From positions 1 through 55,813 of IMG/VR virus record IMGVR_UViG_3300042691_025398: a stretch of DNA of 55,813 bases. One strand, written 5' to 3'. How positions within the stretch are numbered: position 1 is the stretch's first letter; each line of letters begins with the position of its first letter. Source of the DNA: a virus. Taxonomy: Duplodnaviria > Heunggongvirae > Uroviricota > Caudoviricetes. A program made the position numbers and the translations under genes. The notes under the pieces are model-generated. The model did no database searches. It saw only the letters and a list, made by a program, of their open reading frames with translations, and had not been told where the DNA came from. Shown one piece after another: positions 1-55,813 of the stretch.

Positions 1-3000
1 CGGTGTTGGCTCCACCAGTTGAGAAAATAATATCATTGTTTTCCAGTGTGCTGAGTACTAGATTGCCACCACCAGTTGTGGTGTTGCCTGCAACATATAG
101 ATAACCGTCGTTGGCTTTTTGAAGTCCAAACACAGGATCAGTGTAGCCTGAACTGTTGATACCCATGTCAATATAGGTATCTGCATCAGTGCCGTTGTCA
201 GCTGTGGCCACAAAGTCAGTGGATGCAGCTGAACCGTTGTCTTTGTTTTGTGCTACCAACTGTAGATAACTGTTAGCAGTGCCAGCATACTGGAAGTTGG
301 CGTAGGCTGCTGAAAAACTAATGTCTTGACCTATGTGCACGTTTCCAGTTGCGTGCATATTGCCAGAGACGTTGGCAAAGTTAGCGATAGACAAATTGCC
401 TGCAGATGCATTGCCGGTTATGCTTGCAGCACCGTTGCTGATGATATTGCCGCCTGTGATGTTGCCTGTAGCATCTATGGTCACAGCACTGAGATAGGCA
501 TTAGCAGCAATGTTATTCGCAACTAGATTACCCGTCAAAGACAAACTGGTGCCAGTGGCTGCGCCAATATTTGGAGTGGTTAGATTGGCACCGGCTTTGA
601 CAATAATCTCACCAGTACCATTGAACGCAGTGGTATTGTTGTCCACCCTAGCTGAAATCACAGTACCGGTGATGTCAATGCCATTGCCAGCTGTGTATGT
701 CTGGCTTGAGCTGAATTCAGCAAAGGTTATGTTACTGGTACCAAATGTGATCACACCAGGAGGACCGTTTACAACATAGGCAGTGCCTTTGTTAACATTA
801 CCGTTTTGTACAAAGAAGTAATCATTAAGGCTGATTTGTTCTGCACTGTTTGAGCCATATTCATCAGCGTCAGTGGATCTTACGATGGTTGTGGCATTTG
901 ACCATGTGTAAACACCGTTTAGCACAGCGTTGCCTTCGTCTTTGACCAAGAGTCTAGTGCCAACGGTTTGTATATTTGCGGTATCAATTAGGTTAAACGA
1001 GCCAGTGGTGCTTATTGTGGCTCCTATACCATTGGCCACACCATTGGGTTGTGCATAGCTAATGGTGCCGCCAGTGGCAGTGGCAAGATTACTAACTGTG
1101 GCTGCAAACACCGGACTATGATAGGTGATACCAGTACTGGCAAAATTATCTACATAAATCTTTGAAGCTGCATCTTTGTCTTGGACTGGATATCTTACAT
1201 TATTAATGTATGTGTCTGATGCCAATACAACATTGCCCGCACCATTGGGGTTTAGATTGATGTTGCCATTGGCCAAGGTAGATACTGTGATATCACCTGC
1301 GCTGCCAATGTTTGCTGATACAACATTAGCTGCGACCACATTGGCAGTGGTATTAATATTTCCTGTTGATGTAATTTGCCCACTGGTCACTATGTTTCCG
1401 CCAGTGATGTTGCCTGTGGCTACAACTTGATTGCCAGTGTTTAAATTACCGCCGGTGATGTTGCCAGTCACTGTGGCATTACCACCAACTGTTAAATTGT
1501 TGGTTACATTAGCATAGCCTGCAACATCAAGATTACCTTGCCCGTCTTTACCAACTTGTAAATTGTTGTAGATACCAATACTGCCAATTTCGCCATTGTT
1601 TACTAGTGCAATAGCAGTGTCACCGTTCTGACTATAGATATAGTTGCCATCAACAATTAAATTACCAGAAATCAGGCTTACGTTACCAGCTTCAAATTCA
1701 ATACCTGTAGTGGTACCAGACGTGATTTTATTGCCTAGAACTTCAACGTTGGCCGCAGCAATCAAATGGTTTCCATACACGTTACCGGCTGTGGCAAGAT
1801 TTGCACCAATTACATTTGCATTTGAACTTATGTTACCAGTGGCTTGAATTATCCCAACAGTAGAAATGTTACCACCAGAGACGTTTCCAACTGCTGTTAC
1901 TGCTGCATTTGACACAACATTACCACCGGTGACATTGCCAGTGGCGTTAATCACACCAGTGGTGCTTATGTTTCCACCATTGACATTACCAGTTGCGTTT
2001 ATCAAACCAGATGTGATTAGATTACCACCAGTGATATTTGCGGTGGCAACAACTTGACCTGCTGTGGTTAGATTACCGCCACTTACATTACCTGTGGCAT
2101 TTATTAAACCAGATGTGATTAGATTGCCACCAGTGACGTTGCCAACTGCTGTTACTACTGCGTTTGATGTAATGTTGCCACCAGTGACATTGCCATTGAC
2201 ATTTAACACACCAGCAGTTGCAAGATTACCACCTGTGACATTGCCTGTAATAGTGGCTGTGCCTGTGACCTCTAGTGTGCCAATATTGCCTATGCCTGCG
2301 GTCGTTACATTGCCTGCAGAAATATTGCCTGTAACTGAAAGAGTGGTAACACCAAGTGTTGCAATGTTACCATTACCAGCCCAAACATTACGCCACTGGA
2401 ATGTGCTGGTACCCAGACTATAGGTGTTACTGAATCTTGGATTGGCACTGGCCCAGATAACCAAATTACTGGTGGCAGGTGTCAGAGCAAGATCACTACC
2501 ACCAAGACTGGATACAAAACCTGTGATGATTGTGGCTGTAGCAGTGTTTAATGACAATGTTGGACCAGCACGATCAAAAGTCAACAGTGCATTGCTGCTG
2601 ATCAAACCGTTGTCATTAAACAACATCTGACGATTCGCGCCGGGTGCTACAAAATTGCCGGCTATGTTACCACTGGAAGTGATATTTGCGGCCTGAACAA
2701 TACCCGTCCAAATGTTGCTTACATAGGCATTGCCAAAATAAGTGGTGCTGTTACCAATAGTGCCTACAGTGTTTGATCCATAATTGGTAATGGCTTGAAC
2801 TTGATTGCCAACCACACCTATTCTGTATGCGCCTGCTACACCGTTTTCGTTATTGTAGTTTAGAGTTAGATTACGTGAACCATTAGGACCTAGCACATAT
2901 CCACTGCCACCAATCAGTATACCAGCGGTAGCATCGTAAGTGGTGTCCGGAACTAGTGAAATTGATCCATCGTTAGTGATACGAGAATTTGATCCGGTAC

Positions 3001-4798
3001 CTGACCAACCAAATCTACCAGCAGAGATAAAATTACCTGCATTAACATTGCCTATCACATTGCCACTGCCAGTGACTGCAAGAGTTCCTATGTTGGCAAT
3101 ACCAGTGGTTGTGAGATTACCACCAGTGATATTACCACCCGCATTGACCACTCCACTGGTGCTGAGATTGTTGCCAATCACATTGGCATTGGCAATTAGG
3201 TTACCTGCCAGTTCAAGGTTACCAATACCACTTAGTCGTGCTATCTCAGTGGTGTTGCCATACCACTTGAATCCTTGAGATTCAAGATTGGTATCCACTC
3301 CCATCCAAATTGCACTGCTTTCAACACCAATGGCATAATTGGTTTTTGAGTTATTGTTGAAATCGTAAAGTGTAACACGTTCACTATTATAATTTCCAGG
3401 AGCTGGAGCACCTAGGTTAGTGCTTGTACTACGAAGTCTTGGTGAATTTACGTTACCTGTGGCAGTGACCTGACCAGTGGTGTTCAAATTAGCAGCTGAA
3501 ACATTACCTGAAACAGAAACTGCATTGGTGCTTTGATCAAATGTAAATGCTGCGCTGCCGTTTAGATTGTCGTTGTCATTGAATTGAACCTGTGTGTTAG
3601 CACCACCAGCATCAATGTTACCAATGAAACGATTAGCTGAAACATTGCCTGTAAAAGATCCTGTGTTACCAGATACAATATTACCAGCAGATAAATTGTT
3701 ACCGGATACATTGCCCGTAGCAGACACCTGTCCTGCGGTGGTTAAATTACCGCCAGTCACATTGCCTGTTGCGGTTACCACTCCGGTTGTGGTTAAATTA
3801 CCACCGTTGACATTACTGGTAGCATCCACACGACCAGTAGTGGTAAGATTGCCGCCACTGACGTTACTGGTAGCACTTAAAGTGCCTGTAATGTCCATAC
3901 CGCCAGAACTGATCACTAGAACATTGGCTGTGCCGCCCACATTGGCAGCAAGATTGCCGCCAGCAGTGGTCACTCTAAGATTACTGGTACCATTGGAAAT
4001 CAAGGTTGTGTCAATGCCGGTTAAGAATGCACCGTTACCTAAAACATAAGATCCAGAAACGTTGCCTGTGGCCAACACGTTACTTGATACGATTATATTA
4101 GCTGCATTGATATTTGCTGATGCTGTTACAAACTGTGCAGAAAGATTGCCAAGAGTGACATTACCAAAATTATTAACAGTTACAATTTCATTTACAATGC
4201 TTACATCAGTAGCTAACAACAGGTTAGCAGCTGAGTTGTCATAGCCTATGAATGCTGACTTTTCACTGCTGGTATAATAATACAGTTGCTCACCGCGATC
4301 CTTGCCATCGTTCATGGTCAACGGAGCATTGTTGGCGCCTCGACCAAGACTGATCAGTGGATCCTCAATGGTGAGATTTTCAACATTGATATAAACAAGA
4401 TTGCCGTTAACTGACAAGTTGCCTGTGACTAAAGCATCACCACCAACTGTAAAAGTTGATGTTGCTTTGTCAAACGTCAATGCAGTGTTGCCAGCTACAA
4501 TACCTGCATCATTGAATAGAATCTGTGTGTTTGATCCTGGCGCTGTAATATTACCAGATATGTTACCAACAAAATTTGCAGCGGTTACATTGCCAGAAAA
4601 AGCGGCTGTGGTCAAAGTCAGTGAGTTAGCCCAGACTCTATTGCCGTTGCTCTGTATTACTAGAACACTGTTGGCAACACCATTGCCAAGATTTGGTTCT
4701 GCCTGCCCTAAAGACAGATATTGATACCGGTCCGCTGACAGTTGATCAAGAGGAACTACTGGAACGCGGCCGCTTAATAGTTTTGGTCCATTTGCCAT
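1..4798 (-). CDS. Long tail fibre / virion appendage protein, 3'-truncated by the window edge (>=1599 aa)
   Basis: Manual translation from ATG 4798 (MANGPKLLSGRVPVV...) is in frame with the window start (...DIIFSTGGANT). It is absent from the ORF track because no stop lies in the window. G/N/T-rich with many TGNVTGGNLTT-type repeats and PGxNTQxxFND modules typical of phage fibres. Confidence 0.85.
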   Translation of the reverse strand, partial: MANGPKLLSGRVPVVPLDQLSADRYQYLSLGQAEPNLGNGVANSVLVIQSNGNRVWANSLTLTTAAFSGNVTAANFVGNISGNITAPGSNTQILFNDAGIVAGNTALTFDKATSTFTVGGDALVTGNLSVNGNLVYINVENLTIEDPLISLGRGANNAPLTMNDGKDRGEQLYYYTSSEKSAFIGYDNSAANLLLATDVSIVNEIVTVNNFGNVTLGNLSAQFVTASANINAANIIVSSNVLATGNVSGSYVLGNGAFLTGIDTTLISNGTSNLRVTTAGGNLAANVGGTANVLVISSGGMDITGTLSATSNVSGGNLTTTGRVDATSNVNGGNLTTTGVVTATGNVTGGNLTTAGQVSATGNVSGNNLSAGNIVSGNTGSFTGNVSANRFIGNIDAGGANTQVQFNDNDNLNGSAAFTFDQSTNAVSVSGNVSAANLNTTGQVTATGNVNSPRLRSTSTNLGAPAPGNYNSERVTLYDFNNNSKTNYAIGVESSAIWMGVDTNLESQGFKWYGNTTEIARLSGIGNLELAGNLIANANVIGNNLSTSGVVNAGGNITGGNLTTTGIANIGTLAVTGSGNVIGNVNAGNFISAGRFGWSGTGSNSRITNDGSISLVPDTTYDATAGILIGGSGYVLGPNGSRNLTLNYNNENGVAGAYRIGVVGNQVQAITNYGSNTVGTIGNSTTYFGNAYVSNIWTGIVQAANITSSGNIAGNFVAPGANRQMLFNDNGLISSNALLTFDRAGPTLSLNTATATIITGFVSSLGGSDLALTPATSNLVIWASANPRFSNTYSLGTSTFQWRNVWAGNGNIATLGVTTLSVTGNISAGNVTTAGIGNIGTLEVTGTATITGNVTGGNLATAGVLNVNGNVTGGNITSNAVVTAVGNVTGGNLITSGLINATGNVSGGNLTTAGQVVATANITGGNLITSGLINATGNVNGGNISTTGVINATGNVTGGNVVSNAAVTAVGNVSGGNISTVGIIQATGNISSNANVIGANLATAGNVYGNHLIAAANVEVLGNKITSGTTTGIEFEAGNVSLISGNLIVDGNYIYSQNGDTAIALVNNGEIGSIGIYNNLQVGKDGQGNLDVAGYANVTNNLTVGGNATVTGNITGGNLNTGNQVVATGNITGGNIVTSGQITSTGNINTTANVVAANVVSANIGSAGDITVSTLANGNINLNPNGAGNVVLASDTYINNVRYPVQDKDAASKIYVDNFASTGITYHSPVFAATVSNLATATGGTISYAQPNGVANGIGATISTTGSFNLIDTANIQTVGTRLLVKDEGNAVLNGVYTWSNATTIVRSTDADEYGSNSAEQISLNDYFFVQNGNVNKGTAYVVNGPPGVITFGTSNITFAEFSSSQTYTAGNGIDITGTVISARVDNNTTAFNGTGEIIVKAGANLTTPNIGAATGTSLSLTGNLVANNIAANAYLSAVTIDATGNITGGNIISNGAASITGNASAGNLSIANFANVSGNMHATGNVHIGQDISFSAAYANFQYAGTANSYLQLVAQNKDNGSAASTDFVATADNGTDADTYIDMGINSSGYTDPVFGLQKANDGYLYVAGNTTTGGGNLVLSTLENNDIIFSTGGANT
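1850..2340 (-). repeat. Imperfect tandem coding repeats (~12 aa, xTGN(V/I)xGGN(L/I)xT) within the fibre gene
   Basis: Recurring ccaccagtgacattgcc / ttaccaccggtgacattgcc-like units; similar runs near 1380-1480, 3050-3180 and 3700-3900. Confidence 0.8.
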
Positions 4799-4799
4799 G

Positions 4800-5138
4800 T
4801 TATGCTACCAAAGTTTCCAGCAGACTCAAAGTTAGCTGCCCGCTGTTGTTTGCACTGGCAGAAATTTGAAAATTTTCTCCTACATTTAAAATCAAACGTC
4901 CTGTTAGAACAGTTATAGCATCAGCTGAAGGCAATGCTGCATTTCTAATCAAAGCAGTTGAGGTCGAAGCACTTGTATTTGACACATTAGCTGATATTGT
5001 GATGGTATTTCCTGTTAAATTACTGACCTGCGCCATGAGTACCACGGTTGCATATCCCACTGGAGGAGTATAAACCGAAGTCATTGCTGTGGTTACATTT
5101 GCTGTAACAGTTTTAAAAACGTTTAATGCGCCTGACAT
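4800..5138 (-). CDS. Small beta-rich virion-associated protein (112 aa)
   Basis: ORF track; AAGGA SD upstream; lies between fibre genes in the same operon. Confidence 0.75.
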   Translation of the reverse strand: MSGALNVFKTVTANVTTAMTSVYTPPVGYATVVLMAQVSNLTGNTITISANVSNTSASTSTALIRNAALPSADAITVLTGRLILNVGENFQISASANNSGQLTLSLLETLVA

Positions 5139-5159
5139 AATTTTTCCTTATCCAATTAC

Positions 5160-7013
5160 TTATGTGCCTTCTGATAGGGCCAAGATGTAGGGTGTCATCT
5201 GAGCAAACAATGCTTTGTAAAAATAAGTTCCTTCAATGGTGCCTTGTGCTTGATTGATAGTGAAACCTGTACCAACTTTAAAATTGCCCTTTTGATCAGT
5301 GCTGGTAAAAGTTACCACACCCCCATTGGTTTGTATCACTTCGTTGGCTTCAATTGGTATGCCGCCATATTGTGGAAGTGCGGTAGCAGGATTGGTACCT
5401 GCGCCCACATATTCAAACGTGTGTGCACTGGCAATGATAGCACTGCGCACATAGAATTCAACATTGGTATTTGGTGCAAGATTTGGTGTGTAGGTCTGTT
5501 GAATTATCACATCAGCTGTGTTTGCACCAGTGGGAATAATAGTGTCAATGGTATAATAGTTTGGATCTCCATCAATCTTCAACACCGTGTTCACATGTGG
5601 AGTGCCATTGGCAAGATTGGTTAAACTAAACAAACCATTGGTACTGTATCCACTGGTCACGCCTGAGGTTTGTAAAACTCCAATACCATCAGCCACAAGT
5701 CCATAGTTGCCAATTGAGCAGTCAGATCCGTTCAGCGTACAGAATCCACCAGATTCTACCTTGATACCCACATCACAGGCTATAGTATAGATGTTGACCA
5801 ATTGACTATAGCCACTGTTTATAATGTGAATGCCCTTGCCACCTTGGTTGATAGCAGTCAAGAAGCCAACAATCATGGCCTTGGTGCTGGCTCCGCTTAC
5901 CAAGTTGCCATCAATTTTAACCACAGTGCCTGTGGTGGTAGAGCTTGTGATGTTTTGAATGTACGGACTTACAAAAACATTTTGGCTAGGGGTGGCAGGA
6001 TTGTAACTGAAAGCATTGGCTAGATAATTTCGCAGTGTTAGACCCCAAACATAAGTGCCATTGGTCATGTAGAACAAATCACTTGCGGGTGTTTGAGGAA
6101 TTACTATTACGTTTCTTAGATTGTCGCCTATGAGACTTACATTGGCTGGAATGGTTATGGGATTGATTTCAGTATAGGTACCCGGTGCCACATGCACCGC
6201 AGTACCAGCAGTGGCAGCAGCCATTGCAGCTTTGATTGTTAAAAATGGCGTGTTCAATCCACCATTGTTGCTGTCACTGCCATTCTTGGCCACATAAATT
6301 TGATTGGTACTGGCTGGAATCTGTCCAATAAAATTACCAGAGGTCACAATGTTACCTGCGGCCGTTACTGTGTTAGATGCTCGGTTAAAAGTAAATGCAG
6401 CTGAGCTATTGGCAATGCCGCTGTCATTGAACACCACTCCGGTGTTGGCACCTGGCACTGTGAGGTTACCCACAATGTTACCAGTGATATTAGTGGCATT
6501 GATGTTGCCTGCTACAGTTAAACCGTTTTGATCAACTACTACAACATTAGCGACGCCAGTTACTTGAAAGGTAAAATTACCGCCTTCGTTGGCAATTGTA
6601 AAACTAGAGTTGCCCCAGGTTACATCTCTGGTGTCTGCTGTGATACCAGTGAGTTGACTGCCGTTACCAATAAAATAGTTGCCTGAGATATTGCCCACAG
6701 AGTCAAATCCGCCGCTGCCAAGATACAGGGTGTTAAAACGCTGTGCGGGACTGCCAAGATCGTAAACGTCATTTATTCTGGGCAAAATTGAAGTATTGGT
6801 TTGTACCACACCAATTCCCCGCGGTCCTAGAATAATGTTGCCGTTCAGCTGAGAAGTTGAAATCGTGTTGTTGGCAATTTGAATGTTGCTGCCAACCGGA
6901 CCAGCTTGATAAATTTCAGTGAAATTTTCATTGGTCTTGATAAACGCGGTGCGTAAGGGATCACCATCACCATTATCTGGTTGTGCCCCTACATTGATTA
7001 TTTGCTGTGCCAT
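5160..7013 (-). CDS. Fibre/baseplate-attached protein with gp9/gp10-like N-terminal anchor and a C-terminal pectin-lyase-like beta-helix
   Basis: N-terminal GDGDPLRTAFIKTNENFTEIY motif; YVAKNGSDSNNG...PFLTIKAA...VHVAPGTYTE...SLIGD motif typical of beta-helix caps. Confidence 0.75.
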   Translation of the reverse strand: MAQQIINVGAQPDNGDGDPLRTAFIKTNENFTEIYQAGPVGSNIQIANNTISTSQLNGNIILGPRGIGVVQTNTSILPRINDVYDLGSPAQRFNTLYLGSGGFDSVGNISGNYFIGNGSQLTGITADTRDVTWGNSSFTIANEGGNFTFQVTGVANVVVVDQNGLTVAGNINATNITGNIVGNLTVPGANTGVVFNDSGIANSSAAFTFNRASNTVTAAGNIVTSGNFIGQIPASTNQIYVAKNGSDSNNGGLNTPFLTIKAAMAAATAGTAVHVAPGTYTEINPITIPANVSLIGDNLRNVIVIPQTPASDLFYMTNGTYVWGLTLRNYLANAFSYNPATPSQNVFVSPYIQNITSSTTTGTVVKIDGNLVSGASTKAMIVGFLTAINQGGKGIHIINSGYSQLVNIYTIACDVGIKVESGGFCTLNGSDCSIGNYGLVADGIGVLQTSGVTSGYSTNGLFSLTNLANGTPHVNTVLKIDGDPNYYTIDTIIPTGANTADVIIQQTYTPNLAPNTNVEFYVRSAIIASAHTFEYVGAGTNPATALPQYGGIPIEANEVIQTNGGVVTFTSTDQKGNFKVGTGFTINQAQGTIEGTYFYKALFAQMTPYILALSEGT

Positions 7014-7036
7014 CTCTGTCCTAGTTCCCGATTTAA

Positions 7037-7043
7037 TATTTAT
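7037..7043 (-). promoter_or_regulatory. T4-type late promoter (ATAAATA)
   Basis: Minus-strand ATAAATA about 24 nt upstream of the ATG at 7013; the same motif recurs before other late genes. Confidence 0.65.
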
Positions 7044-7064
7044 CGTGAACTGAGATTTGGCATT

Positions 7065-8972
7065 TTACCAGATATTTCTGCGTCTAATAGTCTGTCTAGG
7101 GTAGGCTAAGCCTGCAGACGGACGCAGCCAGAAGCGTTTCTGCGGCCAAGTATTGCCATTTATTGGGCGATCGTTGTAGTAACCAGCAAAGTAGTTTGGA
7201 GCTTCACGTAACCCAAAATAACTTACAGGCCCAGGGGGTAGTGGGATTCCCAAATCTGGAACGACTCCCGGTTGTTGGAAATAATTCAACCAGTTGATCA
7301 TGTCCATTTGATTTTTATCTGGGTATAGCTCGGCTTGGCATGCGACAATGCCTGCCACTTGTGGGCTTGCCATGCTAGTTCCAGTGAGTTTCGCCAGGAA
7401 ATAAGCAGGATTTCGAGGATCAGGTACTCCTGCAGAATTATATGCACTCATGATGTTTTCGCCAGGTGCCCACACCGTGATCTTGTTTCCTGCTTGACTG
7501 GTGATGCTCAATTGTTGATTGACCTGACTGCCAATGTTACCCACAACTATAATGGTTCTAAAATTAGCAGTACCTCGTCCGGACTCGGAAGATGCTGGCA
7601 CTGGCATGCGATTGTGATATGCTGGATTGTATAGCACCAATGATCCAAAGGTAGCATAGGCCAGGTTCATGTAGTTCACATAGTTAGGATGGTCACTGAA
7701 AAATCCAGCTTCATTCCACTGGTTACCACCAGCTGCTAGCCAAATTATGCCTTCGTTGGCACCATCAATTATGGCCTGCTGAGCCGCAGCATCCTGTGCA
7801 GTGTAGAAGAACAATATCACACCATATTGATCAATATAGTCTTTATACATCTGTACACCTGCATTATACCACTGCTGCACAGTCCAGTTTCCGTTATAAG
7901 AAGCCTGTAATGATGTCTGTCCTGCTGGAGCTGATGCCGGATAATCCTGTTGCACACCTCGGTAAAACAATCTATTGCTTAGTAAAATACCATTGCTGGG
8001 ATTACGTGGGAATGTATTACCAAACAAACCAAAGCTCATGTTTACCACAGTGGGATTTTTCCGACCAGTTTTGGGATTAACTGTTTTGATGTTGTTATGC
8101 CAATATCGTATGTAATTCACCAACTGTGTTAAAGTAGGTGTGCTGGTGCCATTGGTTTGTTCACCGTATGGCGAGATGTTGTAAATGTTGGCATCTCTTG
8201 CCCAGCCGCAGGTGTTACCTGCCATGATGCCGCCCACGTGAATACCATGTCCATTGTTACCCGCCACACCCGCCGAGTAATTATAGTTGCCATCGGGCTG
8301 ACCTGTGACCTCTGAGTTCAGTCCCCACCAATTGAACTGCACTACTCTACTGCCACCTGTGCCATTGGCATTTCTCGCAAACTCTGGATGATCAGGTAAT
8401 AGATTTCCATCAAACACCACCACATCCACGTTCTTGCCTGTACTGGTCAAAGTGATCGTAGCAGACTGATTGGCAGTGCCATCAGATCCCCATCCTGGAA
8501 TCTGTGTTCTATTCCAGCAGCGCAGCAAGCCCCAGTTTTTGTAGTTGCTTTGATTGGTTCCAGATTTGTCCCATCCGTCACTGAATTGTGATACCAAAGG
8601 TCTGGCTCGGATACCATGATGTTGTGGATCAATTTCCACAGCCAACACTCTTGGATCCAGTTCTAGCTGCGCGGCCTCCATGGGTGTGATTAGATATTCT
8701 GTGCTTCTGCACGTGGGCATGCGACTTGAACATTCAACTACTCTTTCAGGACAATATCCACGACTGCCTGCGCTTTCCATTTCATCATAGAAATTGTCTT
8801 GATCTTGTGTTTCGTGTAGAGTAACAGTATAAGGATACTCTTTATCAAGCTCAACTGTGAGAGGAACATCCATGCCAAATTGATATTGGGTGAATTCGGC
8901 CAAGGCTTCTACACTGGGATTCTCACCTAATAATTTGATGAGTTCGTCTCGATCTGGAATGCCTGCTATCAT
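7065..8972 (-). CDS. Subtilisin-like serine protease (peptidase S8) with N-terminal prodomain
   Basis: Catalytic motifs VDVVVFDG (Asp), NGHGIHVGG (His), GTSMASPQVAG (Ser), plus AAGGN oxyanion region. Confidence 0.9.
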   Translation of the reverse strand: MIAGIPDRDELIKLLGENPSVEALAEFTQYQFGMDVPLTVELDKEYPYTVTLHETQDQDNFYDEMESAGSRGYCPERVVECSSRMPTCRSTEYLITPMEAAQLELDPRVLAVEIDPQHHGIRARPLVSQFSDGWDKSGTNQSNYKNWGLLRCWNRTQIPGWGSDGTANQSATITLTSTGKNVDVVVFDGNLLPDHPEFARNANGTGGSRVVQFNWWGLNSEVTGQPDGNYNYSAGVAGNNGHGIHVGGIMAGNTCGWARDANIYNISPYGEQTNGTSTPTLTQLVNYIRYWHNNIKTVNPKTGRKNPTVVNMSFGLFGNTFPRNPSNGILLSNRLFYRGVQQDYPASAPAGQTSLQASYNGNWTVQQWYNAGVQMYKDYIDQYGVILFFYTAQDAAAQQAIIDGANEGIIWLAAGGNQWNEAGFFSDHPNYVNYMNLAYATFGSLVLYNPAYHNRMPVPASSESGRGTANFRTIIVVGNIGSQVNQQLSITSQAGNKITVWAPGENIMSAYNSAGVPDPRNPAYFLAKLTGTSMASPQVAGIVACQAELYPDKNQMDMINWLNYFQQPGVVPDLGIPLPPGPVSYFGLREAPNYFAGYYNDRPINGNTWPQKRFWLRPSAGLAYPRQTIRRRNIW

Positions 8973-10018
8973 TATGTTTCCAACTGTAAAACTGTCATGG
9001 TCACTGTGATTGATGCCACTCCACCACTTAAATTGGTAATAGCTACAGGCACAGTGTTAGAAACTGGGTTGTCATCATTAAAGCCCACTGCTCCGGGGCT
9101 TACTATAACTGTGTTTGCACCGGTGGTGATGATTTCTGCAATCACGCCCGCGCCAGGTTGTGGATCTACGTCTTGAGTTCTTGTGGCGTCTGCGCTACGT
9201 GCTGCACTACTAGTGTATACTCTTACCCAACTGGCTGCTGAAGTTGTGATTTTATAAATCGCATAACCTTTGTACCCAGTGAGATCTGAATTGATACTCA
9301 CTGCGTTTGACAAAGGACCCACTGTGGTAGTGATGTTTGCACGATTGCCTGCGCCACCGCCACCGCCTGTGACCACACCAGTGAGAAATGCGCCGTTGCC
9401 AAGAATAAATGTGCCACTTACATTGCCTGTGGCATTCACATTACCAACATTTATATTGCCAGTGTGAGTTGCTGATCCTGTGGTGTTGATGTTGCCAGCA
9501 GTGATATTTCCTGTGATTGTGGCTGTGGTTAGTGCAGCATTTGATGCCAACAAAGTTGTAGTGGAAACATAAGGAGAGATCACAGAGTTTCCAGCATCCA
9601 CATTCTGTACTGTGAGCTGACTTGGAGTTAAACTGGCTGCCCCCACTGCTACCTGTGTGCTTGCATTTACCAAACTGGCGTTTACAGTGGTGACATTGGC
9701 ACTGCCAGCTGCCGTGATATTACCGCCTACAGAAAGATCTGTTCCAATTGTGCCAGATTGACTGGCAATTACATGTGCGCCTTGAACATTACCAGTAGCA
9801 GTGATGTTCCCGCCTGAACTGATTCTACCCGCAAAAGTCTGTTGTCCTGTGCCAGTTGCGTTTAGGTTACCTGTGATGTTAACTGTTATACCATCTATGA
9901 TATTGGTAACTGTGGTACCCACACGATTCCATGCACCAGTGGTACTGTTCCATTGATAGGTTATGTTGCCTACATTGGCCTGTTGGCCGTTTATTGGACT
10001 AGTAGGGAAAAATGCCAT
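8972..10018 (-). CDS. Short fibre-like virion protein
   Basis: FPTSPINGQ...YQWNSTTGAW N-terminal module, G/N/T repeats and GNGAFLTG motif; TAATG overlaps with both neighbours. Confidence 0.75.
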   Translation of the reverse strand: MAFFPTSPINGQQANVGNITYQWNSTTGAWNRVGTTVTNIIDGITVNITGNLNATGTGQQTFAGRISSGGNITATGNVQGAHVIASQSGTIGTDLSVGGNITAAGSANVTTVNASLVNASTQVAVGAASLTPSQLTVQNVDAGNSVISPYVSTTTLLASNAALTTATITGNITAGNINTTGSATHTGNINVGNVNATGNVSGTFILGNGAFLTGVVTGGGGGAGNRANITTTVGPLSNAVSINSDLTGYKGYAIYKITTSAASWVRVYTSSAARSADATRTQDVDPQPGAGVIAEIITTGANTVIVSPGAVGFNDDNPVSNTVPVAITNLSGGVASITVTMTVLQLET

Positions 10019-11388
10019 TAGAATCTCCCCACTGCTATGGTGATATCTTGAATTGAATTGTCGTTAATTGTCATCATGCTTTTGCCTAGTACACAACCTG
10101 GTCTATAAAGACTGTCATTTACTCTTTCAGCTACACCTGGCTCATCACTAGTTGTGAGTAATGTGCCTTTACTTACTGGGCCGCGTACACGGCAGGTGAC
10201 TTTACCAGTTAGAGCAACTGCCACACCGTCTACTCCTGAATTCATCAAATAACTGGGTTTTTCGCTAACCACACCTGCCACTGAGGTGTCGTGTGTGCGT
10301 TTACTGATTGTGATCTCATGATCACCACCAAAGATCACCACTGTGCCAGGCGCATACTTTTCATCTGATGTGTAGTTTTCTGCAAGGTCAGCATACAGTG
10401 CCGATGTTGAAGTTGCAAACACTCGATTGAAATACGTGCTTGATGATCCAATGTTTCCAACGCCATTGGAATTTAGATTTAAAATATTCCCAACCAACAG
10501 TCCTTGACTGGTGATTTGCGCGATGGTAGCACTGTTTACATTGGCAATGATACAACCACTGGCAAATGGAATACTCACTTGCGATAAACCATTGATAATA
10601 GTACTGGGATTGGTACTGATGCCGGTCAAAAGTGAACCATTACCAACAAAATAGGTAGCAGCCACGTTGGCTGCTGCATTTAAATTGGTCACTGTAACAG
10701 TGTTAGCAGTGAAAGAACCATTTACATCTCGTTGCACCACAGTGTTTGCTAGAGTGCTTGCGGATGCTGGTGGAGTTGCCACACCACTCATGTCCACCCA
10801 CTGATCGCTGTCTCCATCATCTACATATTGATAAAGAATACCGTTAACTGTGTTGAACCAAAAGTCGCCTGATGTGGGAGACAAAGGCGCTGTGGATTGT
10901 GCATCCCATTTCACAGTACCGCCACTTACAAAAGGCACACCATTGGCAAAATAATAGTTGTCAGTGAGAATATTGCCTGGTGATATGTTGCCTGGTAGTA
11001 TAGCACCGCTTGTGGTCAACAGCATGACATTGGCCACGCCACCTACATTGATCTCCACATTACCTGAAAGATTAGGGATGTCTACCCTTGACGTACCGTT
11101 TTGAATTCTGTTTGCAGCAGCATTACCTGCTGGAATATTGGTTAGACCTGATCCGTCTCCAATAAACACACCAGTGGTAATAAAGTTACCCACACTAGTA
11201 ATGGTGTTACTGGTTATGTTATTGGCACTGATGTTCGCAGTTGGAAAACTAACTGTACCAGAAGCAGTGAGTCCGTTGGTGCTGATATTTCCTGTGACGT
11301 TAACTGTGTTGGTTGTGATATTGACGTTGTCCGACGCCTGTACGGAGACAATATTATAGTTACCGTTGACACGTTTGTAAGTTGCCAT
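10018..11388 (-). CDS. Fibre/spike protein with C-terminal intramolecular-chaperone (peptidase G2-like autocleavage) domain
   Basis: C-terminal YADLAENY...PGTVV...VAGVVS...YLMN...VALTGKV...KGTLL motif. Confidence 0.75.
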   Translation of the reverse strand: MATYKRVNGNYNIVSVQASDNVNITTNTVNVTGNISTNGLTASGTVSFPTANISANNITSNTITSVGNFITTGVFIGDGSGLTNIPAGNAAANRIQNGTSRVDIPNLSGNVEINVGGVANVMLLTTSGAILPGNISPGNILTDNYYFANGVPFVSGGTVKWDAQSTAPLSPTSGDFWFNTVNGILYQYVDDGDSDQWVDMSGVATPPASASTLANTVVQRDVNGSFTANTVTVTNLNAAANVAATYFVGNGSLLTGISTNPSTIINGLSQVSIPFASGCIIANVNSATIAQITSQGLLVGNILNLNSNGVGNIGSSSTYFNRVFATSTSALYADLAENYTSDEKYAPGTVVIFGGDHEITISKRTHDTSVAGVVSEKPSYLMNSGVDGVAVALTGKVTCRVRGPVSKGTLLTTSDEPGVAERVNDSLYRPGCVLGKSMMTINDNSIQDITIAVGRF

Positions 11389-11976
11389 CTACGCTTCCTT
11401 TTGCTTATTTATGCGGGCTAGAAACGCGGACATCTCCAGATGTTCTAGATTGGGCAGAATGTCCAGCTCCGAGTGTTTCATAGTGGTTTCTCCGTACACT
11501 CGAATCCACTTTACATCTGGAAAATCCTTGATTGCAGTGCTCAGCTGTTTGATCCAGTTGCCAGTGAACGTGGGCGGGGTTCCCCGAGCTTTGTAAAATT
11601 CTGTGCCAGCGTACACATTGTTAAACTGCCCTGAATTGTCTGGACCCAGATCATAACCCAATAAAAACACACGGGTGTGCCCATCCAGTGCAGCCAGAGC
11701 CGCAGCCACTGGACCAGAACTGTTACCATAGTATTTTTTTGGTATCTGTCGGGCGCCAGAATTTGGATGGCATCTTCTGGTGTAAAACACACGGCGCTGA
11801 CTGTATCCTGAATCCTGAATTCTCCCGCTTATGGGAGCATCTGTGGCCACAAGCACATCTGGCTCAAAATCTTTATATAGAGAATTACATCCATAGATTT
11901 TACCATAGTGATGTAACCAGGCAAGATCAAGTGCTTGCCTGCTGATACCATTGGCCAAACAAAAAGCTGTAGTCAT
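11389..11976 (-). CDS. Rossmann-like nucleotide-sugar enzyme (GT29/DUF115-like), 195 aa; ends in TAG
   Basis: AFCLANGISR, IYGCNSLYKDFEPDVLVATD, NSSGPVAAALA and VFLLGYDL motifs. Confidence 0.6.
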   Translation of the reverse strand: MTTAFCLANGISRQALDLAWLHHYGKIYGCNSLYKDFEPDVLVATDAPISGRIQDSGYSQRRVFYTRRCHPNSGARQIPKKYYGNSSGPVAAALAALDGHTRVFLLGYDLGPDNSGQFNNVYAGTEFYKARGTPPTFTGNWIKQLSTAIKDFPDVKWIRVYGETTMKHSELDILPNLEHLEMSAFLARINKQKEA

Positions 11977-12010
11977 AAAAAATCCTCCCAGTATGTAGTT
12001 CTGGGAGGAT
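11977..12010 (-). terminator. Perfect 10-bp hairpin plus U-tract whose 3' arm contains the SD of the downstream gene
   Basis: ATCCTCCCAG (11982-11991) pairs with CTGGGAGGAT (12001-12010). The minus-strand RNA reads ...CUGGGAGGAU UUUUU AUG(11976). Confidence 0.7.
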
Positions 12011-12029
12011 CAAGTACAGATTAAAACTT

Positions 12030-12776
12030 TTAGCTAGTCCACTTTTCCAGTTGTGCAATGGTTGTTGTGGTCTGCGCTGTACCACTCTTGATCACAGTGC
12101 CTTCGTCAGTGAAGAAGTTGGTTACGTATCGGTTATCAGCAACCACGCTGGCATAAGAATAATCGTTACCACCTGCCCAGTCCTGAATCCACTTGTTGGT
12201 GAGTTTGCTTGCGTAAATCAGTGAGCTGTCGCCAACTGCAAAACCCACTGCCATGTAACCAGCAGCTGGAGTTGCATCATTATCCAGCACACAGACACCA
12301 ACTTCTTGGCAGGTACCCGAAGTGCCTGCACCGGCTGCCGTAGTGACTTGGAAAATTGTACCAACTGCTGCGCCTACTGGTGCACCCATTGCTACCCAAT
12401 TGGTATCGCCCACGGCGACAATACGCACGCTAACACCAACCACTGCGTTTGCAGGGTCAATGGCAGTGTTGGTTGCTACCAAGAACTTGTGTGAGCCTTT
12501 TTGACGCAAAATTACACCGTCGTCAGATCCGGTAAAACTGTTTGTAATGTTTACAATACACTTGACCACTGGGTTAGTAGCAGAAGTTGCTGTAGACCGC
12601 ACACCACCTACGACGCCTAGATAATCATTGGCGCTGAGTGTTTCTGGATTGGTGTTGTAAACTGGATCAGTTAGCGATCCAAAATTTGGAAAACCAACAT
12701 CAATGCCTACTGCTGCACCTGGCGATCCAATACCTGAATTAGTTGAATATTTTTGAATTTTGAGAGGACGTCCCAT
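12030..12776 (-). CDS. Putative virion structural protein (248 aa)
   Basis: ORF track; strong AAGGAG SD; late promoter upstream; follows the head module. Confidence 0.75.
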   Translation of the reverse strand: MGRPLKIQKYSTNSGIGSPGAAVGIDVGFPNFGSLTDPVYNTNPETLSANDYLGVVGGVRSTATSATNPVVKCIVNITNSFTGSDDGVILRQKGSHKFLVATNTAIDPANAVVGVSVRIVAVGDTNWVAMGAPVGAAVGTIFQVTTAAGAGTSGTCQEVGVCVLDNDATPAAGYMAVGFAVGDSSLIYASKLTNKWIQDWAGGNDYSYASVVADNRYVTNFFTDEGTVIKSGTAQTTTTIAQLEKWTS

Positions 12777-12861
12777 TTGTTTTCTCCTTAAAGAAGTCCG
12801 ATGTGGGTTCTAGCCACTACGCGGCGGGTTAGACCGCATAAAACGCACTGTGCGTTACGAG

Positions 12862-12868
12862 TATTTAT
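12862..12868 (-). promoter_or_regulatory. Late promoter (ATAAATA)
   Basis: Minus-strand ATAAATA about 85 nt upstream of ATG 12776, followed by a structured leader. Confidence 0.65.
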
Positions 12869-12884
12869 TGGTTATTCAAATTAC

Positions 12885-12913
12885 TTGACCTACGCATATA
12901 ATTCTGGCATAAT
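12885..12913 (+). promoter_or_regulatory. Sigma70-type promoter for the tRNA cassette
   Basis: TTGACC (12885-12890), 17-nt spacer, CATAAT (12908-12913); tRNA begins at 12922. Confidence 0.7.
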
Positions 12914-12921
12914 TACTGTAT

Positions 12922-12997
12922 GCGCTGGTAGCTAAGTGGAACAGCAGGAGCCTCTAAAACTCCAGATACGTGGGTTCGATCCCCACCTAGCGCACCA
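12922..12997 (+). tRNA. Amber-suppressor tRNA, anticodon CUA, encoded CCA
   Basis: Acceptor GCGCTGG/CTAGCGC, D arm GCT/AGC with GG, anticodon arm GGAGC-CTCTAAA-ACTCC (C31.A39 mismatch), T arm GTGGG-TTCGATC-CCCAC, A73, CCA. Anticodon at 12954-12956. Confidence 0.92.
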
Positions 12998-13119
12998 TAA
13001 TAACAAAGCCGGACCCGTAACCATATTCCGGCTCCGCTGACGCGAAAACGGGATGGGCTGCGCTCACGGGGTTTGACGGTTTCCTGACACATGAATAACC
13101 GTCATTTAAGGAAACTGTT

Positions 13120-13293
13120 ATGCGGTACCTAATGGTTCTTTTTTTAATAGTAGGATGTTCTAGCAAATATGATGACTGCGTAGAACAACAAAAAGAGTCG
13201 TATAGACAACGAAATCCTGGTGCTTCATATGGGTTAATAAACTCCAAGTACAGAGATTTTGAAGCAGCATGTTCTAATTTCAAAGGAAAATAA
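13120..13293 (+). CDS. Small lipoprotein (57 aa), missed by the ORF track
   Basis: MRYLMVLFLIVG-CSSKYDDCVEQQKESYRQRNPGASYGLINSKYRDFEAACSNFKGK; hydrophobic signal with IVGC lipobox; AAGGA SD at 13108-13112. Confidence 0.75.
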   Translation: MRYLMVLFLIVGCSSKYDDCVEQQKESYRQRNPGASYGLINSKYRDFEAACSNFKGK

Positions 13294-13294
13294 A

Positions 13295-13864
13295 ATGTTA
13301 TAGATTGAATACGCATGTAAGGATCTAGTGTTTCACTTTAACAAGAAACATCTAGAAGACGAATCAATTCCAATGTGGGTCGTAAAAACACACGGTGAAA
13401 CTTTTTACGTAGACCACGTCACTGCATCTCTTCCTTGGAGTACAAAGGAGACTCCGGGCAACTCCCATACCAAAGGCAGTATCAAGTTCAAAGAATGCCT
13501 GCTGACCATTAACTCTGACAATGAAGCTACTATTGCATCATTATCAACGGTTGACAAGATCAGATTACGTAATCAAAAGCTAGGTATCACTCGAGTTATC
13601 TTTAACTATGGTGGCAAGTTTCACGAAGCATTAAAGCAAAACGAATACAAGCACAGTCCATTCAAAAATGTTTCTGGTGGATGTGGTACTAGTTTTGTTG
13701 TGTGTGACCTTTTGAAAAAGGAAGAAGCCAGTTTTGCTGCTTTGAAATATCCAAACGGTTTTAGAATCATGTCAGCAAATGAAGCCTACTATAAAGCTTA
13801 TGATGCGCCGGGAACTTACATTGACGAAGATGATTATCCAGATATTGACGATGATGATGAATAA
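13295..13864 (+). CDS. Hypothetical protein, probably starting at ATG 13295 with an in-frame TAG at codon 3 (alternative start GTG 13328)
   Basis: ATG TTA TAG ATT GAA TAC GCA TGT AAG GAT CTA GTG TTT is in frame with the 178-aa ORF. AAGGA SD lies 7 nt before ATG 13295; the SD for GTG 13328 is only 4 nt away. Acidic C-terminal tail. Confidence 0.7.
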
Positions 13865-13869
13865 TCAAC

Positions 13870-13893
13870 AAAAAAGGGCCTTGCGGCCCTTTA
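13870..13893 (-). terminator. Rho-independent terminator after the capsid gene, possibly bidirectional
   Basis: Minus strand AAAGGGCC-GCAA-GGCCCTTTTTTT; lies between convergent genes. Confidence 0.85.
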
Positions 13894-13917
13894 ATGTTTC
13901 CCATCCCGAGGGATTGA

Positions 13918-15129
13918 TTAGGAGAACGACAGGTTCGAAACAGCGATCTCACCCAGATAGTCAGCTGCGTTACCGAAGCTGCTTGCTGTGTTAGTAAGCT
14001 CGATGTAGCCATAACGTGTCATGAACGACACGACTGGTTCAAAGGTTGTCGGATCCAGCACAACACCAGAACTCATTAGAGGAATATATGGGCAGTAGAA
14101 CGCGGCTGCATCAGCCTCGCTTGAACCCTTATAACCAACTAGAACTGCTTGGCTATCGCTAGCATAGCTGTCCACGAACACACGCATTGCGCCGTTCAGA
14201 GTACCAACAAACTTGGTGTTGGTAGGTGCTTCAAATGTGCCTTCAGTTGTACGTGCAAATGCTGAAGTTGTTGCTGATTGCAGCACAGTCAACGATGCAG
14301 GTGATACAACAGCCCAGTTACCAGCGCCACGACGTGTACGCTGAGCGATCAAGTTAGCTGTACGGTTGATCAGCACAGCAAGAGCTGCGTGTTCATCACC
14401 AACGAATGTAGCTGTACCTGATACAGTTGCCTGGTTGTAAGTGAACTCAGTTGCAGCCAAAGTGCGCAGGCTCAACAGAATTTCTTGATCAATTTCAGCA
14501 GTGATTTCTTGAGCCAGTGCGGCCATGATTTCTGCTTCAACGTCAATACCATGCATTGCTTGTGCATCTTGTGCAGCTTCAAAAGTCCAGCGAGCTTGTA
14601 GCTTACGAGTCTTTGCTTCAACTGCTTGCTTCAAGATCTGAACGCTGATGTTACGACCACCAGAACCTTCAAGAACCGAAGTGTCAGCACCAGTGTAACG
14701 TGTCTGGCTAGCAGCAGGTACACCAGCACTTACTGTGCTTGCCGAAGAGTATGCAGTTGCAATCTTGAACGGGCTCAGTGCTTCTTCACCAGCGATGGTA
14801 GAAGTGTTAGCAGCTGAAGTGTCGTTCATGGTGCTTGCATAACGCACACGCAGAGTGTGGATTTGACCAACTGGACCGGTCATTGGCTGAACACCAACCA
14901 GTTCGTTAGCAATAACTGTTGGCATCACACGACGGATAACCGGCAGAATGACACGATTCAGTGTTGCAACGTTACCAGCAGCAGTGCTACCACCAGTTGC
15001 ATTTTCTTTCAGATACTTACGGGTATTTTCTAAGATAACACCCATTGTGCTGCGACGTGAACCTTTAAGGCCTTCCATTAGGGCTTCTTTGGTTTCGTCC
15101 CAGCGGTTTTCGAGTAATTGCTCTGACAT
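13918..15129 (-). CDS. gp23: Major capsid protein, T4 gp23 family (403 aa from MSEQLL)
   Basis: LIRRVMPTVIANELVGVQPMTGPVGQIHTLRVRY-like, TRKLQARWTFEAAQD, YCPYIPL and FMTRYG motifs; AAGGAG SD before ATG 15129. Confidence 0.96.
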   Translation of the reverse strand: MSEQLLENRWDETKEALMEGLKGSRRSTMGVILENTRKYLKENATGGSTAAGNVATLNRVILPVIRRVMPTVIANELVGVQPMTGPVGQIHTLRVRYASTMNDTSAANTSTIAGEEALSPFKIATAYSSASTVSAGVPAASQTRYTGADTSVLEGSGGRNISVQILKQAVEAKTRKLQARWTFEAAQDAQAMHGIDVEAEIMAALAQEITAEIDQEILLSLRTLAATEFTYNQATVSGTATFVGDEHAALAVLINRTANLIAQRTRRGAGNWAVVSPASLTVLQSATTSAFARTTEGTFEAPTNTKFVGTLNGAMRVFVDSYASDSQAVLVGYKGSSEADAAAFYCPYIPLMSSGVVLDPTTFEPVVSFMTRYGYIELTNTASSFGNAADYLGEIAVSNLSFS

Positions 15130-15145
15130 TATAGTCTCCTTTTGC

Positions 15146-16234
15146 TTATAATCCTGCCAATCTCTTGATGTCAATCACATTGCTGCGATCTTCATCTTGT
15201 TGAGGCAAGGTAGTTTTATCCCCAGTCACTTCGCTAATCGATTCTGTAATCACTTTAGAGGCTTTTACAGAACGGTTCTCGAGCACCGCTGGTAGATATT
15301 TTTCAAAAGCGTTTTTCAGACGAGTCGTCTGTACGCTTTCAAGAAGATTGCGCATGACATCCTGCTTCTCTTTGTTGAGAGGAGCTAACAAGTCGGCCAT
15401 AACGCTGGCACGTTCATTGTTTTCACGAATCATACGAATCTCTCGTTCTTTGCTTTCCACAACCACACGAGCATGCTCGGCTACTTGTATAGCCTTGGCT
15501 AACTTGGCATTTTTATCTGCAACCAATGCAGTGAGCTTGCGCACTTCTACATTTTCATTGAGATGAGTCGCACTGAATTCTGTAGCGTATGCTTCAAAAA
15601 TGCGACGGCCAAAGTTGTTTTCTCGTGCAACTTGGATATCTTCACGTAGCTGGTTTAATTCAGCCTTGAGATGCTTGGCAACTGCTTGACCCATTTTTTG
15701 CGCACTTTCTTTAACAAAGCGAGCTTTTAATGTTTCCAGCTTTTCACGGGCATCACGCACCAAACGCACTTGGGTTTCTACAACCTTTTGTTTGTCTTGT
15801 GCAAATTCCATGATCTCTTCTGCAAGAGCTCTTACCACAAAGGTTTCTAATTTTTCTAGTCCTTGGTTGTGAGCCTTGCGGTCACGGCGCACTTCTGCGA
15901 TTTCTTCGGCTAATTTCTTCACCATAAAGTCGTTGAACTTAGTGGCGCTTTCTGTCATTTTAGCCTGGAACTTCACACGATCTTCAGCTAGTTGGCGCTT
16001 TTCACCTGCCACTGCTTCAATCTCTGCGCTTAGACCTTCGGTTACCATGCGATCTATGGCCTCTACCATCACGTTTTTATCGTGTTGATAACGTTGTGCA
16101 AACTCTTCGCGGAGTTCTGCACGTACCTGTTCACGAGCTTCATTCAGCTTGTTTTCCCAAGCTTCATTGATCTCGCGACTAACGTCTTCGTTAATCAGGC
16201 CGCTATCTAGTAATGGTTTGATGGCATCTAACAT
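15146..16234 (-). CDS. gp22: Prohead core scaffold protein (gp22-like)
   Basis: Coiled-coil, E/K-rich protein between the protease and capsid genes; starts MLDAIKPLLDSGLINED. Confidence 0.85.
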   Translation of the reverse strand: MLDAIKPLLDSGLINEDVSREINEAWENKLNEAREQVRAELREEFAQRYQHDKNVMVEAIDRMVTEGLSAEIEAVAGEKRQLAEDRVKFQAKMTESATKFNDFMVKKLAEEIAEVRRDRKAHNQGLEKLETFVVRALAEEIMEFAQDKQKVVETQVRLVRDAREKLETLKARFVKESAQKMGQAVAKHLKAELNQLREDIQVARENNFGRRIFEAYATEFSATHLNENVEVRKLTALVADKNAKLAKAIQVAEHARVVVESKEREIRMIRENNERASVMADLLAPLNKEKQDVMRNLLESVQTTRLKNAFEKYLPAVLENRSVKASKVITESISEVTGDKTTLPQQDEDRSNVIDIKRLAGL

Positions 16235-16247
16235 TAGTAGATTCTCC

Positions 16248-16886
16248 TTAGATCTTGAGATCCTTGATCAGGCGTGTTACTTCCTGTTTCAAGTATCTCT
16301 GTACTTTGTTGTCCTTGCCAACTTCTTTTGCTATCTCAAGAACCCTATGACCATATTTCATGTTCATTAGTCCTTCATACACTGCTGTAGGATAGGCATT
16401 TGGTGCGCTGGGTTGGGCAACCACATCAACAGTGACTATTTCAAAGTCACTGACATGTCCGGTTCTATCGTCAACATTACCGCTACCGCGGCTGCTGACG
16501 CCTAATTTCACGCCAGAGTCCAGCATGGTTTTCACCAGCTGACCCATTGGCGTGGGTAATACTTTTAACTTTCCGTAACCATCACTGCCGTTCATCCACA
16601 TTTTTTCAATCATGTGACTCACACGATCAAGATTGATCTTCAAATCATCTGGATGATCAACTTCGCCAAGCACACTCATGCCATTCACAATCTGTTCATT
16701 GATGGTGTTAACTGCACGATTGATTTCACGAGTTGGATACACACGTTCATTAGCATTACGCTTGTCGCCTTGAATGCAGATGCCTTCTAGGTACAGGGTT
16801 TTACCAGTCCCGTCCGGAGCGTCCTCTTGCAAGAGCTGCACACGGGCCTGCGTAAATGTTAATGTTTCTTGTAAGCAGCGATTCAC
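16248..16886 (-). CDS. gp21: Prohead core protease (gp21)
   Basis: NANERVYP, LGEVDHP, GKLKVLPTPMG, GVSSRGSG and VDVVAQPSAPNAY motifs. Confidence 0.95.
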   Translation of the reverse strand: MNRCLQETLTFTQARVQLLQEDAPDGTGKTLYLEGICIQGDKRNANERVYPTREINRAVNTINEQIVNGMSVLGEVDHPDDLKINLDRVSHMIEKMWMNGSDGYGKLKVLPTPMGQLVKTMLDSGVKLGVSSRGSGNVDDRTGHVSDFEIVTVDVVAQPSAPNAYPTAVYEGLMNMKYGHRVLEIAKEVGKDNKVQRYLKQEVTRLIKDLKI

Positions 16887-16895
16887 AGCCGATCC

Positions 16896-17738
16896 TTATA
16901 GTGGGCTCTTGGTGTTAACACCAGTTGCCTGTGCTAGATGTGGCTTTGGTGCAGGCTTTTGAGCAACTTTGGCTTTTGCAGGAGCGTTTTGAACGTCACT
17001 GATTAGATCCTTAACGCTGTTGCTGTATGCACCGGCTGCATCATGCTTGCCGCCCATGCTGGTACCTGTGTGCACTGGCTTGCCTTCCATACCACGTGCG
17101 CCGCTGTTGGCTGCAACAGTGGATTTCTTGTTAATACCGCCTTCTTCAGAAGTCACTGGCTTTGGAGCTGCTTTCAAATTGATAGCTTCTCCCATAGGCA
17201 TTGGCTCTTCTGAATCCATGTCCATGTCCATGTCCATTTCTTCGCCGTCGTCACCTAGATCAATGTCTAGTTCTTCTTCGCCGCCCATGTCGTCCATGTC
17301 ATCGCCGCCCATGTCGTCGCCCATCAGCTGTTCAAATTCAGCCATGAGCTCATCAAGTTTGTCTTCGATATTCATGAGCTTGCCTTCAATGTCGCCGCCT
17401 TCATCTTCTTCGGCTTCCATTGAAATGCCTTCTTCTTCAACGCTCACGTCGTCAATTAGATCATCGGCACTGTCGCCGCCCATTTCAATCATTGATTCTT
17501 CAACAGCTTCATCATCTTCTTCTGCTGCTTCTTCAATGCTTTCTTCTGTTTCTTCAACAGCTTCTTCCATGCTTTCTTCGTCTTCGTGGCGTGACTCTTC
17601 CACGTTTTCTTCAGCGTCCATCATTTCTTCATAGATCTGACGACTCTTTTCAACCACGATGTCGTGAAATAAAGCACGGGCCTTATCTTCTTCATCATTG
17701 ATTACATACTCAATTAATTGTTCGAACTTTTTGTTCAT
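16896..17738 (-). CDS. Highly acidic prohead core / internal protein (gp67/68-like position), 280 aa
   Basis: GAGGAG SD before ATG 17738 (MNKKFEQLIEY...); D/E/M-rich low-complexity sequence; sits between portal and protease. Confidence 0.7.
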   Translation of the reverse strand: MNKKFEQLIEYVINDEEDKARALFHDIVVEKSRQIYEEMMDAEENVEESRHEDEESMEEAVEETEESIEEAAEEDDEAVEESMIEMGGDSADDLIDDVSVEEEGISMEAEEDEGGDIEGKLMNIEDKLDELMAEFEQLMGDDMGGDDMDDMGGEEELDIDLGDDGEEMDMDMDMDSEEPMPMGEAINLKAAPKPVTSEEGGINKKSTVAANSGARGMEGKPVHTGTSMGGKHDAAGAYSNSVKDLISDVQNAPAKAKVAQKPAPKPHLAQATGVNTKSPL

Positions 17739-17863
17739 GTCAAGCTCCTCATGGGTAGAAATTTCATTTGTCCCCATCAAGGGCAAATGTATTACTATAT
17801 TTAATAGTTTGGTGTAAATGATGCTTAATATAGGCTGATTTTGTAAAAAATCTTACAAAACAG

Positions 17864-26129: not shown

Positions 26130-27137
26130 TTATAAATCCTGTAAAATTTTACTGCAAAATACTGCGAATGCTGTGTGTTGTAGTGGGCCAGGGTGTGTGT
26201 GATCAGTGCCTAAATCGATCCAGTGTTGCCGAATCTGCCTGCGTTTGTCAATGTGAATAGGATGTTGAAAGTAATAGAAATTGGGAATATGCCTAAGTGT
26301 TGTTATATATGCGTCACTGAAATTTGCGTTAAAAATCATCAATTTTGCGCCAATACCGGCACAAAAATTGCTCACTGCCTTCATACAATGCATGGCAGCG
26401 TAAGCAGTGGTATCACTGCCCAGCGCACGTAATGGCCATGTTTGTTCAAGATCTGGATCTTCAACATGGCTGTGCATGTTCAAGTGCATCATGCTGCCAT
26501 CTTTTATGATCCATTGTCGATGTAATCCAGTACTAGCCCAAACCACAACATCGTGTTTTTTGATTGGACTGCGTAGAATTTGATCAGCTTGCCAAGGGTT
26601 GCTAGACCCCAGTTCTGCCAGCACCGAGCACTCTAACTGCTGGTCTTGCGCCAACTGATAGTGCCAGGTTTGATCAGGAGAAACTCCGTACCCAGCAGTG
26701 ATACTGCAACCTACGGCCCACAACTGCGGCTCGTCGGTGCGTCTATGATCAACCAAGGGCAGCAATTCATTGGCATCTTGCATGCTATCTAGATTGCCAA
26801 TAGGCTTGGTCTGCAAATGCCGCAGTATAAGATATTCTGTGATGCCTTGGATACTGTCGTAAGGATCTAGTGCAAGAGCAATTTTACGATCGCTCCATTT
26901 ATGGTCTGGTGGTGGGCAGTATTCAATAGCATCAGCTCTGTCTAAAAGACTACAAAACTGATCCACTGCTAGATCACCAAGTGATGTATAGATAGACACA
27001 TCTTGATAGTCTGTATCACAGAACTGTTGCCAATTGGCATTGGATACCAAGAAGGCTGCTGGATCATGTGCGCGAGCTGCTGCTCTTAGATAAGCATTAA
27101 CATCACCTACAAACACAGTGAGTCTACCTGTGATCAT
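26130..27137 (-). CDS. SGNH/GDSL hydrolase-like protein with extra N-terminal domain
   Basis: LWAVGCSITAG (block I), GSSN (block II) and DHTHPG (block V DxxH). Confidence 0.7.
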   Translation of the reverse strand: MITGRLTVFVGDVNAYLRAAARAHDPAAFLVSNANWQQFCDTDYQDVSIYTSLGDLAVDQFCSLLDRADAIEYCPPPDHKWSDRKIALALDPYDSIQGITEYLILRHLQTKPIGNLDSMQDANELLPLVDHRRTDEPQLWAVGCSITAGYGVSPDQTWHYQLAQDQQLECSVLAELGSSNPWQADQILRSPIKKHDVVVWASTGLHRQWIIKDGSMMHLNMHSHVEDPDLEQTWPLRALGSDTTAYAAMHCMKAVSNFCAGIGAKLMIFNANFSDAYITTLRHIPNFYYFQHPIHIDKRRQIRQHWIDLGTDHTHPGPLQHTAFAVFCSKILQDL

Positions 27138-27649
27138 CGGCAGATGGCTTTCACAGAGTCTGCGTTCAACTCCCAGAACAAATCATAATCCATGATCAGC
27201 CAATGACCATGCAGGCCTGATGCGTAGTTGAAGTGTCTGGTGAACACCAAGTTGGTTTGATTGGGCTGTGCTTGCACAGCCACATAGGTACCCTTGCGGT
27301 TGAACTTCATGAATATGATGTTAAAGTCACCTTCATCGGCCACGTCCATGCACTGTTCAATCCATTGATCCAGTGTACGGCATGAGCCTTGAAACAGTTG
27401 GTGAAATGGAAAATCCTTATAACTTTTACATTCTGCGTTGAAACGCGGAAAACTCAATCCAGGAATGATATCGCCTTTGAAACTGCGTATTTGTCCTTCG
27501 TGCAAGATTTCTTTACGATGTTGATTCACACCACCAATGTACGCACCTGAATGTGGTACACGTATGAAACTTTCTCCGTACAGTTCGGTTAGATGTTTTG
27601 CTACTGTGTTTTCCCAGGCATTGCCTTTGATTTTTTGTGGACTAGTCAT
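27134..27649 (-). CDS. Holliday-junction-resolvase-like PD-(D/E)XK nuclease
   Basis: KGNAWENTVAKHL...RVPHSGAYIGG...GDI...ECKSY...WIEQ...FMKFNR. Confidence 0.75.
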   Translation of the reverse strand: MTSPQKIKGNAWENTVAKHLTELYGESFIRVPHSGAYIGGVNQHRKEILHEGQIRSFKGDIIPGLSFPRFNAECKSYKDFPFHQLFQGSCRTLDQWIEQCMDVADEGDFNIIFMKFNRKGTYVAVQAQPNQTNLVFTRHFNYASGLHGHWLIMDYDLFWELNADSVKAICR

Positions 27650-27658
27650 GATTAGTAA

Positions 27659-28681
27659 TTACCATTCTGTGGCATAGTCCCGGGTCACTTGACTGGCTGA
27701 ACATTTAAATTCACATTCTTTCCAGCGATAACTTTGAAACTGTTCTTGCCAAAATTCATCAGCAAGTGCATCTTGTAATGTGCGTTCATGCAGATTAAAT
27801 TGTGTGCCCAGTTGTTGCCACTCGTTATTGTGTTGATAGCGATTGGCTACCCAGCAACAAGGAAACAGATGACCACGAGCGCTGATATACAAGCCTTTGT
27901 TGCCAATTGAACACAACGGAGTTATGTTGTTCACTGTTTGCACTCGCTCAAACCGTTGTATGTTAATGGGCCACACCGGAGTTGACTTGCCAGTGAAGTT
28001 TGAGATCTCTCGCTGAAATCTATGACTGGAACTGATATAAACAGGCAAGGGTTCTAATATATCTTTCGCTCCATATGAGGGATACACACTGCCAAATTTC
28101 GTGCTCAAGGTCAGTTGAAAACGATCAAAGCCCAGTTCTTTACTCTGCGTTTTCATTTTTTGAATGTACTTTTGATTGAAACGAAAAGCTATTGCGTCCC
28201 AGATCATTTGACAGGTGCTGTGTTCACGCAAGGTACGCACACCAGTCATGATGCTAGCATAGTCACTGTTCACACGATATTCACTGTTACTGGCTTGATC
28301 CCAACCATCTATACTGAAATGTACACTGTCATTTGGTCCAAGTTGTGTAGCAAGATCTTGCCACCACTGTTGACTTTTATAGCTGCCATTGGTCACTATC
28401 ACTATCTCAATGTCGGACTTGATCTGTTTGAAATAGGCAATAACAGGAATTAAATCGTGTGCATAGATAGGATCGCCGTCATCGCCACAGAACGTGAGTT
28501 TTTTCACATGCTGTTGCACAAATTCTGTAGGAAAGTTTTTTCTGAAAAAGTCTAGATCAAGTTCAGTATTAATCAAACTGTCAGGCACTTCCTGTCGTGC
28601 GCAACGAGGACAGCGCAAGGTACACTTGCTGGATATTTCTATGTGAAAGTGCCAGGTGGCCAGTGTGTTAGTCATTTGCAT
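27659..28681 (-). CDS. Radical SAM protein with SPASM/twitch-like C-terminus
   Basis: EISSKCTLRCPRC (CxxxCxxC), FCGDDGDP, TNGS, FSIDG; C-terminal C...LYISARGHLFPCC...C..C. Start may be 28675. Confidence 0.88.
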   Translation of the reverse strand: MQMTNTLATWHFHIEISSKCTLRCPRCARQEVPDSLINTELDLDFFRKNFPTEFVQQHVKKLTFCGDDGDPIYAHDLIPVIAYFKQIKSDIEIVIVTNGSYKSQQWWQDLATQLGPNDSVHFSIDGWDQASNSEYRVNSDYASIMTGVRTLREHSTCQMIWDAIAFRFNQKYIQKMKTQSKELGFDRFQLTLSTKFGSVYPSYGAKDILEPLPVYISSSHRFQREISNFTGKSTPVWPINIQRFERVQTVNNITPLCSIGNKGLYISARGHLFPCCWVANRYQHNNEWQQLGTQFNLHERTLQDALADEFWQEQFQSYRWKECEFKCSASQVTRDYATEW

Positions 28682-30419
28682 AAGATGTGAACCCGCCTTC
28701 CTTGACCACTTTCATGATGTTTTCAACGCGACCTGCAAGTTCGTCTCTATGACTAACCAGCCAGATGCTCTTGTGGCGTTCACGACTCATTTTTTTGAGT
28801 ATGGCCAGTGAACTTTCCACACCCTGTGTGTCCAGTCCAGAATCAATCATTTCGTCAATGAACAAAAGGTTGATCGGACGATATAGGCTTTCCCATACAT
28901 CGCGAAACGCCCAGCTCATGCTTAATATCAATCTGTTGCGTTCTCCTCGACTGAGATTGTCAAAGTCAAGATCACGACCAAGTTCTGTAATTTCCACAGT
29001 GAGATCATTCAAAAACATCACCTGATGTGGTAAGCCTATGCGATCAAGATAGTGCACCAGTCGACTGTTAAGATAACTTAGATTCTGATCTATGATCTTT
29101 TTTCTAATAAATGAATCTTTGTTGGTAAGCAGTTTGAGCAAGAAGTCCTGATGATCCTGCACTCGTGTGAGGTGATTCAATGTGTCATAACTGACTTCTT
29201 GCAGTGCCTGTCCACGCATGTCTTCAATCTGTTCAGTATATGGATCGGTCTCAGATTCGCGAGCACTTAAATTTTGTTTCAGTGTGTCAAGACTGTTGCG
29301 ATGATTCAGTGCCTGCTCTAGATTGTCATAGAACACCGTGGGGGCTATGCCCAGTTCACCAAGGTCATCAAGTTCGTTTTGATGTTCATTGCGTTGCGTG
29401 TCGTTGGTCAACAGTTGCAGTGCGATTTCTTGCAGTTCCTTCTGACGTTTTTCTTTCACTGCGTCAAGACTGTTGTCGTGGATTTCAGTACCACAGGCAA
29501 AACAACGATGCGCTTGCATCTGTTCAATGTCTCGCTCTAGTTGTTTGCGTTGCTTGTCTAGTTTTACATCGTCTTGATCAATCTGTTTGATCCAACGATT
29601 ATGCTCGTCAATTTGTTTTTTCTTAGAGTGATACTGTTCAAGATCGCGATGTGCTTGAATTTCTTCATCAATGTCAATGTGTTCTAGTGCATCAATGGCC
29701 TGTTGAAATTGAGCACAGTCCTCGCTCTGTTTCTTGGTCCATAGATCACGACGTTTTTCTAAACTTACGATCTGTTCTTCAATACGTTTGTTTGCTTCTT
29801 GAACAGCACGTATGCGCAGTTCTTCATGTGATATTTCGTCTTTGGTTGCACGATTGAGTTCACGTATGCGTTCGGCTCGCTCGCTGAGTTGAGTGATACC
29901 CAGCAATTGTTCTATGATTTCTCTTTGATCATTGGCCCGAAGATTTAAAAATGGTTCGGTATAGGTGTTTAAGGCCACAATGTGTTTGAACATGTCATGG
30001 CTCATGCCCAACATGCGTTCAATTGCTTCTTGTGTTTCTCTACTGTCACCTTGACTGTCGTCTATGGCAGTTTTTTCTTCATTGTCCACGAAGAATTTCA
30101 GCACATTTGGACGCCTGCCGCGTTCGATCCTATATCCATGACCGTCAACATCAAAGTCCAAACTCACGATCATTTGTTTGGCATTGGTCTTGTTGATCAG
30201 ATTATCTTTTTTGATATTGGTCAATGCCTGACCAAACAGTGCAAAACTCAAGGCATTGATAATAGTGGTCTTGCCAGTGCCGTTTCTTGATCCGTCACCG
30301 CCAAGGTCAAGGTTTTCGCCTAGTACCAGAGTAAGGTCACGACGATTGAAATCAATGGCCTGCGTGGCATTTCCCACGCTCATAAAATTGCGTACAGTGA
30401 GCTTGTTAATTGTGATCAT
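28668..30419 (-). CDS. gp46: Recombination exonuclease ATPase subunit (gp46 / Rad50-SbcC-like)
   Basis: Walker A NGTGKTT, coiled coil with CFAC hook, LSRGE signature, LLFIDE Walker B, LVSH. Confidence 0.95.
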   Translation of the reverse strand: MITINKLTVRNFMSVGNATQAIDFNRRDLTLVLGENLDLGGDGSRNGTGKTTIINALSFALFGQALTNIKKDNLINKTNAKQMIVSLDFDVDGHGYRIERGRRPNVLKFFVDNEEKTAIDDSQGDSRETQEAIERMLGMSHDMFKHIVALNTYTEPFLNLRANDQREIIEQLLGITQLSERAERIRELNRATKDEISHEELRIRAVQEANKRIEEQIVSLEKRRDLWTKKQSEDCAQFQQAIDALEHIDIDEEIQAHRDLEQYHSKKKQIDEHNRWIKQIDQDDVKLDKQRKQLERDIEQMQAHRCFACGTEIHDNSLDAVKEKRQKELQEIALQLLTNDTQRNEHQNELDDLGELGIAPTVFYDNLEQALNHRNSLDTLKQNLSARESETDPYTEQIEDMRGQALQEVSYDTLNHLTRVQDHQDFLLKLLTNKDSFIRKKIIDQNLSYLNSRLVHYLDRIGLPHQVMFLNDLTVEITELGRDLDFDNLSRGERNRLILSMSWAFRDVWESLYRPINLLFIDEMIDSGLDTQGVESSLAILKKMSRERHKSIWLVSHRDELAGRVENIMKVVKEGGFTSYAND

Positions 30420-30424
30420 ATGAT

Positions 30425-31225
30425 CTATATGTTAGCATTTTTGTTATGTGGATCGCAACGAATTTTGGTGTAATGCTGCACAATAGTTCTGTGCCTTACG
30501 TCAGGATTGAACCAATCCAGTTGTTTTTGATCAAGTTGATAAAACAGTGCGCCTAACCAGGCTAGATCAATCACGTTGAAGTTAATGTAAAAAGGCAGTT
30601 GTGCCAGTTTCTGTTCAAACTGTTTTTGTAGATCAAGATAACGATGATTGCTTGCGTTCAGCAAGTGATACATGGACACAAAGTGATCATCGTCAAAGCT
30701 GATCCTTGGCTGGAGTTTTTCTCGGAGCACGGAGATCTTGGAAAAGTCCTGGTATTCAATGTTTATGGCTCCGGGCAGCTGATATTCTAGCAGTGTGCGC
30801 CACTCTGATGGCTGTGTGAAAAACAGATAGAAATATTCTATAGCACTGTTTTTTATATACTCTGGATCGTCAAAGCTGGTGATGTTGTATGCACGATACC
30901 AATGATCAAGCATGCCTTGATAGGCCTGTGTGTTAATGCCCAGGCGTTGAATATCATCACACCAGTGATCCACGCAAATGCCCACGTGGTCGGTTTTTTC
31001 AAAGAAATTATATAGATACCAAGGCAAGTTTGATTGAGAAACGTAACAGTTGATCACTTGATCAGGCCGAGAGCCATTCGCATGATGTTTGCTTATCCAA
31101 GGTATTGTGCTTTTGACAGTTTGGAAATTACGGCCTTGATGTTCAAATTCAGCTGTGTGATCTAGAGATGCAGACAGCCAATTCTGATACAAGCCAGGAA
31201 GGCCGTGGATCTCATAACCGGTCAT
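30425..31225 (-). CDS. Hypothetical protein inserted between gp47 and gp46, possibly a degenerate sulfotransferase-like fold; ends in TAG
   Basis: ORF track, 266 aa; N-terminal IHGLPGLYQNWL; AINIEYQDF in the C-terminal half. Confidence 0.6.
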   Translation of the reverse strand: MTGYEIHGLPGLYQNWLSASLDHTAEFEHQGRNFQTVKSTIPWISKHHANGSRPDQVINCYVSQSNLPWYLYNFFEKTDHVGICVDHWCDDIQRLGINTQAYQGMLDHWYRAYNITSFDDPEYIKNSAIEYFYLFFTQPSEWRTLLEYQLPGAINIEYQDFSKISVLREKLQPRISFDDDHFVSMYHLLNASNHRYLDLQKQFEQKLAQLPFYINFNVIDLAWLGALFYQLDQKQLDWFNPDVRHRTIVQHYTKIRCDPHNKNANI

Positions 31226-32238
31226 AGAGTCTGATAGATGTGCAGCAGCAGTTTTGAATCGTAAACGTCGGATTGTATGTTTAGAATTTGATCAGTGATA
31301 ATCTGATCCACGCTTTCAAACTTGATTTCACCTGGCGCTAGGTCCTGTGTGTGCGTGGCATTTTTATTAGGGATCAAAGACATTTCGCGCAAGTGATAAT
31401 CACGTATGAAAGTTTCTTTGATAAAGTTTGCTTCTTCGTAACTGATGTCAATGTCCAGTTCCACACGCACATGCATTTTTGGTCGCAATATGCTGGCAGC
31501 ATGATCAATCAAGTGAGCCAGTCCCAGCACACGATAGGTGGGCTGATCAGGCCAAGCATGGAACACCGGTTCTTTGTTCCATTCAAGTATCATTACACCA
31601 CGTTCGTCGTCACCGGCATCTGCAAAGTTATGCGGAAAACAGTTGCCAATATAGGTCACGTTCTTTTTGGTTTGACGTTTGTGAAAGTGTCCGGTGTACA
31701 CATGCTCAAAGCCCCCAAGATCTTCTCTACGTATGGATCCATGATCAGGCATTTCTACCATGGCATTCATGAGATAGCCTGGTAGCTCAAAATGTCCAAA
31801 CAAGTATTTGCCGGACATCTTGGCTAGTTTTTTATGATCGTCGCCTACCAACCATGGAGATATAACAACATCGCCAGAGTGTACCCAGTCATTACAGATA
31901 ACCAGATTAGGAAGATGCTTCGCCCACTCCACACTTTGTACATCGCGTTTGTCGCGATAATATAGATCATGGTTACCGGGAATAAAGTATACACGAGAAA
32001 AGTTTGCGGAGAGGTGCTCCAGGGCCTGAAGACTATACTTAAGAGTGACAATATTAATACTAGCCCGATGATTGTGCCAATCACCAAGAAAGAACGCTGT
32101 TTCACAACCTTGCTCCTTGGCCAACTCTGTGGCCCATTTAACAAATGACAAGCAGTCGTCGTTGTGCAACTGACTGTTGCTTTTTAATCCAAAATGGATA
32201 TCCGTAAATATTGCTGCTTTGTGGAAAAGATTACTCAT
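31222..32238 (-). CDS. gp47: Recombination nuclease subunit (gp47 / Mre11-SbcD-like)
   Basis: FTDIHFG, FLGDWH, GNHD, GHFE and YTGHFH metallophosphoesterase motifs. Confidence 0.95.
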   Translation of the reverse strand: MSNLFHKAAIFTDIHFGLKSNSQLHNDDCLSFVKWATELAKEQGCETAFFLGDWHNHRASINIVTLKYSLQALEHLSANFSRVYFIPGNHDLYYRDKRDVQSVEWAKHLPNLVICNDWVHSGDVVISPWLVGDDHKKLAKMSGKYLFGHFELPGYLMNAMVEMPDHGSIRREDLGGFEHVYTGHFHKRQTKKNVTYIGNCFPHNFADAGDDERGVMILEWNKEPVFHAWPDQPTYRVLGLAHLIDHAASILRPKMHVRVELDIDISYEEANFIKETFIRDYHLREMSLIPNKNATHTQDLAPGEIKFESVDQIITDQILNIQSDVYDSKLLLHIYQTL

Positions 32239-32247
32239 AGTAGTATT

Positions 32248-33138
32248 TTAATGATCTTCTTGAGTATCTGCAACCGTTATGGTAGAAACAGCTCCAGACT
32301 CACGTCCAGCGTTCTGACGAGTCCAGCTGGGGTTCAATCCGTTCATTTCCAGAATATCATCACGAATGTTTTGCATTTTCTTTTCAATGTTCAAAATACG
32401 AGTGAAGCTATTGGTAATGGCTGCGGTGTAATAAGCAAATGGATTTTGTGATTTTGATTCGTCAAACTGCAAGCCAATTTGACTGAGCTGTAACAACGCC
32501 TGGCCACGCATTTCTTCATTATAAGTGTATCCTCGCCAGTTTGAACGAGTAGCATAGCGTTCACACAGTTTCATGAACATCTGTGCAAGTTTCTTGGTCA
32601 TGTTACCATGTTCTCGATTGTACTGCCCGGTGTTTAAATCACCTTGCCAATGGCTTTTGCCCACAAGGTAGTGATTCTTTTCTTCGTCAATGCGATAATG
32701 AAAAAATGGAGGAAAGTTAACACGCACATGTATAGGATCCAGAACAGGTTCCTCTACTAGATCGTCTGTTTCTTCGGATATCACATCATCCATGCCCAGA
32801 ATATCTTCCACTCGCTTGCGTTTGGCAGCGTTCTTGGGTGGTTTTTTTGGCGCCATGGGTATGTGTTCCCAGGTCATGATTCTAAACACTAGATCAGTAT
32901 TGGCGATCTTTTTGGGATCTATAACTTCACCAGTTTCACGCTTGATACGGTCAGCACGATTGCGTCGGGCTTCTGCTATGGTACGTTGATTGATCTTGCT
33001 TACTGCTGGCAATATGATATCGTATTGATGATCAGTTTGTGGATTCACAAACGAACAGTAGGTGTTTTTGCTAAGATGTATTTCTTTAAGTATGTCGCGA
33101 TTGTTAAGATAGTTCACACGGGGAGGGGTTGTGGACAA
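32248..33138 (-). CDS. gp55: Late-transcription sigma factor (gp55-like), TTG start
   Basis: YLNNRDILKEI...LCERYATRSNWRGYTYNEEM...FDESKSQNPFAYYT...SFTRILNIEKK; AAGGAG SD 7 nt before the TTG. Confidence 0.85.
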   Translation of the reverse strand: MSTTPPRVNYLNNRDILKEIHLSKNTYCSFVNPQTDHQYDIILPAVSKINQRTIAEARRNRADRIKRETGEVIDPKKIANTDLVFRIMTWEHIPMAPKKPPKNAAKRKRVEDILGMDDVISEETDDLVEEPVLDPIHVRVNFPPFFHYRIDEEKNHYLVGKSHWQGDLNTGQYNREHGNMTKKLAQMFMKLCERYATRSNWRGYTYNEEMRGQALLQLSQIGLQFDESKSQNPFAYYTAAITNSFTRILNIEKKMQNIRDDILEMNGLNPSWTRQNAGRESGAVSTITVADTQEDH

Positions 33139-33157
33139 AGTATTTCTCCTTAGAATG

Positions 33158-33190
33158 TATTTATTTTAACATTTTTTTGCCAGATGTCAA
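33158..33190 (-). promoter_or_regulatory. Overlapping sigma70 promoter and late promoter for the gp55-gp47-gp46 operon
   Basis: TTGACA (33190-33185), 16 nt, TG-extended TAAAAT (33168-33163); ATAAATA at 33164-33158. Confidence 0.7.
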
Positions 33191-33225
33191 CCACTTTGTG
33201 ATTAACATAGCCGTTTAATCACACG

Positions 33226-33232
33226 GTAAATA
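33226..33232 (+). promoter_or_regulatory. Late promoter variant GTAAATA for the baseplate operon
   Basis: 16 nt upstream of ATG 33249, with AGGA SD between. Confidence 0.6.
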
Positions 33233-33248
33233 CGCTACAGGAATCATT

Positions 33249-35219
33249 ATGCCATATATTATTGAAAACGGTGAAAAGCGTTTTGTTACTCAAGAAGAGT
33301 ATGTTGATTGGGCTCGAGGCCAAGGCTTGCCCACTTCAGGACTACGTGACCCACGCAACCAACCTCGCCCGCCAGCTGGCGGTACTGATTTATCAGTAAG
33401 TCAGCCACAACCTCAGTCTGAACTCACTGGCAGTGAGCGTAGAGCACTGGTAAACAGACAGCAACGACAGGTTGATGATGAACTCAGTAATATTGACAGT
33501 AGACTGGCACAAAACAGCACCGGACAAAATCGCTTGTCCTTTGACGAAGTACAGTATTTAGAAAATCGTAAAAGTCAGCTGGGCGATGCTGCTAATCAAT
33601 TGGAAAACGGTCAGCCGGTGACCAGCGGCTTGATTGAAGGTGGGCGTACTACTGAACAATTCATTCTACCCAACACCAACGTTAACATTCCACAGAATTC
33701 TTTGCCTCAACAGTATGAAAACAGTGCACGACTGGGTGCCACCAACTCCATTGGTTATATTCCTGCCGAAGATGATTTCATAGGTAGAGTGGCTGTTGGA
33801 CAAAACCCAGGTGTGAGTTCCTATACGCCAAGATCAACAGAACTAGAAAATGTCAATGCCATTGTACCACAGACCATAGACCTAATTGATCCTGATGCCA
33901 ATCGAGGTCAAGGCTTTGTGCCTTATAGACAAGTCACGCAAGAGTCGCCTTATTCGTTTCCTGGAGTAGTGCCAGGGCCGGTAAACTACTCGGTCACAGA
34001 TGATCGTGGATCAAGTTCGTATTACAACACACCCAGTAATGCATCAAATCCTTTTGCTTTTCAAGTTCAAACACAGGCTGAGCCTGTTGATGATGCAGGT
34101 CAATTTAACACCAATACCAATCAAAGCATCATTGGGGCAATCACTAGACAGCCTGAAGTGCCTGTTAATGATCCAGCCAGTGGTCAGGCGGCTGCTGCGA
34201 TTGCAGCCTCTACCCAAGCAGCCAGTGACGCACTGCGTAATGGAAGAACACCAGCTCCGGTAAACATTGCTGGTGTGATTGGTGCCAATCAATTCAATCA
34301 AGCCACTAATGCCGGCATACTGGGTACCATTACAAACAATCCAGTATCACCTGTGCCAGTCAACACTCAGGTGGCATCTAATGTGGCTGTGGCCTTACAA
34401 CAGAATTCCATACGCAGTCAAAGATCAGGATTCAATGAAAAAGATTGGCGTGTGCGTTTGGCATTGGCACCACAAGCACAGTATCTTTACAACGTGGCCA
34501 GCATGGGGGATCTGTTATGGCCTCTAGCGGGCAAAGGAGTGATATTCCCCTACACTCCCACAATACAAACTGCATACAAAGCCAACTATCAACCCTATGA
34601 TCTAACTCACAGCAACATGCGTGGCTATTTTTATCAAGGCAGCAGTCCGTCAGAAATACAAATCACTGGTGTATTCACTGCACAAGATACCACAGAAGCC
34701 AATTATCTCTTGGCTGTGATACATTTTTTCAAATCAGCTACCAAGATGTTTTATGGGCAGGATGCCTACGTGGGTGCACCTCCACCACCTTTGTATCTCA
34801 GCGGTTATGGCACATATCAGTTTAGAGAACATCCTGTGCTGTTGACTTCTTTTAATTTTAGTCTGCCTAATGATGTTGATTATATACGTGCAAGGTCGGT
34901 AAGCATCAATGGCACTGATCTAGTGGTGCGTCGTCCCACTGTGCCTAGTCCGCCTAATACCAGTCCAATATTTTCAGCTATATCAAGATTGAAAACCATT
35001 TTTACTCCCAAAGGTGCAGAACCCAAGGCCAAGGCAGCACAGCCATTTGACACCAGTGGACAGAGTGTGGAGCTTGGCGGAGAGAATCCCACCTATGTGC
35101 CCACACAGATGGAAATCAGTTTGACTCTGTTGCCAATACAGAGTAGAAGTCAAATGAGCAAACAGTTTAGCCTTACTCAGTTTGCACAAGGTTCATTACT
35201 AAAAGGAGGTTTCTGGTAA
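33249..35219 (+). CDS. Baseplate-tail tube junction/initiator protein (gp48/gp54-like C-domain) with long low-complexity N-terminus
   Basis: DWRVRLAL...GVIFPYTPTI...YDLTHSN...FTAQD..EANYLLAVIHFFKSATKMFYG...PPP..L.GYG tube-like domain. Confidence 0.7.
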   Translation: MPYIIENGEKRFVTQEEYVDWARGQGLPTSGLRDPRNQPRPPAGGTDLSVSQPQPQSELTGSERRALVNRQQRQVDDELSNIDSRLAQNSTGQNRLSFDEVQYLENRKSQLGDAANQLENGQPVTSGLIEGGRTTEQFILPNTNVNIPQNSLPQQYENSARLGATNSIGYIPAEDDFIGRVAVGQNPGVSSYTPRSTELENVNAIVPQTIDLIDPDANRGQGFVPYRQVTQESPYSFPGVVPGPVNYSVTDDRGSSSYYNTPSNASNPFAFQVQTQAEPVDDAGQFNTNTNQSIIGAITRQPEVPVNDPASGQAAAAIAASTQAASDALRNGRTPAPVNIAGVIGANQFNQATNAGILGTITNNPVSPVPVNTQVASNVAVALQQNSIRSQRSGFNEKDWRVRLALAPQAQYLYNVASMGDLLWPLAGKGVIFPYTPTIQTAYKANYQPYDLTHSNMRGYFYQGSSPSEIQITGVFTAQDTTEANYLLAVIHFFKSATKMFYGQDAYVGAPPPPLYLSGYGTYQFREHPVLLTSFNFSLPNDVDYIRARSVSINGTDLVVRRPTVPSPPNTSPIFSAISRLKTIFTPKGAEPKAKAAQPFDTSGQSVELGGENPTYVPTQMEISLTLLPIQSRSQMSKQFSLTQFAQGSLLKGGFW

Positions 35220-35518
35220 TGGCCACGTATTCAGCTACCAGTCCTTATTACAACACGGGCTACACGCAATTCTATCTTGATGTCATGCGAGATCGTCCCA
35301 TTCCCAAAGAAGAAGATGACTTGATCATGACTATCAATCAGGTATATCAGTATAGGCCAGATCTTCTGGCATTTGACCTTTATAACAATCCTTCATTATG
35401 GTGGGTGTTCTATCAAAGAAACCCCAATACCTTGACAGCGCCGCCTTTGGATTTCAAGGCAGGGGTTATAATATATTTGCCAAAAATCAGTACGCTACAA
35501 TCTACGTTGGGATTCTAA
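35219..35518 (+). CDS. gp53: Baseplate wedge protein gp53-like (LysM-type)
   Basis: YQYRPDLLAFDLYNNPSLWWVF...NP motif. Confidence 0.85.
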   Translation: MATYSATSPYYNTGYTQFYLDVMRDRPIPKEEDDLIMTINQVYQYRPDLLAFDLYNNPSLWWVFYQRNPNTLTAPPLDFKAGVIIYLPKISTLQSTLGF

Positions 35519-35521
35519 ACA

Positions 35522-38500
35522 ATGTCTTTTACATTTCAACAGGATCCAGACACAGGTAACTGGAAAGTCATTGATGATGCTACAGGCAAGGTTTATCGTG
35601 GATTTGATCCGTTGGGAGCTGCTAACGACGCAATTAGATCTCTGCCTAATTTGCTGCCTAGCGAGATAGCAGCATTACAAGCACAAGCTAGATCTATAGA
35701 AGCAGACCTTAGAGTACAACAACAAGCCAAAAATCAAGTCAATAATAATGCCACTAGCGTAGGAGCCACCGTAGCTGCTAGTGATGATGCTGGAGTGACC
35801 AATCCTACTCAAGCTCCTAAAACCATTACCCCGGATGGAAGGATAAATGCAAGACCTGTAGCAGGAACCAACGCAGATCAAACCCCCACCACTGCGAATG
35901 ACGCAGGTACCACAGTCACAAGTTCCGCTGAACTTAAAATTGGCGAAACACAGGCACCAATAAAACCACCCAACACTGGTGAGTTAAAACTAATAGCCGA
36001 TGAGCCACCACCTGATCCTACAACACCGCCTCCGGGTTCGTATGGCCCTGGTGTTGGTGCAGGCAATGAAGATGCCACGCCTACAAAAAATCTAACCCGT
36101 CAGGACATTGAAGCAAATTTCAACGAGGATATTATTCCGCAATCTAATATTCTTGACAACTATGCCAGCTATACCTATCAAATTTCATGGTATCTATGCA
36201 ATGAAAGTGATTATAAAAGTTTGATCACCAGTGACCGTGTAGACGAAATTGGCAGTACTCCACGGGGCGGACAACTATTGGTTCAAAGTGGAGGTGAAAA
36301 TCAAAGTGTAGGCATAGTTGGTGTGGGATCAAGTGAGACTTTATCGCCCAGCCGCAATCAGTTTTTTTCATTGGATTATTACATTGATAATCTGTCTGTA
36401 TCCAATGTATTTCAAGGCAAGGGCACTGGCACTGCCAACAGTTATACTGATTTAAAGTTCACAGTGATTGAACCCAATGGTATCAGTCTAATTGATAATC
36501 TAAAACAAGCAGTGAGAGCCTACTGTGGTATAGAAGCCTTTTCTAGTGCAATTTATCTCATGGTTATCCGATGGATAGGCTATGATGAAAACGGCAACAT
36601 AGTGTATGCAGGCAACACCAACAGTGGTGGAGTTGCAACTGATCCATATGCTATTGCGGTCAAGTATATTCCTTTTGCTATTAACAATATTAAATTTTCT
36701 GTTGCCAATAGATTGAGCACTTACGAGATCACAGGCACACCGATAATCTATACATTCAAACTGCGCCAAACAGTGCCTTATAATACAGAAATCACAGGCA
36801 AAACTGTGCAAGAAATTCTTGGTGGTAGCATTAGACCCAGTGCATCTGTTACCGCAGCCAGAGAATTCAATCAAAACACCAATAACAATGTGCTCAAGGC
36901 CATTGGCGTGGGCAATCTAGGAGCTGGCGTAGTGTCAGCAACACCTGGAACCAGTGATACCACTCCACAAAACATGAATGCCAGTCCATCAGGCTCAAGC
37001 AATGTTGGTCGTGGTTTAATGAACGCAATGAATCAATATCAGCAGCAGTTGGTAAAAGATCAAATTTATGAAATAGCAGATGAATTCTCAATTGAATTTG
37101 CCAACCCAAGCATAGCCAACGCAGCTTTGAAAAAACCTGGTGATCTGGCCATTGACAAAACTCCCATGAGTAAAAGTTCACCAAGAGATCTGTTGCCTGA
37201 AACTGCCAAAGTTTATACACTAGACCGTAACTTTGGTATCACAGCTGGACAAAGCATTATTCAAGCAATTGAAATGGTGGTACGAAACAGTAGCTATATC
37301 ACAGATCAACAGTTGATGTTTATCAATGAGGAAACACAACAAGAACAGGATAACGGCACACCAATTGAAAATTTTGCCTGGTTTAAGATTTCTATGAAGG
37401 CCGAACCCAAAGGGTATGATCGCAAACGTAACGATTATGCTTACAAATTTAAATTTTTAGTCAGCATATACGAAGTCAAGAGCATTAACAGTGTCTGGTT
37501 TCCAAGAACCAGATTTAGAGGAGTACACAAAAGTTATCCCTACTGGTTCACAGGAAAAAACACCGCAGTGTTAGATTATCAGCAGAGTTTTGACAATCTT
37601 TATCTCACAGTGATAAGCGGTGCAGGAGAAACCGTGCAAGGTGAGTATACCAGTGCTCTCTCTGATATACCTAGATTTGTATACCAACCACGAAGCGGAC
37701 AAAGCAGTCAAGGTGCTGACCAGGCCACAAATGAACCTGCGGCAAATGCAGCAGACTATCTTTACAGTCCCAGTGATCTTGGCACGGTCAAAGTCAAGTT
37801 GATAGGTGATCCAGCTTGGATGCAGCAGGGTGAAATATATCGTGGTAATGATCCTAGAACCTTTAACTTTTCTGCATTCAATGCAGACGGCGGTATAAAT
37901 TTTGAAAGTCAAGAAGTGTTATTTGAAATAGTGTGGCAAAGGCCTGTGGACTATGATATTGAAACCGACGGACTGATGAATCCCAACAGATACAGTTCCA
38001 CCAATAGTGATACTGCTAATCCACGCAGTCGCGCAGGATTGCAAAGTTATGTGTTCTATGCCACCAGATGCACACATGAGTTCAGGCAAGGCAGATTTGA
38101 ACAAACTCTTGACGGTGGACTGTACATATTTCCACGAAGCAGAAACACTAGAATCAATTCCAGTGCTGCTAATTCCAATACCGGGGTATCCAGTTCATAT
38201 TACACCGGCGGAACCAATCCTAATTCAATAGGTTTTGGTGGCGGTAGCTCTAGTGGGCCACTACCAGCTGGGTCTAGTCAAACGTTCCCACTGTCAGGTG
38301 GCCAAACCAATCAACCAGCCGCATCAGGAGCCAGATCTGGTGCCCAGCCTGTGACCCGTCAAGTCACAAGACAAGGCACACTGAGAAAACAGGTCAAAAC
38401 CGGCACTGGCGCTTCTGGATTCCCTCTTAATGACAATAGAGTAACTATTCCACCAGTAAAAGCTAGAAACACCGGCACAGATTTTGCAACCGCCTATTCA

Positions 38501-38569
38501 CTGAGAAATCAACCAGGCGGACCTCCTAGAGTGCAAACCACCACTCCGGGCATCAGAGGAAGACAATAA
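35522..38569 (+). CDS. Baseplate hub protein (gp27/gpD/VgrG-like), 1015 aa
   Basis: NILDNYASYTYQISW, FTVIEPNGISLIDNL, VKLIGDPAWM, HEFRQGRFEQTL; located between gp53 and gp5. Confidence 0.7.
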   Translation: MSFTFQQDPDTGNWKVIDDATGKVYRGFDPLGAANDAIRSLPNLLPSEIAALQAQARSIEADLRVQQQAKNQVNNNATSVGATVAASDDAGVTNPTQAPKTITPDGRINARPVAGTNADQTPTTANDAGTTVTSSAELKIGETQAPIKPPNTGELKLIADEPPPDPTTPPPGSYGPGVGAGNEDATPTKNLTRQDIEANFNEDIIPQSNILDNYASYTYQISWYLCNESDYKSLITSDRVDEIGSTPRGGQLLVQSGGENQSVGIVGVGSSETLSPSRNQFFSLDYYIDNLSVSNVFQGKGTGTANSYTDLKFTVIEPNGISLIDNLKQAVRAYCGIEAFSSAIYLMVIRWIGYDENGNIVYAGNTNSGGVATDPYAIAVKYIPFAINNIKFSVANRLSTYEITGTPIIYTFKLRQTVPYNTEITGKTVQEILGGSIRPSASVTAAREFNQNTNNNVLKAIGVGNLGAGVVSATPGTSDTTPQNMNASPSGSSNVGRGLMNAMNQYQQQLVKDQIYEIADEFSIEFANPSIANAALKKPGDLAIDKTPMSKSSPRDLLPETAKVYTLDRNFGITAGQSIIQAIEMVVRNSSYITDQQLMFINEETQQEQDNGTPIENFAWFKISMKAEPKGYDRKRNDYAYKFKFLVSIYEVKSINSVWFPRTRFRGVHKSYPYWFTGKNTAVLDYQQSFDNLYLTVISGAGETVQGEYTSALSDIPRFVYQPRSGQSSQGADQATNEPAANAADYLYSPSDLGTVKVKLIGDPAWMQQGEIYRGNDPRTFNFSAFNADGGINFESQEVLFEIVWQRPVDYDIETDGLMNPNRYSSTNSDTANPRSRAGLQSYVFYATRCTHEFRQGRFEQTLDGGLYIFPRSRNTRINSSAANSNTGVSSSYYTGGTNPNSIGFGGGSSSGPLPAGSSQTFPLSGGQTNQPAASGARSGAQPVTRQVTRQGTLRKQVKTGTGASGFPLNDNRVTIPPVKARNTGTDFATAYSLRNQPGGPPRVQTTTPGIRGRQ

Positions 38570-38578
38570 AGGCGAACA

Positions 38579-40084
38579 ATGGCAGATAATGTATACACAA
38601 CCTCAGGCAGACCCAAGGGCTACAAACTAGATCGTGGCGGCGTGCCCGCCGAGTCAGGTCCCTTTATAGGTGAAGTCATGAACAACATTGACAGTATTCG
38701 GTCTGGACGACTTCAAGTGTATATTGAGGCCTTTGGTGGCGGAGACAAGACCAACGTTAATCTTTGGCGCACTGTGAAGTACCTTCCGCCCTTTTATGGA
38801 ACCACACAAAAGCCTCCAGGAGGCACTGCGGGGCTTGGATCATGGACGGCCAATCCCCACAGCTATGGCATGTGGTTTACGCCACCTGATATTGGTGTTC
38901 GGGTACTGTGTTTCTTTGTTGAAGGTGACCCTTCGCAGGGATATTATGTGGGCTGTGTACCTGACCCTGGTGTTAATCACATGATACCTGCTGTGGGCAG
39001 TGCACCTAGAGGACAGTTTATTCCTGGCAATCAAACTCAGCAGACCTATCTAGAACAGGCTCCTGCCACTCCTGTAACAGAAATCAATGCCAAAGACAAT
39101 CAAGTGATCAGTGATCCGCAGTTTTTTGATTTGCCAAAGCCGGTGCACGCTGTGGCAGCAGCCAGTTTGCTTCAGCAAGGATTATTAAACGATCTTGAAC
39201 GTGGGCCAATATCATCTAGTTCACAACGCGAAAGCCCCAGCTATGTGTATGGTATCAGTACGCCAGGAAGACCAGTATATCAAAGTGGTGCACAGCCAAA
39301 TCAAATTCGCAAAGATTTATTAGCAGGCACGTTGTCCCCACTTGATGTAGCAGTGATTGCTCGCCAAGGAGGACACACCTTTGTCATGGACGACGGTGAC
39401 TTGGAAAACAACAATTCCATGGTACGCTTGAGAACCAGTAAAGGTCATCAGATTACCATGAGCGATGACGGGAACTTTTTCTATATTATTCATGCTAATG
39501 GTCAATCATGGATTGAGTTTGGTGTAGAAGGCACTGTGGATGTGTTTAGTACCAACTCAGTTAATGTACGCACCAATGGCGACATCAATCTACACGCTGA
39601 TCAGGATGTGAATATTTTTGCTGGACGCAATTTACAATTGAAAGCCAAAAAGAATCTTGGCTTGGAAAGTGACGATACTATTACTACTTACAGTGCCAAA
39701 GCCACCACAATCTACGCCAAAGCCAATATTGGCGTGCTGGCTGATGGAAATCTAGCACTGAAAAGTGCCAACGGCAGTTGGGACGGCGGCGGTGCATTAA
39801 AACTCAAGGCCGGGCGTATTGATCTTAACGGTGGTGGGGCAGAAAACGTTACAGCAGTCAAGCCCATGACCAAATACACCATGGATGATACCAAGTTTGA
39901 TGCATCAAAAGGATGGCAGGTAGAAACCAACAAATTGGAAAGCATTGTGACTAGAGCTCCTGCACATGAGCCCTGGCCCTATCACAATCAAGGTGTAAAG
40001 GTATCGGTCACGCTAGGCGAAGGTGGTGTACCAACTCCAATTGCGCAACCTGTACCTCAGGGCTTTACTATTACTAAGAAATAA
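38579..40084 (+). CDS. gp5: Central spike protein (gp5/VgrG-like OB fold and beta-helix; no lysozyme domain seen)
   Basis: GEVMNNIDSIRSGRLQVYI, SYGMWFTPPDIGVRVLCFF, GGHTFVMDDG, RTSKGHQI and PAHEPW motifs. Confidence 0.8.
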   Translation: MADNVYTTSGRPKGYKLDRGGVPAESGPFIGEVMNNIDSIRSGRLQVYIEAFGGGDKTNVNLWRTVKYLPPFYGTTQKPPGGTAGLGSWTANPHSYGMWFTPPDIGVRVLCFFVEGDPSQGYYVGCVPDPGVNHMIPAVGSAPRGQFIPGNQTQQTYLEQAPATPVTEINAKDNQVISDPQFFDLPKPVHAVAAASLLQQGLLNDLERGPISSSSQRESPSYVYGISTPGRPVYQSGAQPNQIRKDLLAGTLSPLDVAVIARQGGHTFVMDDGDLENNNSMVRLRTSKGHQITMSDDGNFFYIIHANGQSWIEFGVEGTVDVFSTNSVNVRTNGDINLHADQDVNIFAGRNLQLKAKKNLGLESDDTITTYSAKATTIYAKANIGVLADGNLALKSANGSWDGGGALKLKAGRIDLNGGGAENVTAVKPMTKYTMDDTKFDASKGWQVETNKLESIVTRAPAHEPWPYHNQGVKVSVTLGEGGVPTPIAQPVPQGFTITKK

Positions 40085-41127
40085 TGAGTAAATTTAATTT
40101 TAATCTTGCTGGGCAGTTGTTTGAGGTCATAGCACCTCCAGGAACCACTGAGGCTGCGGCTAGAGCTGTGTTTGATCAACAGGCCAACACTGGCGGTTTA
40201 ACCAATCTCACCACTGGACAGAGTGTGAGTGCTCTATCACAACTGCGCAATGGGCTGGTATCAGCAGCCAGTCAAGTGAAAGGCGCCTTGACAAATCTTG
40301 TTAGTGGAGTTGGAGCAACACTGTCAAGACTAACTGGTGCAAATGTAGCCAAACCCATGCAGGTGTCTGACTTTGTAAACGTAACCACTCAAACCACAGG
40401 CATAGGGCCATTGAATGGTAAACAGGTGCAGGGATTGTTAGCGCAGTCTGCTGCATCAGCCTCGCAGGCAGCCGCTGCCTTTAGCGTGGACAAAGGCATT
40501 GGCACATATGGAATATCGCCTGCTTTACTGGAAAACAGTGGATATCTCAAACCAGGTACTATACAACAATTTGGTAAGCCCAGCTCAGTCACCCAAGCTG
40601 ACATAAATGAAGCTGCGAGAATCAACAGTCAGGGTGGCAGCATCACACCTGATCAAGTGGCCAACAGTCGTGCGCTCCAGGATGCTTTGAAATCTCCCAC
40701 GGTATGGACTGGCAAACAGGGCATAAACAGTTTGACCGGCATGCTAGGTGATCCAAGCAAACAATTGAATGTGCAAACAGACATCATGCAGTCGCAGTTC
40801 ACACAACTGTCAAAAACTGGTGTAATTCCCAACGGCTTGCCCAGTGCAGATGTGGGAGCATTAGTGCAAGCAGCTGGCAAAGTAGGAGCTGGCCTCACAG
40901 CCGCATGGGCCAAAGGCGGTGCACCTGGAGATATAGTGAATTCAATCAGTAATCTAGCCAAGTCCGGTCAGCTGGCAGTGAACTTCACGGACACCAAGGT
41001 GCCTAACAGTCTTTCAGGGCAGCAAGCAGCTCCTCGTGCCACAAACACTGTGAATCGCACTGTACTGAATCAAGCCTATACACAGTTCATAGGGTCTGGC
41101 AAGGTGCCACCGGTCAATTATGGTTAG
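40084..41127 (+). CDS. Baseplate-associated hypothetical protein; ends in TAG
   Basis: ORF track; TAATG coupling to gp5; GIGTYGISPALLENSGYLKPG...VWTGKQG segment is weakly reminiscent of lysozyme-like folds. Confidence 0.65.
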   Translation: MSKFNFNLAGQLFEVIAPPGTTEAAARAVFDQQANTGGLTNLTTGQSVSALSQLRNGLVSAASQVKGALTNLVSGVGATLSRLTGANVAKPMQVSDFVNVTTQTTGIGPLNGKQVQGLLAQSAASASQAAAAFSVDKGIGTYGISPALLENSGYLKPGTIQQFGKPSSVTQADINEAARINSQGGSITPDQVANSRALQDALKSPTVWTGKQGINSLTGMLGDPSKQLNVQTDIMQSQFTQLSKTGVIPNGLPSADVGALVQAAGKVGAGLTAAWAKGGAPGDIVNSISNLAKSGQLAVNFTDTKVPNSLSGQQAAPRATNTVNRTVLNQAYTQFIGSGKVPPVNYG

Positions 41128-41150
41128 CCTTCTGTCAGCGCCGCAACACC

Positions 41151-41157
41151 ATAAGTA
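41151..41157 (+). promoter_or_regulatory. Late promoter variant ATAAGTA
   Basis: Upstream of gp25, followed by a GAGGA SD. Confidence 0.5.
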
Positions 41158-41190
41158 TGCAAGAATTCAATGCTATTTGAGGAATAACAT

Positions 41191-41565
41191 ATGACCACAT
41201 TCATAGGTTTTAGCACACAGGGACTAAGGAAAAAATTTACTCTCGTTGACGAAGAATTGATCAAACAGGATCTGATCAATGCTTTTAACATCCGTCAAGG
41301 TGAAATTGTTGGCAGGCCAGATGTGGGCACTGCACTGTGGGATTTCCTGTTTGAGGCACAGGTCATAGAAACTGAAACTGCTATTATCAACGAAATTCAG
41401 CGTGTTGCCGGCGGCGATCCAAGACTTAAAATTGTAGGTACTGAAGTTTCTCCACAGATAAACGGTATACTGATTCAAATGCAATTACAGTTTGTACCAA
41501 GCACCACTGTGGAGCGATTGGCTATATTTTTTGATCAAGAAACCAGGCAGGCCAGCTACATTTAA
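41191..41565 (+). CDS. gp25: Baseplate wedge protein gp25-like
   Basis: LIKQDLINAFNIRQGEIVGRPDVGTALWDFLFE...DPRL (GPW_gp25 pattern). Confidence 0.9.
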   Translation: MTTFIGFSTQGLRKKFTLVDEELIKQDLINAFNIRQGEIVGRPDVGTALWDFLFEAQVIETETAIINEIQRVAGGDPRLKIVGTEVSPQINGILIQMQLQFVPSTTVERLAIFFDQETRQASYI

Positions 41566-41584
41566 CCGCGTGGTTTATACGCCA

Positions 41585-41591
41585 ATAAATA
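41585..41591 (+). promoter_or_regulatory. Late promoter ATAAATA
   Basis: 16 nt upstream of ATG 41608. Confidence 0.65.
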
Positions 41592-41607
41592 CCAAAATTG
41601 AAAAATT

Positions 41608-44600
41608 ATGGCGATAACCACTAGACAAACTGCAATATTTGGCGTTGAAGACTGGAAGCAACTGTTCCAGACTTACCGCGAGGCTGACTTTCAAAGCTAC
41701 GACTTTGAAACACTACGCAAGAGCTTCGTTGATTATCTGAGGCTGTACTATCCAGAAACTTTTAATGATTATATTGAAAGTTCTGAATTTATAGCTCTTT
41801 TAGATATCATGGCGTTCATGGGTCAAAGCCTGGCGTTTAGAACCGATCTAAACGCTAGAGAAAACTACATTGACACAGCTGAACGACGAGATTCAGTAGT
41901 GCGCCTGGCTAATCTTGTTAGCTACACAGCCAAGAGAAATTCACCAGCTGAAGGCTTTTTAAAAGTCACTTCAGTCACAACCACAGAAAATGTGCTGGAT
42001 TATAATGGTAATAATCTCAGCAATATCACAGTGAACTGGAACGATCCAACCAACGGTGATTGGTTTGAACAGTTTATTGCTATTCTAAACGCAGCACTTG
42101 TGGACACACAGCGTTTTGGACGCCCTGGTGCAGATCAAAACATTCTTGGAGTTGACACTCAAGAATACACACTGAATATTACGCCTGGTTATCTTCCTGT
42201 GATTCCATTCACTGCCACAGTTGATGGCATCAACATGCCATTTGAAGCAGTGAGTGCTACCACTGTGGGACGTGATTATGTGTACGAACCTTCACCCAAG
42301 CCCAATGGCGCTTTCAATGTACTGTATCAAAACGACTCTTTGGGATTTGGATCAGAACGGTCCGGATTCTTCTTTTACTTCAAACAGGGCAGTCTACAAT
42401 CAGCTGACTTCAATCTACCAGAGCGTGTGACCAATCGCGTGGTAAACGTGAACATTGAAGGTATTAACAATGAAGATCGCTGGGTATATCAATTGGATGA
42501 TGTGGGCAATGTTTCAGGTGAATGGCAGTATGTGGAATCTGTGTACACAGCAGCAGCAGAACAAACAGCAGGTCAGTTGAGAAGAATTTATTCAACCATC
42601 AGCCGAGTGAATGATCAAATCAGTCTTACTTTTGGTGATGGCGTGTTCAGTGCTATTCCTGTTGGTACCTTTAGATGTTATGTACGCTCAAGCAATGGAT
42701 TAGAATACATTATTAATCCATCAGAGATGCAGACCATTGCCTTGCCAATCAATTATGTTAGTCGCAATGGTCGTGTGGAAACCATCACATTTACTGTGGG
42801 TCTAACTGCACCTGTGAGCAACAGTCAGTCTCGTGAACTGTTGGATGAAATCAAACAACGAGCACCTGCTAGATACTACACTCAGAATCGCATGGTGAAC
42901 GGCGAAGACTACAATCTATTTCCGTTTACTCTATACAACAGCATTATCAAGAGCAAGGCTTTGAACCGCAGTGCTATTGGTACCAGTCGCTACCTTGAAT
43001 TGGTTGATAATACCAACAAGTATGCCAGCACCAATGTGTTCGGCAGTGACGGCGGTTTGTACAAAGACAACACCTTGCCAAGTTTTCAGTTTGCCTGGTT
43101 TACAGTTAATGATATTGCAGATGCTATTGGCAATAAGGTACAGCCAGGACTAAAAACAGCCGGGGTATTGCAATTCTATTATGCAAACTTCATTAGACCA
43201 TCTTTATCACCCTTGGCAATCAGCTGGAATCAAAGCACGGCTCTTACCAATCAGTGTACAGGCTATTTTGTTGACAGCAACAACAAGCCGGTGTCAATTG
43301 GTGGATTCAGTAGTAACAACACAAAATATATTGTTCCAGCTTCTCTCGTTAAGTTTGTACCACCAGATGGCTACTACTTCAATCAATATAATAAACTGGT
43401 TGCAGGCCTGCCCACAGAAGACACAGATAAAACTGTGGTTTGGGCCACTGTTACTTCAGTGGTGCTTGATGGAACCAATCAAGGCCGAGGAAATCTAGCA
43501 GATGGTACAGGTCCAGTGGCTCTTAACAGTTTTGTTCCTAGCGGTGCAGTGGCCACAGAAGTTATTCCAGTGTTTGTCACTGACTTGCCAAGCAATATCG
43601 TGGTTAGCATCATTGAGCAAATAAGACTGTATAGAAATTTTGGCCTTGGATACAACAATCTCACACAAGAGTGGTATATCATAGGTCAGACCAATCTTGA
43701 TGCCAATGGAGAGTTCAGTCTAGTCAATCAACAGAGCACAGCTGGAGTGAACTCTGATTCCAGTTGGCTGGTTAGATTCAGCACAGACGGCACACAATAC
43801 ACTGTGAGCATAAGAGAACTCACATACTTTTTTGCATCTGTGTTGCAAACAAGATTTTTCTTTGAGTCTGGATCAAGCATTTACGACAGTCGTATTGGCA
43901 CTGTGATCAAAGATTTTATTAAGATTCTTAAATCAAACAGTCAACCCAACAGTAATTCACCTTTACCCAGCGATGTGGACATGCAGATCATTGCACAGCC
44001 TGAAGAAAGCGATGGTTATGTGAATGACTTCCAGGTAATAGTGAGCTTCCAGGACAGCGATCAGGATGGATCAGCTGACAATCCAGACTTTTTTGAAGAA
44101 ATTGTAGGACCTGATCCTGGATCAAGCCAGGCAGGCAATCTAGTGTTTCTTGAAGCCACAGTGGATTACAACGACCTACAGCGATATCTCTTGGTTGAAG
44201 AAGGTTATGTGAACTATCAGTACGGAACCTACACCGAGGTTGAAACCTACAAATCAGAATATCTTGACGGGCAGATTTTTTACACATATCTTGAGCAAGA
44301 CTTTTATCGTCTTGTAATTGATACCACAGGCACTAGAACGCTGCAATTGACCACAGAGTTTATTGCCCGCCAAGGTCGTCAAAATCTATACTATCAATAT
44401 CGCCACAACAGCTTGTTGAGCAATAGAATTGATCCGTCCATTACTAATATCATTGATGTGTACGTGGTCACTCAAGACTATTATGTTGCATATCAAAACT
44501 ATATCAAGGACAGCACCGGAACTGTGCCAGAACCAGCACAGCCCACTATCAATGAGTTAACCACTCAGTTTCAGCGTCTACAAGATTATAAAATGCTTTC

Positions 44601-45018
44601 GGACAACGTGATTCTTAACAGTGTTAGTTTCAAACCATTGTTTGGTAACAAAGCCAGCACAGACCTACGTGCCACTATCAAGGTTATCAAGGCTTCGGGC
44701 TCTGTGGCCAGTGTGAGCGAAATTAAAAATGCCGTGGTGCAAAGCCTGAATGATTATTTTACCATTGACAAGTGGAATTTTGGAGACACCTTCTACTTTT
44801 CAGAGTTGGCTGCGTACATTCATAGAGAGATTGGAACTCTAGTTAGTTCAGTTGTACTGGTACCAGTTAACCCACAAAAGAGCTTTGGTGATCTTTATGA
44901 AATTAGATCAGCACCAAATGAGATCTTTGTGAATGCAGCCACTGTGGCTGATGTTGAAGTGATTGATGCATTGACCAGTACTAATTTGCGTACTGCCCCA
45001 GGTAGCGGAGTAATTTAA
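41608..45018 (+). CDS. gp6: Baseplate wedge protein gp6-like (1136 aa)
   Basis: DFQSYDFETLRKS...FNDYIESSEFIALLD...TAERRDSVVRLA, FGDGVFSAIP and APARYYTQNRMVNGEDY motifs. Confidence 0.9.
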   Translation: MAITTRQTAIFGVEDWKQLFQTYREADFQSYDFETLRKSFVDYLRLYYPETFNDYIESSEFIALLDIMAFMGQSLAFRTDLNARENYIDTAERRDSVVRLANLVSYTAKRNSPAEGFLKVTSVTTTENVLDYNGNNLSNITVNWNDPTNGDWFEQFIAILNAALVDTQRFGRPGADQNILGVDTQEYTLNITPGYLPVIPFTATVDGINMPFEAVSATTVGRDYVYEPSPKPNGAFNVLYQNDSLGFGSERSGFFFYFKQGSLQSADFNLPERVTNRVVNVNIEGINNEDRWVYQLDDVGNVSGEWQYVESVYTAAAEQTAGQLRRIYSTISRVNDQISLTFGDGVFSAIPVGTFRCYVRSSNGLEYIINPSEMQTIALPINYVSRNGRVETITFTVGLTAPVSNSQSRELLDEIKQRAPARYYTQNRMVNGEDYNLFPFTLYNSIIKSKALNRSAIGTSRYLELVDNTNKYASTNVFGSDGGLYKDNTLPSFQFAWFTVNDIADAIGNKVQPGLKTAGVLQFYYANFIRPSLSPLAISWNQSTALTNQCTGYFVDSNNKPVSIGGFSSNNTKYIVPASLVKFVPPDGYYFNQYNKLVAGLPTEDTDKTVVWATVTSVVLDGTNQGRGNLADGTGPVALNSFVPSGAVATEVIPVFVTDLPSNIVVSIIEQIRLYRNFGLGYNNLTQEWYIIGQTNLDANGEFSLVNQQSTAGVNSDSSWLVRFSTDGTQYTVSIRELTYFFASVLQTRFFFESGSSIYDSRIGTVIKDFIKILKSNSQPNSNSPLPSDVDMQIIAQPEESDGYVNDFQVIVSFQDSDQDGSADNPDFFEEIVGPDPGSSQAGNLVFLEATVDYNDLQRYLLVEEGYVNYQYGTYTEVETYKSEYLDGQIFYTYLEQDFYRLVIDTTGTRTLQLTTEFIARQGRQNLYYQYRHNSLLSNRIDPSITNIIDVYVVTQDYYVAYQNYIKDSTGTVPEPAQPTINELTTQFQRLQDYKMLSDNVILNSVSFKPLFGNKASTDLRATIKVIKASGSVASVSEIKNAVVQSLNDYFTIDKWNFGDTFYFSELAAYIHREIGTLVSSVVLVPVNPQKSFGDLYEIRSAPNEIFVNAATVADVEVIDALTSTNLRTAPGSGVI

Positions 45019-48000
45019 TGGCACAAGTTCGTTCGGTAGATTTCTTACCTGAGATTTTTCAAACCAAAACCAATAGACAGTTTCTAGGTGCCACTCTTGA
45101 TCAACTGATTCAAGAACCTGCGTTGAAAAAAACACAAGGCTTTATTGGACGTAAAATCGGTCCTGGTGTCAATCCCACTGGAGCCAGATACGTAGTAGAA
45201 CCAACCAAGCAACGTGCAGACTATCAACTTGAACCCGCAGTGGCTATCAAGTTGCCTGACACCGACACCGTGGTTGATGCTATCACTTATCCAGGCATTA
45301 GAGACTCTTTATCTTTGTCTGGCGCCTTGATAGATCGCAGTGACAGATTGTACAGCAGTCAATATTATGCTTTTGATCCCTTGGTTGATTACGACAAATT
45401 GGTCAACTATAGCGAATACTATTGGCTGCCCACTGGCCCACTTTCAGTTGATGTCAGTGGCGGTACTGTTGCTATCCAAAACACTATCGCTGTCACTAGA
45501 AATAACAATTTCTACAGCTTTGCCGGCCAGCTGGGACAAAACCCCACGCTGACCTTGGTTCGTGGCGGCAGTTACAAATTTCAAGTGGCACAAAATCTAG
45601 TTGACACTGTGAACTATCGTGTGACCAATCAAGGCAATCGTGCTTATGTGATTGACTATGCGATAAATCCTGCTCTGACCTTGGTTCGTGGTAACACATA
45701 CATTTTCACACTGAGCATCACTGGTAACTTCCCATTTTGGATCAAGACTGTGGCCAGTACTGGCCTGGTCAACGTCTACAACAACGGTGTGACCAATAAT
45801 GGTGCTACACAAGGCACAATAAGTTTTACAGTACCTCAAGATGCACCTGACACGCTGTTTTACAGCTCGCAGACCAGCGATCAAATGACCGGAAAGTTTA
45901 CCATCATTGATGGTACTCCTGGATCTGGACCCGGGTTCTTTATTCAAGCCGAACCAGGTGTAGATGGTAAAATGCCAACCACTCCAAACATCAGCAGTAG
46001 AGATGTGCTAGGAGTGATCAACAATGGTGAAGACCTTGGCACTGTGACATTCAATGTGCCAAACAAGACTGCTCAAAATTTCTACTATACGCTGACCGAA
46101 CTTGATCCTGTGAACTTGGTTAGTGACATACCCTACAGAGATATCAATCATGCCTATGTTGAAGATTTCTTTGCAAGATATCCTGACGGTATTGACGGCA
46201 TCACTGACCTTGATGGCAAGTTGATAATTTTCAACATTGGTAGTCTTGAGGGAGTGTTTCCCTTCTTGAATGATGCCGAAGCTGGCGGTTGGTTACGTGC
46301 TAGTTTTTACAGCCCAACACCTGACGACGATGAAAGACCCGGATATAATGACCGTCCGTTCTCTGAAGTTGAAGAAATCAACGATCTAGATGAACGTTAT
46401 AGTGTGTGGCAGATCAATTATATTACTGACTCTTCTGGACGACAGTATTTAAATGTTACCTCTGTACGAGATGTGGCAGAGTTTGAAAAGTTTAGAATTC
46501 TTGAAGGCACACAGTACAGCAGCACTCAGTGGTATAGAAACGATGATGGTTATTTTGAACAAATACCATTGCTCACCGCGGTGCTTGATACCCTATATTA
46601 TCAAGACAGTCTTGATCCGCAGTTGGTGGGCGAGTTGAGATTGATTGATCCTGAGGATGCCAGTGCACTGAATGTAAACAACATCATAGGTGCAAAACAG
46701 TACACCAGTCCAAATGGCATTGCTTTCAGTAACGGTTTGACTGTGACGTTCCGTGGCGATGTCACGCCTGTTGAGTATCTTGATAACACCTACTATGTTG
46801 AAGGAGTTGGTGAAAGCATTGTTTTGGTTCCTATCACTGAAATGATCACACCAGAGCCTTATACAGAAAGTGTGTCAGTATCATTTGACAGCACACCATA
46901 TGATATTGGCAATTATGATGTGAGTAACAATCAGCCACTCACACCTGACTACATCACTATTAATCGTGCTAGTCCAGACAGAAATGCCTGGAGCCGCAGC
47001 AATCGTTGGTTCCATAGGCAGGTATTAGAAACTTCTGCAGAATTCAACAACAACTCTGCACTGCTTGATCTACAAAGCCGAGCTAGACGACCTATCATTG
47101 AATTCCGTTCAGGTCTCAAACTCTACAACTTCGGAACTTTCGGCAAGCGAGCAGTGGACGTGATTGACTTCACCACAACTGATGCATTTAGTGATGTCAA
47201 TGGTACTCCAGTGGGATTTATTGTTGACGGTTATAATCTTGTAAATGGCAGCAGAATTATCTTCGCTGCTGATACAGATCCGCGAGTAAGAAACAAAATT
47301 TACACAGTTGAATTGATCAGCCCAGACACTGTGAGTCCCGTGATCAAACAGCCAATCATCAATCTAGTGCCAGCCGAGGACGGCGAGGTGCTGTTTAATG
47401 ATGTGATTGTGTGTTTAAATGGCGTAGGGCGTAAAGGCGAAAGTTTTACTTTTGACGGAGAGTTCTGGGTACAAAGTCAGCAGAAAACCGGAGTTAACGA
47501 CCCGCCTGAGTTTGATATTTTTATCAATGACGTGAGTATTGGTGATCTCACACAATACTCTAGTAGCACGTTCACAGGATCAAAACTGTTTTCATACGGC
47601 ATTGGCAGTGGTGCAAATGACAATGTGTTGGGTTTTCCTGTTGAATATGTGACCATTAACAACGTTGGTGATATTGTTTTTGTAAACAATTATTATACAG
47701 ACACATTCTCTTATGTTAGAGATCGTCAAAGTATCACTGAATCAGTAGGCGAAGGTGTGGTCAGACGTTACACCTCTAGAACTGAGTATACAGATCAATT
47801 GGGCTGGGCAACTGCACCATATTCAAGTAAAACCTATCAACAGTTTGAATTCACATATCAAGGGCAACCTTTGCTATTGGATGTGAAAATAAATGAATTA
47901 GTAGTTGATTCAGATTTACCAAATCCTTACCCGGTTATCAAATTATACATCAGCGGTGTGTTTCAGGATCCAGGCACCTATTCTTACACTACCACTTCTG

Positions 48001-51000
48001 CCACGACCACTATCAACGTGCCCAGCACCGTGCAGCAGGATGAAAAAATCATTGTGCTGGTGCTCAGCGATCAAACCAGTGCACAGGCATTTTATCAAAT
48101 TCCAAGCAATCTGCAAAACAATGCTCTAAATCAAGAAGTCAGCAGAGTGACCTTGGGTACCATGCGTTCGCACTATGAAAGCATTTGTCAGAATCTCATT
48201 GATATCACAGGCAGCATAAACGGCGCAAACAACAGTCGCGATCTAGGTTATATTGCACGTTATGGCTTGAATATTTTGCAGCAGAGTTCGCCACTGACCA
48301 TGGCTGGTTACTTTTTGCGTGACCCAAATTACAATTTATTTGCCTCACTACAGTGGAACAGTGCGGAGTATGTGAAATTCAAAACGCAGATTCTAGATGC
48401 TGTGGCCAATCAAGAATGGGGCTCGGCCACTGCACCTGAAATTCTTACGTCAGTTATCAACACTATCAATTACGGTCGTACACAATTAAATCCGTTCTAC
48501 TACAGCGACATGTTACCGGCCAGAACGGTGTATGATCAAAACACCTATGTGTTCAGCCCAATCAGTCAAACCACTTTCAACACCCTACGTGTGTATGACT
48601 TTACGCAGAGTAACTACCAGGCTGTGTTGGTGTATGTGAATGGCCGACTTTTGACCATTAACAAAGACTACGTGGTCAGCGTTGATACTCCACAGTTGAC
48701 CATCACTCGACCATTGGAAATTGGCGATCAAATCGTGATTCAAGAGTATGCAAGCACTCTTGGCAATTTTGTGCCCAACACTCCTACCAAGATGGGTTTT
48801 TATCCTGCATTTCAACCTAGAATTTTTGTTGACACCACCTACAGTGAACCGCAAACTGTGATTGTAGGACATGATGGAAGTGTGACTATTGCGTTTAATG
48901 ACATACGAGACGAAGTATTACTTGATTTTGAAACTAGAATCTATAACAATCTTAAAATCAAGAGCGCTAGTCCCATTGATGCAACCAGTGTGGTGCCAGG
49001 ACAGTTTCGCTCTACTGATTACTCGTTAGCAGAAGTTAATGAAATATTGAGCACAGATTTCTTGGCCTGGGTTGGAACAAACAAAATTGATTACAGTATT
49101 CAGGCATATGATGTCAATAATGAATTCAGTTACAACTACAGTCGCAGTCAAGATCGTCTAACTGATCAAGCTTTACCGGTGGGTGCCTGGCGCGGTATCT
49201 ATTTGTATTTCTATGACACCATTAGACCGCATCAAGCACCGTGGGAGATGCTGGGCTTCAGCGAACAACCCTCATGGTGGGAAAACAGATATGGTGAAGC
49301 ACCTTATACATCAGAAAACCTGGTGCTTTGGGAAGATCTTGAACAGGGATTGGTTGCGGATCCTGCGGGCTTCTACGTGCTGCCTAAGTATGCAAGACCC
49401 GGATTGGTAGATGTCTTACCAGTGAACGATCAAGGCGAACTGTTGCCTCCTTTGGATGCTGTGGTTGGCTTATATAACAAACAGACTTTCCAACGCAGTT
49501 GGAGAGTAGGCGACGTTGGTCCAGTAGAGTATGTGTGGCGTACCAGTAGCAGTTATCCTTTTGCTGTGATGCGATTGTTGGCTTTGACCAAGCCAGCAGA
49601 ATTTTTCTCTCTGTTTGTTGATAGAGATCTGTACAAGTACAGTGCTGCGGTCAATCAGTATTTGTACCAAGGTAGAGACCGATTGTCTCCAGGCAATTTG
49701 GAAATCTACGGCGATGGTATCAGCAAAGCCAGTTATATCAATTGGATTGTTGATTACAACACTCATCTAGGCAACACCAAGACATCGCAGACTCTCAAGA
49801 TCAACCTGGCGAATATTGACGTAAGATTGGCATATCGCATGGCATCTTTCAGCGATCAAGCCTACATAAAAGTATATTTAGAAAAGCCAAGCCCAAATAG
49901 TCTTAACACCAGTTTGTTATTGCCCGATGACAGCTACGAACTGTTCTTGTACAAGAACGCACCACTGGCTCAGATCAAGTACAGTAGTGTAATGGTACAG
50001 AGGGTAACAGATGGTTACCAAGTGTTTGGCTACGATACACTAAATCCTTATTTTGATATTTTGGTTAGCAAAGTAGCTGGCCCAAAAATCAATGTATCAG
50101 CAGGCGGCACCACTGTGTCTGTAGCAGTTACATATACTGACACCATAGCTCAGGTTCCATATGGTTATACCTTTGCTAACAAAGACGCTGTGTGTGACTT
50201 TTTCTTCAGTTATGGTGCATTGCTAGAACGCGAAGGCATGATTTTTGACAGTGTTGAAAATGCCATAACCTTGAATTGGCCTCAAATGGCACAGGAATTT
50301 TTGTATTGGAGTAATCAAGGTTGGGGTCCTGGCAGTGTGATCAATCTCAACCCCACAAACACTTCACTGATGATCAGTCGTCCTGGTGCTGTGGTAGAAA
50401 GCATTGTTGAAAGAGACACCACCACTGGCGTTCAAGATCAAAACAAGAGAAAAATTTCAATTAATGATTTGGTTGTTGAACGTATTGATAATGATTTCAA
50501 GATCACATCATTAACCGAACAAACCATTAACTTTGTAGACCTAAAGTTTACCGCATACGAACACATCATGGTGTTCAAAAATGTTAGTGTGTTTGGCGAT
50601 CTGATTTATGATCCAATAACTGCTGCACGTCAGGGAAGAATCCAACTGATTGCCGCTACTAGTACTGACTGGAATGGTCAACTGGATGCCAAGGGCTTTA
50701 TCCTCAACCAGGACAATATTGTTGAGTGGCAGCCTAATGTAAAATATACCAAGGGACAAATAGTTAAGTTCAAGAACCAATATTACAGTGCATTGACCAT
50801 TGTGCAGCCTAAACAAAACTTTGAGTATGCTGATTGGACCTTGAGTGATTATACTCGTATACAAAAAGGCCTGTTGCCTAATCTAGCCAACAAGGCTGAT
50901 CTAATACAACAGACCTATAACACCGCAGGTGCAAATCTTGAACGTGATCAAGATCTATTGGCCTATGGATTGATTGGTTTTAGACCTAGAGAGTACATGG

Positions 51001-54000
51001 CAAATCTCAACCTTGATGATGTTAGTCAGGTTAATGTGTACAAACAGTTCTTGAGTACCAAGGGCACGAAATTCAGTGTGGATCTGTTTGGTAATGCCAG
51101 CTTTGACAAAGAAGTTGCAGATTACAAGATATATGAAAACTGGGCTGTATTAAAAGGTGTGTATGGTGCTCAGGCCAATAGACGCTTTTTTGACATGCGA
51201 CTGAATCAAGCAGATTTAAATTCCAATCCCAGCACGGTTCAAGTGATAGAGCCTTTTGAATTTTCCATAGCGGATCAAACCATTCAAGTGGACGATCTAT
51301 GGAGAGCCAGCTGGAACGTTACTTCACCTGATATTCTTCCAGTTGCTCCTAATGCCCGACGCGACATTGATTTACCCAGCGCCGGCTATGTGAATCTTGA
51401 CGATGTAGACATAACAGAATTTGATGCCGTTGAAACCACTAATCTCAACGCCAACATTGACAGCATTGGTGTAGGTACCACGGTTTGGATTGCCAAGGTC
51501 AATAGCTACGATTGGGATGTGTTTAGATGCAGTGCAGTGCCCGGATATGTGTCTACTGTAACAGAAAACTACAATGGCACCTGTGTGCTTGATTTTACTC
51601 AAACTCACGATCTACAACCCAACGACATCATTGTAATCAAGTCTTTTTCAACTGAAGTTAATGGTGCTTATCGTGTGCTTGAAGTGCCATCAATTACCAG
51701 CGTGGTGATTGCATTTACCATCACAACAGATCAAATACAAATATTAGGCGAAGGTGTGTGTTTGGTTTTAGAAACAGTGCGTGTGGATCAACCCAGCGAC
51801 ATTGCTGATCTGCCCTATCTAAATTCAGTCACAGCTGAATCTTTAATTTGGGTAGACAATGACGGCGAAGATCACTGGGTGGTTCTAGAAAGAACCGAGC
51901 CATTTGTGTTTAAACAACGCCTTGATCCTATTCGTAACACCAATGCCTACTGGTCAAGTGCTGTGGCACAAAGACAAGACAACATTGTTATGTTGAGTTC
52001 AGCACCTGGTGCTGGAACCGGCATTGTATACCAATACGGTGTAAATCCCGCAGGCAACTTGATTGGCGGCGGCGCAGTGAGTTTGAATGCAACACAGGTC
52101 AGCAACTTTGGTGCATCGCTTGTGATTGGTAACAACAACTGGGGCGCAGCAGGTGCGCCTAACAGTTTTGCCGACGTTGGCTACGCAACTGTGTTAAATT
52201 ACAGCGGTGATCAAGAGGCTTTCTACATCAGCCAGCTGCTTATAGGTTTGGATCAACCGGGCACAGGAAAATTTGGCTCAAGTCTAGCCATGAGCAAAGA
52301 CGAACGCTGGTTGTATGTTGGCGCCCCAGAAAGAAACCGAGTGTATGCATACGGTCAGGTACCAGTGCCCAGCCAATTTGACACTTATCCAACTGATGGC
52401 ACCACACGACGCTTTAGTATTGCCAACATACAATACAACAATCCATTGCAAATTTACGTTGAAGTTTCAGGACGACCCCAAAGATACAATGTTGATTACA
52501 CAGTGGGCGGAAACTTCATTGAATTCATTGTGGCTCCGAGCAAAAATCAAACTGTAACCATAAATCGCAGACAAAGCGTACAGCTAGATTATTATGCCTA
52601 TTATGGAATAGCACCTAATTCCACAACCGGCATTGGTTTGAACGCAACGTTTGACATTGAGGTCATTAGAGGCGACTACGTTGTGAATTCAGCTGTGGCA
52701 GGAACCAATTACAGTATTGGTGAAGTGCTCACAATCAGAGGAACACAAATTGGTGGCGCAACACCAGCTGATGATTGTGTTATTACCATTACTGATGTGA
52801 CCTTTGCAGGCGCCATACTTGATTTTACTGTATCAGGTAGTGGATCTTCCACTGTTAATAGATTTGCTGTGCAGGAATATCTATTCACAGCCAAAAATAT
52901 CAATTCGGTGAGAGTTGAAGTTAATGGTGCAGTGCAAAGACCTAAACTGGATTATGAATGGTTAAAGAGCGATAGTTCACTGCCAGATAGCACCTTGAAT
53001 GATTACGATCTGGTGTTTGTGAACTCGCCTCCAGCTGGCGCTACCATCATGGTGTATGCGCAGACTTATTATGAACTCAGTGATGTAATCACATTGCCAG
53101 GACTTGAATCTGATGCTAGATTTGGTGCAGCCTTGGCTACCAATGAAAATGGAACTAGATTGATCATTGGTGCTCCTCAAGAAAACGCCGACGGTGTATT
53201 TTATTCAGGGGCCACTTATTTGTTTGAACGCCAAGCAGAAAGCAGAATCATTCAGACTGCATCTGAAAATCCAGTCACATTCACAACCTCTGGCAGTTTG
53301 AAATTACCTACGTCTGTCAAGGTGAACAACACCTTCTTGAACAACACAGCACAGTTTGGCACGTTTGATGACAACACTTTCACTGTGAATTTCACTGGTA
53401 ATCCAGAAAATCCAGTTAGTGTAACTGTAAATCAAGCTCTGAACATAGGTGATGAAGTTGAAATACAAACCAATCAATTTGTGTTTGTACAGAAATTTGA
53501 AAGCGAGGATCTTGAAGAACGCGGAGAATTTGGTAGAGCTCTGCAATTTGTTTTACAAGATAGTCAAATTGCAGTGGGCAATCCCTATGACAGTCATGGC
53601 AACGATATTCCGCAAGCTGGTTCAGTTAGATTGTTTGTGGACCAGGCAGCCAGTTATGGGACTATCACAAGCACACTTGCGAATCCTTCATTGACAGCAG
53701 GACACAATATACGCATTGATAATTTTATTGTGACTGTGCCAAATGCACCAAACAACACAGTTGCTGGATTGGCCGCTGCAATCATTGCAGCCAAAATTCC
53801 AAATGTGACAGCAGCAGCATCCGCTAATGGTTTACTAACAATTGATGTGATTAATTTTGCTGCTACCACACCCTTCCGCAGACTGTCTGTGATGCCAGGG
53901 TCAATTGGTAATGTGTACACGGCTCTTGGGTTTGAACCCATGCAGTATGTACAGAAAATTCTCAGCCCATACCCAACTGACGGTGCTAATTTTGGTTATT

Positions 54001-55813
54001 CAATGACCAGTTCAGCAGAGGATATCATTATTGGTGCACCTGGGGGTACGCCACACATTGCTGTGACATTTGACAATGGCACTACATTTTTTGACAGCGG
54101 CAGCACCACATTCTACACTGATCTAGTGCAAACAGGCGTGGCCTATGAGTTTGATTACTTGACATCGGCTAATGAAAGTCTGCTGAATCCTGGCAAGTTC
54201 CAATTTGGAGCACAGTTATTTGATTCAGACAGCGTGCAAAATGACGCATTTGGTACTGGATTAAGTCAGGCCTGGGATTACACCTTGATTGGATCTCCGC
54301 AGGCCACAGTAAGCACCACTACCAATAACGGCTCTTTAAGTGTGTTTGTGAATGCTGAAAGATTACCGTCTTGGGTGCCCAAGCGTATGGAAGTGCCCGC
54401 GGTGGATATTTACAGCTTGAACAGTGCTGTGTTATATGACAGACTACAAAGTCCAAAAACACAGTTCCTGGATTTCTTTAATCCGTTACAAGGCAAGATC
54501 TTAGGAGCTGCTAGAGAAAACATTGATTATATCACCAGTACAGATCCTGCTTTTTACAACACAGGATTGACCAATGTACAAGGCAACAGTTGGGGAAGAA
54601 ATCGTGTTGGTCAAATATGGTGGGATACCAGCACTGTGCGATATCTTGATGTGTCACAAGATGACCTTAGATATGCTAGCCGCAAGTGGGCACAGGTGTT
54701 TCCGGGCAGTAGAGTTGATATCTATCAATGGATAGAAAGTTCAGTACCACCGGCTGATTATACCGGACCAGGCACTCCATTAAACATTGTGGATTACACA
54801 GTTGAAGCCTCGCTGTCGCAGAACAGTAATTTTGTGCAAAGCTACTATTTTTGGGTGCGAAACACTGATACCATTTTACCTAAATCAGGCAAGAGTCTCA
54901 GTACCGCTGTGATATCACAGTATTTGGCCAATCCTATCAGTAGTGGTATTCCTTATATGGCACCGTTGTCTGCAAGCACATTTGCTTTTTACAACTGCGG
55001 TGCTTACATCAAGGCCTATGACACTATTTGTAGTATTGAGTTTGATCAGACACCAAATAATGACAACATTCATACCGAGTTCCAGCTATTGGCTGAAAAC
55101 AAGCCTCTGGCATTTCTAACAGCACCACTTTATAGAAAGCTACAGGACAGTTTTGCAGGACAAGATCAATCTGGACTCGCAGTGCCTGATCCTCAACTGC
55201 CACCAGCTGAAAAATATGGAGTACAGTTTAGACCACGCCAGAGCATGTTTGTTAATCGCTTTGGTGCACTGCAAAATTATATTGATAGAACCAATGCAGT
55301 GCTAGCACAGTTTCCTATTGCTGAAAGCCGTACCCTGACTTTGCTTAATAGTCAGGAACCAATACCGCCACAAACCGTGACCAATGGCAATCAAGTGATC
55401 ACCTACTGGAACATGACAGTGGCCAACCTAGAAGAACTGTCATGGCAGAATATCTTGATTGTGCCGGTGGGTTACAAATACCTGGTGTTAAGTGACAGCA
55501 ACAACGGCGGACGCTGGACCATTTATCAAACCGTGGTCAATAACAACATCTACAGCTTGCGTTTGTTACAGGTACAAAATTACCGTACAAATGAATACTG
55601 GCAGTATGTGAATTGGTACGCACCTGGGTATAATCCAGATACCACTCCCAGTATTGAAGTGCCATCTTACAGTGCTTTAATCGCACAAGAAGCCACAATT
55701 GGCACTGTGGCCTTGGTCACAGCCAATAGCCAAGGCAAGTTTGAAATCTATCAATTGGATGCTGCGGGTTGGAATCGTGTGGGTCTACAAGACGGTACCA
55801 TTGCAATATCTGA
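45018..55813 (+). CDS. Giant baseplate wedge/structural protein (gp7-like position), 3'-truncated (>=3598 aa)
   Basis: ATG 45018 overlaps the gp6 stop (MAQVRSVDFLPEIFQT...). The frame is still open at the window end (...RVGLQDGTIAIS) and no stop-bounded fragment in this frame appears in the ORF track. Contains FG-GAP-like repeats. Confidence 0.88.
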   Translation, partial: MAQVRSVDFLPEIFQTKTNRQFLGATLDQLIQEPALKKTQGFIGRKIGPGVNPTGARYVVEPTKQRADYQLEPAVAIKLPDTDTVVDAITYPGIRDSLSLSGALIDRSDRLYSSQYYAFDPLVDYDKLVNYSEYYWLPTGPLSVDVSGGTVAIQNTIAVTRNNNFYSFAGQLGQNPTLTLVRGGSYKFQVAQNLVDTVNYRVTNQGNRAYVIDYAINPALTLVRGNTYIFTLSITGNFPFWIKTVASTGLVNVYNNGVTNNGATQGTISFTVPQDAPDTLFYSSQTSDQMTGKFTIIDGTPGSGPGFFIQAEPGVDGKMPTTPNISSRDVLGVINNGEDLGTVTFNVPNKTAQNFYYTLTELDPVNLVSDIPYRDINHAYVEDFFARYPDGIDGITDLDGKLIIFNIGSLEGVFPFLNDAEAGGWLRASFYSPTPDDDERPGYNDRPFSEVEEINDLDERYSVWQINYITDSSGRQYLNVTSVRDVAEFEKFRILEGTQYSSTQWYRNDDGYFEQIPLLTAVLDTLYYQDSLDPQLVGELRLIDPEDASALNVNNIIGAKQYTSPNGIAFSNGLTVTFRGDVTPVEYLDNTYYVEGVGESIVLVPITEMITPEPYTESVSVSFDSTPYDIGNYDVSNNQPLTPDYITINRASPDRNAWSRSNRWFHRQVLETSAEFNNNSALLDLQSRARRPIIEFRSGLKLYNFGTFGKRAVDVIDFTTTDAFSDVNGTPVGFIVDGYNLVNGSRIIFAADTDPRVRNKIYTVELISPDTVSPVIKQPIINLVPAEDGEVLFNDVIVCLNGVGRKGESFTFDGEFWVQSQQKTGVNDPPEFDIFINDVSIGDLTQYSSSTFTGSKLFSYGIGSGANDNVLGFPVEYVTINNVGDIVFVNNYYTDTFSYVRDRQSITESVGEGVVRRYTSRTEYTDQLGWATAPYSSKTYQQFEFTYQGQPLLLDVKINELVVDSDLPNPYPVIKLYISGVFQDPGTYSYTTTSATTTINVPSTVQQDEKIIVLVLSDQTSAQAFYQIPSNLQNNALNQEVSRVTLGTMRSHYESICQNLIDITGSINGANNSRDLGYIARYGLNILQQSSPLTMAGYFLRDPNYNLFASLQWNSAEYVKFKTQILDAVANQEWGSATAPEILTSVINTINYGRTQLNPFYYSDMLPARTVYDQNTYVFSPISQTTFNTLRVYDFTQSNYQAVLVYVNGRLLTINKDYVVSVDTPQLTITRPLEIGDQIVIQEYASTLGNFVPNTPTKMGFYPAFQPRIFVDTTYSEPQTVIVGHDGSVTIAFNDIRDEVLLDFETRIYNNLKIKSASPIDATSVVPGQFRSTDYSLAEVNEILSTDFLAWVGTNKIDYSIQAYDVNNEFSYNYSRSQDRLTDQALPVGAWRGIYLYFYDTIRPHQAPWEMLGFSEQPSWWENRYGEAPYTSENLVLWEDLEQGLVADPAGFYVLPKYARPGLVDVLPVNDQGELLPPLDAVVGLYNKQTFQRSWRVGDVGPVEYVWRTSSSYPFAVMRLLALTKPAEFFSLFVDRDLYKYSAAVNQYLYQGRDRLSPGNLEIYGDGISKASYINWIVDYNTHLGNTKTSQTLKINLANIDVRLAYRMASFSDQAYIKVYLEKPSPNSLNTSLLLPDDSYELFLYKNAPLAQIKYSSVMVQRVTDGYQVFGYDTLNPYFDILVSKVAGPKINVSAGGTTVSVAVTYTDTIAQVPYGYTFANKDAVCDFFFSYGALLEREGMIFDSVENAITLNWPQMAQEFLYWSNQGWGPGSVINLNPTNTSLMISRPGAVVESIVERDTTTGVQDQNKRKISINDLVVERIDNDFKITSLTEQTINFVDLKFTAYEHIMVFKNVSVFGDLIYDPITAARQGRIQLIAATSTDWNGQLDAKGFILNQDNIVEWQPNVKYTKGQIVKFKNQYYSALTIVQPKQNFEYADWTLSDYTRIQKGLLPNLANKADLIQQTYNTAGANLERDQDLLAYGLIGFRPREYMANLNLDDVSQVNVYKQFLSTKGTKFSVDLFGNASFDKEVADYKIYENWAVLKGVYGAQANRRFFDMRLNQADLNSNPSTVQVIEPFEFSIADQTIQVDDLWRASWNVTSPDILPVAPNARRDIDLPSAGYVNLDDVDITEFDAVETTNLNANIDSIGVGTTVWIAKVNSYDWDVFRCSAVPGYVSTVTENYNGTCVLDFTQTHDLQPNDIIVIKSFSTEVNGAYRVLEVPSITSVVIAFTITTDQIQILGEGVCLVLETVRVDQPSDIADLPYLNSVTAESLIWVDNDGEDHWVVLERTEPFVFKQRLDPIRNTNAYWSSAVAQRQDNIVMLSSAPGAGTGIVYQYGVNPAGNLIGGGAVSLNATQVSNFGASLVIGNNNWGAAGAPNSFADVGYATVLNYSGDQEAFYISQLLIGLDQPGTGKFGSSLAMSKDERWLYVGAPERNRVYAYGQVPVPSQFDTYPTDGTTRRFSIANIQYNNPLQIYVEVSGRPQRYNVDYTVGGNFIEFIVAPSKNQTVTINRRQSVQLDYYAYYGIAPNSTTGIGLNATFDIEVIRGDYVVNSAVAGTNYSIGEVLTIRGTQIGGATPADDCVITITDVTFAGAILDFTVSGSGSSTVNRFAVQEYLFTAKNINSVRVEVNGAVQRPKLDYEWLKSDSSLPDSTLNDYDLVFVNSPPAGATIMVYAQTYYELSDVITLPGLESDARFGAALATNENGTRLIIGAPQENADGVFYSGATYLFERQAESRIIQTASENPVTFTTSGSLKLPTSVKVNNTFLNNTAQFGTFDDNTFTVNFTGNPENPVSVTVNQALNIGDEVEIQTNQFVFVQKFESEDLEERGEFGRALQFVLQDSQIAVGNPYDSHGNDIPQAGSVRLFVDQAASYGTITSTLANPSLTAGHNIRIDNFIVTVPNAPNNTVAGLAAAIIAAKIPNVTAAASANGLLTIDVINFAATTPFRRLSVMPGSIGNVYTALGFEPMQYVQKILSPYPTDGANFGYSMTSSAEDIIIGAPGGTPHIAVTFDNGTTFFDSGSTTFYTDLVQTGVAYEFDYLTSANESLLNPGKFQFGAQLFDSDSVQNDAFGTGLSQAWDYTLIGSPQATVSTTTNNGSLSVFVNAERLPSWVPKRMEVPAVDIYSLNSAVLYDRLQSPKTQFLDFFNPLQGKILGAARENIDYITSTDPAFYNTGLTNVQGNSWGRNRVGQIWWDTSTVRYLDVSQDDLRYASRKWAQVFPGSRVDIYQWIESSVPPADYTGPGTPLNIVDYTVEASLSQNSNFVQSYYFWVRNTDTILPKSGKSLSTAVISQYLANPISSGIPYMAPLSASTFAFYNCGAYIKAYDTICSIEFDQTPNNDNIHTEFQLLAENKPLAFLTAPLYRKLQDSFAGQDQSGLAVPDPQLPPAEKYGVQFRPRQSMFVNRFGALQNYIDRTNAVLAQFPIAESRTLTLLNSQEPIPPQTVTNGNQVITYWNMTVANLEELSWQNILIVPVGYKYLVLSDSNNGGRWTIYQTVVNNNIYSLRLLQVQNYRTNEYWQYVNWYAPGYNPDTTPSIEVPSYSALIAQEATIGTVALVTANSQGKFEIYQLDAAGWNRVGLQDGTIAIS

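What the first reader, a model, noticed from the sequence alone, without database searches (positions are those of the whole stretch)
12885..13864. Amber-gated cassette: suppressor tRNA(CUA) co-transcribed with a gene carrying TAG at codon 3
Seen: a sigma70 promoter, a CUA-anticodon tRNA, a lipoprotein and a 189-codon ORF form a small plus-strand unit inside minus-strand late genes. The last ORF has its best-spaced SD (AAGGA, 7 nt) at ATG 13295, but reads ATG TTA TAG ATT GAA TAC GCA TGT AAG GAT CTA GTG..., in frame with the 178-aa body. Other long genes in the window carry no in-frame TAG, so the phage is not code-15 recoded. Inference: full-length expression depends on the cassette's own suppressor, giving a tRNA-gated switch or dosage limiter, or an early step toward recoding. 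From memory of similar phage proteins the xIEYACKD(L/V)VFHFNK N-terminus looks conserved; this is unverified.
Basis: partly seen in the sequence, partly recalled or inferred. Interest (0 to 1): 0.88.

Follow-up and report, generated by a model that had tools for sequence, protein, structure and literature searches.

The report
Stop-codon-gated phage gene with own tRNA
A large freshwater T4-like phage that otherwise uses the normal genetic code keeps a UAG stop as the third codon of one conserved gene, next to its own UAG-reading tRNA. More than 100 related phages, one of them cultured, keep the same pairing, so the protein is very probably made only when that tRNA overrides the stop.

Summary
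tRNA(CUA) lies at 12922-12997, and ATG 13295 - TTA - TAG 13301 runs in frame into the 178-codon body.

- **Conservation of the TAG:** It sits at the same place in all 83 close relatives and in 52 of 68 more distant ones, including cultured Rhizobium phage RHph_I1_18.
- **Database 'Q':** The Q at this position in database proteins is a code-15 gene-calling artefact, not a sense codon.
- **Coding across the gate:** The nine codons after the TAG are conserved as amino acids with synonymous changes. The alternative GTG start exists in only 27 of 54 unique sequences.
- **Not an assembly error:** Contigs from three independent DNA studies keep the TAG.
- **tRNA co-occurrence:** Every TAG-bearing record with enough sequence, except one 75%-complete record, holds a covarying tRNA(CUA), usually just behind a sigma70-type promoter.
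- **Standard code elsewhere:** TAG ends 14% of the genome's ORFs.

New here:
- In a distant clade the same ATG-x-TAG-ATT gate sits on a PTH2 peptidyl-tRNA hydrolase gene directly upstream of a TAG-less homologue.
- One relative lost the gene, and its tRNA anticodon became CUG.
- A covarying ~95-nt leader RNA without an Rfam match lies inside the cassette.

Protein function and the inserted amino acid remain unknown, and nothing is experimental. This scan found the same circuit before on other genomes. I found no published description.

The parts
12885..12913 (+). sigma70-type promoter (TTGACC-17-CATAAT, TG-extended); its -10 ends 8 nt before the first base of the tRNA
   Evidence: Consensus scan, 10 of 12 matches. 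The same TTGAC-17-TATAAT layout ends 7-9 nt before G1 of the tRNA in most of 45 unique relatives.
12922..12997 (+). tRNA with anticodon CUA (amber suppressor), discriminator A73, encoded CCA, C31.A39 mismatch
   Evidence: ARAGORN; Rfam RF00005 54.4 bits. In 45 unique relatives the loop YUCUAAM is invariant, and 17 of 20 cloverleaf pairs show compensatory changes, matched by 0 of 500 shuffles.
13008..13105 (+). conserved structured leader RNA: three hairpins and a loop-loop pairing; the loop of the third hairpin (UUUCCU) can alternatively pair with the SD of the next ORF
   Evidence: Alignments and folds. 94.8% of cells are paired, and 13 pairs have changes on both sides, matched by 0 of 500 shuffles. 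No Rfam match at E<=1. 75 IMG/VR loci carry the invariant core.
13120..13293 (+). 57-aa lipoprotein-like ORF (signal peptide, lipobox IVGC); an optional insert between leader and gated gene
   Evidence: ORF list. Homologues with the lipobox occur in a subset of relatives only. No Pfam or PHROG family.
13283..13287 (+). Shine-Dalgarno AAGGA, 7 nt before ATG 13295
   Evidence: Sequence. AAGGAA at this spacing recurs before the upstream ATG in relatives.
13295..13864 (+). amber-gated gene: 189 codons including the TAG; two-domain protein of unknown function (beta-rich FHFNK domain 1-82, alpha/beta domain 85-177, acidic tail)
   Evidence: Translation. More than 1000 homologues. AF2 model with pLDDT 85.7, where strand 1 starts at residue 4 directly after the TAG position. 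No Pfam, PHROG or PDB family.
13301..13303 (+). in-frame UAG (codon 3), followed by AUU
   Evidence: TAG 54/54 unique sequences, +4 = A 54/54. Unchanged in contigs of three DNA studies.
13873..13892 (.). G+C-rich hairpin between the convergent gated gene and the gp23 capsid gene; probable bidirectional terminator
   Evidence: Terminator scan, called on the - strand. On the + strand a weaker T-rich tail follows.

Best explanation
The cassette is a suppressor-tRNA-dependent ('amber-gated') gene.

**Proposed sequence of events.**
1. A sigma70-type promoter starts transcription 0-2 nt before the tRNA(CUA). Its use early in infection is inferred.
2. In this window the same transcript continues through a structured leader, a small lipoprotein gene and the gated gene.
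3. Ribosomes start at ATG 13295 behind a well-spaced SD and meet UAG at codon 3.
4. Without charged tRNA(CUA), RF1 releases a dipeptide and no functional protein is made. There is no usable start codon downstream in half of the family.
5. With the phage tRNA, UAG is read as an amino acid, possibly Gln (identity not established), and the full 189-residue protein is made.

**Consequence.** Output therefore depends on the product of mRNA and active suppressor tRNA.

**What is shown.**
- The TAG and the tRNA are under purifying selection and co-occur.
- The peptide after the TAG is coding.
- The genome otherwise uses TAG as a stop.

**What is inferred.**
- The tRNA is expressed, charged and reads this UAG.
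- The gate serves regulation, as a delay or dosage filter, or as a read-out of suppressor charge against RF1.
- The protein belongs to tRNA or peptidyl-tRNA metabolism.
For: **The TAG is conserved.**
- It lies 9-11 codons before FHFNK in 83/83 close relatives and in 52/68 distant ones.
- The cultured phage RHph_I1_18 has it too. There the 82-aa ORF is unannotated and the tRNA(CUA) lies 12 nt downstream.

**The region after the TAG is coding.**
- Codons +1 to +9 keep I-E-Y/F-A-C-K/R-D-V/L-V through many synonymous changes.
- The 'GTG start' is GTG in 27/54 unique sequences, and GTC or GTT in the rest.
- An in-frame ATG with an SD always lies 2-11 codons upstream.

**It is not an artefact.**
- Database 'Q' is 'with_TAG=Q'.
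- Three independent DNA studies keep the TAG.

**The tRNA(CUA) accompanies the gene.**
- It was found in 67 loci by ARAGORN, 5 more by a covariance model, and 3 more 3-8.5 kb away in the whole records.
- Its cloverleaf covaries and it has its own promoter.

**The gate recurs on an unrelated gene.** The same gate, ATG-x(1-3)-TAG-ATT/GTA, sits on a PTH2 gene (Pfam 33 bits against a cut-off of 23). In each of the 17 loci of that clade that gene lies 35-190 nt behind a tRNA(CUA) and is followed by a TAG-less FHFNK homologue; the gate itself was confirmed in 16 of them.

**Natural co-loss.** Contig L113 keeps promoter, tRNA, leader and lipoprotein but lacks the gene. Its tRNA has four changes, all in the anticodon arm, giving anticodon CUG.

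**The code is otherwise standard.**
Against: - **No experiment.** Expression, charging, the inserted residue and readthrough are all unobserved.
- **Cost of a strong suppressor.** TAG ends 23 of 169 ORFs of this genome, with no excess of back-up stops behind them. A strong suppressor should therefore be costly, which argues for weak, context-bound or short-lived suppression.
- **The tRNA has other uses or persists without this target.** It is also present in genomes whose homologue lacks the TAG:
  - Phosso, 270 kb away;
  - the records of L207 and L228, 7-8 kb away.
- **Adjacency is frequent, not universal.** The distance reaches 100 kb in one complete genome.
- **One TAG-bearing record without the tRNA.** No tRNA(CUA) was recovered in L179's 75%-complete record.
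- **Co-loss rests on one contig.**
- **The purpose of a gate is unexplained.** The protein's function is unknown.
Confidence: 0.75

Rival explanations
1. **Frozen accident or lock-in.** Once a suppressor tRNA was present for another reason, a sense-to-TAG change near a tolerant N-terminus became neutral and was simply inherited. On this view the TAG is a sense codon with no regulatory role, or an early step toward code 15.
For: - Residue 3 lies before the first strand of the fold, so probably any residue is tolerated.
- The tRNA(CUA) also occurs in genomes whose homologue has no TAG.
- Borges et al. propose suppressor acquisition before recoding (10.1101/2021.08.26.457843).
Against: - A neutral TAG is one step from eight sense codons. 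Neighbouring synonymous sites are saturated (GCT/GCA/GCG, AAA/AAG/AGA/CGN), yet the TAG is kept in 54/54 unique sequences and across about 60% protein identity.
- The same gate, with the same TAG-ATT context and the same place near codon 3, recurs on a non-homologous gene, PTH2.
- No spread of TAG to other genes is seen, and TAG remains a normal terminator.
- G+C is 44%, not low.
Confidence: 0.12
2. **Mini-ORF with termination-reinitiation.** ATG-x-TAG is a two-codon leader ORF, and ribosomes that terminate at UAG restart at the adjacent AUU without any tRNA(CUA). The neighbouring tRNA would be coincidental.
For: - The codon after the TAG is ATT, ATC or ATA in the 54 unique close relatives, and AUU can serve as a weak bacterial start (established for infC).
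- Adjacency makes the frame automatic.
Against: - The model does not explain why the stop is always TAG when TAA and TGA end 86% of the ORFs.
- It does not explain the linkage with a tRNA(CUA).
- The next codon is AAC in RHph_I1_18 and GTA in three PTH2-type loci. Neither is a start codon.
- ATA and ATC are very poor starts.
- The upstream part varies from 2 to 11 codons, which is unlike a fixed start-stop element.
Confidence: 0.06
3. **Dedicated coding of a special residue.** The tRNA(CUA)/UAG pair inserts a non-canonical or otherwise unencodable amino acid at one fixed position, as pyrrolysine does in methylamine methyltransferases.
For: - There is one positionally fixed UAG per gene family and a dedicated, adjacent tRNA(CUA).
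- Some tRNA variants have an odd 3-nt D-loop that ARAGORN misses.
- The 31-39 mismatch is kept in 35/45 sequences.
Against: - No class II (tRNA-synt_2d, the PylS type) or class Ic synthetase is found in this record or in a 93%-complete relative.
- The position lies outside the predicted fold.
- Two relatives put the start ATG exactly there.
- The same gate occurs at the N-terminus of an unrelated enzyme, ahead of its Pfam domain.
- The tRNA is otherwise a canonical cloverleaf.
Confidence: 0.04
4. **Artefact or pseudogene.** The TAG is a sequencing or assembly error, or the gene is dead.
For: None beyond the presence of a stop in frame.
Against: - Contigs of three independent studies keep it.
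- More than 130 loci share it.
- The body is under strong purifying selection, with 47 invariant columns in 61 sequences.
Confidence: 0.01

Closest known systems
Stop-codon-recoded phages with phage-encoded suppressor tRNAs (TAG read as Gln, 'code 15'; crAss-like, Lak and other gut phages; Borges et al., bioRxiv 10.1101/2021.08.26.457843)
   Same: A phage-encoded tRNA(CUA) in a standard-code host. In-frame TAG is proposed to make the expression of certain genes depend on the suppressor.
   Different: - Here there is one TAG at one fixed position of one gene, not many TAGs spread over late and lysis genes.
- TAG stays an ordinary terminator (14% of ORFs).
- G+C is 44%.
- The gated gene lies in a sigma70-promoter unit on the strand opposite to the late genes.
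- The phages are freshwater and soil T4-like phages, not gut phages.
prfB (RF2) autoregulation through an early in-frame UGA (established textbook case)
   Same: An in-frame stop early in the ORF makes the output depend on the competition between a release factor and an alternative decoding event.
   Different: - prfB escapes by a +1 frameshift, and its product is the factor that reads the stop.
- Here the escape is in-frame reading by a dedicated tRNA.
- A feedback of the product on suppression is only a hypothesis.
Pyrrolysine system (pylT tRNA(CUA) and one in-frame UAG in mtmB/mtbB/mttB)
   Same: A dedicated tRNA(CUA) and a single, positionally conserved UAG in a gene family, with the genes linked.
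   Different: - No PylS-like synthetase or biosynthesis genes were found.
- The tRNA is a canonical cloverleaf.
- The UAG lies in the N-terminal tail, not in the active site.
Amber-gated PTH2-like genes beside tRNA(CUA) in large phages
   Same: The same gate architecture (ATG, 1-3 codons, TAG, ATT) and the same kind of tRNA with its own promoter.
   Different: - The gated gene is different and non-homologous (hhalign probability 0.2).
- New here: in that clade a TAG-less homologue of this window's gene is the next gene of the operon.
- In Atu_ph07 and Phosso, PTH2 and the homologue are two genes apart. The two gated families therefore belong to one module.
Theta (HDV-like) ribozymes next to phage tRNAs (Kienbeck et al. 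2024, PMC10879173), compared only with the leader RNA at 13008-13105
   Same: A small structured RNA often found just after the 3' end of phage tRNAs, suppressor tRNAs among them.
   Different: - The element starts 4-10 nt after an encoded CCA, or directly after a promoter with no tRNA. It is not within +/-5 nt of a CCA-less tRNA.
- The fold supported here is three hairpins with a loop-loop contact.
- There is no Rfam HDV match.
- Self-cleavage is untested.

Membership tests
tRNA (Rfam RF00005) | Cloverleaf scoring above the family's gathering score | tested here: met
   54.4 bits against 29. 93.5% of cells are paired, and 17/20 pairs show compensatory change in 45 relatives.
Amber suppressor tRNA | Anticodon CUA in a 7-nt loop with U33 and a purine at 37 | tested here: met
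   C32 U33 C34 U35 A36 A37 A38. The loop is invariant in 45 unique relatives.
Amber suppressor tRNA | Is aminoacylated and reads UAG on the ribosome | not testable with these tools
   No RNA or proteomic data. Identity is unresolved: A73 and G1-C72 are not Gln-like, while a CUG-anticodon derivative in L113 hints at Gln.
Code-15 (TAG-recoded) phage | In-frame TAG in many genes, so that genes fragment under code 11 | tested here: not met
   Coding density is 87-92% under code 11. Every other ORF extended across a TAG has a normal ATG with an SD after the TAG and none before it.
Code-15 (TAG-recoded) phage | TAG not used, or strongly depleted, as a terminator | tested here: not met
   23 of 169 ORFs of at least 100 aa end in TAG.
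Code-15 (TAG-recoded) phage | Phage-encoded suppressor tRNA(CUA) | tested here: met
Pyrrolysine-type dedicated coding | Dedicated synthetase (PylS, class II core) encoded with the tRNA | tested here: not met
   PF01409 and PF00749 give no match in this record (55% complete) or in a 93%-complete relative, and the controls ring. Other synthetase classes were not searched.
Pyrrolysine-type dedicated coding | UAG at a functionally critical, fixed residue | tested here: inconclusive
   The position is fixed relative to strand 1, but it lies in the N-terminal tail of the model. It is replaced by the start Met in L207 and L228.
prfB-type autoregulation | The product acts on the decoding of its own in-frame stop | not testable with these tools
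   The function of the protein is unknown. The only lead is its operon link with PTH2 and a Pnkp-like gene.
PTH2 peptidyl-tRNA hydrolase (PF01981), for the window's protein | Match to the family profile | tested here: not met
   No Pfam hit. hhalign against gated PTH2 sequences gives probability 0.2. No PTH2 is found anywhere in this record or in three relatives' records.
Theta/HDV-like ribozyme, for the leader RNA | Cleavage site within +/-5 nt of a tRNA 3' end, and a nested double pseudoknot with a catalytic C in J4/2 | tested here: inconclusive
   The spacing is 4-10 nt after CCA, or the element is promoter-proximal without a tRNA. The supported fold differs. There is no Rfam ribozyme match at E<=1. 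Cleavage is untestable here.

The most novel reading that the evidence does not exclude
The cassette is a self-contained sensor of translational state, built like prfB.
- The UAG at codon 3, in a fixed UAG-AUU context, measures the ratio of charged phage suppressor tRNA to host RF1.
- That ratio sets the level of a small tRNA or peptidyl-tRNA-handling module: the FHFNK protein here, and PTH2 plus an FHFNK protein in other phages.
- The module in turn acts on the suppressor or on dropped-off peptidyl-tRNA, closing a feedback loop that keeps suppression within a tolerable window while TAG remains a normal terminator.
- The covarying promoter-proximal leader RNA adds a second input.
Probability: 0.2. 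Interest if true: 0.9.

Novelty: new variant of a known kind. Interest (0 to 1): 0.78.

Why it matters
- **A target for orphan suppressor tRNAs.** Suppressor tRNAs in standard-code phages have had no known target. Here is a specific, deeply conserved one.
- **A natural one-codon switch.** The output of one gene is tied to one tRNA, which is what synthetic biologists build with amber codons. It has a fixed sequence context (SD, ATG, 1-10 codons, UAG AUU) that could be reused.
- **Two gated families form one module.** This links two gene families that the scan had found gated separately, the FHFNK protein and PTH2, into one tRNA-related module. That narrows the search for its function.
- **Annotation errors.**
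  - Code-11 callers truncate the gene or miss it (unannotated in RHph_I1_18).
  - Code-15 callers print a spurious Q.
  - ARAGORN misses tRNA(CUA) variants with a 3-nt D-loop.
- **Testable now.** A cultured, non-pathogenic system (RHph_I1_18 on Rhizobium phaseoli) makes direct tests possible.

Tried and rejected
**Function of the protein**
- Pfam and PHROGs gave no family.
- A profile search of PDB sequences gave nothing below E 0.39.
- Foldseek against PDB gave no match at E<=0.001.
- AFDB clusters gave only unnamed proteins of about 80 aa for the N-domain.
- VIA wide search reached Z<=5.3, on generic ferredoxin-like (ACT/RRM) folds for residues 85-176.
The code-11 ORF gave only weak PAS-like leads at 0.79 or below.

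**Relation to PTH2**
- The C-domain is not related to PTH2.
- It is not found as a separate ORF in short-form loci.

**Other targets and genome-wide effects**
- Other gated genes in this genome: all 19 other candidates have an ordinary ATG with an SD after the TAG.
- Gated genes next to distant tRNA(CUA) copies: none convincing.
- Back-up stops behind TAG-terminated ORFs: no excess (35%, against 31-37% for TAA and TGA).

**Synthetases**
- No tRNA-synt_2d or tRNA-synt_1c in two records.

**Expression**
- No RNA holder is listed for the gene. One lake metatranscriptome contig covers only 13019-13128, the leader.

**Phage collection and literature**
- DNA search of the phage collection found only tRNA-level similarity.
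- Three literature searches found no description of a conserved single-TAG gate with its own tRNA.

**tRNA identity**
- Similarity of the tRNA to the phage's 28 other tRNAs gave no identity (best 0.73, to a class II tRNA-Leu).
Full report
**What is in the window.**
- The window is the first 55.8 kb of a 192-kb IMG/VR virus record.
- It is a T4-like phage. The ORF at 13918-15174 (-) is a Gp23 major capsid protein, Pfam E 8e-99.
- At 12885-13892 a small plus-strand unit lies between minus-strand genes. Its parts, in order:
  - a sigma70-type promoter (TTGACC-17-CATAAT);
  - tRNA(CUA) at 12922-12997;
  - a conserved non-coding stretch;
  - a 57-aa lipoprotein-like ORF at 13120-13293;
  - one base later, ATG 13295, TTA, TAG 13301-13303 and then ATT GAA TAC GCA TGT AAG GAT CTA GTG 13328, in frame with the 178-codon ORF that ends at 13864;
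  - a hairpin at 13873-13892.
- The SD AAGGA lies 7 nt before ATG 13295. The SD-like AAGGA before GTG 13328 is only 4 nt away.

**The TAG is a conserved feature, not an accident.**
- A protein search with the TAG read through found more than 1000 homologues.
- The full-length homologues begin M-[SA]-Q-I-E-Y-A-C-K-D. That looked like a sense Gln, but the encoding contigs translate to these proteins only 'with_TAG=Q'. The Q is a product of code-15 gene calling.
- Of 250 confirmed relatives in IMG/VR, the best 80 were fetched. All of those with the FHFNK anchor have TAG 10 (rarely 11) codons before it, with an in-frame ATG 2-11 codons further up.
- Adding the window, two NCBI metagenome contigs and one cultured phage gives 83 of 83.
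- Among 54 unique sequences:
  - the stop is TAG in 54;
  - the next base is A in 54;
  - the next codon is ATT in 49, ATC in 4 and ATA in 1;
  - the following eight codons keep their amino acids through abundant synonymous change (TAT/TAC, GCT/GCA/GCG, TGT/TGC, AAA/AAG/AGA/CGN, GAT/GAC);
  - the codon that is GTG in this window is GTC or GTT in 27 of the 54.
- So the code-11 start is not available in half of the family. The stretch between TAG and it is translated, and in the AlphaFold model it forms the first beta-strand (residues 4-15).
- Contigs of three independent DNA studies laid on the region show no other letter at 13301-13303. At 13299 the majority has C, which gives TCA, as in most relatives.

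**The tRNA.**
- ARAGORN finds a tRNA(CUA) on the same strand within 3 kb in 67 loci. It usually lies 17-310 nt upstream of the gene's ATG, and in three cases 12-50 nt downstream.
- The 45 unique sequences share G1-C72, C2-G71, A73, an encoded CCA and the loop YUCUAAM. Their stems change freely in a compensatory way: 17 of 20 pairs, 93.5% of cells paired, matched by 0 of 500 shuffles. Slid controls give 34-44%.
- A covariance model built from them recovered five more copies that ARAGORN had missed because their D-loop has three bases.
- It also found copies 3.1, 3.7 and 8.5 kb away in the whole records of three further loci.
- Of the first set, only contigs of about 11 kb, or loci with cut flanks, remain without one.
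- Most copies sit 7-9 nt behind the -10 box of a TTGAC-17-TATAAT promoter, so the primary transcript starts at or next to the mature 5' end.
- The amino acid cannot be named.
  - The acceptor end is unlike the phage's own tRNA-Gln.
  - The nearest bodies in the genome's cluster of 28 tRNAs are Leu-type at 0.69-0.73 identity.
  - A CUG derivative, described below, hints at Gln.

**The genome is not recoded.**
- Under code 11, ORFs of at least 100 aa cover 87% of the 192 kb. 86 end in TAA, 60 in TGA and 23 in TAG.
- All other long frames that can be extended across a TAG have an ordinary ATG with an SD just after the TAG and nothing convincing before it.
- TAG-terminated ORFs have no excess of nearby back-up stops. 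That is an argument that suppression is weak, context-bound or brief.

**Wider family, and what is new here.**
- **Cultured example.** Rhizobium phage RHph_I1_18 (MN988519) has an unannotated 82-codon version, ATG AGT GAG TTC ATG TAG AAC GAA..., containing the N-domain only. A tRNA(CUA) begins 12 nt after its stop.
- **Distant relatives.** Using that version as query gave 74 further loci.
  - 52 of the 68 with the anchor carry the TAG at the same place, in long and short forms.
  - Two long forms (L207, L228) have the start ATG exactly at the TAG position.
  - 13 belong to a distant clade of short forms without a TAG.
- **PTH2 clade.**
  - The gene directly upstream in that clade is a PTH2 peptidyl-tRNA hydrolase (Pfam 33-34 bits against a cut-off of 23).
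  - It begins ATG-x-TAG-ATT, ATG-x-TAG-GTA or ATG-x-x-x-TAG-ATT.
  - It lies 35-190 nt behind a tRNA(CUA) in all 17 loci of the clade (four further loci that lacked the FHFNK anchor share this layout); the gate itself was confirmed in 16.
  - So the same gate occurs on two non-homologous genes (hhalign probability 0.2) that are operon partners.
- **Jumbo rhizobiophages.**
  - In Atu_ph07 and Phosso the domain is the C-terminal half of a 173-176-aa protein without a TAG.
  - It lies two genes after a PTH2 gene and directly before a kinase-metallophosphatase (Pnkp-like) gene.
  - Atu_ph07 has only an opal suppressor (PMC6102473).
  - Phosso has a tRNA(CUA) 270 kb away.
- **Absence of PTH2 here.** This window's genome and three relatives' records, one of them 93% complete, have no PTH2.
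- **Possible co-loss.**
  - Contig L113 keeps the promoter, tRNA, leader and lipoprotein gene, but has no homologue of the gated gene anywhere in its 5.6 kb.
  - Its tRNA differs from that of a near relative by four changes, all in the anticodon arm.
  - Those changes turn CUA into CUG and close the 31-39 and 27-43 pairs.
  - This is a single case, but it is what co-dependence predicts.
- **Limits.**
  - The records of L207 and L228 (no TAG) still hold a tRNA(CUA) 7-8 kb away.
  - In one complete 385-kb genome the tRNA is 100 kb from the gated gene.
  - In L179's 75%-complete record none was recovered.
  - The gene needs the tRNA, but the tRNA is not only for this gene.

**Mechanism and rivals.**
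- The best reading is in-frame decoding of UAG by the phage tRNA, so that the full protein appears only when that tRNA is present and charged.
- Termination-reinitiation at the adjacent codon would also keep the frame, but it fails on three points.
  - It cannot explain the exclusive use of TAG.
  - It cannot explain the link with a CUA tRNA.
  - It cannot explain AAC or GTA after the TAG.
- A neutral, inherited TAG is hard to square with three observations.
  - The TAG is retained where neighbouring synonymous sites are saturated.
  - It recurs at the same relative place on PTH2.
  - It has not spread to other genes.
- A special amino acid is unlikely.
  - No PylS-type or Glx-type synthetase was found.
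  - The site lies outside the fold.
  - It is replaceable by the initiator Met.
- What the gate is for is inference. There are two ideas.
  - *Delay or dosage filter.* With tRNA and mRNA made from one promoter, output would rise with the product of the two.
  - *Feedback.* Given the PTH2 and Pnkp company, the gate may report suppressor charge against RF1 to a module that handles tRNA or peptidyl-tRNA.
- From memory, amber suppression in E. coli is favoured by a purine, especially A, after the UAG (Bossi 1983; Miller and Albertini 1983). The invariant A fits, but I did not check those papers.

**A second element inside the coordinates.**
- Positions 13008-13105 hold a structured RNA.
  - *Hairpin 1:* GCCGGA/UCCGGC, with five of six pairs covarying.
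  - *Hairpin 2:* nearly invariant, with one covarying pair.
  - *Loop-loop pairing:* CCYG with CRGG, which covaries.
  - *Hairpin 3:* six of six pairs covary. Its conserved loop, UUCCUGACACAA, can alternatively pair with the SD of the next ORF.
  - *Support:*. In one search, 94.8% of cells are paired, matched by 0 of 500 shuffles.
- It has no Rfam match at E<=1.
- It stands out as a depth peak in metagenome contigs, and one metatranscriptome contig covers it.
- Its invariant core occurs in 75 IMG/VR loci.
  - Only about a third of them precede the gated gene or the lipoprotein gene.
  - The others precede diverse genes, or follow other tRNAs by 4-10 nt.
  - Some follow a promoter directly.
- It is thus a general leader of these phages' promoter-proximal units, not a part specific to the gate.
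- Theta ribozymes (PMC10879173) are the nearest published analogue by position, but the spacing and the fold differ.

**Standing.**
- This scan has found the gated FHFNK gene and the gated PTH2 gene before on other genomes.
- I re-derived both independently here. I add the operon link between them, the co-loss case, the TAG-less alleles, the read-level check and the leader RNA.
- My three literature searches found no description of this circuit.
- The nearest published concept is recoding as a regulator in gut phages.
- Nothing here is experimental.

Noticed in passing
window 13008-13105 (+): A covarying, roughly 95-nt structured RNA with three hairpins and a loop-loop contact, and no Rfam match. 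Its invariant core is found in 75 IMG/VR loci. It often lies 4-10 nt after the CCA of various phage tRNAs or directly behind sigma70-type promoters, ahead of diverse genes (Hsp20-like, RpoZ-like, metallophosphatase, P-loop kinase, tRNAs). The loop of hairpin 3 can pair with the next SD.
   Followed up: partly
window 12774-12857 (-): A freshwater-2 RNA motif (RF02980, 75.8 bits against a cut-off of 49.9) forms the 5' leader of the 248-aa ORF 12030-12776 (-), which has no Pfam or PHROG family. It is divergent from the tRNA promoter, only 28 nt away.
   Followed up: no
L113 (IMGVR_UViG_3300042402_002481), tRNA at 3815-3887 (-): A relative with the same promoter-tRNA-leader-lipoprotein synteny lacks the gated gene. 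Its tRNA has anticodon CUG instead of CUA, through four changes confined to the anticodon arm.
   Followed up: partly
window 10018-11976 (-): ORF 11389-11976 ends in TAG, followed at once and in frame by the ATG of the 456-codon ORF 10018-11388 (context GCG TAG ATG, +4 = A). Amber readthrough would fuse the two proteins. Conservation of this junction was not checked.
   Followed up: no
G000:C1:102749-115781 (outside the window); L083:30-398: The same phage record carries a cluster of 28 tRNAs and a permuted (two-piece) tmRNA. In another relative a permuted tmRNA lies directly upstream of the gated gene. Two tRNAs with Leu anticodons (UAG, CAA) are only 77-78 nt long and lack the long variable arm.
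   Followed up: no
L002:2625-2697, L003:2623-2695, L020:2888-2962, L064:2831-2905: These tRNA(CUA) variants have a D-arm of a 4-bp stem and a 3-nt loop, without G18G19. ARAGORN does not call them, but a covariance model finds them at 68-78 bits.
   Followed up: partly
L172:1577-2872 (Sinorhizobium phage Phosso, PV764938 446807-448102): A 1.3-kb unannotated stretch lies directly after Phosso's tRNA(CUA). It has no convincing ORF even with TAG read through, so it is possibly a large non-coding RNA.
   Followed up: no
L084:2477-2725 (Rhizobium phage RHph_I1_18, MN988519 about 11000-11248, - strand): The 82-codon amber-gated homologue is not annotated in the GenBank record. The tRNA next to it is labelled tRNA-Pyl.
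   Followed up: yes
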